A stretch of 47,844 bases of DNA from NCBI GenBank assembly GCA_963582395.1, contig CAUZTK010000001.1, positions 1-47,844 of the forward strand, read 5' to 3'. Each line of letters starts with the position of its first letter. The first letter of the stretch is position 1. The DNA comes from Planctomycetota bacterium. GTDB lineage: Bacteria > Planctomycetota > Planctomycetia > Planctomycetales > Planctomycetaceae. Both the position numbers and the translations under genes were made by a program. The notes under the pieces are model-generated. The model made no database searches. It had not been told where the DNA came from and worked only from the letters and a program-made list of their open reading frames with translations. Positions 1 to 47,844 of the stretch are shown piece by piece.

Positions 1-210
1 GCCCAGGTCCAGGTGAACGTGCCCGGAGAATGGGGGTAGATTCGGTCGCGAAAGTCACTCATCGCCAGCGTCAACGATTCTTCGACCGTCGATTTTTTGT
101 TGAACCGATACCAGTTTACTCATCCCATTCCACCCACCACACACATTTTATCAAAATCAATTGGGTTTACATGTGTTTGTACAGTATTTTTTGCGACGAA
201 AAATAAGGAC

Positions 211-1254
211 TTACGTCAATTTTTGGGCTCTGAAAATCGATTTTGCAAAACTTCCGTTAATGACTTCAACGGTCAGCGTTTCCTTCATCTTTATCTTGGG
301 CTGCGCCTGAATCAACATCACGGTCCGAATGTACTCGCCCGTCTCCCGTTCTTCTTCCTTTGCCAAATCTTCAAGACGTTGACGCTGCGCCAGCGCGTCG
401 GCCACAACTTCGTTCCAGTCGGTCCGCGTTTCCAGCTTGATCGGCAGCTTGATCATATCTTCAGATTTGAGTTCCGCCGCCGAGACGTGATGCAGGATAT
501 TACTGGCGAACTGCTGTTTCTCCGGCTTGTGTTCGGTCGCCGAGGTCGCGGTGAACTCGATGATACACGACGGCTGGAACCGGGCCAGCGTGTCGAACGA
601 CAACGGCGTGCGCGCGTTGTGGGCTTCATCCATGATAACCACGAGCCGACGCATCCGCAGGACATTTGCCAGCGAAAACGGGATCACGCCGTCGTCGTCC
701 CGCTCCAACATCGCTTCGAGTTCCGCAGGCAGTCCGCTAAAATGATGTTGCAGCGAACCCGACGACTCGTAGACCTTACGGCCTTCCGTTTCTTCAACCC
801 GAAATGCTTGCAGTGTCGAAACGACAATGCACGTTTCGCCGTCGAGCGTTCCCCGCTGGACGTACAGCGCTTCGGTCAGGTCCATCACACTGACTCGACC
901 ACCGAACGCCGCATCGACCGCTTGCCGGTAGGGATGCTTCCGATTCCGCAACGCTGCCAACGTCTGATCCCGGATGGTGTTCGTCGGGACCAGCCAGAGA
1001 CAAACAGCCTGTTCGGTTTGCAGAAGTTCTTTAGCGGCCATGCCCAGCGCGTGGCAGGCCATCAACGTCTTGCCGCCGCCGGTCGGAACCCGCAGGCAAA
1101 CGTAGGGGAGTTCAGGCAATGCAGGGACGCTTCGATAAGGTCGTTCCAACTGGTGCAGAAACGCCATCTTCGCCCCTTGTAACGCCATCCGCAGATAGGC
1201 TTCCAGCGCTTCAAGGCTTCGCTGTTGATATTCGCGGAGTACAAGCATGGTCAT
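211..1254 (-). pseudogene. Type III restriction enzyme Res subunit / DEAD-DEAH helicase, N-terminal ~330 aa only (3'-truncated)
   Basis: 347-aa ORF, ATG at 1252-1254. Walker A PTGGGKT, DEAH box in VIMDEAHN, FTAT motif. Family members are normally ~800-1000 aa. The recognisable sequence ends near ...ETLTVEVI (about nt 260), where the DNA becomes AT-rich and the ORF ends in a junk tail NGSFAKSIFRAQKLT*. Confidence 0.75.
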
Positions 1255-1257
1255 GCC

Positions 1258-1668
1258 TTACTCCCCTCCCTTTTTAGGGAGGGGTTGGGGGATGGTCTCT
1301 CCGTCTTCCGACCATCCTGCGTTTCGCGCAATGTCCTCCACAACCGCATCCACATCTTGCAGAACATCATCGTTCGAGTAACGAATCACGCGCAGCCCTT
1401 CTCGTTCCAGAAACTTCGTTCGTTGTTGATCGTAGGCCGCGCGGCCGTCGTGACTTCGCCTATCCAACTCGATCACAAGTCGTACTTCGGCGCAGTAGAA
1501 ATCCACGAAGTACGGGCCCAATACCTGCTGACGTCGAAATTTCAATCCCCCCAGCCGCTTGCCGCGCAGTCGGCTCCACAACAGGCGTTCTGGGAACGTC
1601 GAGTCGGTGCGGAGTTCTCTTACACGCACGGATTTTTGCGGTGGGATTCGGTGGCATTTTTCACGCAT
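1258..1668 (-). CDS. DUF559 (Vsr-like) endonuclease domain protein
   Basis: 136-aa ORF, ATG at 1666-1668. Typical DUF559 core ERLLWSRLRGKRLGGLKFRRQQVLGPYFVDFYCAEVRLVIELDRRSHD...REGLRVIRYSNDDVL. The C-terminal tail PQPLPKKGGE is encoded by the flanking hairpin repeat. Confidence 0.85.
   Translation of the reverse strand: MREKCHRIPPQKSVRVRELRTDSTFPERLLWSRLRGKRLGGLKFRRQQVLGPYFVDFYCAEVRLVIELDRRSHDGRAAYDQQRTKFLEREGLRVIRYSNDDVLQDVDAVVEDIARNAGWSEDGETIPQPLPKKGGE
1263..1295 (+). repeat. GC-rich palindromic unit, copy i (CCCCTCCCT-TTTT-AGGGAGGGG-TT-GGGGGATGG)
   Basis: 9-bp perfect hairpin 1263-1271 / 1276-1284. Same unit as 1679-1711 (inverted) and 1827-1859 (direct). Confidence 0.85.
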
Positions 1669-1678
1669 GACGTTTTGA

Positions 1679-1711
1679 CCCTCCCCTAACCCCTCCCTGA
1701 AAGGGATGGGG
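1679..1711 (-). repeat. GC-rich palindromic unit, copy ii (reverse orientation)
   Basis: Plus strand reads CCCTCCCC-TAA-CCCCTCCCT-GAA-AGGGATGGGG. The reverse complement CCCCATCCCT-TTC-AGGGAGGGG-TTA-GGGGAGGG matches copies i and iii. Confidence 0.85.
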
Positions 1712-1717
1712 ATTTCT

Positions 1718-2298
1718 TCAACTCACTTTGATCTCATACGGAACCTGCTTGAATACGATGCCTTCGCGTTTCAGTCGTGCTGCGCCCAATCGACAGCCTT
1801 CGCCGTAGATGACGCGACTTTCTTGTCCCCCATCCCTTTTAGGGAGGGGCCGGGGGAGGTTGTCTCGCAAATCAACTCCAGAACTCGCCCCGTCAGGACG
1901 TTCCCGCCATTGGGTCGCTTGTCGCCCAAGATGCCGTTGAACAGCAGGTAGTACGCCGTGCCGTCGCATTCGCCAATGAAAGGCGTCTTGCCAGTCGCCC
2001 GCTTCGGAATCGGCTCGCCGGTTTCGGTGAAGAACACATGAGCAGCCAAGTCGGAGAATTTCACATCCGGGCGGATCATCCCGGATTCGTCGAACAGCAA
2101 TTCACCCAGCTTACAGTAACGGAATCCGCCACCCATGCCTTCGACTTTGACAGTCTGGTCCCCCTTCCGATGCGCATATCCGTTGACGGTGCGTTCTAAT
2201 CGCTGGGACGCGACGTTCCGGCAGACTTCTGGTTCGATTTCAACTGCGATGAATTGTCGCTGTCCGCTATGCAGCCAGTGGTCACATGGTCTATCGGC
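1718..2298 (-). pseudogene. Type III-like DNA methyltransferase (Mod), C-terminal remnant, 5'-deleted and frameshifted
   Basis: My translation upstream of ORF 1771-2136 stays open to ~2298: ...HSGQRQFIAVEIEPEVCRNVASQRLERTVNGYAHRKGDQTVKVEGMGGGFRYCKLGE...YYLLFNGILGDKRPNGGNVLTGRVLELI. After the repeat at 1827-1859 the family C-terminus continues in another frame (ORF 1718-1969: ESRVIYGEGCRLGAARLKREGIVFKQVPYEIKVS*). The N-terminal catalytic part is absent; the remnant abuts the stop of the next gene at 2291. Confidence 0.7.
1827..1859 (+). repeat. GC-rich palindromic unit, copy iii (solo, inside the mod remnant)
   Basis: CCCCCATCCCT-TTT-AGGGAGGGG-CC-GGGGGAGG. The mod reading frame changes across it. 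Confidence 0.85.
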
Positions 2299-3490
2299 TC
2301 AGTTCCTCGCGCAGCCGGTGGGCAAGAGTCAGGGACGACAGCTCATCCAAACAGAACGGGTTGACCAGCAGTTGACCGTCAGCCAGGCGTCCGTGCCCGA
2401 CGTACACCGGTGGCGTGCCGTCGCGCAGGCTGCGGCAGACGTCGAACGCCGAGCGGCCGACGTCTGTTTCATCAATTGCGATCTCCAGCAGCGGCGGGCT
2501 CTGGCCGTCTCCCTTGTCGATGACCCGGCATTCGACCGGCGAGGCTTGCAGCTCTGCCGAAATCGTTTCCAGATAGCCGCGAAACGTGTCGAGATCCGCG
2601 TCGTAAGATCCGGAAGCAAACAGATCGAGGGCGGTCAGCAGTGCCACAATTTCTTCCTTCGAGACTTTGAGCGTCCGGCCAAGTCCGTGCCGTGGAATGC
2701 CGTTCAGTTTTGATTTGTCGATCAGTTCGGAGGGCGGGTCCCAAAGTTGCAGATGATCGTCCATGTCGAGCATCTGGACGGCGGCCGATGCGATCAGGTC
2801 ACGGCGGCCGCATAAAATGCCGGTTGACTGCGGCCCCCGAATCGATTTTCCGCCGCTGAACGCGACTAAATCGGCTCCTTGAGCGGCAATCGACGAGAGG
2901 TTGTTGCGCGGCGGCAGTTCGCCGGCGGCATCGACGAGCACCGGAAAATTGTGTCGGCGAGCGCGTTCGACTAACTCTGGCAGCGGCGGCTGCGACGTCG
3001 GTGCGTAGCCGTAAAACAGACCGACCGTGTTCGGACCGAACGCAGCTTCGTATTCCCACGCTTCCGTCCGCCGCACGCCGGCATTGGAAACGATTTCGTT
3101 GAAGCCGACCTCCACCAGCCGGGCTCCCGACGCGCGAACCGCGTGATCGTAGCCGCTGCGCTGCTCGCGAGCCACCACGAACTCGCAGGGAAAGTCGTCG
3201 CAGTGCGGCAGCCGCTCCATTTTTCCCAGGTCGTACCGGCAGATGATTGCCGCGGCGCCGAGAGTTAACGCGGCGGCCGAACCGGCGGTGACCAGTCCCG
3301 CTTCGGTCCCGGTCACGGCGGCGATCCGCCGCGACGCGGCTGCTTGAAGCTGTTCCAGCGGAACAGTCGCCGCGGCCGCCTCTCGAAACGCATTGAGCAC
3401 GGCCGCAGGCATCGGCGCGCCCCCCAAACGCGTGACACTTCCCGACGCATTGATGATCGGTTGAAGCCCCAGACCCTCGTAAATACTCAT
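2291..3490 (-). CDS. SelA-like PLP-dependent enzyme (selenium-transferase-related / DgaE-type ammonia-lyase family)
   Basis: 399-aa ORF, ATG at 3488-3490. N-terminus IINASGSVTRLGG. PLP-lysine context LVAFSGGKSIRGPQSTGIL. Confidence 0.75.
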   Translation of the reverse strand: MSIYEGLGLQPIINASGSVTRLGGAPMPAAVLNAFREAAAATVPLEQLQAAASRRIAAVTGTEAGLVTAGSAAALTLGAAAIICRYDLGKMERLPHCDDFPCEFVVAREQRSGYDHAVRASGARLVEVGFNEIVSNAGVRRTEAWEYEAAFGPNTVGLFYGYAPTSQPPLPELVERARRHNFPVLVDAAGELPPRNNLSSIAAQGADLVAFSGGKSIRGPQSTGILCGRRDLIASAAVQMLDMDDHLQLWDPPSELIDKSKLNGIPRHGLGRTLKVSKEEIVALLTALDLFASGSYDADLDTFRGYLETISAELQASPVECRVIDKGDGQSPPLLEIAIDETDVGRSAFDVCRSLRDGTPPVYVGHGRLADGQLLVNPFCLDELSSLTLAHRLREELSR

Positions 3491-3646
3491 TGGCTACTCC
3501 GTGTGCTCCGTGATTTCGTCTCAGTGAGACTGTCGCTTATCTTGGTTGATATGGACAGTTTCAGATCGACCCAGTCGGATTCGATGATAGCGTGCAGTCG
3601 ACCATCGCAACACCTAGAATGAAGCCGCAAACCCGTCCTCGGCTGC

Positions 3647-5248
3647 TTGTCACAACCAAGAGAGACTGCCTTGTTCGACATCATCATTCGCGGCGGCACA
3701 ATCATCGACGGTACCAAAGCGGCCCGTTTCCGCGGCGACTTGGGAATTCAGGGAGACCGGATCACGCAGATCGGCGATCTCAGCCAAACCGAAACGCGGG
3801 TGAGCATCGACGCCGTCGGGAAAATTGTCGCACCCGGTTTCGTCGACGTCCATAATCACTCTGACGGCTGGATGCTCAAGAGGCCGCACCTGCTGTCGAA
3901 AACCATACAGGGCTTCACCACCGAAGTGCTGATGCTCGACGGGATTTCGTACGCTCCGGTGAACGAGCAGACCGCCCGCCAATGGCTGTTCTACCTGCGG
4001 CCCCTCGACGGGCTGCAAATGGATGAATATCGCGGCTGGCAGAGCATCGCCGAGTTCATGGACTGTATCGACGGCAACAACGTTCAGAATGCAATAGCCC
4101 ACGTTCCGTATGCCAACGTTCGCAGCCTGGTGTGCGGTTTCGGACGCGGATCGGTCGATGACTTTCAGATGGGGCAAATTAAGGCGGAAATCAGCAAAGG
4201 CATGCAGGAAGGTGCCGTCGGAATTTCGACCGGGTTGGATTACATCGCGCAGTGCTTCTCGACGACCGACGAACTCGTCGAGGCCGCTTCGGCAATGGCC
4301 GAATACAACGGACTGTACGTCACACACGTCCGTTACAAGTCCGGGCGGATCAGGGCAATCCAAGAGGCGGTCGACATCGGCCGCCGCGCCGGCGTGCGGG
4401 TACACATCTCTCATTTGCAGGAGGAAGGCCAACGTGCCGTCGACGAACTTCTTAACTACATCGACAACGTAGCGCGGCAGCAGGTCGATTTGTCTTTCGA
4501 CGTCTATCCGTATCGGCCCGGCTCCACCATGCTAAGTTATCTACTGCCGTACGAGGTCTGGGATGACGGTCCGCTCGCGGCGCTCAGTAAGCTCCACGAC
4601 ACGGGAATCAGAACAAGGTTTCGCGAGAGTTTGAAGGCTTATCCATGCGATCTCGACAAGATGACGATTGCCTGGGTCGCCAGCAAAGACAACAGCCGTC
4701 ATCAGGGAAAGCTGTTGAGCCAGTATGTCGCAGAAACGGGCGTTCCCGCCGAAGAGGCGCTTTTGGACCTGCTCATTGAAGAGCGGCTGGCGGTGCTGCT
4801 GGTCTTCGACAAAGGGGACGACAAATTCGTTCAGCCGTTCTTGCAGCACGACCTGTACATGCTGGGAACCGACGGCATCTTTTTCGATGACGCCGCCGTA
4901 CATCCGCGACAGTTCGGTTCGTCGGGGCGGCTGCTAGGACGCTGCGTCCGCGATTGGAAGCTATTTTCGCTGGAAGAGGCGGTCTATAAACTGAGCGGCT
5001 ACGCGGCCGATCGATTCGGCCTCGAAAATCGCAGCATTCTGCGGGAAGGCAATTTTGCCGACCTGGTGATCTTTGATCCCGAGACGATCATCGACCCTGC
5101 CACGCTCCAGAACCCGCAACAGCACACGGTCGGCATCGAACACGTTTTGGTGAACGGCGTGCCGATCATCCGCGACGGGACCGCCATCGAATCGACCGAA
5201 CAGCGTCTGCCGGGCAGGTCCCTGAAACACCAACGGGGAGAACCATGA
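3647..5248 (+). CDS. N-acyl-D-amino-acid deacylase (D-aminoacylase) family amidohydrolase
   Basis: 533-aa ORF. FDIIIRGGTIIDG and metal-binding GFVDVHNHSD. The table start is TTG 3647; TTG 3671 (LFDIIIRGG, preceded by AAGAGAG) is an equally plausible start. Confidence 0.85.
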   Translation: MSQPRETALFDIIIRGGTIIDGTKAARFRGDLGIQGDRITQIGDLSQTETRVSIDAVGKIVAPGFVDVHNHSDGWMLKRPHLLSKTIQGFTTEVLMLDGISYAPVNEQTARQWLFYLRPLDGLQMDEYRGWQSIAEFMDCIDGNNVQNAIAHVPYANVRSLVCGFGRGSVDDFQMGQIKAEISKGMQEGAVGISTGLDYIAQCFSTTDELVEAASAMAEYNGLYVTHVRYKSGRIRAIQEAVDIGRRAGVRVHISHLQEEGQRAVDELLNYIDNVARQQVDLSFDVYPYRPGSTMLSYLLPYEVWDDGPLAALSKLHDTGIRTRFRESLKAYPCDLDKMTIAWVASKDNSRHQGKLLSQYVAETGVPAEEALLDLLIEERLAVLLVFDKGDDKFVQPFLQHDLYMLGTDGIFFDDAAVHPRQFGSSGRLLGRCVRDWKLFSLEEAVYKLSGYAADRFGLENRSILREGNFADLVIFDPETIIDPATLQNPQQHTVGIEHVLVNGVPIIRDGTAIESTEQRLPGRSLKHQRGEP

Positions 5249-5285
5249 GGTCACACCGGCCGGGGTCGCGCACGTGGGGAAACTC

Positions 5286-6476
5286 TTATTTCCGCTCCAG
5301 CATGACGACCGATGTATCGTCGTGGCGGCCTGAGCCAACCGTGTAGGCGCTCGAGTCCTCAAACAACTTCCGCATCGCGTCCGGTAGCGGTTCGTTCTGC
5401 GAAGCTTGCAGCGTTGCGGCGATCCCCGCGAATCCATACTGCTCGTGCGAGTGGTCGGTTTCGGGGAACGCTTCTTCCAAGCCGTCGGTATAAATCAGCA
5501 GCCGGCTATTGGGTGGAAGAGTCGCCGTGCAGTTTTGGTATTTGGCGTCGGGTGTGATGGCCAGCGGCAGACTACCTTCGTCAATCGCGACCAGCCGATC
5601 GACGCTGTTCGAGTTCAGGTTGTGCAGAATGGGAGAGGGATGCCCGGCCGACGTCCACTGCAACTTGTGCGTATCAGTGCGCAAGACGGCGTACAGCAGG
5701 GTGATGAAGCCACCTTCTTCATTGACGATGCGCTGCTCGCACAGCCGGCGGTTAACATCGGCTACAAACAAGGCGGTGTTTCGATACGCGTTACCGCGGA
5801 TCATGCGGATCAGGGTGTGCATTGTCATGATCGACATGCAGGCTTTCATGCCGTGTCCCGACGCGTCGCCGACCAACAGCACCATCCTCTTGTTGTCGAG
5901 CATAAAGACGTCGTAATAATCGCCGCCGGCCAGCGTCACCGGATGCCCCCCCAGGACGCGAATCTGAGACGATTCGTAGTGGCCGCAGATCTTGTAACCG
6001 CTGGGGCTGTCCAAATCCCGTGGGATGATTGACTCTTGCAGCTTGCGGACCGATTCGATCTCCTCGCGCAGTTTTACAGCGATCAATTGTTCACGTTCGG
6101 CCCGGACCGAATTGACCGCGCTTTCCAGCGTCGCCCTCAGCAGAAACAGAAAGTCACCAGCGGCGTCGCGAATGACATAAGAGCGCAGACCATTGGTCAT
6201 AAACTGCGCAATGCGGAAGATTTCATCGGTTCGGCAGGCACCGACAATCGGACAGCCGGGCAGCAAACGCCGAATCTTCTGGAAGACGTCAAACGCCGTC
6301 TCCGAATCAGGCGAGCCGGTTGTGACCAGAACGGCATCCCATTCTCGGCCCGATTGGGCTTGATTCAGCAGTGCCTCCTTCCCGATGGCCGTCACCGCCT
6401 CGTTGCCGTCCACGTTCAGATACAGCAAAAACAACTCGGCCTCGGCCTCATCGTCCCATCCGATCAGAAATCGCAT
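5286..6476 (-). CDS. PP2C/SpoIIE-family phosphatase with N-terminal receiver-like (apparently degenerate) domain
   Basis: 396-aa ORF, ATG 6474-6476. Motifs GGDYYDVF, LLVGDASGHGMKA, LLIYTDGLEEA, HDDTSVVMLE. The N-terminal ~120 aa has a CheY-like layout, but the expected phospho-Asp position reads AVLVTTGSPD. Confidence 0.85.
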   Translation of the reverse strand: MRFLIGWDDEAEAELFLLYLNVDGNEAVTAIGKEALLNQAQSGREWDAVLVTTGSPDSETAFDVFQKIRRLLPGCPIVGACRTDEIFRIAQFMTNGLRSYVIRDAAGDFLFLLRATLESAVNSVRAEREQLIAVKLREEIESVRKLQESIIPRDLDSPSGYKICGHYESSQIRVLGGHPVTLAGGDYYDVFMLDNKRMVLLVGDASGHGMKACMSIMTMHTLIRMIRGNAYRNTALFVADVNRRLCEQRIVNEEGGFITLLYAVLRTDTHKLQWTSAGHPSPILHNLNSNSVDRLVAIDEGSLPLAITPDAKYQNCTATLPPNSRLLIYTDGLEEAFPETDHSHEQYGFAGIAATLQASQNEPLPDAMRKLFEDSSAYTVGSGRHDDTSVVMLERK

Positions 6477-6680
6477 ACAGAATCCTTTTTCACGGCCCGC
6501 AGATTTTTGAAATCTCGATTATGTCTTTCCACACCATTATGGATCATCGAGTGAATGTTCGCCACGTTGCCGTAAAATTGCCGGGCGACTGGTTCCGCCG
6601 GGCAATTGGTTCGCAAGTTCTACTCGGCCGCTCGGCCAGGAATTCTTGTTGACGGTGGCACGACCTGGCCAGAGCCGAAA

Positions 6681-6775
6681 CAATATGCCCAAGGCATTTT
6701 GCTCTGTCCGGCCCAAATCAGAAAATCACAGCGAAGAACACGTTTCGGCCGACATTTCAAAATGGCCTTGCCATA
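6681..6775 (+). repeat. Dispersed ~95-nt intergenic repeat, copy A (family 1)
   Basis: Roughly 85 percent identical by eye to 11213-11309, same orientation. Contains hairpin ATGCC-CAA-GGCAT (6685-6697). Confidence 0.8.
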
Positions 6776-6857
6776 GTCGGTAACCCGGTTGGTCGTCTGG
6801 CCGGGATATTTCGGACAATCACGCTCAAAGTAGAGACAAGAAAGAAAGGCCGCTTTG

Positions 6858-8477
6858 ATGAGCAACGCAATCAGTTGGAGTCGGACGCGTCCACCGGTGG
6901 CCGGCTTGAATGGGGCGGTCGCCTCGGCACATCCGCTGGCCAGTCAGGCGGGACTCGACATTCTGCGAGCCGGCGGAAACGCGATCGACGCCGTTGTGGC
7001 CACGGCGGTGACTCTGGGAGTTGTCGAGCCGTACATGAGTGGCCTGGGCGGCGTGGGATTCTTGCTGATGCACCGGGCCGGCGGAGAAACGAAAACGCTG
7101 AACTTCAGCGGGAATACGCCAGCCGCCGCCACCCCCGAACAATTCACGCCCGAACAACAGGATTGCGGGCCGCGGGCCTGTCTGATTCCTGGTAACGTGG
7201 CCGGCTGGCTGGAAGCGCTCCGGGCGGAAGGGACGAAACCGATCGCCGAGATCTTTGCGGCGGCCATCCGCCACGCCGAGCAGGGATTTCCGCTGCATCC
7301 GTTCAATGTGAGAATGATCGAGGTAGCATTGCCACGGCTGAATCAGACCGGAAAGGAGATTTTTGGCGCTGTGACGCTCCGGCTGGGCGCGGTGCTCAAG
7401 CAACCCGACCTGGCGGTGACTTTGCGCAGCATCGTCGACGGAGGCAGCGACTTCTTTTACCGCGGGGAGCTGGCAACCCGCATCGGCGAACATATCCAGT
7501 CTCAGGAAGGGTTTCTCAGCAGCGACGACCTGGCCGGATACGCGCCCGACTGGGAAACACCGATCGGTGTCGATTACCGTGGACTGGACGTCAAAACTTG
7601 TCCGCCGAACAACGAAGGGTTTCAGATCCTGCAGACCTTGAAGCTGCTCGAAGATTTTGATCTCCCTGCGGCGGGGCACAACTCGGCCGAGTACATTCAA
7701 CTGCTCAGCGAAGCGATGAAGCTCGCCGTCGCCGATCGGATCGAATGGTGTGGTGATCCGAAGTTTCACCCCGTCCCGTTAGATCGGCTGCTGAGTGACT
7801 CGTATCTCGCCGAGCGCCGTAAGCTAATCGACAGGGACCGCGCTTCCCGAAGCGAAGGGGAACGGTGGCGGGGCCCGCGCGAATCCGACATGATCGCTCC
7901 CGGCCGAGTCGACGGCCTGACGACGCACATGGCGGCTATCGATGCCGACGGGAACGTCGCCAGCATCACCCAATCGTTGGGAAACGGTTTTGGTTCCGGG
8001 GTCGTGGTGCCGGGAACCGGAGTGACGCTGAACAACTTTGTCTGGTGGACGGAGATCGATCCGGCCTGTCGGACGCCGAACCTGTTACAGCCCGGCAAAC
8101 GCTGGTCGAGCTGTATGGCGCCGGTGCAGGTGTTTCGAGACGGCCAGTTTTGGTTTTCGATCGCCACACCCGGCAGCGAAGGGATTCTGCAAACAACGGT
8201 GCAAATGCTGTTGAACATTGTCGAGTTCGGGGCCGATCCGCAACTGGCCATCGAAGCGCCGCGGTTCCGCTTGCTCGAAGAAACCCGTATGGAAATTGAG
8301 AATCGGGTTGACCCCGCCGTCCGCGACGAGCTAACGGCCCACGGACACGCGTTGGAACTCGTCGGTGATTTCTCGAATCATGTCGGGGGCGGGCAGTCGG
8401 TGATGCTCGATTCCGACTCCGCTGCCCGGCTGGCCGGCGCCGATCCGCGCCGCGACGGTTACGCCTTGGCCTATTGA
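6858..8477 (+). CDS. ggt: gamma-glutamyltransferase
   Basis: AHPLASQAGLDILRAGGNAIDA. Autoprocessing/catalytic Thr context GLTTHMAAIDADGNVAS. Also GNGFGSGVVVPGTGVTLNN. The table start 6855 is TTG; ATG at 6858 follows AAAGAAAGG. Confidence 0.9.
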   Translation: MSNAISWSRTRPPVAGLNGAVASAHPLASQAGLDILRAGGNAIDAVVATAVTLGVVEPYMSGLGGVGFLLMHRAGGETKTLNFSGNTPAAATPEQFTPEQQDCGPRACLIPGNVAGWLEALRAEGTKPIAEIFAAAIRHAEQGFPLHPFNVRMIEVALPRLNQTGKEIFGAVTLRLGAVLKQPDLAVTLRSIVDGGSDFFYRGELATRIGEHIQSQEGFLSSDDLAGYAPDWETPIGVDYRGLDVKTCPPNNEGFQILQTLKLLEDFDLPAAGHNSAEYIQLLSEAMKLAVADRIEWCGDPKFHPVPLDRLLSDSYLAERRKLIDRDRASRSEGERWRGPRESDMIAPGRVDGLTTHMAAIDADGNVASITQSLGNGFGSGVVVPGTGVTLNNFVWWTEIDPACRTPNLLQPGKRWSSCMAPVQVFRDGQFWFSIATPGSEGILQTTVQMLLNIVEFGADPQLAIEAPRFRLLEETRMEIENRVDPAVRDELTAHGHALELVGDFSNHVGGGQSVMLDSDSAARLAGADPRRDGYALAY

Positions 8478-8513
8478 CTCGAACCGCAACACCTAGCTTC
8501 CGATGAAAGGAGC

Positions 8514-9302
8514 ATGTTGACGATGGCGAAACTACAGAATCATGTGGCATTGGTGACCGGGGCCGGTCGAGGAATCGGACGAGCAATTTCGCTCTCCTTC
8601 GGCCGCGAAGGAGCGAAAGTCGCCGTCACGGCCCGCACGACGGCCGAACTCGAGGACGTTGTCGCGGCGATCAACGATGCCGGCGGAGAAGCCGTTGCGC
8701 TGACGGTCGACCTGGCCGACCGCAGCGTCCCCGCTCGGTTGGTGACGCAGGTTCGGGAACGGTTTGGCCCGGTCGACATTCTGGTCAACAACGCCGGTTT
8801 GGGCAGCAGTGCGAACCCGAAACCGGTCGTCGATTTCGACGATGACTTCTGGGACCTCTCACTGCAAATCAACCTGACCGCTCCATACCTGTTGTGCAAA
8901 GCCGTGCTGCCCGACATGCTCAAAACCGGCTGGGGACGCATTCTCACCATCGCCTCGGTCAACAGTAAAATCGGCAGCTTGCACGGGGCGGCCTACGCGG
9001 CCAGCAAACACGGTGTGCTCGGCCTGACGCGGACACTGGCCACCGAAGTCGCCGCCAGCGGGATCACCGTCAACGCCATTTGCCCCGGACCGGTCAAGAC
9101 CCTCATGAACGACAAGCGGATCGAATACGACGCGAAACGTTTAGGCAGAAACCTCGAAGAGCACGAACGGTCGCTGACGCCCATCGGCGGCCGTCTGGTT
9201 CCCGACGATATCGCACCGCTGGCCCTCTACCTGGCCAGCGACGAGGCCCGGATGGTGACCGCACAAGCCTACAACGTCTGCGGCGGATTGATTCCGTTCT
9301 GA
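8514..9302 (+). CDS. SDR-family oxidoreductase (FabG / 3-hydroxybutyrate dehydrogenase-like)
   Basis: TGAGRGIG cofactor motif, YAASKHG catalytic YxxxK, NAICPGPVKT. GAAAGGAG Shine-Dalgarno before the ATG. Confidence 0.9.
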   Translation: MLTMAKLQNHVALVTGAGRGIGRAISLSFGREGAKVAVTARTTAELEDVVAAINDAGGEAVALTVDLADRSVPARLVTQVRERFGPVDILVNNAGLGSSANPKPVVDFDDDFWDLSLQINLTAPYLLCKAVLPDMLKTGWGRILTIASVNSKIGSLHGAAYAASKHGVLGLTRTLATEVAASGITVNAICPGPVKTLMNDKRIEYDAKRLGRNLEEHERSLTPIGGRLVPDDIAPLALYLASDEARMVTAQAYNVCGGLIPF

Positions 9303-9315
9303 CGTTGTCGGCCGG

Positions 9316-11073
9316 TCAATTATCCGAATCGTCGAAATTCTCTTTCGAGAAGTCCGCCAGGATTTTGCCGGCGAACCGGAGAATGCCCGGGTGCCCGAAC
9401 ATCAGTCCCTCGATCCGGTTCCCGACGCGATTGAGTTTCAGCGTCAACGTGTCGTCGCCCGGTAGAAAGGCGTCAATCGCCATTTGTCGCAGTTTGAGGA
9501 TTGCTTTGCTCTCATTGCGGCCGGCGTGACGTGCCTGCCTCAGCTTCAACCACGGTCCCGGCTTAATGAGCAGGTCGACAAACGGGTCGTCCGCTTGGCC
9601 GGTGTTTTGTTGGCCGACCCGCCCGATGGCCGCCTTCAACTCATCCAGTGCCGTCTCACCGGCGGCGTACCAAACTACTTCGCGGCTGCTGCCGATGTAA
9701 ACCGTGTTGCTGCCCAGAAAGCCGCTGAAGAAGGGATGGTCCTTCGTGGCCGCGACAAATTTGTGGATTTTGACGTCGCCCACTTCGTCGACGTTCAGCT
9801 CCACTTGTTGACCCCGGCTTTTTTTGGGAAACAGTTTGATGACCTCGATGATCGCGGTGCCGTCGACCTCCCGAATCCCTCCGACGAAGGTCTGCTTGCC
9901 ATTCTCGTTCGAGTGTCCTTCCACAAACCCGTCGATCACTCCGGAATTGATTCCCGCGTCGATCATGTCGAAAAACAAGTCGGCCGATTTCTTGCGGTTC
10001 GCTTGTTCTTCGTCGGTCGAATCGGTCTCGGCGGCAACCGTGTTCTTCGTCCGCGATCGCAGCAATTTGGACAAACGCAAAAAATTATTCTTCCGCATGG
10101 GGTCGAGGGGGTGGTTGATGCGCCCACTGAGAATGGCGTTTTTTGTCCGCTCGATGTTCGCGAAACGGCTCGGCTGCTGGGCGAGCAGTTTCAGGCTCGC
10201 CTCCAATTCAGAGCCGGGAAGAGGATCGAGCAGAACATCCAGTGTTACTCCCGTTTTTTTCATGTCGTTGAGGACCAGCCCTAGATTCGCATGTTTTGCG
10301 TCCACGTAAATCCGCGCGAGTTCGTCCAACTGAATTTCAGTCAGCAGTTTGCGCAGCGCAAAGTCGTCGTGGGTTTCCTGCTGGCCCTGTTTGACGAGTC
10401 CCAGTAACTCTTTGCGAGTGTTCTGTTGAAACGACTCGCGGCGGATCTTCATCGCCTCGGGCGAGTTTTTTGTGTTTAGGACATCGAGCGACAGGTCGTA
10501 CTTTTTCGCAAGCTCAGCCATCGGCGGACGCGGATCGGGCAGCGTCGGCGGAATTTCGGCCCGTCTCTTGCTAATGATTGCATACTGCTCCGTAATCGTT
10601 CCTTCCTCAGCGGTCCGCTCAAAGTTCCGAATCCGCATGAATCCGAGAACTTCGACTCCTGTGTCATTCTCCATTTCGAGCTTATACAACGTGGCGAACT
10701 GCTTTCGGCTATCGATGCCAAGATCGTCGAGGTTTCCGCGGCGGAACCGATTGAGGTTCTTAAGAGGGATGCTCGTTAAATAATGAATGGTTTTTTCGCC
10801 CAAGATGACGTCCAGCCGGAACAACCGCGTGCGGTCGATACCGATCAGGAACACGTCGAAGTATTCCTTCACGTTGGCAAGCTGCTTTTGCTCGATCTTG
10901 TCGGTCAGACCGAAGATGTAGTCGAGATCTTGATAAAGCGGAATCGCGCCGGGATGGACCAGCTTCACGCTTGGTGCCACTTGGGTTGGCGTCAACTCCT
11001 GGGCCGCGGCAGAGACGGCGGCGACCGCTGAGATGATAGCCGCTGCCGCCGCAAGTCGGACAAAACGAAACAC
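9316..11073 (-). CDS. secreted hypothetical protein (no recognisable domain)
   Basis: 585-aa ORF, GTG start at 11073 preceded by AAGGAG. Signal-peptide-like N-terminus MFRFVRLAAAAAIISAVAAVSAAAQE. Coding-like composition throughout. Confidence 0.65.
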   Translation of the reverse strand: MFRFVRLAAAAAIISAVAAVSAAAQELTPTQVAPSVKLVHPGAIPLYQDLDYIFGLTDKIEQKQLANVKEYFDVFLIGIDRTRLFRLDVILGEKTIHYLTSIPLKNLNRFRRGNLDDLGIDSRKQFATLYKLEMENDTGVEVLGFMRIRNFERTAEEGTITEQYAIISKRRAEIPPTLPDPRPPMAELAKKYDLSLDVLNTKNSPEAMKIRRESFQQNTRKELLGLVKQGQQETHDDFALRKLLTEIQLDELARIYVDAKHANLGLVLNDMKKTGVTLDVLLDPLPGSELEASLKLLAQQPSRFANIERTKNAILSGRINHPLDPMRKNNFLRLSKLLRSRTKNTVAAETDSTDEEQANRKKSADLFFDMIDAGINSGVIDGFVEGHSNENGKQTFVGGIREVDGTAIIEVIKLFPKKSRGQQVELNVDEVGDVKIHKFVAATKDHPFFSGFLGSNTVYIGSSREVVWYAAGETALDELKAAIGRVGQQNTGQADDPFVDLLIKPGPWLKLRQARHAGRNESKAILKLRQMAIDAFLPGDDTLTLKLNRVGNRIEGLMFGHPGILRFAGKILADFSKENFDDSDN

Positions 11074-11212
11074 GGTCGACTCCTTTGTGGTGAGGCAAAA
11101 GGTTTCGGTATTCTATAACGGTCGGGAAAATTAGTGAAGTTGAAGGCCGGCAACGGCGAGATACAGACCAGCTTCACCGGGGTGCGCACATCTTGGTCGA
11201 CATTGCGGCAAC

Positions 11213-11309
11213 AAATTATGCCAAGGGCATTTTACTCTGTCCGGTCCAAATCCGAAAATCATACCGAAGAACACATTTCGGCCGGACATTTCAAAATAGC
11301 CATACCATA
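11213..11309 (+). repeat. Dispersed ~95-nt intergenic repeat, copy B (family 1)
   Basis: Matches 6681-6775. Hairpin ATGCC-AAG-GGCAT (11218-11230) keeps the stem although the indels differ. Confidence 0.8.
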
Positions 11310-11386
11310 TCTCGAACGAAAGACTCACTTGGCGGGCATTGTTTCGTCGAGTCTCTGTTGCGCCTGTTGGCCTTCGCGAAACCTGG

Positions 11387-14032
11387 TTAGGGACGGGGTG
11401 AGTCGTTCAGGGTTGATTCTTCATTGACGACTTCTAGCGGCGGGGTTGAGCGCTCGGAATCTGTCGCGGCGATGGCCCCCACCAGTCCACGATAGAGCGC
11501 GACGATTTCGGTGGGCGGCAGCCTCGATTCTTGGGCTATGTCCCAGAGCTGCAAGAGGTGTCCGTTGCGGGTTGCCAATGCTGCCATCAACTGCCAGGCG
11601 TCTTCTCGCAGCATGACGTCTTCGTGATCGATTTCCCGGATGAAACTGAAGGCATCTTCGAGCTGTCCGCGGTTGACGAGCCGACAGGCAAGTCGCAGTC
11701 TCCACCGGTCCCGCGTGGCGCGGTTGACACGCGACAGGTTAAATTGTTCAAGCGCCTGTGCCGCCTTCCGGACATCGCCGTGTTCCACGTATCGACTTGC
11801 TTCTCTGATGAAATGCTGTTCGGCATTGGGTCGTTGTAGGCCAGCTGCGCTGAGTGCGTCCTCAATTTCGGCGACGGTGTTTTCAGCTCCCGCCGCTAAA
11901 TATCGATCTCTCAAAATCCAGGGGACCTTCGTGTGATAAAACGGTTCGCGAAGATGGACGTCTGGTTGATCAGCCCGAGTGCGAATTTCGTTCCAAACGT
12001 CGTCTTCCAAGTTCCATTCGACAGCCCGAATCAGGAGGGCCGTCTGGATGTCGAACCGCTTGAGTGATCGCTGCAGCATGAGATTGCACTTGCCACGATA
12101 ACTGTTTAAGGCCAGCCGGGCATCATCGTCACTGCTGAGCTGGAGCAATGCCGTGAGCCGATCGCGAATGGCCTGTTTTCCGAGGTCGTTGAGCTCGTCG
12201 CGGTGTTGACGGCTGGCGAGAGGACTGGGGGCCGCGGCTCGTAAGAACTTCATCGCCTGCTCCAGCGACGCCCAGGCATCACGCGGCCGTTTGAGCCGGG
12301 CCTCGACGCCAGCGATTTCCCCCGCCGCCAAGGCCGCCATCTTCAAGAGAGCCGTGTTGGGAAGTTGGAATTTTAGCAGTTGCTTCATCCCTGGCAGAAC
12401 AATTTCCTCGGGCAGCGAAACCGAAGCGAGTGCATCGCGAGCGCTGACCAGTGATTGTTCGGCCGGCTGATTCATGCCGGCCGAAAGTTGACGATCCGCC
12501 AGCCGCGCGTACAGCCTCGCCTGACCGGCTGGCGGAAGCTTTTGTGCGGCGGTGGAAATCTGGGCGTGGTCAAGCGGGCGCTGAGTGACAACGGCTTGCC
12601 GGGCCAACTGATCGGCCCAAACCACAACCGAGTCGATCCGTGTTTCCTTGTCCGGCTGGTTTTCAGCCCAGCGCAGCGCCGCCTCCCACTGACCGCGAGC
12701 GGCCAGACCGAGAGTCACCGCAACGATTTGAGGTTCCTTCCAGGGATACAGCGGCCCGCTGCCGTCGGCGGAGTCCAGATCGTGGGTTCCCAAACTGCGG
12801 ACTGCAAACAGGTCTGCCGAGAGTTGGCCGAGCTGAGAGTTTTCGTGATGCTTTTCGATCAACTCGCGGGCCTCGTCGTCTTGGCCGACGGCCACCAGAA
12901 TGGTTGCCAGTGCCGTGACGATGTCCAGCCGGGAACGACCCCGCAACGGAAGTTTCACGGCATGCTCTTGTGCAGACTTGATCGTCTGGAGGGCGGCGTC
13001 CGTTTTACCTTCTTGCAGCTCTTTCCAGACGACATCCACAATGGGCGTTACAGAGTAGTAGGGAATCGGCCGTCTTGTCTGCGAGAGTTGTTGCAATTGC
13101 CGGCGAGCGGCTTCGAGCTCACCGCTGACGGCAAACGCCTCCGCGGTTAGCCTGCGACAGAACGGCTTGCTGCGGTTTCTTTCGCGGGTGATCGACGCTT
13201 CTATCATCGCGCTCAAAGCCTGTTCGCGAATTTCGGCCGGAGTGGGTGGTCGCTGATCATCTTCGAGAACGTTCTTTTTCGCGGGTTCGTCGCCATTGTC
13301 AGGCGGCGGGGCAACCCTGAGGTGATTAAGGCTTGGTCCGGAGGCAATCTGCCTACCGGGCGGCGTCGATTCATCACCGCTGAAGACGAAATACCACAAT
13401 GCTCCGCCAACGAAAATCACCAGCACACCGGCCGCGATGACCGCTGCCGACGGTCCCCGCGATCCGGGTTCCTCAACCGGCTCTTCCTTTGTTTCAATCT
13501 GGGGGGCCGTAAAGAGTGGAACCAGGCATTCCGAACTAGCGCAGCGAACTTCTCGGCCAGCCGCCTTGCTGGACGTATATCCGGCGGTCTCGCACATCGG
13601 GCAGACAACTTCGTAAGAGCGGCCTTTTGCGCGATTCGGTCGGAGTTGGATAGCTGTCTCCGCCGCAGCGGTGTCGACTGCGAAGGGATCGTCATCCTCC
13701 GCGTTCAGGGACGCTTTGTCCCGGCTTTTTGCCATCGCAGAGGATTCAACCGGTTTTGTGCGTTGGTCCGATTTGACCGTCCGCTTCGGTTTGTTCCGAT
13801 TGGCCGTCGCCGGGGATGAACTCTTGCCCGTTTGGAAAGGCTTGCCGGTCATCGAAGCGCCGCAGAAGGGGCAATCTTCGACGTCATCGTCCAGGACCGA
13901 CTGACCGCAAGCGGGACACGTGGGAAGATCCATGAAACTGCTATCCGTTAAACTGTGGTTGAAACAACCCGATCGACAAAGCTTCCGGCCAACGTCCATG
14001 CACGGCTCTGCTGAAACATTCGTGTCTGCCAA
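11387..14032 (-). CDS. membrane protein with two N-terminal zinc-ribbons, one TM helix and a long helical-repeat (TPR-like) C-terminal region
   Basis: CPACGQSVLDDDVEDCPFCG and CPMCET...RCASSEC zinc ribbons. TM segment AAVIAAGVLVIFVGGALWYFVF, then ~650 aa of Leu/Ala-rich helical sequence. Start is uncertain: TTG 14032, ATG 13999 or ATG 13933. Confidence 0.65.
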   Translation of the reverse strand: MADTNVSAEPCMDVGRKLCRSGCFNHSLTDSSFMDLPTCPACGQSVLDDDVEDCPFCGASMTGKPFQTGKSSSPATANRNKPKRTVKSDQRTKPVESSAMAKSRDKASLNAEDDDPFAVDTAAAETAIQLRPNRAKGRSYEVVCPMCETAGYTSSKAAGREVRCASSECLVPLFTAPQIETKEEPVEEPGSRGPSAAVIAAGVLVIFVGGALWYFVFSGDESTPPGRQIASGPSLNHLRVAPPPDNGDEPAKKNVLEDDQRPPTPAEIREQALSAMIEASITRERNRSKPFCRRLTAEAFAVSGELEAARRQLQQLSQTRRPIPYYSVTPIVDVVWKELQEGKTDAALQTIKSAQEHAVKLPLRGRSRLDIVTALATILVAVGQDDEARELIEKHHENSQLGQLSADLFAVRSLGTHDLDSADGSGPLYPWKEPQIVAVTLGLAARGQWEAALRWAENQPDKETRIDSVVVWADQLARQAVVTQRPLDHAQISTAAQKLPPAGQARLYARLADRQLSAGMNQPAEQSLVSARDALASVSLPEEIVLPGMKQLLKFQLPNTALLKMAALAAGEIAGVEARLKRPRDAWASLEQAMKFLRAAAPSPLASRQHRDELNDLGKQAIRDRLTALLQLSSDDDARLALNSYRGKCNLMLQRSLKRFDIQTALLIRAVEWNLEDDVWNEIRTRADQPDVHLREPFYHTKVPWILRDRYLAAGAENTVAEIEDALSAAGLQRPNAEQHFIREASRYVEHGDVRKAAQALEQFNLSRVNRATRDRWRLRLACRLVNRGQLEDAFSFIREIDHEDVMLREDAWQLMAALATRNGHLLQLWDIAQESRLPPTEIVALYRGLVGAIAATDSERSTPPLEVVNEESTLNDSPRP

Positions 14033-14437
14033 CTGTTCCGGTACGCTTCAGGATAGCATCTCCACCGTAAGGGTGACCAGAGAATTTGAGCGCGGTGCCG
14101 GCCCGGGCGGCCTCTGGATCATCTTCCTCGGAGAAACCTGTACACCTTGGCGTCTTTGCGTCGAAATAATTCTATTCACAGTTGCACTTTAAGTAACGAT
14201 CTTGTGGGCTATTTCACAGACATGAGTCCAGCTGATCGTCATGATTGATCGTCACGTTGACCGTAAAGAGCGGTCCGCACTAAAATGCGGCGGTTTTTTC
14301 AGGCACGGGCTGCTGCAATTCAAGCGGTTCCAGTTTTCCTCGGCTTTGGGCAGATGGTTGTTGTCGGCCGCCGAACAGGCACCTGTGTGAGATCCGCGTT
14401 CAAGGAGCGATCCGACCCGAGTGAGGAGACGAGGCGA

Positions 14438-15625
14438 GTGGCGAACATTGTTTCGAAATCACATTCCAGCAAGAGTTTGAATGTGGAACGCGCGGTCCGC
14501 AACCGTTACAGCCAGGCTGCACAAGAAACGGAACCCGATCTGTGCTGTCCGGTCGAATACGACGGAAAGTATCTGGAGGTGATCCCCGCCGAGATCATCC
14601 AGCGCGACTACGGTTGTGGTGATCCGTCGAAATACTTGAAGCCGGGTGAGGTCGTCCTTGACCTCGGATCGGGCGGCGGAAAGATCTGCTACATTGCCGC
14701 CCAAATTATCGGTCCGGCGGGCAAGGTGTACGGAGTCGACTGCAACGACGAAATGTTGTCGCTGGCTCAAAAGTATCGCAAACTCATTTCCGAACGATTG
14801 GGATATGAAAACGTCGAGTTTCGGCGGGGCCGCATTCAGGACTTGCAGCTCGACCTGACGCTTCTGGACAACTACCTGGCCGAGAACCCGGTGGAAACGT
14901 CGGCAGACTGGCTGCGGTTGGAAGAGCACACCCGACAGTTGAGGGAAACCTCACCGCTGATCCCGGACGATTCGATCGACGTCATTGTCTCGAACTGCGT
15001 GTTGAATCTCGTGCGGACCGAGGACCGCAGTCAGATCTTTGAAGAGATGTTTCGCGTTCTGCGGCGTGGCGGGCGGGTGGTTGTCAGCGACATTGTTTCC
15101 GACGAAGACGTCCCCTCCCATTTGCAGCACGATGCCCGTTTTCGGAGCGGCTGCATCAGCGGCGCCTTTCGCGAAGACCGATTGCTGGAGGCCTTTGAAG
15201 AGGCGGGATTTTACGGCATCGAGATGGTTGCCCGGCAAGCCGAGCCTTGGGCGGTCGTCGAAGGCATCGAATTTCACAGCGCAACAGTGCGGGCGTTCAA
15301 AGGAAAACAGGGACCGTATCTGGAGCGCAAGCAGGCCGTAATTTACAACGGGCCGTGGAAGGCGGTGATCGACGACGACGGCCACAAGCTGCTGCGCGGG
15401 AAGCGGATGGCGGTCTGCGACAAGACCTTTTCGATTTACACCCGGGAACCGTATGCCGATCAAATCACTCCCATACCGCCGACCGAATCGATTCCGCTCG
15501 ACCAGGCGCCACCGTTCGACTGCCATGGAATCGCAGTCCGCTCCCCACGGGAAACGAAGGGAGATGCCCACGCTTTGGCCATATTGCCCCAGAGCAACTG
15601 TTGTGGCCCGCAGGGCTGCTGTTGA
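14438..15625 (+). CDS. ArsM/AS3MT-like SAM-dependent methyltransferase
   Basis: DLCCPVEYDGKYLEVIPAEIIQRDYGCGDP, SAM motif VLDLGSGGGKICY, Cys-rich tail NCCGPQGCC. GTG 14438 is preceded by GAGGAGACGAGG. The longest ORF starts at ATG 14285 but adds an implausible leader. Confidence 0.75.
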   Translation: MANIVSKSHSSKSLNVERAVRNRYSQAAQETEPDLCCPVEYDGKYLEVIPAEIIQRDYGCGDPSKYLKPGEVVLDLGSGGGKICYIAAQIIGPAGKVYGVDCNDEMLSLAQKYRKLISERLGYENVEFRRGRIQDLQLDLTLLDNYLAENPVETSADWLRLEEHTRQLRETSPLIPDDSIDVIVSNCVLNLVRTEDRSQIFEEMFRVLRRGGRVVVSDIVSDEDVPSHLQHDARFRSGCISGAFREDRLLEAFEEAGFYGIEMVARQAEPWAVVEGIEFHSATVRAFKGKQGPYLERKQAVIYNGPWKAVIDDDGHKLLRGKRMAVCDKTFSIYTREPYADQITPIPPTESIPLDQAPPFDCHGIAVRSPRETKGDAHALAILPQSNCCGPQGCC

Positions 15626-15633
15626 ACGGTATT

Positions 15634-15665
15634 GGGCCTGTGTGGTCTGCTATGCCGCAAGCGGC
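15634..15665 (+). repeat. Dispersed repeat family 2, copy 1 (GGGCCTGTGTGGNCNNCTATGCCGCAAGCGGC)
   Basis: Same core at 37344-37375 (+) and 47679-47705 (-). Contains the inverted repeat GCCGC-AA-GCGGC. Confidence 0.8.
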
Positions 15666-15713
15666 GACATGAGGATCACCACCGGTTGGTCACCGTGCTC
15701 TATCGGTTGACGG

Positions 15714-16673
15714 TCATCGGGCGACGAGTTGTTGCTCTTCCCAAGCGGGCAGGCGCTGGGCGTAGTCGTGGGCCTGAGCCACGAAGTCGACGCCGGCCAG
15801 TTCTTTCCAGGCTTCCGTCAGCCGTCGGAACACGGGTCCCGGCCGGCCGTCACCGACCGGCTGTCCTTCAAAGCTGGCAGCGTGGACCAAGCAATACGTC
15901 GTCGCCGTGCTGAAGAGTTCATCCGCCTGCAGCGCCTCGTAACGGCCGAGGTTTGTCTCCCGCACCGGAATGCCGAGTTTTTGAGACAGCTCAATCGTCA
16001 CCCCGCGGCTGACACCCAACAGAATGTTGCGTGGCTCGGGAGTGTAGAGCACGCCGTCCTTGACCAAAAAAATGTTGTTGCCCGTCCCTTCGGCCAGAAA
16101 CCCGTCGGTATCGAGCATCACCGCCCAGCCGCCCTCACCGATACGAGCCGCCTGCAAGTTGGCCAACTGATAGTGCAAACGGCTGCGGGTTTTGGCCTTG
16201 GGGTCGACCAGATGAGCGGGCAGCGCCTGCTGGGCCGGAATGACCAAATGGGCACCGGTGTCGTAGGTCGCAGCGAAGCCGCCCATGTGCGCGATCAACG
16301 GCCAGCAGTTGATCGTGACCGTCGGCACAAGTCCCTGCGGAAAGACCGAGCGGTAAATTGGCATCGGTCCACGCGAAACGTCGTGCATGATCTGCCAATC
16401 GACGTCATCGGCTTCTGTCCCCCAGTTCCGCTGCAACGTTTCCAGCGTGACCCGTTCCATTTCGTCGATCGATAAACCGCAGTCGATTTCCATCAGCCGC
16501 AGCGACGCATACAGGCGATCGAGGTGTTCACGAATCCTGAACGGCTTGCCCCGGAATGTCCGCGTCATCTCGAACGCCATGTCGCCGAACATCAGTGCCG
16601 AGTCGAAGATCGACACGCGGGCTTCCGATTCGGCAACGTACTGGCCGCTAAAGTAAACGACACGTTCAGACAT
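15714..16673 (-). CDS. class IV aminotransferase (branched-chain / D-amino-acid aminotransferase family)
   Basis: 319-aa ORF. IFDSALMFGDMAFEMTRTF, EGTGNNIFLVKDGVLYTPEPRNILLGVSR. Confidence 0.85.
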   Translation of the reverse strand: MSERVVYFSGQYVAESEARVSIFDSALMFGDMAFEMTRTFRGKPFRIREHLDRLYASLRLMEIDCGLSIDEMERVTLETLQRNWGTEADDVDWQIMHDVSRGPMPIYRSVFPQGLVPTVTINCWPLIAHMGGFAATYDTGAHLVIPAQQALPAHLVDPKAKTRSRLHYQLANLQAARIGEGGWAVMLDTDGFLAEGTGNNIFLVKDGVLYTPEPRNILLGVSRGVTIELSQKLGIPVRETNLGRYEALQADELFSTATTYCLVHAASFEGQPVGDGRPGPVFRRLTEAWKELAGVDFVAQAHDYAQRLPAWEEQQLVAR

Positions 16674-16793
16674 GATAAGTCCTGCCGAAATAAGGGTGGC
16701 TGATTGACCACAGCACGCAAATGGATCATAGTCGGCTCAAATCTACCCGTTTCGATTGCTCTGAACAAGCCGTTACCGTTCTGGTTCAGAGCT

Positions 16794-16839
16794 GGTCAGT
16801 TTTTCATTCTGGGGCATCGGGCAGGTGTCTGGCCCTGTT
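16794..16839 (+). repeat. Dispersed repeat family 3, copy X
   Basis: GGTCAGTTTTTCATTCTGGGGCATCGGGCAGGTGTCTGGCCCTGTT matches 32873-32918. Shares the module CAGGTNTCT-GGNCCTGT with family 2 copy 37334-37375. Confidence 0.75.
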
Positions 16840-16870
16840 CAGAATGGGCCAAACCCCCCTAACTTTGAAT

Positions 16871-18637
16871 ATGATAGCACACTTAACACTGCTCGCCGCC
16901 ACTCGTGGATTACAACCGGCCGACTACGTCGTGGTCGTGATTTATCTGCTCGCCGTTCTCGGCGTCGGTGCCTATTTTTCGCGGCATCGGGAGGGCGAGG
17001 ACTATTTCGTCGCCGGCCGACAGATGCCCTGGTTTGCCGTGGGCCTGAGTCTGGTGGCGACAATGCTCTCGACGCTGACCTACTTGGCTTTTCCCGGTGA
17101 AGTCATTCGGTACGGCGTCGCGATGGCCATTGGCTGGATGGTGTTGCCGCTGTCGTTCGTGGTCGTCAGTTTTATGTGGCTGCCGTTTTTCATGCGGTTT
17201 CGGGTCCCCATCGAAACCGGCCGCACACAACCAGCCGCAGAAATGGACCCGTCGATCGATTTCGGCGGCGAGAGCCTGCCGCCCGGATTCCGCAGGCTGA
17301 CCAGCATCTACGAGTACCTGGAGTTACGGTTCGGGCTGGTGGCCCGCTGGGTGGGCGTGGCGTTGTTCACGTTGATCCTGCGTTTCGGCTGGATGGCTAT
17401 GATTGTGCTGACCGCTTCGCAAGCGGTGGCGCAAATCACCTTCGACAGCGCACAACATGTACTAGGGACAAGTCTGACCCTGCACAACTGGACGGTAAGC
17501 GTACTTTTTTCGGCCGGGGTGCTCGCCACTATCTACACCGTGCTGGGAGGCATCAAAGCGGTGATTTGGACCGACGTGGCCCAGTTCGTGGTCCTGTTTT
17601 TGGGTGCGGTGTTGACGTTGATCTTCGTGGCCGTCGACACACACACCGGGCCCATCGAATGGTGGAAAACCGCCACCGAAGGCGCGGGTCACGAATTCCC
17701 GCCGCTGTGGAGCTGGGACCTGAGCGTGCGGAATACGGTGCTGCTGACCTGCCTACACAGCTTTTTCTGGTACACCTGTACGTTTGTGGGAGATCAGGTG
17801 GCCATGCAGCGATATTTCACCACGCCGACGTTGCGGGCAGCCATTCGGGGAAACGCGGTCAACTTTCTCGCCGATCTGGCCATCATGATTCTGCTGGCGC
17901 TGTGCGGCATGGCGCTGCTGACCTACTACCTGGAATTCCCGATCGAGATTGTGGAGGGAGTCACAGATCCTCGACACGAAAAGGTGGCCGACAAGATCTT
18001 TCCGCACTTCATCGCACATGGTCTGCCGGTCGGCGTTTCCGGGCTGGTGGTGGCGGCCCTGTTTGCCGTCGCCATGTCAAGTCTCGATTCCGGGATGAAC
18101 TCGGTCGCGACGGTGCTGACGGTTGATGTTTTTCGTCGCCTGAAACCCGGCATGAGCGGACGCGAAGAACTGCGACTGGCCCGGTTCTTGACGGTACTGA
18201 TCGGTTTGGGTTGTACCCTGCTGGCCTGGCCCCTGCTGAACATACCCGAGGATTATAACATCATCGGCATCACCGTCCGCACCTTTAATTGTGCGCTCGG
18301 CCCGCTGGCGACGATGTTCGTCGTCGGTTTGTTTCTGCCGTCGGTCGGCCAGCGGGCAGTGGTGATTGCCACCTGTTGCGGACTGGCGGTGGCCGTCGCA
18401 GTTGCGTGGTGGGCCGAATTGATCTGGCTGGCAGGATGGACGGAATTCGCAGTTTTGCAGGAAGTCGTCGAACACGTCCCTCGACCTAGCCTATTTCTGG
18501 TGACCCCATTGGCGGCGACCGCGACGTTTCTCATCGCGGCGGTGCTGGGGGCGCTGTTGCCGCATGCCGACCCGAAACAATCTCTGCCTTTGACCTGGCG
18601 GGCGGTTGTCTTTGGCGAAGGACAAAGTGGCGAGTGA
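16871..18637 (+). CDS. sodium:solute symporter (SSS) family transporter
   Basis: Multi-TM protein with SSS hallmarks (YFVAGRQMPWFAVGLSLVATMLSTLTYLAFPG, GGIKAVIWTDVAQ). The table ORF starts at 16721, but that leader runs through an intergenic repeat; ATG 16871 (MIAHLTLL) fits better. Confidence 0.85.
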   Translation: MIAHLTLLAATRGLQPADYVVVVIYLLAVLGVGAYFSRHREGEDYFVAGRQMPWFAVGLSLVATMLSTLTYLAFPGEVIRYGVAMAIGWMVLPLSFVVVSFMWLPFFMRFRVPIETGRTQPAAEMDPSIDFGGESLPPGFRRLTSIYEYLELRFGLVARWVGVALFTLILRFGWMAMIVLTASQAVAQITFDSAQHVLGTSLTLHNWTVSVLFSAGVLATIYTVLGGIKAVIWTDVAQFVVLFLGAVLTLIFVAVDTHTGPIEWWKTATEGAGHEFPPLWSWDLSVRNTVLLTCLHSFFWYTCTFVGDQVAMQRYFTTPTLRAAIRGNAVNFLADLAIMILLALCGMALLTYYLEFPIEIVEGVTDPRHEKVADKIFPHFIAHGLPVGVSGLVVAALFAVAMSSLDSGMNSVATVLTVDVFRRLKPGMSGREELRLARFLTVLIGLGCTLLAWPLLNIPEDYNIIGITVRTFNCALGPLATMFVVGLFLPSVGQRAVVIATCCGLAVAVAVAWWAELIWLAGWTEFAVLQEVVEHVPRPSLFLVTPLAATATFLIAAVLGALLPHADPKQSLPLTWRAVVFGEGQSGE

Positions 18638-18659
18638 TGAGTGGGGGAGTGATGAGACC

Positions 18660-19454
18660 ATGTCTGTACACGAAATTCAAGCCATCGACGTTCACGGTCA
18701 CTATGGTCCCTATCGGCGGGGGCAGCAGCTCATCGACCGCTTCTTGACTCTTGATGCCGCTGGCGTCGTAGCCCGGGCGCGTTTGGCCGAGACCCGGCTG
18801 ACGATCGTCTCGCCACTCTCCGGACTGCTGCCACGCAACGAGGCCGACGCATTCGCGGCCAACGAGGAGGCCGCACAAATCGTCGCCGAGACCGAGGGCC
18901 TGCTGCAATGGGTCATCGTCCATCCGCTTCAGCCGAAAACCTTCGAGCAAGCCCGCCGGATGCTCGGGCATCCGAAATGTGTCGGGATCAAGATCCATCC
19001 TGAAGAGCACTGTTACCCGATTCGCGAACACGGCCGAACGTTGTTCGAGTTCGCGGCCGAATTCGATGCCGTGCTGTTGGCGCACAGTGGCGATCCGAAC
19101 AGTTCGCCTGGTGATTTTGTCTCCTTTGCGAACGCGCATACTAATGTCAGGCTGATTTTGGCGCATCTGGGCAACGGCGGTGCCGCCTACGGAGACCCTA
19201 CTTTGCAAGTGCGGGCAATTCAGGAGTGCCGAAACGGCAACATCTTTGTCGACACTTCCAGTGCGCGCTCCATCACCCCCGGCTTGATTGAATGGGCGGT
19301 CGCCGAGATCAGTTCGGAGAGGATATTATTCGGCACCGATACGCCGCTCTACTTTGCGCCGATGCAACGGATACGCATCGATCAGGCCGACATCAGTGAC
19401 GACGACAAACGCCGCATCCTCTGCAAAAACGCCGAGGAGTTGTGGGGACTGTAG
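18660..19454 (+). CDS. amidohydrolase-2 (TIM-barrel metal-dependent hydrolase) family protein
   Basis: AIDVHGHYGP, LLAHSGD, ILFGTDTP. ATG 18660 lies 23 nt after the SSS stop; the table start 18606 overlaps the SSS gene. Confidence 0.8.
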   Translation: MSVHEIQAIDVHGHYGPYRRGQQLIDRFLTLDAAGVVARARLAETRLTIVSPLSGLLPRNEADAFAANEEAAQIVAETEGLLQWVIVHPLQPKTFEQARRMLGHPKCVGIKIHPEEHCYPIREHGRTLFEFAAEFDAVLLAHSGDPNSSPGDFVSFANAHTNVRLILAHLGNGGAAYGDPTLQVRAIQECRNGNIFVDTSSARSITPGLIEWAVAEISSERILFGTDTPLYFAPMQRIRIDQADISDDDKRRILCKNAEELWGL

Positions 19455-19643
19455 ACTGGTTCCCCGGCCAGCTCGCAACGAAAGCCAGGTACACAGGCCA
19501 CAATGTCGTTCCGGAAAATGAGGGACGCGACACATCTTGAACATGAGAGGAACCAGCCATGAGAATCCATTCGATCGACGCGATGCCGCGTCTGGCGGTC
19601 GTCTGCACAGTGACCTTGGGCTTGGCCTGTCACGCTCCAGCCG

Positions 19644-20606
19644 TTGCCGGCGGAAACTGAGGCGCCGATCAAGCGGAACCCCATCACGGTCATTCACCCA
19701 CAACGGCTGCCGGCCAAAAACATTCCGGCCCGGCGCACGCCCTTGGATATTCCGAATGATTATAATCCCTGGCTGGACGGCGATCGGCTGCTGATGGTGG
19801 CCTTCTGCTTTGGTGGTGTGCCCAGCAACAAATTCGCGAAGCGGCAGCCGTATTTGGAACGGGCCGTCTTCTGGCGCTCCACCGACGGCGGCAAGTCGTG
19901 GGGACCACGGGAAGAGCGGTCCGAGATTCACGGGCGGGAGTTTGCAATGATCCGTCTTTCCGACGGGACGCTGCTGATGCCCTGCCACTTTCTGGGGCAA
20001 GACGCCGCCAACAAAACGGGCCATACCTACAGCAAATTGTTTCGCTCAACAGATGACGGCAAATCATGGACCGAGACGCGGATCAGTCCGGCGGGCTTTC
20101 CTCCGAAAGCGGGAACATCCACCGACTGGACCGTGATCGAAATTCCCGAAAAAAACTCGCCCGGAAAAATGCAGGTCCTGTTCGGAGTCAGCATGCAGCA
20201 CGGCAAGCAGTTGGCACCGTCACATGTTGCTTTGTGGCGATCGCGGGACAGCGGCCACACTTGGGACAAAACCCTGAATCCGGACACCCGAAACTGGATC
20301 GACGTCGATGGTTTCTTTTCGCAGTCGGCCACGTACCGTGCCCGTTCGGGAAAGCTGCTGCACGCCTTGCGTGTCGACCGCACCGGTCCCCACTGGAAAC
20401 TGCCGGTCGCAAAGTCCCTCAAGAAGGAAGCCGGCGATCAGGGAGACCGCATGATGCTCTGGGAATCGACCGACGACGGTGCCCACTGGCGAAAACACCA
20501 CGAACAGGGGACCTTTCGGAACCTACGGCGAAATGTATCCGCGGTTTCAGAGGCTTGCCGACAGCCGGTTGCTGCTGACCTTTACCGTCCGCAGCAACTC
20601 GACTGA
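19644..20606 (+). pseudogene. BNR-repeat sialidase-like glycoside hydrolase, fragment 1
   Basis: BNR (SxDxGxxW) repeats WRSTDGGKSWG, FRSTDDGKSWT, WRSRDSGHTWD, WESTDDGAHW. A good signal peptide (MRIHSIDAMPRLAVVCTVTLGLACHAPAVAGGN*, ATG 19559 after GAGAGG) lies in another frame and stops at 19660. Confidence 0.75.
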
Positions 20607-20847
20607 CGGTCATCCGCTCGGGCTGCGGGCCATCATCAGCTATGACGACGGCGAAAATTGGGACTTCATCCGCGACCGCATCGTCATCGACGATCAAAAT
20701 CGAGGCGCCAGCGGAGGTGGGTTCGGAAACACCGTCCAGTCCAGCGACGGGGCGTTCGTCTCCTGCTACAGCTATCGCGGAAGCGACGGAAAAACCCACA
20801 TCGAAGCGGTCCGCTGGCGGCTGCCGGAATCAAAACCGGCAAAGTGA
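20479..20847 (+). pseudogene. BNR-repeat sialidase-like glycoside hydrolase, fragment 2 (C-terminal part, different frame)
   Basis: GPFGTYGEMYPRFQRLADSRLLLTFTVR...ISYDDGENW...SSDGAFVSCYSY continues the propeller. The frame switch relative to fragment 1 is near the GGGG run at ~20505-20512. Confidence 0.75.
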
Positions 20848-21424
20848 CGGCGGCTGATAGCGATCGACGATATCCAGCTCACTTCTGAACGACGCAGATT
20901 GCGTAAGAATCCCGATAGGTGGAAGTGGTCGAGTTTTCGATCATACATCCGGCCCGATGACTCGGGTGTGCGGCCAGAATTTTTGGCACTCTGAACCCGG
21001 GTAACCCGACCGACTTGCGGTCGGGTGCCGTCAGGCACAAGAAATCCGTCCCTCGACGGACAACAAGAAAAAATGTCATTTTTCTGATTGGAAAGCGAAT
21101 AGCACAGGATTCTTGTCGCTGCGCGACCCGGCCACGAGATGGCCGGGCCACCCCAGACCTCTTTTGCACTGTCAGAGAAACTTGCCATACACTAACTCGG
21201 CCGATTCTGATCTGCCCACAGTTTTCGGTTTTCCGCACGCTCACATCGACAACTTTTCCGCAGAATTGTGATAGGATGGTCTCTCACAGATCGCCGCGGA
21301 CCGGTTGAATCGGAAGTCTGAGAGGTGAATCATATCAACGGCGCCAAAAACAAAACTCACGCCGCAAGAGTACCTTGCCATCGAATGCAAAGCGGAGACC
21401 AAGAGTGAATACTTCGACGGCGAG

Positions 21425-21934
21425 ATGTTTGCCATGGTTTGCGCAAGCCGCAAGCACAATCTCATCACTGTCAACATTGTTAGTGAACTGCACACTCAAT
21501 TGAAGAAGGGCGATTGTGAGGTGTACGTCGGCGATATGCGGGTCAAAATCGATCCGACAGGGCTTTACACCTATCCCGACGTGGTCGTGACCTGCGACGA
21601 GTCGCAATTTGAAGATGACGAGCTGGATATGCTGTTGAATCCGATGTTGCTCATCGAAGTCCTTTCCAAATCGACCGAAGCCTACGACCGCGGACGGAAG
21701 TTCGCCCATTACCGGAAACTGGGTCCTCTTCGCGAATACGTGTTGATTTCACAGCAGAAGCATCACGTCGAACATTTCGCTCGGCAGCCTGACAATCAGT
21801 GGCTGCTCTCGGAAACGACCGATCCGAGGGGCCGGGTTGTGCTGCCCGGCATCGACTGCACGCTATCGATGGCCGAGGTCTACGACAAGGTGGACATCGA
21901 CGCATCTGCTGAGGATTATAGAGACAATGAGTGA
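21425..21934 (+). CDS. Uma2-family (DUF820) putative endonuclease, N-terminus unresolved
   Basis: Uma2-like core YTYPDVVVTCDE...LLIEVLSKSTEAYDRGRKFAHYRKL..EYVLISQ. The frame stays open upstream to 21338 (KLTPQEYLAIECKAETKSEYFDGEMFAM), which is typical family N-terminus, but with no ATG/GTG/TTG in that stretch. Confidence 0.75.
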   Translation: MFAMVCASRKHNLITVNIVSELHTQLKKGDCEVYVGDMRVKIDPTGLYTYPDVVVTCDESQFEDDELDMLLNPMLLIEVLSKSTEAYDRGRKFAHYRKLGPLREYVLISQQKHHVEHFARQPDNQWLLSETTDPRGRVVLPGIDCTLSMAEVYDKVDIDASAEDYRDNE

Positions 21935-23912
21935 TTTTGCAGCGCAACATCCGTCGCTGGCCGAGTTCGACGTGGTCGTGACCCGCAACGTCATGGTTGA
22001 AATGCGAGACGGCGTGAAGCTGGCAACCGATATTTATCGGCCGGCCCGTGACGGCGAGCCGATTCCCGGCCCGCTGTCCGTGCTGCTTTACCGCACTCCC
22101 TACAACAAGGATGAAGTCGAGGCGGCGCTCGGTTACAACCGTTGGTTCACCCGGCGGGGCTACATTTGTGTCACGCAGGATTGTCGCGGCTGCTACGCCT
22201 CGCAGGGACGTGTGAATTTTCTGTTTCCCGAAGCGCAGGACGGGTTCGACACACTCGGATGGATCGACCGGCAGCCTTGGAGTCACGGCAAGGTCGGTTC
22301 CTGGGGGACATCCTGGTCCGGTTGGACACAGACAGCCATGGCGGCGCTCGGCCCCCAGAACCTGGTCGCTATGGTGCCGAACATGAGCGGAGCCGACGCT
22401 CATCAGTGTACCGTGCGTCACAACGGGACGATGGAGTTGCGGTTCTTGGCCTGGGCGTTCTGGCATTCCGCCTCCAACACTCAGGCCGAACTCAAGAAAG
22501 ACCCTTGGATCGATCCGGCGCTGAACCTGGGGGCGACCAATTTTCATGACTGGCTGCAGCGGATGCCAATTCGACGCGGACAGACGCAGTTGGCCTTGGT
22601 CGAGCCGTATGAAGAGTGGGCCTTCGAGATCTTCACGCACGCCGACCGAGACGAATACTGGAAACATCCCAGCGTCTGTCCGCGCGAGCACTGGGATAAT
22701 TTTCCTGAGGCAGCCATTCTGCTGATCGGCGGTTGGTACGATTCCTACACCCGTGCCACCTTCGACAATTTCGTCGGCCTCGCCTCACGGAACAAACGGG
22801 TGTGCGTGCTGGTCGGACCGTGGACGCACGGTTCGGAGACGACCGAGCTGACCTATGCTGGCGACGTCGAATTCGGTCAAGATGCGGCGCTCGAAAGTTT
22901 CAAGCAGTTGCATCTGGAGTGGTTTGACCGGAACTTGAAACCAGCAGGACAAGATGCGCCGGCGATTACCAACGATCAACGGCCGCCGGTGCGGATCTTC
23001 GTGATGGGAGGCGGCTCCGGGGAACGGACACCGTCGGGGCGGCTGATGCATGGCGGCCGTTGGCGGGACGAGTCGGAGTGGCCGTTGGCTTGCGCGCAGT
23101 TAACGCCGTTTTATTTACACGCCGACGGATCTCTGCGAAGCGAACCGCCCGTTGAGGAAAATTCTTCGACCAGCTATCGATTCGATCCGTCGCAGCCGGT
23201 CCCTTCCATCGGTGGAAACGTTTCATCATTGAACGAAGTGGGGCCCCTGCCCTCGGGTATCGCCGATGCCGCTTATGCACCTCGTAACAGCCGCAACCAA
23301 GAGATCATGTCGCCGGGCGGTTTTGACCAGCACGAAAGCCAGCGGTTCTTCGGGTGCCACCCGCCCTATTTGCCACTCGGTTCGCGGCCGGATGTCTTGG
23401 TCTTTCAAACGCCGCTGCTGGATGACGACGTCGAAGTCACCGGGCCCATTGAGATGCACCTGTGGGTCTCGTCGTCGGCCGCGGACACCGATTTCACGGC
23501 CAAGCTGATCGACGTCTACCCCCCAAGCGCTTGGTATCCGCGCGGCTACGCTCTGAATCTGACCGATTCGATCGTTCGCTTACGTTACCGTAACGATTGC
23601 GAGCGTCCCGATTTCCTGCCGCCGGGCGAAGTCGACCGGATGACGATCACGCTCTACCCGACCAGCAACGTGTTCGTCCGGGGGCACCGCATTCGGTTAG
23701 ACATCTCCAGTTCCAACTTTCCCCGGTTCGACGTGAACCCGAACACCGGCGAGCCAATCGGCTTAGATCGCCGACGCGTCGCGGCCGATAACACCGTTTT
23801 TCACGAGCAGAAGCGAAGTTCGCACATCGTGCTGCCCATCATTCCGGGGACCATCAACCACAGCCCATCGGCCACCGCTGCGCGTGAGAAATCCCCAGAA
23901 CCGAGACGCTGA
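21927..23912 (+). CDS. CocE/NonD-family hydrolase (S15 X-Pro dipeptidyl-peptidase-like)
   Basis: VEMRDGVKLATDIYRP, nucleophile elbow GSWGTSWSG, C-terminal beta-sandwich HRIRLDISSSNFPRFDVNPNTG. ATG 21927 overlaps the Uma2 stop (ATGAGTGA). Confidence 0.85.
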   Translation: MSDFAAQHPSLAEFDVVVTRNVMVEMRDGVKLATDIYRPARDGEPIPGPLSVLLYRTPYNKDEVEAALGYNRWFTRRGYICVTQDCRGCYASQGRVNFLFPEAQDGFDTLGWIDRQPWSHGKVGSWGTSWSGWTQTAMAALGPQNLVAMVPNMSGADAHQCTVRHNGTMELRFLAWAFWHSASNTQAELKKDPWIDPALNLGATNFHDWLQRMPIRRGQTQLALVEPYEEWAFEIFTHADRDEYWKHPSVCPREHWDNFPEAAILLIGGWYDSYTRATFDNFVGLASRNKRVCVLVGPWTHGSETTELTYAGDVEFGQDAALESFKQLHLEWFDRNLKPAGQDAPAITNDQRPPVRIFVMGGGSGERTPSGRLMHGGRWRDESEWPLACAQLTPFYLHADGSLRSEPPVEENSSTSYRFDPSQPVPSIGGNVSSLNEVGPLPSGIADAAYAPRNSRNQEIMSPGGFDQHESQRFFGCHPPYLPLGSRPDVLVFQTPLLDDDVEVTGPIEMHLWVSSSAADTDFTAKLIDVYPPSAWYPRGYALNLTDSIVRLRYRNDCERPDFLPPGEVDRMTITLYPTSNVFVRGHRIRLDISSSNFPRFDVNPNTGEPIGLDRRRVAADNTVFHEQKRSSHIVLPIIPGTINHSPSATAAREKSPEPRR

Positions 23913-23959
23913 ATGTAGTGTCAGCAAATGTTGGTTCAATCGGGTGTGCTGAACCACTA

Positions 23960-24020
23960 GCAGCCAGTTGAAAAAGGGGGCCATCCATGGGGGTACATCT
24001 TTCCTTTTTCAACAGGCTGC
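23960..24020. other. long inverted repeat (18-nt arms, one mismatch, 25-nt loop)
   Basis: GCAGCCAGTTGAAAAAGG (23960-23977) and CCTTTTTCAACAGGCTGC (24003-24020), between the CocE stop and the next gene. No U-tract follows. Confidence 0.7.
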
Positions 24021-24115
24021 TAAGCCGACCAAGACTGCGATGTGTTAATTGACCAGACCTGCTTCTGGGCGCCCTGTGCGTTGTAGTTAGTCGTCTCAGG
24101 TTTACACTGTAATAT

Positions 24116-24910
24116 ATGATTGATCGCAGTTCCTTACAAACGGGCCAACAGGTTCGCCGTGCCTGCCGTCGCGGTGAACTCACCGAACAGACCGCCGGGC
24201 TGGCTCCGGGACTTGCGCAGGCCAACCTGGTGATTCTGCCGGACGAGCTGGCCTTTGATTTTCTGCTCTTTTGTCGGCAGAACCCGAAGCCCTGCCCGTT
24301 GCTGGAGGTGATTGAGGCGGGCAGTCCGATCCCGAAAACCGTCGCGGCAGAGGCCGATCTGCGGACCGATCTGCCGCGGTACCGTGTTTGGGAGAACGGC
24401 GAGTTGGTCGACGAACCGACCGACATTCGTGACCGCTGGCGCGACAACTTCGTCAGTTTTTTGATCGGCTGTTCGTTCACCTTTGAGGCGGCGCTGCTGC
24501 GGGCTGGTGTTCCGATCAGGCATCTTGAAACCAACGTCACCGTGCCCATGTTCCGAACCAACATCCCCTGCAGCCCGGCCGGAATTTTCCAGGGACCTAT
24601 GGTCGTCTCGATGCGGCCTCTGAAATCGTCCGATGCGATTCGAGCGGTGCAAATCACCTCACGATATCCCGCGGTGCATGGTGCCCCGGTACACTTGGGG
24701 TTGCCGGCGCAGATCGGCATTGCCGATCTTGCTCGTCCCGATTTCGGCGAGACCGTCGAGGTCCACGACGACGAACTCCCCGTCTTCTGGGCCTGTGGTG
24801 TCACGCCGCAGGCGGTGGTGATGGCCGTGAAGCCGCCGCTGGTGATCACGCACAGCCCGGGCTGTATGTTCGTGACCGACGTCGCGGATGAAACGCTGGC
24901 CGTAGGCTAA
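24116..24910 (+). CDS. DUF1445/UPF0317 putative hydro-lyase (D-glutamate cyclase-like)
   Basis: 264-aa [48 protein letters not shown], all characteristic of the family. Confidence 0.8.
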
Positions 24911-25043
24911 GTGATGATGTTACTATGCCCTGCGACCGACGTCGGGTGGCCGGTCCTGTACCATTAGAAAGGCCCGAAATCTTCGGATTTGGACCGTCGC
25001 ATTCGCTCTGACCCAGCGACATGAGAATGAAAGAAACCGGACA

Positions 25044-26411
25044 ATGAAGCATCGCTTGTTCTTCGCTCTGATCATTTTCCTGTTAGCTTTTCCAGCCGGG
25101 GTTCATGCCGGCGAGGCACAGCAGCACGCCCCGCCGAACATCCTGATCATCACTGCCGACAATCTCGGTTACGGCGATCTGCCGTGCTACAACCCCGGCT
25201 CACCAATTAAGGCGCCGAACCTCGATCGGCTCGCGGCGCAAGGCGCAAGGCTGACGAGTTACTACACCGCCTCGCCGACCTGCACCGTCTCGCGAGCTTG
25301 CCTGTTGACCGGACGGATTCCGCAACGGCACGGGCTGACAAACCAGTTGGGGGGAGTCTTGGGAAATTACGGCGTGGGGCTGAGTCAGAAGGAAGTCCTC
25401 ATCCCCCAGATTTTGAAGAACGCGCCGACGCCGTATGCAACCGGCTGCTTCGGCAAATGGAACATCGGATTTGCCGAGAGATCGCGACCGACCGAACGCG
25501 GCTTTGACGAGTTTATCGGTCATGCCTCGGGAAACCTCGATTACTACCACCACAACTATCGCGAGAGACACGACCTTTACAACGGCACCGCAGAACTTCA
25601 CCTGGAAGGCAAATACTCCACCGACATCTTCGCCGATGCGGCGATCGATTTCATTCAGCGAAAAACCAAATCCGGCCAACCATGGTTTTGTTACTTGCCG
25701 TTCAACGCGCCTCACTTTCCCATGGCAGGGAACAAAAGACCCGGTGAGCCAAACATCTGGCAGGCCCCAGATTGGGCCTTGGAAGCCTACGGATTATCCC
25801 CGGACGAAACCGATCCGAAAAAACGCTACAACGCAGTCGTTACCGCACTCGACAAGGCGATTGGGCGCGTGCTCGCCGAGCTCGACAAAGCGGGTGCGGC
25901 GGACAATACGTTCGTCTTTTTTATGTCAGACAATGGCGGGTTCCGGCTGGGCCGCAAGGGTCTCGATATCGGATCCAACGATCCGCTCCGCCACGGCGGC
26001 GTGACTTGCTGGGAGGGTGGTCTTCGCGTCGCCGCGATGGCCCGCTGGCCTGGAAAGATCAAAGCCGACTCGGTCATTTCGCAGTCGTTCTGGTCGCCCG
26101 ATCTGCTGGTTGCCAGCGTCAAACTAGCCGGCGCGACGTTGCCGAGTGACATTGTCTTTGATGGGAAAGATCCGCTCCCCATCCTGACCACAGGCGCACC
26201 CTCCCAGCACGAATCGTTCTTCTTCGTATTCCGTAAACACGCGGCGCTGCGGAAAGGTGACTGGAAGATCGTCCGAGAAAAACCGGCTCAACCGTGGCAG
26301 TTGTTCAACCTGGCAGACGATTTCGAGGAATCTCGGAATCTGGCAGGCCGTCAGCCCCAGCGAGTTACCGAACTCAAGGCCGTTTTCGCCGACTGGAACA
26401 AATCTTTCTGA
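25044..26411 (+). CDS. sulfatase-family protein (arylsulfatase-like) with signal peptide
   Basis: NILIITADNLGYGDL, SPTCTVSRACLLTGR (the formylglycine motif position reads C-T-V-S-R), FMSDNGG. Confidence 0.85.
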   Translation: MKHRLFFALIIFLLAFPAGVHAGEAQQHAPPNILIITADNLGYGDLPCYNPGSPIKAPNLDRLAAQGARLTSYYTASPTCTVSRACLLTGRIPQRHGLTNQLGGVLGNYGVGLSQKEVLIPQILKNAPTPYATGCFGKWNIGFAERSRPTERGFDEFIGHASGNLDYYHHNYRERHDLYNGTAELHLEGKYSTDIFADAAIDFIQRKTKSGQPWFCYLPFNAPHFPMAGNKRPGEPNIWQAPDWALEAYGLSPDETDPKKRYNAVVTALDKAIGRVLAELDKAGAADNTFVFFMSDNGGFRLGRKGLDIGSNDPLRHGGVTCWEGGLRVAAMARWPGKIKADSVISQSFWSPDLLVASVKLAGATLPSDIVFDGKDPLPILTTGAPSQHESFFFVFRKHAALRKGDWKIVREKPAQPWQLFNLADDFEESRNLAGRQPQRVTELKAVFADWNKSF

Positions 26412-26491
26412 ACATGCTGCGTCCCCGTCAGCAGGAAATCACTCGCGCACAATGAGATGAGCGAACCGAAAATAGGATCTGAATACAGCAA

Positions 26492-26516
26492 AGCAAGAAG
26501 TGTTCCTCATCTTGCT
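26492..26516. terminator. hairpin between convergent sulfatase and DUF1080 genes
   Basis: AGCAAGA-N11-TCTTGCT (26492-26498 / 26510-26516). Only weak T-rich flanks. Confidence 0.3.
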
Positions 26517-26520
26517 GTCT

Positions 26521-27261
26521 TTAGTTGAGGTTCTTGATGCGGATGTTCTTGAACTCCACCCACATCGGTTTGAATCGATGAAGCTGCAGGGCCAGGATGC
26601 CTTCTCGTAAAGCCAGCTTTGGATCGTTATCCGTGAAATCCATGATGAGCCTATTGTTGAGATAGTGCTGCATGTGATTTCCCTGGGCGATGATCACAAC
26701 GTCGTTCCAGTCGTCGAGCTTGAACAGTTTCCGGTAACCTGGCCTATCAATCAGAGTGTCGGTGACCTGCTTGTTACCGTCTGCTCCCCACGTGGCCTTC
26801 TCGCCGACGAGACACATGCGGCCGCGCTTGCCGCCTTCGTCGTAGATGAACCCCGCAACACTCGGCAGCCTGATCTCGTTGCGGATCTCGTGCTGATACC
26901 CGTGGACGACCCATTTGTTCCGAACCTGACCCTGGGTGACGTGCTTCGATCGGTACTGAATGCCCGAGTTGTTCGCGGCAGTGCAACGGAACGAAAGACG
27001 CAGTTCAAAATCTTTCGTCACGCCACCTTTCCAGATGAGGAACGTGTTCCCTTGGGCGGGATTCTCGGTCGTCGTTTCTCCTCGAATCACTCCATTCTTC
27101 ACCGACCACAGCCTCGGATCCCCGTCCCACCCGGCCAGGTCTTTTCCGTTGAAGAGACTCCGCATGCCGGCCGACTCAACAGGAGCAAGCTGCGGACCAT
27201 CGGCAGCCAAGACGTTGAATGAGAGAGAAATCAAGGCAACAAGCGTCAAACAGCGAAGCAT
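26521..27261 (-). CDS. DUF1080 (3-keto-disaccharide hydrolase-like) secreted protein
   Basis: Signal peptide, then SLFNGKDLAGWDGDPRLWSVKNGVIRG...GIQYRS...ALQLH...VEFKNIRIK. Confidence 0.85.
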   Translation of the reverse strand: MLRCLTLVALISLSFNVLAADGPQLAPVESAGMRSLFNGKDLAGWDGDPRLWSVKNGVIRGETTTENPAQGNTFLIWKGGVTKDFELRLSFRCTAANNSGIQYRSKHVTQGQVRNKWVVHGYQHEIRNEIRLPSVAGFIYDEGGKRGRMCLVGEKATWGADGNKQVTDTLIDRPGYRKLFKLDDWNDVVIIAQGNHMQHYLNNRLIMDFTDNDPKLALREGILALQLHRFKPMWVEFKNIRIKNLN

Positions 27262-27318
27262 GATATGTCCTCCGAAATGCCAGGAAAATTGTTCAGCGGC
27301 ATCGCAGTCTGTATTGCA

Positions 27319-28380
27319 TCAGGCGATGGTGATCTCGGAGTTGAGATACACGTTCTGAATCGCATTCAGCAGTTTGACGCCCTCGCTCATCGGCCGTTGG
27401 AAGGCTTTGCGTCCGCTGATCAGACCCATACCGCCGGCTCGTTTGTTGATCACCGCAGTGCGAACGGCCTGAGCCAAATCGTCCGCGCCGCTCGAGGCAC
27501 CGCCCGAGTTGATCAAGCCGCATCGTCCCATGTAGCAGTTGGCAACCTGGTAGCGGCACAGGTCGATCGGATGGTCGGTCGTCAACTTCTCGTAAACCAA
27601 CGGCGACGTCTTGCCGAACTGTAGCGCCGTGTAGCCGCCGTTGTTCTCCGGCTGCTTCTGCTTGATGATGTCGGCCTGTAACGTGACACCCAGATGGTTG
27701 GCTTGCGCAGTCAGGTCTGCCGACGCGTGGTAGTCCTGGTCTGCCTTGAACGCGTTGTTGCGCAGATAGCACCAAAGGATCGTCGCCATGCCCAGTTCGT
27801 GAGCCTGCTCAAAGGCTTCGGCCACTTCGATTATTTGCCGATTCGATTCTTCCGATCCGAAGTAGATCGTCGCACCGACCGCAGCAGCCCCGGTGTCGTA
27901 CGCTTGTTGAACTCGGCCGAACATGATCTGGTCAAACTTGTTCGGATAGGTCAGCAACTCGTTGTGATTGATCTTGATAATGAACGGAATTTTGTGGGAG
28001 AATTTCCGGGCCACTGCTCCCAAAATGCCAAACGTGGAAGCGACGGCGTTGCAGCCGCCTTCGATGGCGAGTGTGACGATATTCTCTGGGTCGAAATACG
28101 CAGGGTTGGGTGCGAACGATGCGCCTGCGGAATGCTCGATCCCTTGATCGACGGGCAGGATCGAAACGTAACCAGTCTCTTTCAAGCGTCCGTGGCCGAA
28201 CAACCGCTGCAAGTTGACCAACATTCGTGGATTGCGGTTGCTGGGAAGAAAAACTTGATTTACAAAATCGGGCGAGGGAAGGTGTAGCGACTCCCGGGGG
28301 ATTCCCTCGCAATGATGGTTGAGCAGTGAATCGGCTTCATCGCCGAGAATATCGGTAATCGTCTCTGTCATGAAAAGCAT
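27319..28380 (-). CDS. fbaB: class I fructose-bisphosphate aldolase (DhnA/FbaB type)
   Basis: Matches my recollection of E. coli FbaB along its whole length ([33 protein letters not shown]..., [36 protein letters not shown], ends SEITIA). Alternative ATG at 28371. Confidence 0.93.
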
Positions 28381-28485
28381 CCTTCAGATTTGAAACGGTT
28401 CTCGCGTTTTGCTGTGGACGTTAGATGTGCAGTCTGCTTTGGTCGCCGCGACGCCGCCTCGAAACTCATCTGTTTCCGCGAAGCC

Positions 28486-29742
28486 TCATCTATTTCCACG
28501 AAGAAGGTGTAGTCGCAGCAAATTGAACGCCGCTTTGGCCACACGGCTTTTGGTGATGGCCGGATCGCCGAGCAGAGTGTGCTGCTCGGTCCTGAGCAAA
28601 TTTTCACCAGCCAGCGCCACATAAATGGATGGCGGATCGCCATCTTGATTGTCCGGGTCGAAGTCTGGACATTCGGTCACCGCCAGCGAAAAGTCGGTGC
28701 CGAAGCGATGCCGACAGCCTTCGGCCATGGCACCGGCTGTTTCGGCGCTGATCGGTCCGGCCGAGTTCAGAATTGCCGCATCAACGCTCAACATGTTCTG
28801 CTTGGCTTCGCTGGTGGGAACGACGACGCCGCCCAGAAAACAGCCCTTAAATCCCTCAACCTCCGTCAGCCGATGCGCCAGCAAACCGCCCGTCCCCGAT
28901 TCGGCAACAGCCAGCGTCAATTCCCGCTCGTTGAGAATCCGGGCCACGGCATGCTGCAGCTCTTCGTCCTCGATGCCGAAGACGAGATCTCCCATCTTCT
29001 CACGAATGATTCGTTCCGTAGCCGCGATCTTTTCGTCGCACTGTGCGGGTAACTCTGCCTGGGAGGTGATGCGGAGCGTGATCGTCGCTTCATGAACGGT
29101 GATTCCCACTTCCGGGTCGCGGCCCCGCGCGGTCAGTTCGCCGAGCATCTCCTCGGCGTGCGATTCGCCCACGCCAAAGCAGTTGATTCGGGCTCGCCGA
29201 ATCACCCGTCCGCCTCCGGGCAGTCGCGGCAGGACCTCGTGCTGAAACATACGTTTCATCTCGCTGGGGACGCCGGGCATGACAACGACCTGGCTGGTGG
29301 TCTGGCTACTTTTGCGAGAAACTTCGAGCCAGATCCCCGGAGCGCTGCCCCGCGGATTGGAAATCGGTTCACTCCCCTCGGGAAACATCGCCTGGATGAC
29401 ATTCCTCTCGGGCATCGCGCGGTTCCGTCGCGCAAAGAGCGACTGAATGTGCTCTAGCGACGGCTGGTGCAGGACCAGTTCGGTGTTCGTCAGCCCGGCC
29501 AGCGCCTGGCGGGTCAGGTCGTCGAGGGTTGGTCCCAGCCCGCCGGTGATCAGCACCAGGTCGGAGCGGTTGACCGCAGCACGAAAGGCAGCGATCATCG
29601 CGCCCGTTTCGTCGGCCATGGTGGTGTGATAGTGCACGGGAATGCCCAACACGCCCAGCTCCAGGCTCAGCCATTGGCTGTTGGTATCGAGTTTGGCGCC
29701 GGTCGTCAGCTCCGATCCGATGGCAATAATTTCAGCGATCAT
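28486..29742 (-). CDS. cinA: CinA-family protein (MoCF-binding domain + nicotinamide-nucleotide amidohydrolase PncC domain)
   Basis: MIAEIIAIGSELTTGAKLDTNSQWL N-terminus, ITGGLGPTLDDLT, C-terminal PncC-like part LAVAESGTGGLLAHRLT. The table ORF extends 12 codons further, to 29778. Confidence 0.88.
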   Translation of the reverse strand: MIAEIIAIGSELTTGAKLDTNSQWLSLELGVLGIPVHYHTTMADETGAMIAAFRAAVNRSDLVLITGGLGPTLDDLTRQALAGLTNTELVLHQPSLEHIQSLFARRNRAMPERNVIQAMFPEGSEPISNPRGSAPGIWLEVSRKSSQTTSQVVVMPGVPSEMKRMFQHEVLPRLPGGGRVIRRARINCFGVGESHAEEMLGELTARGRDPEVGITVHEATITLRITSQAELPAQCDEKIAATERIIREKMGDLVFGIEDEELQHAVARILNERELTLAVAESGTGGLLAHRLTEVEGFKGCFLGGVVVPTSEAKQNMLSVDAAILNSAGPISAETAGAMAEGCRHRFGTDFSLAVTECPDFDPDNQDGDPPSIYVALAGENLLRTEQHTLLGDPAITKSRVAKAAFNLLRLHLLRGNR

Positions 29743-29794
29743 ATGTTTAAGTTCAACAAAGTACGAGCTAGGTAGCATTCCGATAAGGTTGCAG

Positions 29795-30979
29795 CTATTC
29801 GGCCAAATTGAGGGGTGTTTGTACTACGTACTTTGTCCTCTCTTCTTTTTCAAGCACGCGACGATAGAGTTCGGCGGTGCGAGCGACCATTTTCTCGACG
29901 CCGAACTGTGCCCGGACGGTTCGCCGGCCCGCTTCGCCGAGAGCACGGGCCCGAACAGGATCGCCAAGTAGTTCCAACATCCGCTCCGCCAATCGGCCGC
30001 TGTCGGCCGGAGGCACGGTGAGCCCGGTCTGATTGTCGTGCACGATGGTGTCGACTCCCCCCACGCGGGTGGCAATCACCGGTTTGCCCAGTGCCATCGC
30101 CTCCAGCATGATTGTTCCCAAACCCTGACTCAGCGACGTCAGGCAGAAAATATCCATTGCCGAGAGCGAGTCCGAAAAGTCGGGTAAATTGGGAATAAAC
30201 GTCACCCGGGATGTTATATCCAGCTCGCGGGCTAGACGGCGAAGGTTGATCTCTTCGGGCCCCGCGCCGGAGACGAGGAATTCGACGTCGCGGCCGGTTG
30301 CCAAGACCTTCTGGGCGGCGCCCAGAAAAAAGGGGAACCCCTTGACCGCTTCCAGCGGACCGGCGGTCCCCAACACCGGAACGTGGTCCGGATCCAGCAC
30401 TGACGATGTCTCTGCGGGTGTCGGCCTGTCAACACCGCCGTGGATGACGCTCACCAATTCGTCGGCGAGTCCGGTCTGCTTCAAAAGAGCATCCTGAACC
30501 GAATCACTAACGGCGATCACCCGTCGGCCGTGCTGCAGGTCGAACCGCAGTTGCTCAGACGGTTGAAGATAGTCGTGCAGCGTCAATACTAAAGGACGGT
30601 CAAGTTTCCGTGCCAGCCAAGTTCCTTCGGCCAGCATCGTTCTTGACTGGACGTGAATCAGGTCCGGCGGGTCGCTCAGAAAGTCGCGGCGCAGAAAATC
30701 CCGCACGAAACGGCCGACAAGGGGCGCATGCAGGTATCGGTATTCGCGAATGCCGAGCGATACGCGTTTTTCCAGTTCAACCGACAGGGCGTCGCAGCAG
30801 ACAATCTCCGCCATGACCCCGTGTTTGTCGAGGTTTTCTGCCAACCGCAACGTATAGGACGAACTGCCTCGCACCTCGAAGCGGCCTGCCAGCAACAGAA
30901 CTTTCAATTGGAGACCATCCAAGGTATCGCCCCCGGCCGACGAAACCAAACTCTGAAACGGTAAAGCTGTATTATTCAT
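29795..30979 (-). CDS. glycosyltransferase family 4 (GT-B fold)
   Basis: C-terminal GT1/GT4 signature QGLGTIMLEAMALGKPVIATRVGGVDTIVHDNQTGLTV. ATG 30979 (MNNTALPF) is preferred over the table start 31153, whose leader looks non-coding. Confidence 0.85.
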   Translation of the reverse strand: MNNTALPFQSLVSSAGGDTLDGLQLKVLLLAGRFEVRGSSSYTLRLAENLDKHGVMAEIVCCDALSVELEKRVSLGIREYRYLHAPLVGRFVRDFLRRDFLSDPPDLIHVQSRTMLAEGTWLARKLDRPLVLTLHDYLQPSEQLRFDLQHGRRVIAVSDSVQDALLKQTGLADELVSVIHGGVDRPTPAETSSVLDPDHVPVLGTAGPLEAVKGFPFFLGAAQKVLATGRDVEFLVSGAGPEEINLRRLARELDITSRVTFIPNLPDFSDSLSAMDIFCLTSLSQGLGTIMLEAMALGKPVIATRVGGVDTIVHDNQTGLTVPPADSGRLAERMLELLGDPVRARALGEAGRRTVRAQFGVEKMVARTAELYRRVLEKEERTKYVVQTPLNLAE

Positions 30980-31191
30980 CAATCCTTCAGTCGAGTCGAG
31001 ATGTGGGTCAGCGTCCGAGGTGTCCCTGGTAGCGATGAAACCGACGCGACTTTGGATGTGCCGGATACTTACTTCTTTTGAGGGTTTTTGACACGGGTGC
31101 TTCGAATTTGTTGCGGATTTCGAACTGCGGATTTCGGCACTGAGACTGACCAACTTTTTTCTGCGCGGATCCTATAGTCCCCGTCGAATCG

Positions 31192-32577
31192 TCAGCGGTG
31201 CATTGACGTGCCTTCAGAACCAGCAGTCCCGGTTGCGTTGTCCCGCTGACCGCCAGCACCGTTCGATTTTTGCGTTGGTGCCAGCGGCGTTTTGCCCCAG
31301 CGGACGTTGTGATGTAATTGTTTTCGGAACTGGTTCAGACCGACCATCAGGGCCTCGATCACCTTGGCGTAATCCCGGAAGGCCTGCGAGTAACGGCGTG
31401 CCGCATACGCCCGCTGTGCGTCGTTGCTGGCTTGCTCGTGACGGACCCAATCGATCAACCAGCCCTCCTCGGTCGCCGTTCGCTGGAGTTCGGCGGCGAC
31501 AGCGGCCAAATGGCGTAGGAACTTGAGGTTGAGCCTTGCCGATGCGGTCCGATACGGCTTCCACAAAACTGTCTCGGCTGTTTCGCCCCCTGGCTGCCGG
31601 CGCAGCCGCTTCTTCAACCGCAGGACGATGATCGTCAGAATAGCCATCATCGCCAGCGCTGCGCACGTCGTCCCCAGCGTCGTTTTCTCGAACAGTGTCA
31701 ACGAGACACCGACGAGAAACATAATGGCAATGGCCCAATAAGCCGCCAGCCACGACCAGCTTGTTGCTGCTTCGCGAGCCGCTTGTGCCGGGTCTTGATC
31801 GGCATGCAAGCCCGGCGGAATCTCGCCGGCGCGGACGATCACCACACTAACGTTGTCCGATCCGCCACGTAGATTTGCCAGACTGACGAGCAAGCAGCAC
31901 GCATCTCCCGGCGGAAGTTCCCGGGCAATCGTGCCAATTTCCGCATCGTTCACGTGCCCGGTCAAACTGTCGCTGCAAAGCAGAAAGATATCGCCCAGCT
32001 GCACGGGATACGGGCCTTCGATGTCAACGTTCACCCGCGGTTCAGGCCCCAGAGAACGTGTGATGACGTGTCGCGGTTCGTGCAGTAACACGTCTTCGGG
32101 GCTCATCTCGCGGCGGCGAATCAGCTCCCATTGCAGACTGTGATCGAACGTCAACTGGTCGATGCGATCTTCGCTGATCCGGTAAACCCGACTGTCGCCG
32201 ACGTGACCGATGACCGCACCCGCAGGCGAGAGAACTAGAGCCGAACAGGTTGTTCCCATCTTCTGAAAATCGTGATTTGCCGTTCCCCGCTCGTAAACGG
32301 CGGCATTGGCGACTTCGATGGCTTCCTGCAACGCGGCGGCAACGTTGCTTCCCCGAGATTTGAAGAACGTCTGGGGGAGCGTGTCGACGGTGATCTTGCT
32401 TGCCAATTCACCGACCGCGTGTCCCCCCATTCCGTCGGAAATCAGAAACAGATGTCCGTGCTCATTCCAAGTCGCCCGGTCCGGACAGACCTGAACGATC
32501 AGCGCATCTTGGTTGTTGCGTCGACGGAAACCAACGTCACTGATCGAGCCGTACTGGATCGATTGCTCCCAGAGCAT
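31192..32577 (-). CDS. PP2C-family Ser/Thr phosphatase with C-terminal membrane-anchored extension
   Basis: SDVGFRRRNNQDA, FLISDGMGGHAVGELAS, GGSDNVSVVIV. Then two hydrophobic segments (WLAAYWAIAIMFLVGVSLTLF, CAALAMMAILTIIVL) and a ~130-aa tail. Confidence 0.88.
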   Translation of the reverse strand: MLWEQSIQYGSISDVGFRRRNNQDALIVQVCPDRATWNEHGHLFLISDGMGGHAVGELASKITVDTLPQTFFKSRGSNVAAALQEAIEVANAAVYERGTANHDFQKMGTTCSALVLSPAGAVIGHVGDSRVYRISEDRIDQLTFDHSLQWELIRRREMSPEDVLLHEPRHVITRSLGPEPRVNVDIEGPYPVQLGDIFLLCSDSLTGHVNDAEIGTIARELPPGDACCLLVSLANLRGGSDNVSVVIVRAGEIPPGLHADQDPAQAAREAATSWSWLAAYWAIAIMFLVGVSLTLFEKTTLGTTCAALAMMAILTIIVLRLKKRLRRQPGGETAETVLWKPYRTASARLNLKFLRHLAAVAAELQRTATEEGWLIDWVRHEQASNDAQRAYAARRYSQAFRDYAKVIEALMVGLNQFRKQLHHNVRWGKTPLAPTQKSNGAGGQRDNATGTAGSEGTSMHR

Positions 32578-32872
32578 AGATCATCCTGCCCGACCACTTC
32601 GTTGGGCGACTCGGGGCTCCCAACGAATGATTCCACAAGCGACACCGAGGAAAACGCCAATACCCCGCATCCGAAATCGAGGCAGCGTCCGCAGCCAAGC
32701 CTGTCTCTCAACGAAAGGAACGCTGGCATCCGTCAGCGTCGCACCGAATGGCACATCTAGAACCGGCTCGATCGTCCGGTCGACAGATTGCGCTGCGCGG
32801 GCCCGCTGTACCCCTTATCGTATCGATACCTACGGCGTTCGGTAAAGTCCCTCGGGATGGTTGATCAAGACG

Positions 32873-32918
32873 GGTCAATTTTCATTCTGTGGTATCGGGC
32901 AGGGGGTCTGGCTCTTTT
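32873..32918 (+). repeat. Dispersed repeat family 3, copy Y
   Basis: GGTCAATTTTCATTCTGTGGTATCGGGCAGGGGGTCTGGCTCTTTT matches 16794-16839. Confidence 0.75.
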
Positions 32919-32941
32919 GGGGTTTCGTTCCAAACGGGCGG

Positions 32942-34384
32942 TTACGCGATGAGCTCGTGGATCACTTCGCCGTAAACGTCGGTCAGCCGGAAATCGCGGC
33001 CGGCCAAACGGTGCGTCAACTTGAGGTGATCAAAACCCATTAGATGCAAGATGGTGGCGTGCAGGTCGTGGAAGTGGACCTTGTCCTTGACGGCGTAGTA
33101 GCCGTATTCGTCGGTCTCGCCATATTTTAGGCCGGCCTTGACACCCCCGCCGGCAAACCACATGGTGCAGGCGTGCGGATTGTGATCACGTCCGTCTCGA
33201 CCCTGAGCCACCGGAGTACGGCCGAACTCGCCGCCCCACCAGACCAGCGTGTCGTCCAAAAGGCCGCGGCGTTTCAGATCGACCAGCAGTGCCGCTATCG
33301 GCCGATCGACCTCCCTAGCGTTGCTGGCATGCGAGGACTTCAGATTGCTGTGCTGGTCCCATTTGTAACTGTGTGAAATTTGAACGAACCGCACCCCGCA
33401 TTCGGCAAACCGGCGGGCCATTAAGCATTGGCGACCGAAGTCCTCGGTCTGTTTGTTGTCCAGGCCGTACATCCGCAGCGTTTCGGCGGTTTCGCTGGAG
33501 AGGTCTTGAACCTCCGGTGCCCGAGTTTGCAAGCGGAATGCCAACTCGAACGATTCGATGCGACTTTCCAGGGCCGAATCGGGACCCGCCTCGGCGAGCT
33601 GCTGGATGTTCATCTCCCGCAGCAGATCAAGTTCCAACCGCTGCAAACCGATCGGGGTCTCGGCGTTATTGATAAAGGGGATTTTGGCGAGTTTTGAGGG
33701 CGTACCGGCGTTTCCCACCCGCGTGCCCTGATAAACGGCGGGCAGAAAAGCCGAACCCCAGTTGTTGGCCCCGCCGTGGGTTAACGTTGGACAAATGGTG
33801 ATAAAACCAGGCAGGTTCTGGTTCTCGGTTCCCAGCCCGTAGGTCAGCCACGATCCGATGCTGGGACGCACAAACGTATCGCTTCCGGTATGCAACTCTA
33901 GCAGCGCCGCACCGTGCCGAGAATTGGAACCGTGAACCGAGTTGACGAAGCAGATGTCGTCCACATGCCGGGCGATGTGGGGAAACAGGTCGCTGACCGC
34001 AAAGCCGCACTGGCCGTATCGACGAAACTTGAACGGTGACCGCAACAGGTTGCCGGTTTGACTGGAAACGACACGCGGCTTGGCGAACGGCACCGGCTTG
34101 CCGTCATCTTTTTCTAACTGCGGTTTGTAATCGAAAGTGTCGACCTGTGAGGGACCGCCGTGCATGAATAAAAAGATGATCCGTTTCGCTTTCGGCGTGA
34201 AGTGCGGTTGTTGAACGGCCAGCGGGTTTGCTCGTCCGTCGGACGTTGCCGCCGGGCCCTCTTCAGCCAGCAGTCCCGCCAGCGCCAACGCGCCGAAACC
34301 GACGCTGCTCTGCCGCAGCATTTCTCGCCGGATCATGGGTCGTGAGTTTGCCGAGTGCCAGTGGGCATTCCAGGCAGAATTCAT
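32942..34384 (-). CDS. DUF1501 (sulfatase-like fold) protein with Tat-type signal
   Basis: RREMLRQSSVGFGALALAGLL, FLFMHGGPSQVDTFDYKP, GRDHNPHACTMWFAGGG. ATG 34384 is preferred over the table start 34456. Confidence 0.88.
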   Translation of the reverse strand: MNSAWNAHWHSANSRPMIRREMLRQSSVGFGALALAGLLAEEGPAATSDGRANPLAVQQPHFTPKAKRIIFLFMHGGPSQVDTFDYKPQLEKDDGKPVPFAKPRVVSSQTGNLLRSPFKFRRYGQCGFAVSDLFPHIARHVDDICFVNSVHGSNSRHGAALLELHTGSDTFVRPSIGSWLTYGLGTENQNLPGFITICPTLTHGGANNWGSAFLPAVYQGTRVGNAGTPSKLAKIPFINNAETPIGLQRLELDLLREMNIQQLAEAGPDSALESRIESFELAFRLQTRAPEVQDLSSETAETLRMYGLDNKQTEDFGRQCLMARRFAECGVRFVQISHSYKWDQHSNLKSSHASNAREVDRPIAALLVDLKRRGLLDDTLVWWGGEFGRTPVAQGRDGRDHNPHACTMWFAGGGVKAGLKYGETDEYGYYAVKDKVHFHDLHATILHLMGFDHLKLTHRLAGRDFRLTDVYGEVIHELIA

Positions 34385-34588
34385 GGGTGATACCTTACTT
34401 AGACCGTTATCGAGAGTGAAACGTAAATTTTGTTCTCGCTTCCAAATCCGAAGCACGAAACAAATTCGAATTCTTAAAATACGAATGTCTGATCTTTCGC
34501 AGATTTGGATTTGTTTCGGATTTCGAGGCGTAGCCTTACCTAGTTCCGTGTGCCGCGAAAGGCCGCCAGATCATTGCAGGTCCACAAG

Positions 34589-36976
34589 TCATTCCACGTA
34601 CACAAATTCGTTGCAGGCGACAATCGTTCGGCACAGGCTTCGCCAGGCCTGTCTCCGCCGCTCGCCCGACTCGATGCCGGTGGAGGCCAGCGCTTGCTCG
34701 GCTCGACCGAGGAATTCGAGCGCGCGGTTGATTTCGGTTTTTGTCGGCCGCCGGCCTAAGGCCCGCCGGTAGGCGCGATCGATCCGCTGTCGGTCGTCGA
34801 ATTTTTGTTCGAGCAGACGATCCGCCATGGCGCGGGTCTGCTGCGAGACCAGTTGGCTGTTCATCATGAACAGTGCCTGCGGGGCGACGGTGCTCGTCTG
34901 CCGGGACCCGCTGAATGTGGCCGGGTCGGGAAAGTCGAAGGTCTGAAAAACGTCGAAGACGGAACTGCGGACCACCGGCAAATAAACCGACCGCCGGGCG
35001 TTGTCGTATTCATTCGTAATTTGCGTGCCGGACGAAGTGACGTAGGCCCGGTTCTTAACTTTCAATAACGTCCCCCCCATTTTCAGATCGAGACCGCCGC
35101 CGACCGCCAGCACGGCGTCGCGAATCTCCTCGGCCTCCAGACGCCGCCGGTTGACCCGCCAATAGAGTTCGTTTTGCGGGTCGGCCTTGTCGGCAGCAGC
35201 GTTGTAGCGGGTGCTCATCTGGTAGGTGCTGGAGAGCATGATCGCACGGTGCAGCGACTTGATCGACCAGCCGCCGGCGACGAATCGGCGAGCCAGCCAG
35301 TCCAACAGGCGCGGATGAGTGGGACGTTCGCCGAGCCGGCCAAGATTGTCGAGGCTGCGCACCAGACCCGTCCCAAAATGCCAATGCCAAATACGATTGA
35401 CCATGACGCGGCTGGTCAGCGGATGGTTCTCGGTGGTCAGCCATTTCGCCAACTGCAATCGACCGCTTTGTGTGTCATCGATCGGCGTTTGGCCTTCGCC
35501 GCTGATGATTCGTGGAAAGACCCGGGGGACCTCTTCGCCTAACGTCAGATGGCTGCCTCTTAAATGAATGCGCACGTTGCCGATCTTGCCCTCGGTGACT
35601 CCCATCGCCTTGTCGGTGTTTGGACGCGATTTCTCCAGTTCAGCCAGTTCCTTCTTTAGGACGCGGACCTCAGCGGTGTCGTCCTTGTCTTTGCCGGACG
35701 CCGATTTGATCTGGGCGCGTTTCCCAGCCAGCCGTTTTTCGAAGGCGACACGCTTTTGTCGGGCCTCTGGAGTTTCCAAAGGCCGCTCGAACCATACGGC
35801 GACGACCTTGAAGTTCTCCATCGTCTTCGTGCTTTTGAAGATACCGACCAGGGAGTAGTAGTCGGCCATGGTCAGCGGATCGAACTTGTGGTCGTGACAA
35901 CGAGCACAACCCATCGTCAACCCCATGAAGGCCATGCTGAGCGTGCCGACCTGTTCGTCGATGATGTCCATCTGCATTTTGACCGGATCGTCCTCGGCCA
36001 GTATTTTCGCTCCCAGCGCCAAAAAGCCGGTCGCGATGACACGCGCAAAGTCCGCCTGTTCGTCTCCCGTGGCCGGCAGCAGGTCGCCGGCAAGCTGCTC
36101 TTGCACAAAACGGTTGTAGGGCTTGTCGCTGTTGAACGCCCCGATGACATAGTCGCGGTAATGATAGGCGTTGGCATAGGAGAGGTTTTCGTCCAACCCG
36201 TTCGAGTCGGCATAGCGGGCGACGTCGAGCCAGTGCCGGCCCCAGCGTTCTCCGTAGTGCGGCGAACTCAACAGACGATCAACCAGCCGGGCGAACGCGC
36301 CGGGAGAATCGTCCGCTAAAAAGGCGTCGATTTCTTCCGGAGAGGGTGGCAGACCAATCAGGTCGAACGTGGCCCGCCGAATCAGCATTCGTTTGTCGGC
36401 AGGCGGCGCCGGAGGAAAACCGGCTGCTTCCAAACGCGCCAGTACAAAACTGTCGAGCGGCGACTTCGGCCAATCGGTGTTCCGAATGGCAGGCAGATCG
36501 GGATCAACGGGCGGCTGAAACAACCAGAATGACTTCTGTTCCTGCGTGAACAGCGGACCGGTCTTCTTCTTGTTTCTCGTTTTGGGGACCGGCAGCGGTT
36601 TGGCGTTGGGCCAAGGGGCCCCCATCTTCACCCAGGCGGTCAAGGCGACGAGTTCGGCGGTCGGCAGCTTCTCCTTGGGAGGCATCTTCAACAGTTCACC
36701 ATGATTGATCGCGCTGATCAACAGGCTCTGCTGCGGCTTGCCGGGCACAATCGCCGGACCCAAATCGCCTCCTCGCAGCATTCCCGCCAGTGAGTCGAGC
36801 TGCAGACCATTTTCCGGATCGTCACCGCTGTGGCAGTCGTAACACCGGTTGACCAAGATCGGCCGCACCCTCTTCTCGAAGAATTCCAAGGGCTTCAACG
36901 TCGGCGCATCAGCCAGCACCGGGAGGGCCGCTCCCGCCGCAATGAGGACTCCAAATACCCGCCGATAGCCAAACAT
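34589..36976 (-). CDS. PSCyt + DUF1549 + DUF1553 (PSD1) planctomycete-type protein
   Basis: Signal peptide, haem-like CYDCHSGDDPENGLQLD. DUF1549 region IDAFLADDSPGAFARLVDRLLSSPHYGERWGRHWLDVARYADSNG, then CARCHDHKFDP and the DUF1553 C-terminus. The canonical partner DUF1501 gene lies downstream. Confidence 0.9.
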   Translation of the reverse strand: MFGYRRVFGVLIAAGAALPVLADAPTLKPLEFFEKRVRPILVNRCYDCHSGDDPENGLQLDSLAGMLRGGDLGPAIVPGKPQQSLLISAINHGELLKMPPKEKLPTAELVALTAWVKMGAPWPNAKPLPVPKTRNKKKTGPLFTQEQKSFWLFQPPVDPDLPAIRNTDWPKSPLDSFVLARLEAAGFPPAPPADKRMLIRRATFDLIGLPPSPEEIDAFLADDSPGAFARLVDRLLSSPHYGERWGRHWLDVARYADSNGLDENLSYANAYHYRDYVIGAFNSDKPYNRFVQEQLAGDLLPATGDEQADFARVIATGFLALGAKILAEDDPVKMQMDIIDEQVGTLSMAFMGLTMGCARCHDHKFDPLTMADYYSLVGIFKSTKTMENFKVVAVWFERPLETPEARQKRVAFEKRLAGKRAQIKSASGKDKDDTAEVRVLKKELAELEKSRPNTDKAMGVTEGKIGNVRIHLRGSHLTLGEEVPRVFPRIISGEGQTPIDDTQSGRLQLAKWLTTENHPLTSRVMVNRIWHWHFGTGLVRSLDNLGRLGERPTHPRLLDWLARRFVAGGWSIKSLHRAIMLSSTYQMSTRYNAAADKADPQNELYWRVNRRRLEAEEIRDAVLAVGGGLDLKMGGTLLKVKNRAYVTSSGTQITNEYDNARRSVYLPVVRSSVFDVFQTFDFPDPATFSGSRQTSTVAPQALFMMNSQLVSQQTRAMADRLLEQKFDDRQRIDRAYRRALGRRPTKTEINRALEFLGRAEQALASTGIESGERRRQAWRSLCRTIVACNEFVYVE

Positions 36977-37333
36977 TGTGAGGCTCCCACACGTTATTCG
37001 TCCGCATCCCCCCCCAGTCAGTTTGAAAAGCCAAGGGGACGAACTATTTTAACCGAAATGGCTGTTTTTGCGACCTAATTGCTTATCCCAACGAAAAATA
37101 TGACATGGCATTTCGATCTCCTGCGCGGAGACGCCGCCGGCAATTCATTCGCAGATTCGGTCGCTTATCATGAAAATTGCCCTGTCCAGGTTCAATCGGT
37201 CTTTTCCGATTTGTCACGAACGGCTACAAAAAGCTGCCGTGATCACGGACCGTGGTGAGAGGATGACAGTTTGAAGTGACACGACCGGAGGTGATGTCAG
37301 GGGCCGGGCCCCTTAAAATCCCCAAGAAATAGG

Positions 37334-37375
37334 CAGGTTTCTCGGGCCTGTGTGGCCCACTATGCCGCAAGCGGC
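37334..37375 (+). repeat. Dispersed repeat family 2, copy 2
   Basis: CAGGTTTCTCGGGCCTGTGTGGCCCACTATGCCGCAAGCGGC, ending 11 nt before the ATG at 37386. Confidence 0.8.
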
Positions 37376-37385
37376 AAGCAGAATA

Positions 37386-38612
37386 ATGAAACTGGACGTA
37401 TTGATTTTCGGCGGCGGAGCGGCTGGGTTGTGGCTGCTGGACGAACTGGTCCGCCGCGGTCGGCGCGTCGCGCTGCTGGAAGCGGCAGAGCTGGGACGCG
37501 GACAGACCGCCGGGTCACAGGGGATCATTCACGGCGGGTTGAAATACACGCTGGCAGGCCTGTTGACGCGGTCAGCGGCCAATATTCGCGAGATGCCGCT
37601 CGTGTGGCGTGAGTGTCTGGCCGGTCGCCGAGATCCGGTCCTCAACCGAACACGGCTCCGCTCGGAATTCTGTTACCTGTGGCGGACCGAATCGATCCGT
37701 TCACGGTTAGGGATGATCGGCTCCAGGTTTGGTTTGCGGGTCTCTCCGAAAGAATTGTCCGACGACTGCCGGCCCGATGTGCTGAAACGATGTCCCGGTC
37801 CGGTCGCCCGGCTCGACGAACAGGTGATTGCCCCGGTCGAATTTCTGGCGGACTTGAGCCTGCGGAATACCGATCGCTTGCTGCGCATCGATGTAACAAA
37901 TGGATTGCAGTTCGAGACAGACGGTCCCGGCCACGTGCGGTCCGTTCGGCTGCGGAATCCCATTTCGGAAGCAGGACTCGAATTGCAACCAAAGTCCATC
38001 GTTTTGACCGCCGGTGCCGGCAATTCAGAACTACGACAGCGTGTGGGGTTATCGAGCTCGGCGATGCAGCGGCGGCCGCTGCACATGCTGTTATTGCGGG
38101 GCAAACTTCCGTTCCTCAACGGCCACTGTATCGATGGGTCGCGGACGCGAGTGACGATCACCTCTGAGATTGATTCCGCCGGACGGACCATTTGGCAGGT
38201 CGGCGGACAGCTTGCCGAAGATGGTGTCGGCATGGACGAGCGGACGTTGATCATTCGGGCCAAAACGGTGTTGGAGATGGTGATTCCCGGACTCGACCTT
38301 TCAGAAACCCAGGGGGCGGCCTATCGTATCGACCGCGCCGAAGGGGCAACACGGTCGGGGAGACGGCCCGAAAACGTTCAACTGCTTCGCGAGGGTAACG
38401 TGATCACCGCCTGGCCGACCAAGCTGGCGCTGGTTCCGCAATTGGCCGCAGAAATTGCCCAAGCCTTGGGCTCGAACGAAATCGGGGACTCGCAGCGGCT
38501 TCAGCTACCGAATGACTGGCCGCGACCGGTCGTTGCCAGTGCGCCGTGGGAAACGTGTCGACATTGGCAGCGCCTCGATTCCGCTGAATTTGTCTCCGAA
38601 CGCGCTGCATGA
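37386..38612 (+). CDS. FAD-dependent oxidoreductase (GlpA/DAO-like)
   Basis: [32 protein letters not shown] Rossmann GxGxxG, then [12 protein letters not shown]. The table start 37350 lies inside an intergenic repeat. Confidence 0.85.
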
Positions 38613-38646
38613 TTCTCTTGAGTCTGCTCCCGAACAGGCAGAGACA

Positions 38647-39423
38647 ATGATCCAACGCTCGCTCGGCCGAACCGGCTTCTGCATCAGCCCCATCGGGTTC
38701 GGGTCATTCAAAATTGGCCGAAACCAGAAGATCAAGTATCCCCAGAGGTACGACCTTCCGGACGAAGTAACCGTCGAACGGCTGCTGAACGCCGTGCTCG
38801 ACATGGGCATCACCTACCTCGATACCGCGCCCGCCTACGGACTAAGCGAAGAACGGATCGGACGGGCTGTTTCGCATCGGAGAAAGGAATTTGTGCTGTC
38901 GACCAAAGTCGGCGAGACGTTTGCCGGAGGAAAATCGATCTACGACTACTCGACCGATGCCATCCGTGCCAGCGTTCACCGCAGTCTCCGGCGGTTGCGG
39001 ACCGATGTTCTCGATCTCGTGTTCATCCACTCGGATGGCAACGACCTGATGATTCTTAGCCAAACCGACGCCGTAGAGACCCTGCTCGATCTGAAGCGAC
39101 AGGGGCTTGTCAAAGCGGTCGGCCTGTCGGGAAAAACCGTCGAGGGAGCCCGGCGGTCGCTGAGCTGGGCCGACGTGATTATGGTCGAGTACCACCTCAG
39201 CGACCGCTCCCACGAAGAGGTGATCGCCGAAGCCGCAGCACAGGGTCGAGGCGTGGTCGTCAAAAAAGGGCTGGCATCCGGACACCTGGATGCCGGGGCG
39301 GCGGTCCGTTTCGTGCTCGCAAACCGTCAGGTGAGCAGTCTGATCATCGGCGGATTCAATCCCGATCACATCCGCCAAAACGTGGCCATAGCAGAGTCCG
39401 CTCTGGTGCAGTCGTCTGGCTGA
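38647..39423 (+). CDS. aldo/keto reductase
   Basis: [50 protein letters not shown]. The table start 38455 overlaps the preceding gene. Confidence 0.88.
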
Positions 39424-39440
39424 CCGATTCTGTCCGGAGT

Positions 39441-39456
39441 TGCGCCGCTGGGCGCA
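39441..39456 (+). terminator. short GC hairpin after the AKR gene
   Basis: TGCGCC-GCTG-GGCGCA, 18 nt after the stop. No clear U-tract. Confidence 0.25.
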
Positions 39457-39506
39457 TTAGGAGCTGTTGGTGATTTTCAGCCTGCCCTCCAAACGGAGTT
39501 GAGTGC

Positions 39507-39525
39507 AGTACCATTAAGTGGTACT
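39507..39525 (+). promoter_or_regulatory. perfect palindrome AGTACCA-N5-TGGTACT immediately upstream of hicA (candidate HicB operator)
   Basis: 7-nt arms at 39507-39513 and 39519-39525, ending 8 nt before the hicA ATG (39534). Confidence 0.4.
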
Positions 39526-39533
39526 ATTCTTCA

Positions 39534-39773
39534 ATGGGCAAGCACGAGAAGACTTTGCAAGCCATATTTTCGGATCTGGTGCGTTCGAACGTCGAGTGGT
39601 CGGACATCGAAGCCAATGGAGCAGAAATCAGTGAGGGCAGAGGTTCTCGTGTCCGAATCGCACTGGGTGGAGTGCGGTCTGTGTTCCATCGGCCTTATCC
39701 CAGCAAAGAAACGGACAAAGGCACAATTCACTCGATGCGACGGTTTTTGACAGAAGCGGGAGTCACCCCATGA
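39534..39773 (+). CDS. hicA: type II toxin HicA-family mRNA interferase
   Basis: 79 aa. ...EGRGSRVRIALGGVRSVFHRPYPSKETDKGTIHSMRRFLTEAGV has the HicA layout (Gly-rich turn, HRP(H/Y)P motif). ATGA overlap with the following hicB. Confidence 0.75.
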   Translation: MGKHEKTLQAIFSDLVRSNVEWSDIEANGAEISEGRGSRVRIALGGVRSVFHRPYPSKETDKGTIHSMRRFLTEAGVTP

Positions 39774-40183
39774 TGCAGTACAAGGGCTACATCGGAAAAG
39801 TGGAATATGATGCGGAGAAGCACAGCCTTCACGGAGAGGTGGTGGGGATCCGCGATGTGGTCACGTTTCAGGGAAAGTCTGTCGATGAGCTTCACGAGGC
39901 GTTCGAGGATTCGGTGGATGATTACCTGGAGTTTTGCAAGCAGAGGGGCGAAGAACCGGATAAGCCCTGCTCGGGCCGATTTGTCCTGAGAATCAATCCG
40001 GCGCTGCATCGAAAAATCAACCTGTTGGCCGGTGCATCCGGCAAGAGTCTGAACGCTTGGGTGAGCGAATGCCTGGGTCGAGAAGTTGCCAAACAGATGC
40101 CAATTGGCAAGTCCCGCAGGAAGACAACGACCCGTACGAAACCGAAAAACATTAAGCAGCGCACGAGATCCAAAAATAAGTAG
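39770..40183 (+). CDS. hicB: type II antitoxin HicB-family (HicB fold + RHH DNA-binding domain, basic tail)
   Basis: MMQYKGYIGKVEYDAEKHSLHGEVVGIRDVVTFQGKSVDELHEAFEDSVDDYLEFC, then GRFVLRINPALHRKINLLAGASGKSLNAWVSECL. Confidence 0.85.
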   Translation: MMQYKGYIGKVEYDAEKHSLHGEVVGIRDVVTFQGKSVDELHEAFEDSVDDYLEFCKQRGEEPDKPCSGRFVLRINPALHRKINLLAGASGKSLNAWVSECLGREVAKQMPIGKSRRKTTTRTKPKNIKQRTRSKNK

Positions 40184-40206
40184 CCCGACACACGCGGCTC
40201 GATGTC

Positions 40207-42084
40207 TCATGCCTTGCGAATAAAGTGGGCCGCGTAGCTGCGGATGTGCTGGCCGTTCAAGACGTGGAACATCCGCAGTTGCCCGATCGTTTGCTGGCTG
40301 AAGCGGCTCAAGGGGACGTGGACGATCTTCTTGCCGTACCGACTGGCCAGCCGTCGCCAACCCGCGCCCGGCGGCGCGTGACTGAGCAGGGCGATGTGAC
40401 GTTCGTCACTATGGTGAAAAGCGGCGGCCAGCAGCCGTTCCTCCAGTGTATCGGCGAAGTCGAACTGCGGATCGCGCCAAATATCGGGGATCGGTCGCGG
40501 CGGGAACAAAAACATCGCTCCGCCGTAGCGGGCCAGCGCAATCCCCGGGCCGACCATTTCCTGTATGAAGTCGGTGGCAAAGAGCGATAAGGTCGATTCA
40601 TCGTGGTGTTCGGCATGCCAGGTGATCCGCCACGGGTAGTCACGAGGATCGGCCGGTGAATCGAAGAGCATCACCACGCAGTCGAGACTGCCGCGCGTCG
40701 GCGGAAAAACCTTCACGTACAGCTCGCCGGTGTGCCAATTACGCAAGGTTTCACGGATGTCGAGGCCATCCTTGAGGCTGGTGGAAAATTTCTCGCTGCG
40801 GGCCAGGTCGGTGCCCATGATGGCCCGGGCTGTCTCCTTCACGTGTGTGCGAAACTTCTCGATGTTCACATCTTCCGGCGGCCAGCTACACTGACCGAAC
40901 GGGTCCCACTGCATCTCCCAGCGACGCTGTTGAGAGTTCGGTGGTCGCGGTTTCAGTTCGCAGCTCCGCCATGACAGGGTATGTCCGGGCAAACGGTTCT
41001 TCATGCAAACCACGTCGCCGTCCGGCAGCCGGGCTTCGTCAATTCCCATGCTAAGCGACGGAAAGGGAATCTGTGCCGTGTAACCATACTCCCGGGCCGT
41101 TTCAACCAGACAAATGGCGAACTGATCGCCAGCCGTCTGCTGAGCGGCGACCACCAGAGTGTACAAGTCCGGAGTCATCCGCCGCTCGACCAGGGCCAAG
41201 TTCCGAGCGTACTGAAAGTAGAGCGACAGCAACTTAGGCGTGATTGTCCGGGCGCGGGATTTCAGCGCGGCTTGATAGCGGTCGCGGCAGGTCAGCAGCA
41301 TTTCCTTGATGCCGTCGATCGACAGGTTCTCATCGTCGTCCAATTCGGCGCGGGCACGTTCATACAGCGACGTTATAAACGGCAGTTCACCCAACAGAAA
41401 AATCAACGACGACGGCTCGGCCGCAAAAATGTCTGTCTCTTCGACGAGATCGTCCTCGGCTGTCTGTTCGATATTTTCGGAATACGCCTCGCGGATCCAG
41501 GGCCAGTCCAACATCGAGCAGACGAAGAGAATCGACTGATACTGAAATTCCAACTCGCGCAGCCGGCTGGCCATGCGAACCGCCCGATCGCGAGGTTGGC
41601 CTGCGGGAAGCCGTGAAATGGCCGGAAGAACGGCGGCGGCGAACTTATCGGCCGAGACTTTTTTTAGTACGTAGGGGTCCGGCAACACCGCCGAGAGGAC
41701 GCGGAACTCGGCCGTTTCCAGGTCGACAAAGGCCCGCGGAATTCGTTCCTGCAGCGCGATTCGCAACGCCGCGATCACCCCCTGGCAGGGATCGATCGGA
41801 ACGTAGCTGACGGTGCGCCCGGCTTCGTTTTCGTCACCGGGGTGCTGCGACCACAGCTCGGCGGGGAATGTTCGCGGCTGCTGCTGAAGCACGACCGAGA
41901 TGCTCGGCAGAAACTCGATTGCCCGTTCCACGTCGTGCTGAAACGACGGCGGCAGCGGCACCGCCAGACAATCGAACTCGTGCGAGAGCATGGTCCGGCG
42001 GACTTCGATCGCAAAGTCACCGCTGCCGTGAATGATGGGCAGAGCGTTGATCTGCGGGCTAATTTTCAGAAAATCGGAGAGCAT
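40207..42084 (-). CDS. conserved hypothetical protein, 625 aa, no confidently recognisable domain
   Basis: Long ORF with coding-like composition, ATG 42082-42084. By recollection only, the N-terminus LPIIHGSGDFAIEVRRTMLSHEFDCLAVPLPPSF faintly resembles the start of DUF5682/TraB-like proteins. Confidence 0.6.
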   Translation of the reverse strand: MLSDFLKISPQINALPIIHGSGDFAIEVRRTMLSHEFDCLAVPLPPSFQHDVERAIEFLPSISVVLQQQPRTFPAELWSQHPGDENEAGRTVSYVPIDPCQGVIAALRIALQERIPRAFVDLETAEFRVLSAVLPDPYVLKKVSADKFAAAVLPAISRLPAGQPRDRAVRMASRLRELEFQYQSILFVCSMLDWPWIREAYSENIEQTAEDDLVEETDIFAAEPSSLIFLLGELPFITSLYERARAELDDDENLSIDGIKEMLLTCRDRYQAALKSRARTITPKLLSLYFQYARNLALVERRMTPDLYTLVVAAQQTAGDQFAICLVETAREYGYTAQIPFPSLSMGIDEARLPDGDVVCMKNRLPGHTLSWRSCELKPRPPNSQQRRWEMQWDPFGQCSWPPEDVNIEKFRTHVKETARAIMGTDLARSEKFSTSLKDGLDIRETLRNWHTGELYVKVFPPTRGSLDCVVMLFDSPADPRDYPWRITWHAEHHDESTLSLFATDFIQEMVGPGIALARYGGAMFLFPPRPIPDIWRDPQFDFADTLEERLLAAAFHHSDERHIALLSHAPPGAGWRRLASRYGKKIVHVPLSRFSQQTIGQLRMFHVLNGQHIRSYAAHFIRKA

Positions 42085-42780
42085 GTCCTGAACAAGTTAA
42101 ACCAAACGAAAAACGGCGGTGGGTCAATACTGCTCGACTAAGTCCCGCATGTCGCATGCAAAGTCGCCCAGACGCAAAGGAAAATAGGGAGATTTCAGTG
42201 ATCGAAAAAATATCTTCGTGAGGTGGACCCTTGAGGAACCGAGGCACGCTTAACTTTGCATCATCTTTGTCTTTTGGCGTCCTTGCCTCGAAATGATCCT
42301 AATGAAGCTTACACTTTGAGTTTGTAATTTTCACTCGTAAAGGCGCTACACGGCGTGGACAGTTACCAATGAAATCTTGAGACAAATGGTCACGAAGTTC
42401 GTCAAGGACGTCGAGAATTGTTCGGATCAGAGAGGGAGGCAAAGAGAAGGGGAGATGCACAGAAGGAGCCGTTTCTTGCTCTCTCCTGAAATTCTCCAAC
42501 GCCTTGTGGGGCTGATGCCACAGGTGTTGGCTCGACGTCGTTGAAGGCAAATACATGGTCTCCGGCATGTCGTGACTCAAACGCAACGCCAGACGTCCCT
42601 ATTAGGCGCTTGATTCCGCTGCTCCGGGATGTAAGAATGAAGTTAAGTATACAGTCTCTCGGAAGATGTGCAGTTCTGCTGAGGAGTTCCATATCGGCGG
42701 CATCTTCGGTTCGTGTCTTCAGCGTGAAACACTAAGAGAATCAGGACCATTTGTTGAACCAGTCTCGGTAAGGCGATTCT

Positions 42781-44358
42781 ATGAAATTTCTTGAAGGTCA
42801 TACGGTCGGGATTGATCTGGGGACGACGTACTCCGCCATCGCACAACTCGCCAAAGATGGTACTCCCCGTTTATTGAAGAACGCGGACGACCGAACGATT
42901 ACTCCGTCGGTCGTGTTGCTCGGTGACGACGGAGTCGTGATGGTCGGCCCCTCGTTCGAGCGGATTGCGATCGAAGACCCCCAACACGTCGTCGAGTCGA
43001 TTAAAAGGCAGATGGGAAACAAGGATTATCACGTTGTCTACCAGGGCAAGAAACTCACGCCGGAGTTTGTCTCGGCCTTGATCCTCAAGAAGTTGAAGCA
43101 GGACGCCGAGGCGCGGATTGGGACGATTACCAACGCCGTGGTTACGGTTCCCTATTATTTCAACGACGTGCGGCGCAAGGCGACTCAAGACGCCGGCCGA
43201 ATTTCCGGATTGAACGTCATCGACATTGTCAACGAGCCGACCGCCGCCACGCTGGCCTACGCCTGGAACAAGGGCGAATTGGGACGTACAGACATCGCAT
43301 CGCGGGAAAAAATTATTCTGGTTTACGATCTGGGCGGCGGAACGTTTGACGTGACGGTGGTCAAATATACGCCGACCAGCTTCCACGTGCTGGCCACCGA
43401 TGGTGACGTGATGCTGGGTGGTCTGGACTGGAGTCGCCGCATCGTCGACCACGTCTCTGAGCAATTCCAGCGCAAATTCGGCGAAGATCCCCGCGAAGAT
43501 CCACAAACCCTGCAAATTATGTCGCAGGAATGTGAGGACGTGAAACGAGAATTGAGCGAACAAACTCAAATCCCGATGAACGTCTACCACAAGGGAAAGA
43601 CGTTGACGGTCGCTCTGACGCGCAGCGAGTTCGAGCGGATGACCAGTGATCTCCTTCAGCGGACCAAAGACACCACGGAACTGGTGCTGCAGCAGGCTGG
43701 CATCAAGCGGGAATCGCTCGACGAACTGGTACTGGTGGGCGGTTCCACCTACATGCCGGTCATCGAAAAAATGCTCAAGGACGTTTGTCAAATGGAACCG
43801 AGCCGTGACATGTTGCCCGAGGCGGCGGTCGCTCATGGAGCCTGCATTCACGCGGCGATTCTGGAAGCGAGGGAATTTGGGGACAAAAGCCATATGGCGC
43901 AAGCGATTATCAATCGCCTGCTGGCGGTGCAGACCCGCGACGTCAATTCGCATTCACTGGGCGTCAAGCTCACCGACCCACAGAACAAGGACCGCCAGGT
44001 CAACCACATCATGATTCCCAAGAACACGGCCATTCCGTTCAACAAGACACACCGGTTTGTCACCACCTCTGACAACCAGCAGCGGGTGCATGTCCATGTG
44101 CTCGAAGGAGAAGCATCCGATCCCGACGCCTGCTCGCTGATCGGCGATTTTCGTGTTGTCAATCTGCCGGCCAACCTGCCGGCTGGCTCACCTGTGGAAT
44201 TGACCTACAGCTATGATCGCAACGGTCGAATCCGCGCCACAGCGGTCGAGCTGACCGGCAACAACGAAGCGGACACCGAAATCGTACGTGATTCCGGCCT
44301 CGACAAGACCGGGATGGAGGCCTACAAGACGCTGGCCAAGGGCTACAGCATCGAGTAA
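42781..44358 (+). CDS. Hsp70-family ATPase, short form lacking the C-terminal helical lid
   Basis: GIDLGTTYSAIA, DLGGGTFDVTVV, LVGGSTYMPVIEKML. The SBD-beta region is present (NSHSLGVKL...VHVHVLEGE...ELTYSYDRNGRI), but the protein ends at 525 aa versus ~640 for DnaK. Confidence 0.9.
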   Translation: MKFLEGHTVGIDLGTTYSAIAQLAKDGTPRLLKNADDRTITPSVVLLGDDGVVMVGPSFERIAIEDPQHVVESIKRQMGNKDYHVVYQGKKLTPEFVSALILKKLKQDAEARIGTITNAVVTVPYYFNDVRRKATQDAGRISGLNVIDIVNEPTAATLAYAWNKGELGRTDIASREKIILVYDLGGGTFDVTVVKYTPTSFHVLATDGDVMLGGLDWSRRIVDHVSEQFQRKFGEDPREDPQTLQIMSQECEDVKRELSEQTQIPMNVYHKGKTLTVALTRSEFERMTSDLLQRTKDTTELVLQQAGIKRESLDELVLVGGSTYMPVIEKMLKDVCQMEPSRDMLPEAAVAHGACIHAAILEAREFGDKSHMAQAIINRLLAVQTRDVNSHSLGVKLTDPQNKDRQVNHIMIPKNTAIPFNKTHRFVTTSDNQQRVHVHVLEGEASDPDACSLIGDFRVVNLPANLPAGSPVELTYSYDRNGRIRATAVELTGNNEADTEIVRDSGLDKTGMEAYKTLAKGYSIE

Positions 44359-44577
44359 GCGATGCACACCAGCACTATCGTGGTGGCAATCAAAATGGGC
44401 ATGCTGTGCGCGATATTCGATGATCAGGCACGAAGACGTTTTGGCTGCGGCCGGCAAATCGGTCACGACGGAAATAGGCCGGATTCGAACCCAGTTTTCG
44501 CTCGATGCGCCGAGTCACCCACTCGGATTAGCCGACGCACAACAGAACATAGCCGCATCAACAGAAAGTGAAGACAC

Positions 44578-45624
44578 GTGGCATTGGACGTCTACAAGGA
44601 CTGGCTCGGCATTCCCGAAGGCCCGCGGCCACCTGATCATTACGAACTGCTCAGACTGGTCAAGTTCGAAGACGACGTCGAGAAGATTCAGCAACATTAC
44701 ACCAAGCTGAACGGACACGTCCGCAAGTATCAGACCGGCCGGTATTCATCCGAGTCGCAGGAGCTACTCAACGAACTCGCCCGCGTCATGCTTTGTCTGA
44801 CCGACCCGGAACGGAAACGTGAATACGATGAGGGTCTCGGCCGCGAGTTCGATAACGCTGTGGATGTTCTCGGCCGAAAGTCACTGGGCGATTGGTTGAT
44901 GGAAGACGATCACCTCACTCGCGACCAGTTGTCGGAGGCGGAGGTGTTCGCCGATGCCCGGGGTCTGTCGCTGCGCGATGCCGTCGTGCAGATGAAGCTG
45001 GTCGACATCAGAACCGCCACGCAGGGGCTGGCCCAGGAACTGGGACGTCCGTTTGTCGATTTGGCCGAGATGGTCCCTGACGATTCGGTCCTCGATCAGC
45101 TTCCGAGGAATGTCGTCAAACAGAACGCCATTTTGCCGCTCTTTGTTGACGACGATGTGTTGTTGATTGCTTGCGCTTACGAATCGACGCTGGAACTGGA
45201 AGAGGAGATGCGGTTGCGGTTCGACATGCCGATGCGGGCTGTGTTGGCGACGCCACTGGCCGTGAATCAGGCCCTCGCCAAATACTATGCCCCCGGCATG
45301 CGCGACGAAGCGGTTGTCAATCAGGTCGCAGCCTCCCCGTCTAAAAAGAAGCAATCCAAACAGGCCGCCCCGAAAAAACGTAAATTGGCCTCGCAAATGT
45401 CGAGTGATGAAAAACGGCAGCAGATGTTGCTCGGCGTGATCATTCTGTGCTGGAGTCTCGTGGGAGCAGCAGCGATCGGTCACTTTGTGATCACGCCGCT
45501 GCTCGAAGCAATCGTGCCGTTGCTCGGAGGGTTCGGGGTTTACGGCACCATTGGGCTGGTGGCCCCAATTGCCACTTGGTTCGTTTGGACGAACTACGGT
45601 TGGTCGAACTACATTAAGAAGTAA
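44578..45624 (+). CDS. membrane-anchored protein: HPD-less J-like domain + T2SSE_N (GspE/MshE N-terminal) domain + basic linker + C-terminal TM helices
   Basis: GTG start. J-like: DVYKDWLGIP..PPDHYELLRL..FEDDVEKIQQHYTKLNGHVRKYQ...LTDPERKREYDEGL (HVR where HPD is expected). T2SSE_N: LGDWLMEDDHLTRDQLSEAE...LGRPFVDLAEMVPDDSVLDQLPRNVVKQNAILPLFVDDDVLLIACAYES...VLATPLAVNQALAKYY. KK-rich linker, then hydrophobic LLGVIILCWSLVGAAAIGHFVI and GGFGVYGTIGLVAPIATWFVW. Confidence 0.8.
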   Translation: MALDVYKDWLGIPEGPRPPDHYELLRLVKFEDDVEKIQQHYTKLNGHVRKYQTGRYSSESQELLNELARVMLCLTDPERKREYDEGLGREFDNAVDVLGRKSLGDWLMEDDHLTRDQLSEAEVFADARGLSLRDAVVQMKLVDIRTATQGLAQELGRPFVDLAEMVPDDSVLDQLPRNVVKQNAILPLFVDDDVLLIACAYESTLELEEEMRLRFDMPMRAVLATPLAVNQALAKYYAPGMRDEAVVNQVAASPSKKKQSKQAAPKKRKLASQMSSDEKRQQMLLGVIILCWSLVGAAAIGHFVITPLLEAIVPLLGGFGVYGTIGLVAPIATWFVWTNYGWSNYIKK

Positions 45625-45935
45625 CGTCGATCGAACCGGATTGCTGCCGCAAGTTCCAGACCCGTTTCTGCCCACCACAATCGCTTGCACCGGGTGGGCG
45701 AAGCCGACCCTCGGCCTCAGAGGCTCACAGGCACGATGCGGTTTGAACCGCCGGCAATGGAAATTCCGGTTGTCTCTGTTTCGCGGCGCAAGCACAAGTC
45801 GCACCGGTTCGATCACGGTCGTTCGTTTCGATTTCGCGCCCCTATTCGGGCGCGGCGGATTTTTGACTGTCGCTCCGCAAAAGGTAGAGTTCCCCTGGAT
45901 CGACTTTTCGCCGATCCGTAACGGGAACGTAGATC

Positions 45936-47558
45936 ATGACGCGCATCGGCAGTGTCGGCAGCCTGGGAACCGAGCAGTTGCGGGCTCTCAGTCGGCTGAC
46001 CGAGATCGGAAAAGCCATCTCTCAGAACCAGCAGTGGATCAGCACCCTCAATCGGATCAACTCGGCCAAGGACGATCCTTCTGGTCTGGTTCAGGCAACT
46101 CTGTTGGAAGCAGAGCTGACGGCGGCCGAACAGGCATCCAAAACAGTGACCCGCGCCAGCGCGCTGCTGGCCACCGCCGACGCGGCCGCCGGCGAAGTCC
46201 TCACACAGCTACAGTCGGCCCGTACGTTGGTGCTGGCTGCCGCCGATGAAACACTCTCATCCTCTGCGGTGGCCGGAAATCAGGTACAGGTCGACGAAAT
46301 CATCCGCACCGTCAACAGGCTCGCCAAAACCGAATTTTCCAGTAAACGACTTCTAGACGGCTCAGCCGGTTTTCGCACTACGGGCGTCGACACCACTAAA
46401 ATCCTCGACATCGACGTGCTCGACAAAACCACCACCGATGACGTCTCGGTCAGCATCAATGTCACACAGCAGGCAACACAACAGACCTACCGCTACAGTG
46501 ACGGCGCGCTCGGCTCCGACACCACGCTGGTTGTCACCGGGCCGGACGGTACAACGACCGTCGAATTGAACAGCGGCGCCAATACGCAGACCATCACCGA
46601 TGCCTTCAACGCCATCACGTACGCGACGGGGATCACGGCCACCCGCATCGACGCCAGCAACATCGACTTCACCACGGTCGAATATGGATCAGATGTCACG
46701 TTTTCGATCTCGGCGACAGCGGGAACCTTCGACACAACAACTCAGCAGACCGGAACCGATGCCCTGGCCACCATCAACGGGCAACAGTTCACCGGAGACG
46801 GCACGGTCTTCAACGTGAACACCAATCAACTTTTGCTGGCGATTGAACTCGATCCGTCGGCCAGCGGGAACCTGAGTCCCTTCACTGTCTCCGGAAATGG
46901 TTTGGAGTTCATTATCGGCTCGCAGGTCAGCAGCACGGCGAGAATTGGGCTGGGGAACATGCACACGTCGATCCTCGGCGGCGTGATCGGTAAGCTCTCG
47001 TCGATTGCCAGCGGCGGCGCCAACACGCTGACGGCTGGAAAAACGGCCGAAGCTCTGAAAATCCTCGACGACGCCATCGCCGACGTCAGCCGGACGCAGG
47101 CCATCATCTGCGGTTTTAAGAAGTTTACGCTCGATAGCTCCAGCCGCATCCTCGACATTCAGATCGAAAACGTCTCCTCGGAGTTCTCGGCGATTCAGGA
47201 TACCGATCTGGCCCTGGAAGTGGCGAAATTGGCGAATAACCAACTACTGGAAAAGTCCACGTTGCAAGCACTTTCGATTATGAACCTGCGCAATCAGGAG
47301 GTCTTGGGCTTTCTTGCGAGCACCGTGAGACGATTCCAACCGTCTCTGAACAAAATACGGACGGAAACTACCAACATGAGCATCGCAGCACTCTCGGCGG
47401 CAGCACAGTCTTCTCTGATCGGACTCCTCAACGTCTCTCGAGAAGTTGAGGAGTCGCCGCCGACGTATCCCGAGGTATTTCGCCGGAACCGGACTCGAGC
47501 TTCTCATCGTCACTCGATGCGATTAGCCGTCTGCCCGAACTGCGACAGCAGGCATTGA
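45936..47558 (+). CDS. flagellin-family protein (FliC/FlgL-like) with Thr-rich central domain; 3' end suspect
   Basis: N-terminal RINSAKDDPSGLVQATLLEAEL...LQSARTLVLAAAD...KRLLDGS. C-terminal FSAIQDTDLALEVAKLANNQLLEKSTLQALSIMNLRNQEVLGFL. The ORF then runs ~80 codons past the point where flagellins normally stop. Confidence 0.8.
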   Translation: MTRIGSVGSLGTEQLRALSRLTEIGKAISQNQQWISTLNRINSAKDDPSGLVQATLLEAELTAAEQASKTVTRASALLATADAAAGEVLTQLQSARTLVLAAADETLSSSAVAGNQVQVDEIIRTVNRLAKTEFSSKRLLDGSAGFRTTGVDTTKILDIDVLDKTTTDDVSVSINVTQQATQQTYRYSDGALGSDTTLVVTGPDGTTTVELNSGANTQTITDAFNAITYATGITATRIDASNIDFTTVEYGSDVTFSISATAGTFDTTTQQTGTDALATINGQQFTGDGTVFNVNTNQLLLAIELDPSASGNLSPFTVSGNGLEFIIGSQVSSTARIGLGNMHTSILGGVIGKLSSIASGGANTLTAGKTAEALKILDDAIADVSRTQAIICGFKKFTLDSSSRILDIQIENVSSEFSAIQDTDLALEVAKLANNQLLEKSTLQALSIMNLRNQEVLGFLASTVRRFQPSLNKIRTETTNMSIAALSAAAQSSLIGLLNVSREVEESPPTYPEVFRRNRTRASHRHSMRLAVCPNCDSRH

Positions 47559-47678
47559 CCAACGTCAGTGTTTTTAGCGCCGTCGAAGATCTCTTTGCCG
47601 AAATGGCCTCGCTGCCACGGCTGTGACCCTCGGTCTGAAACTGTTCGCGTTCTCTCGCTGGAATTGCAAGCCGACCCA

Positions 47679-47719
47679 CCGCTTGCGGCATAGCGGACCA
47701 CACAGATTCGCGAAACCTG
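47679..47719 (-). repeat. Dispersed repeat family 2, copy 3 (reverse orientation)
   Basis: Reverse complement reads CAGGTTTCGCGAATCTGTGTGGTCCGCTATGCCGCAAGCGG. Confidence 0.8.
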
Positions 47720-47770
47720 ATCTCCCTTGTATGTTGTCAGATGGCGATTCCATTAAGGAAAATACGAATG

Positions 47771-47815
47771 CCGTTGTTGTGGCTGCGGAGCGTAGCGGAG
47801 CAGCCACAACAACGG
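47771..47815 (-). terminator. perfect 16-bp stem hairpin, likely terminator of a minus-strand gene beyond the right edge
   Basis: CCGTTGTTGTGGCTGC (47771-47786) / GCAGCCACAACAACGG (47800-47815), 13-nt loop. On the minus strand it is followed by CATTCGTATTTTCC. Confidence 0.45.
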
Positions 47816-47844
47816 CGGCCGACGATAGATCGATCCCCCTCAGG

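Follow-up and report, generated by a model that had tools for sequence, protein, structure and literature searches.

What is a gene for a small nuclease of the DUF559 family doing between the two genes of a Type III restriction-modification (R-M) operon, and why is it framed there by inverted GC-rich repeats? The question is raised by the window analysed here, a 47,844-nucleotide stretch of DNA from a Planctomycetota bacterium (contig CAUZTK010000001.1). The original prediction described an ORF at 1258-1668 with flanking units at 1263-1295 and 1679-1711 as inverted repeats, and these coordinates are confirmed, as is, by translation, the derivation of the protein tail PQPLPKKGGE from the first unit. 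The layout of the unit, read at first as a hairpin followed by an arbitrary tail, is corrected here to three blocks; the identity of the unit, which belongs to the known BoxC/PIT/TM family, and its third copy, located in mod, had been missed. The relevant features are the following.

1249-1717, minus strand: the whole inserted cassette, consisting of unit ii, a 10-nt spacer, the DUF559 ORF, unit i, a stop codon and an extra ATGACC
1258-1668, minus strand: ORF for a Vsr-like PD-(D/E)XK nuclease of the DUF559 family (PF04480), 136 aa, Pfam E = 2.8e-36
1263-1295, plus strand: unit i, a triplex-motif (BoxC/PIT/TM-type) repeat, CCCCTCCCT-TTTT-AGGGAGGGG-TT-GGGGGATGG, with the C-block at 1263-1271, a loop at 1272-1275, the G-block at 1276-1284, a loop at 1285-1286 and the mirror G-block at 1287-1295
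1679-1711, minus strand: unit ii, a triplex-motif repeat, reading CCCCATCCCT-TTC-AGGGAGGGG-TTA-GGGGAGGG on the minus strand, with loop 2 TTA ("type A")
1828-1860, plus strand: unit iii, a triplex-motif repeat, CCCCATCCCT-TTT-AGGGAGGGG-CCG-GGGGAGGT, with loop 2 CCG ("type B")
1718-2290, minus strand: Type III mod remnant, about the last 190 codons in two frames, with the stop codon at 1718-1720
211-1254, minus strand: Type III res N-terminal fragment, 347 aa, Pfam ResIII E = 1e-14

The ORF is assigned to DUF559, a large family of small nucleases for which a role has yet to be established (124 bits against a Pfam cut-off of 20.6); apart from a weak match to MTES_1575, the Pfam search yields nothing else, and neither Y1_Tnp nor Vsr (PF03852) is detected. 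Many sources label such ORFs "very-short-patch-repair endonuclease". Sequence comparison identifies the PDB entry 3HRL (E = 8e-20), and a Foldseek search started with a predicted structure (pLDDT 84.7, with a disordered tail) returns the same entry as the best match (TM-score 0.89), followed by the homing endonuclease I-Bth0305I (PDB 3R3P, E = 9e-5). Within the PD-(D/E)XK superfamily, the ORF falls into the Vsr/DUF559/DUF2726 clade, which also includes E. coli Vsr. All 11 columns that are invariant in an alignment of 42 sequences are retained (E27, E67, D69, H73 and D80 among them); the nearly invariant G70 of the ELDG motif is replaced by R in the window protein, which is possibly impaired by this substitution. 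The dN/dS values of 0.09-0.24 against relatives show that the gene has been under purifying selection while the surrounding mod and res genes decayed. An identical protein is present in three other assemblies.

Each unit consists of a pyrimidine C-block, a complementary G-block and a mirror G-block; this mirroring of the second block by the third is what marks an intrastrand-triplex motif. On the strength of this three-block design, the units are assigned to the BoxC/PIT/"TM" family of intrastrand-triplex motifs (Holder 2015, PMC4666352), where the triplex is inferred and only hairpin folding has been computed. A strict three-block search (7-nt blocks, at most 1 mismatch) recovers unit i; units ii and iii conform to the layout if one bulged A and one mismatch are allowed. 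Loop 1 is TTTT, TTC and TTT in units i, ii and iii, respectively, in keeping with the 3-6 nt of the family; for loop 2 the sequences are TT(G), TTA and CCG, compared with the 3-nt TTA (type A) or CCG (type B) of the family. The E. coli consensus, CCCTCNCCC N3-6 GGGNGAGGG N3 GGGNGAGGG, is not met, the blocks being CCCC(A)TCCCT, AGGGAGGGG and GGGGAGGG; judging from this comparison of blocks, the window unit represents the same design in a lineage-specific sequence variant. A G-quadruplex reading of the G-rich half is set aside; NMR evidence is reported to favour a triplex over a quadruplex (Holder 2015, PMC4666352). BoxC/PIT/TM_ECO repeats are recorded from E. coli and over 260 further genomes (Holder 2015, PMC4666352, and earlier work by Bergler, Bachellier and Hoyne cited there). 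Knowledge of them in E. coli goes back to the 1990s, but neither a function nor a way of spreading has been known for them; in vitro, the triplexes that they form are very stable, and in genomes they mark unstable regions. Published work reportedly found no transposase, integrase or other mobility function in their vicinity.

Units i and ii, of which the latter is of the same type reverse-complemented, bracket the ORF as inverted 33-nt repeats; a repeat search of the window recovers them as arms of 49 nt at 1262-1310 and 1664-1712 with 76% complementarity. Unit i lies at the 3' end of the DUF559 gene, so that residues 121-136 of the protein, including the 10-residue tail, are read from it, and its third block points to the gene body. 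The third block of unit ii contains GGAGG and ends 10 nt before the DUF559 ATG. The proposed GC hairpin of about 9 bp in each unit holds: folded as DNA, unit i gives a hairpin of 9 uninterrupted base pairs (-10.7 kcal/mol, z = -3.2), and unit ii one of 9 bp with a bulged A (-7.5 kcal/mol, z = -1.2), the latter being unexceptional in its energy alone. Unit iii is 79% identical to unit i over 39 nt, is found as both a direct and an inverted repeat, and lies within the mod coding sequence, where it splits the reading frame. A 22-nt core pattern has 3 matches in the 47.8-kb window compared with 0.02 expected, and this number is reached in none of 100 shuffled sequences; no fourth copy is detectable in the 47.8 kb even with up to 11 mismatches over 33 nt. 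The copy count for the source genome is limited to this 47.8 kb, and the 3 copies are all clustered. Rfam, tRNA and promoter/terminator scans yield nothing relevant.

The state of the operon shows that the cassette is an insertion. Translation of the mod remnant aligns with the C-termini of N6_N4_Mtase genes from three other loci, here denoted L127, L209 and L210 (...GNVLT...VIYGEGCRLGAARLKREGIVFKQVPYEIKVS*), and homologues of the res product with 60-73% identity cover about 96% of the 347-aa fragment; both R-M genes of the window are dead, and a system with intact mod and res (ResIII helicase plus nuclease) is not present. In L209 and L210 (res 73% and 68% identical, respectively), the closest two of the res homologues looked up that retain an adjacent mod, the mod stop codon is separated by 2 nt from the res ATG, without DUF559 or units. 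In L127, an intact 622-aa mod gene is followed by repeats, DUF559 and res, whereas in L126 and L128 a repeat-flanked DUF559 gene occurs without an R-M system, and the homology between the window and L126 covers the gene together with its flanking units. Because the closest operons are empty, and because no R-M system accompanies the cassette in L126 and L128, the block at 1249-1717 is identified as an insertion by comparison with uninterrupted operons, not as an R-M component. The presence of repeats and DUF559 ahead of res in L127, next to an intact mod, further indicates that the insertion is old and common to relatives. Thus, at this exact site between conserved genes, the window and L127 are occupied and L209 and L210 are empty, which bears out the proposed landing of a cassette in the mod-res junction and supplies the empty sites that the original prediction had suggested looking for. 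The alternative under which that prediction would have failed, namely, that related intact R-M operons always carry a repeat-free DUF559 gene at this position, is contradicted by the same two loci.

The boundary of the block requires a small revision. Comparison of N-termini indicates that the ancestral res start most likely is the ATG at 1248-1246 (MLVLREYQQ...) rather than 1254, and the upstream ATGACC, which in the window makes an in-frame fusion of the cassette end to res, is missing in uninterrupted operons; the inserted block is therefore about 1249-1717, and the 463-nt block initially thought to reach the res ATG at 1254 holds only in part. No convincing target-site duplication, another proposed check, is found at the cassettes of the window, L126 or L127 or at gene-less doublets of units (see below), the only candidates being a 3-nt TGA, which is within chance, and palindromic AAT/ATT extensions of the ends. 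The empty junctions come from distant lineages in other phyla and lack a repeat, so that a pre-existing repeat at the target is not decidable. Recent movement is not shown because no near-identical pair of cassettes was found at different sites of one genome. Unit iii is absent from the mod C-termini of L209 and L210, and L127 contains two in-frame units at the same place; thus, the units also insert alone into coding DNA, as in the mod genes of the window and L127.

The association of DUF559 with such repeats extends far beyond this operon. In a sample of 80 metagenomic loci encoding DUF559 relatives with 37-57% identity, the 150 nt on either side of the gene contain hairpins at a density of 4-9 per kb, compared with 0.1-0.23 per kb at 500-3000 nt. 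A GC hairpin is present at the 5' end of DUF559 in 37% of the loci and at the 3' end in 55%, compared with 5% and 4%, respectively, for control genes in the same loci (odds ratios 11 and 27; p = 2e-9 and 3e-17). Because the query used to rank these loci by similarity includes the repeat-encoded tail, the downstream figure may be inflated, whereas the upstream figure is not affected in this way. Of the upstream flanks, 45% contain strict three-block motifs, as do 46% of the downstream flanks, with the third block toward the gene, against a far density of 0.042 per kb. The repeats abut the start and stop codons: the upstream third block often ends 0-13 nt before the start, and the end of the ORF falls inside the downstream hairpin. 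The order hairpin, third block, start codon, gene, third block, hairpin, stop codon thus recurs around DUF559 in many lineages. In 48 of 71 loci, a repeat is common to both flanks at a level exceeding the 95th percentile of the between-locus null; the repeats on the two sides of one gene are cognate, those of different lineages differ, and the cognate pairs co-vary with the gene across phyla. The comparison of L138 and L140, in which homology between different contexts stops at the outer hairpin edge, indicates that the cassette is a discrete module. The same arrangement is found in named genomes (Sphingomonas, Deinococcus, Sinorhizobium and a Synechocystis plasmid), and DUF559 genes framed by such repeats occur in at least five bacterial phyla. 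No paper linking DUF559 to these repeats was found in the literature searched (DUF559/ycjD, REPIN/RAYT, Vsr-like homing, Box C and intrastrand triplex), in agreement with the initial remark that no mechanistic description was known; the units are already known, and their association with DUF559 probably is new.

Viewed from the side of the repeat, the picture is different. Units of the window type are scattered over at least 120 loci, mostly in Planctomycetota genomes, some MAGs and the genome of Botrimarina colliarenosi containing several each, and a DUF559 ORF adjoins only 1 of the 126 matches from genome and viral scans outside the window's own source (129 matches in the three other assemblies of that source, L001-L003, are set aside). 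Scattering of the unit without enrichment next to DUF559 genes had been named in advance as a refutation. The units indeed are scattered, yet the gene-side enrichment is very strong, and the hypothesis is not refuted: such a low repeat-side figure is precisely what is expected if the repeat is dispersed and its resident gene rare, the gene-side test is the informative one, and gene-side enrichment without repeat-side enrichment is the asymmetry predicted by a REP/RAYT-type relationship. An inverted partner lies within 400 nt of 29 of 118 units on the third-block side compared with 1 of 120 on the opposite side. Inverted doublets formed by such units without a gene have a modal spacer of 53 nt, and one spacer family is represented by two copies in one contig; an origin of doublets by internal deletion finds no support in that the spacers show no similarity to DUF559 gene ends. 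No other enzyme is detected beside the units, clustering of 1195 nearby ORFs having yielded only abundant housekeeping families (e.g., pyridine-nucleotide oxidoreductase).

The E. coli member of the family, ycjD, is arranged in the same manner. In E. coli K-12, its stop codon lies within a decayed motif that is followed by a full TM_ECO copy, and beside the gene there is a partial duplicate of the ycjD 3' end adjoining a motif remnant. There are about 19 TM_ECO copies per E. coli genome versus 0-1 ycjD. The ycjD gene is single-copy and fixed at one locus, as would be expected of a domesticated or immobile gene no less than of an active selfish one. This locus is indel-polymorphic, with ycjD and eefRABCD as alternative alleles; no clean empty site is available in E. 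coli because the 7.5-kb eefRABCD operon occupies the locus in genomes that lack ycjD.

The reading that best accommodates these observations is that the block is a compact selfish cassette of about 470 nt spread by a nuclease that acts on its cognate repeats. The mechanism is inferred from comparative anatomy, and no activity, target site or mobility has been observed; this reading is as likely to fail as to hold. Under this model, the cassette would have entered the 2-nt mod-res gap of a Type III operon in an ancestor and been inherited thereafter. The DUF559 protein would recognise and cut DNA at the cognate repeat, either folded (hairpin or triplex) or duplex, and repair of the break would copy a donor flanked by repeats, which would act as portable homology arms of about 35-45 bp. 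The gene would spread in this manner, and the doublets would do so in trans, in a process comparable to intron-less homing or to the REP/RAYT partnership. PD-(D/E)XK nucleases possess no strand-transfer chemistry, and joining would accordingly be left to host repair.

Several known systems resemble the cassette in part. With BoxC/PIT/TM repeats, the window units share the three-block layout, the TTA or CCG loop 2, GC richness, dispersal in multiple copies and frequent inverted doublets; they differ in the blocks themselves (CCCCTCCCT/AGGGAGGGG versus CCCTCNCCC/GGGNGAGGG in E. coli), in the location of unit iii inside a coding sequence, whereas TM_ECO is reported to be always intergenic, and in framing a nuclease gene, whereas no associated mobility gene appears in the literature. 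The analogy with REP/REPIN and RAYT (TnpA_REP), or with homing, was raised in the original prediction and fits the architecture, the mechanism remaining an inference. Both systems place a small nuclease-type gene, usually single-copy, between inverted GC-rich palindromic repeats that elsewhere are dispersed as many solo and inverted-doublet copies, with repeat and gene variants cognate within a lineage. However, DUF559 is a Vsr-like PD-(D/E)XK protein (PF04480), not the HUH/Y1 (IS200-like) transposase that defines a RAYT, and cannot form a covalent DNA intermediate; the window repeat, in addition, has a third, mirror block. Homing endonucleases of the Vsr-like (EDxHD) type, such as I-Bth0305I, have the same fold, and free-standing homing endonuclease genes likewise are inserted between two conserved genes without disruption and have empty alleles, but the cassette contains no intron or intein, is framed by dispersed repeats and has no known target site. 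E. coli Vsr belongs to the same superfamily clade, but its structural similarity is weak, there is no partner C5-methyltransferase, and the Pfam match is to DUF559, not Vsr. Autonomous IS elements and MITEs share terminal inverted repeats of about 33-45 nt and short gene-less derivatives with the same ends; the cassette, however, lacks a transposase of a known class and a target-site duplication and, at about 470 nt, is below the size of known autonomous IS elements.

Among the rival explanations, a passive association is unlikely. According to this explanation, the motifs are recombination and instability hot spots where dispensable DNA such as DUF559 survives or accumulates, without an enzymatic tie. 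In its favour, TM loci are tied to elevated rearrangement in E. coli (Holder 2015, PMC4666352), the ycjD locus is polymorphic for ycjD and eefRABCD, and deletions in L126 end near units. Against it, the association is specific to one gene family, with hairpins at only 4-5% of control genes in the same loci and no other family recurring beside units, and the fixed orientation of repeats abutting start and stop codons, together with the co-variation of cognate pairs with the gene across phyla, is an architecture that a passive model does not predict.

It is also improbable that the repeats are merely cis-acting parts of the DUF559 gene (RBS, mRNA stabiliser, insulator or terminator), with the nuclease target located elsewhere and the solo and doublet repeats being relics of decayed cassettes. 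This possibility is supported by the upstream third block with GGAGG, often 0-13 nt before the start codon, by the ORF stops inside the downstream hairpin, and by the partial duplicate of the ycjD 3' end next to a motif remnant, such as would result from the decay of a copy. However, doublet spacers do not resemble DUF559 gene ends and have a preferred length of 53 nt; units greatly outnumber genes (at least 120 loci versus 1 gene, and about 19 per E. coli genome versus 0-1 ycjD) and insert by themselves into coding DNA; and no promoter or terminator activity of PIT elements was found in earlier work, according to Holder 2015 (PMC4666352). Least tenable, and very unlikely, is a role of DUF559 as a Type III accessory, e.g., a Vsr-like repair nickase or second nuclease, with incidental repeats: it could be suggested by the position between mod and res in the window and L127, by the DUF559 stop 3 nt from an in-frame res ATG, as in co-transcription, and by a second cassette within a DUF1156/N6_N4 methylase gene of Synechocystis, but the closest intact operons (L209 and L210) lack DUF559 and already contradict it, close relatives of the gene have unrelated neighbours, purifying selection on the gene persists after decay of mod and res, and the methylase of the window and L127 is of the N6/N4 type, not the C5 type that calls for T:G repair.

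The selfish-cassette reading can be extended to the bolder proposal that nucleases of the DUF559/YcjD type are the missing protein partners of BoxC/PIT/TM repeats and form a second REP/RAYT-like system in at least Planctomycetota, Pseudomonadota, Cyanobacteriota and Deinococcota; on present evidence, the balance tips slightly against this extension. If this proposal is correct, the REP/RAYT paradigm, in which a repeat has a resident enzyme, would gain a second nuclease class, with a mechanism that differs from REP/RAYT in that a PD-(D/E)XK nuclease acts on a hairpin- or triplex-forming repeat, and the gene-carrying form of about 470 nt would be among the smallest self-promoting bacterial DNA elements. 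The flanking, which across phyla is strong, oriented and lineage-cognate, makes DUF559 a candidate protein partner for the unexplained BoxC/triplex-motif repeats and provides a function that can be tested for each of the two orphans. The cassette reading, if true, would also explain the Pro/Gly-rich tails (PxPLPxxGEG) of many DUF559 proteins in databases as read-through into the repeat, an inference from sequence alone. E. coli K-12, with ycjD and about 20 TM_ECO copies, opens the link to direct genetics and biochemistry. As a separate observation, made without control for phylogeny, TM_ECO copies number 17-33 in ycjD-positive lineages and 3-7 in phylogroup B2.

The DUF559 gene of the window, together with the inverted units i and ii that bracket it, constitutes a compact cassette inserted at an operon junction. 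The host operon (211-2290, minus strand) is a decayed Type III restriction-modification (R-M) operon, in a stretch (58% G+C) of planctomycetal appearance, with the closest protein relatives annotated as Planctomycetaceae, Pirellulales or Phycisphaerae. The features of the locus are as follows.

Features of the decayed operon and the cassette (window coordinates)
211-1254, minus strand: res N-terminal fragment, 347 codons (Pfam ResIII, E = 1e-14)
1258-1668, minus strand: intact DUF559 ORF, 136 codons, between the res and mod remnants (Pfam DUF559, E = 2.8e-36)
1263-1295: unit i, a perfect 9-bp hairpin on folding
1679-1711: unit ii, reverse complement of unit i, 9 bp plus a bulged A on folding
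1718-2290, minus strand: mod remnant, the last ~190 codons, in two frames
1828-1860: unit iii, a third copy, within the mod remnant

Units i and ii lie, inverted to each other, where the original prediction placed them, and its claim that the DUF559 tail is translated from unit i also holds, this unit encoding the final ten residues of the ORF; the third copy (1828-1860) had gone unmentioned. A repeat search extends units i and ii to 49-nt inverted arms with 76% complementarity. The 22-nt unit core occurs 3 times in the window vs 0.02 expected, and scanning the 47.8 kb with 33 nt at up to 11 mismatches reveals no further copies. Directly past the end of the res homology (~codon 333), an AT-rich stretch (120-250) marks the deletion that took the rest of res; beyond it, a minus-strand ORF leaves the window at its start.

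A search was made for relatives of the res fragment, and three loci from among the best matches were compared. In L209, a locus from a Dehalococcoidia MAG with res 73% identical to the window fragment, mod ends with ...GIVFKQIPYGIKVS and a stop codon, followed after 2 nt by the res ATG; L210 (res 68% identical) shares this arrangement, and DUF559 and the units are absent from the mod-res loci of both. The window mod has the same end (...GIVFKQVPYEIKVS and stop), yet it lies ~469 nt before the res start. The res starts match as well (MLVLREYQQRSLEAL in the window vs MLELRDYQRRSLDAL in the uninterrupted operons), the ancestral start most likely being the ATG at 1248 and the preceding ATGACC being extra in the window. 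These uninterrupted junctions bear out the predicted insertion between mod and res. Another res homologue, in L211 (2920-3366, 67% identical to the window fragment), has no upstream mod; an IS200-like Y1 transposase gene is located ~630 nt upstream of it.

Relatives of the DUF559 protein occupy both similar and distinct contexts. In L127 (78% identical to the window protein), an intact mod (622 aa) is followed by units, DUF559, a unit and res, so that the insertion is older than the divergence of these lineages and occurred without destroying the operon. In L126 (79% identical), mod is reduced to ~50 nt and res to its first codons around the same cassette, with unrelated neighbours, and in L128 (65% identical), units flank both sides of the gene in yet another context. 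The dN/dS values across these three copies and that of the window are 0.09-0.24. The nuclease gene is kept while the surrounding operon decays, and DUF559 is therefore no part of the R-M system. At L127 (9868-9930), an imperfect repeat of the final ~21 nt of mod (tatgaaatcaaagtgagttaa) lies between the stop codon and the upstream units; this duplication is local to the left junction and absent from the window.

Each unit consists of three blocks: a C-rich block is followed by its complement and by another G-rich block mirroring the first (AGGGAGGGG / GGGGAGGG), and the G-blocks are separated by a 3-nt loop, TTA or CCG. This layout is that of E. coli BoxC, later renamed PIT element and then “TM” intrastrand-triplex motif (Holder et al. 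2015, PMC4666352), and the window units are a sequence variant of it; unit i satisfies a strict three-block finder. The published consensus, TM_ECO, is CCCTCNCCC-N3-6-GGGNGAGGG-N3-GGGNGAGGG, with loop 2 being TTA in type A and CCG in type B; MG1655 contains 23 copies, with five inverted doublets (PMC4666352). The motif is present in >260 genomes, forms a stable triplex in vitro and has been linked to genome instability; transposase or integrase remnants near it were explicitly not found (PMC4666352). At the site where the window carries unit iii, mod reads ...VLKSLPPNDGPRVIYGEG... in both L209 and L210, whereas L127 contains two units (~9690-9745) translated in frame inside its intact mod (RPSPDPSLRGRGG...GPSLRGKG). 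Given that units are missing from this site in L209 and L210, they can also insert alone, even into coding DNA. Their presence in the mod coding sequence (window 1828-1860 and L127) differs from the E. coli motifs, published as always intergenic.

The same repeats occur as gene-less doublets and as solo copies. The 21-nt pattern common to the three window copies identifies at least 120 unit loci in the species-genome collection, mostly in Planctomycetota and with several loci in single genomes; a DUF559 ORF is found at only one of these (L099), with units framing it. On the third-block side, an inverted partner lies within 400 nt for about a quarter of the units (29/118), compared to 1/120 on the other side; the modal doublet spacer is 53 nt, and one contig carries two doublets with a common spacer sequence. 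The ends of the gene-less doublets (hairpin, loop, GGGGAGGGTC ... GACCCTCCCC, loop, hairpin) match those of the DUF559 cassette. A contig classed as viral, L004 (IMGVR_UViG_3300048833_000733), contains three inverted doublets of this same unit within 13 kb, one of them at 4381-4535, each with a 95-nt spacer.

The gene-repeat module is widespread, oriented and lineage-cognate. Many of the 120 closest proteins end with PxPLPxxGEG-like or ...PPxxPP tails, that is, unit read-through. In 80 metagenomic loci with DUF559 relatives only 37-57% identical, perfect 8-bp GC hairpins number 4-9 per kb in the 150 nt flanking the domain on each side and 0.1-0.23 per kb at 500-3000 nt. A hairpin is present at the 5' end of 37% of the DUF559 genes vs 5% of other genes of the same loci (Fisher p = 2e-9), and at the 3' end of 55% vs 4% (Fisher p = 3e-17). 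The ranking query for these loci contained the tail, which might bias the set toward downstream units, not upstream ones. In 48 of 71 loci, the repeat common to both flanks exceeds the 95th percentile of the between-locus null; hence, the repeats are cognate pairs that differ between lineages. Full three-block motifs are found in the upstream flank of 45% and in the downstream flank of 46% of the loci; their density elsewhere is 0.042 per kb. The third block mostly faces the gene; the upstream motif usually ends a few nt 5' of the start codon, and the stop codon is usually within the downstream motif or just beyond. Related cassettes in different contexts, e.g., L138 and L140, lose homology at the outer hairpin edge, and other pairs do likewise. 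The metagenome contig Ga0137388_10453082 (L183) carries tandem DUF559 copies ~530 nt apart (86% identical over 351 nt), the product expected from unequal exchange between flanking units.

The AlphaFold model of the window protein (pLDDT 84.7) is confident except for the repeat-encoded tail. The best structural match is 3HRL, a DUF559 protein of unknown function, followed by the catalytic domain of the homing endonuclease I-Bth0305I, with Vsr weaker; family classification groups DUF559 with Vsr and DUF2726 among the PD-(D/E)XK nucleases. All invariant residues are kept; in the ELDG motif, arginine takes the place of a nearly invariant glycine (ELDR; codon 70, 1459-1461), and three other assemblies carry the protein unchanged. 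Enzymes of the PD-(D/E)XK fold are not known to join DNA themselves.

A mechanism can be envisaged in which the DUF559 nuclease would act on its cognate repeat and host repair would copy repeat-flanked DNA into the broken sites. This scenario is favoured over the alternatives and about as likely as not, and the activity is inferred, none having been observed. The proposed logic resembles both homing and REP/RAYT, the latter in combining a repeat with a resident nuclease; the architecture fits the original prediction to this effect, and the mechanism remains an inference. No recent transposition event was found among the loci compared, and no convincing target duplication at the window cassette, L126, L127 or the doublets. 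The alternative that the repeats are cis-regulatory parts of the DUF559 gene appears unlikely. A passive association of DUF559 genes and repeats at hot spots is likewise improbable, and no other protein family recurs beside the units. That DUF559 is an R-M accessory can be all but dismissed, with the gene maintained in a decaying operon.

The repeat and the protein family are each already known, separately. A link between them was not found in the full-text literature searched, and the main paper on the repeats does not mention an endonuclease and states that a search near them revealed no mobility function (PMC4666352). The new part, without precedent in that literature, is the systematic framing of DUF559 genes by units, through which two long-standing orphans become testable in E. 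coli K-12.

Among named genomes, TM-flanked DUF559 genes are present in Sphingomonas parapaucimobilis, a Deinococcus, a Sinorhizobium and a Synechocystis plasmid. In the latter (Synechocystis sp. B12 plasmid CP101712.1; L218, 1228-3752), the gene has a 174-aa fragment of DUF1156 on one side and, on the other, a 434-aa ORF weakly matching N6_N4_Mtase. The cassette appears to split a DUF1156/N6_N4 methylase gene, a second insertion in a DNA-methylase locus. The DUF559 gene ycjD of E. coli K-12 (L212, NC_000913 1351039-1351830) ends (...SPSP and stop) within a decayed triplex motif, after which come a partial duplicate of the final ~45 nt of the gene and then a full TM_ECO/BoxC copy just upstream of fabI; this envM (fabI) region is reportedly also where BoxC was first noticed. 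Among 5,426 complete E. coli genomes, ycjD is present in 3,378 (62%), in every case once per genome and located between sapF and fabI, and this single-copy state and fixation at one locus are a weak point for spread by the nuclease; genomes without it have the eefRABCD operon in its place (PMC12817139). The co-distribution of ycjD and units in E. coli is a possibility only, suggestive at most given the small number of lineages and their non-independence, and is not corrected for phylogeny. The 60-nt TM_ECO unit beside ycjD occurs at a median of 19 places per genome across the 5,426 genomes; among the listed ones, those of K-12-like, A and B1 type, which are the ycjD-type lineages, have 17-33 places and O157:H7 has 15, and the B2 strains 536, CFT073 and UPEC132 have only 3-7.
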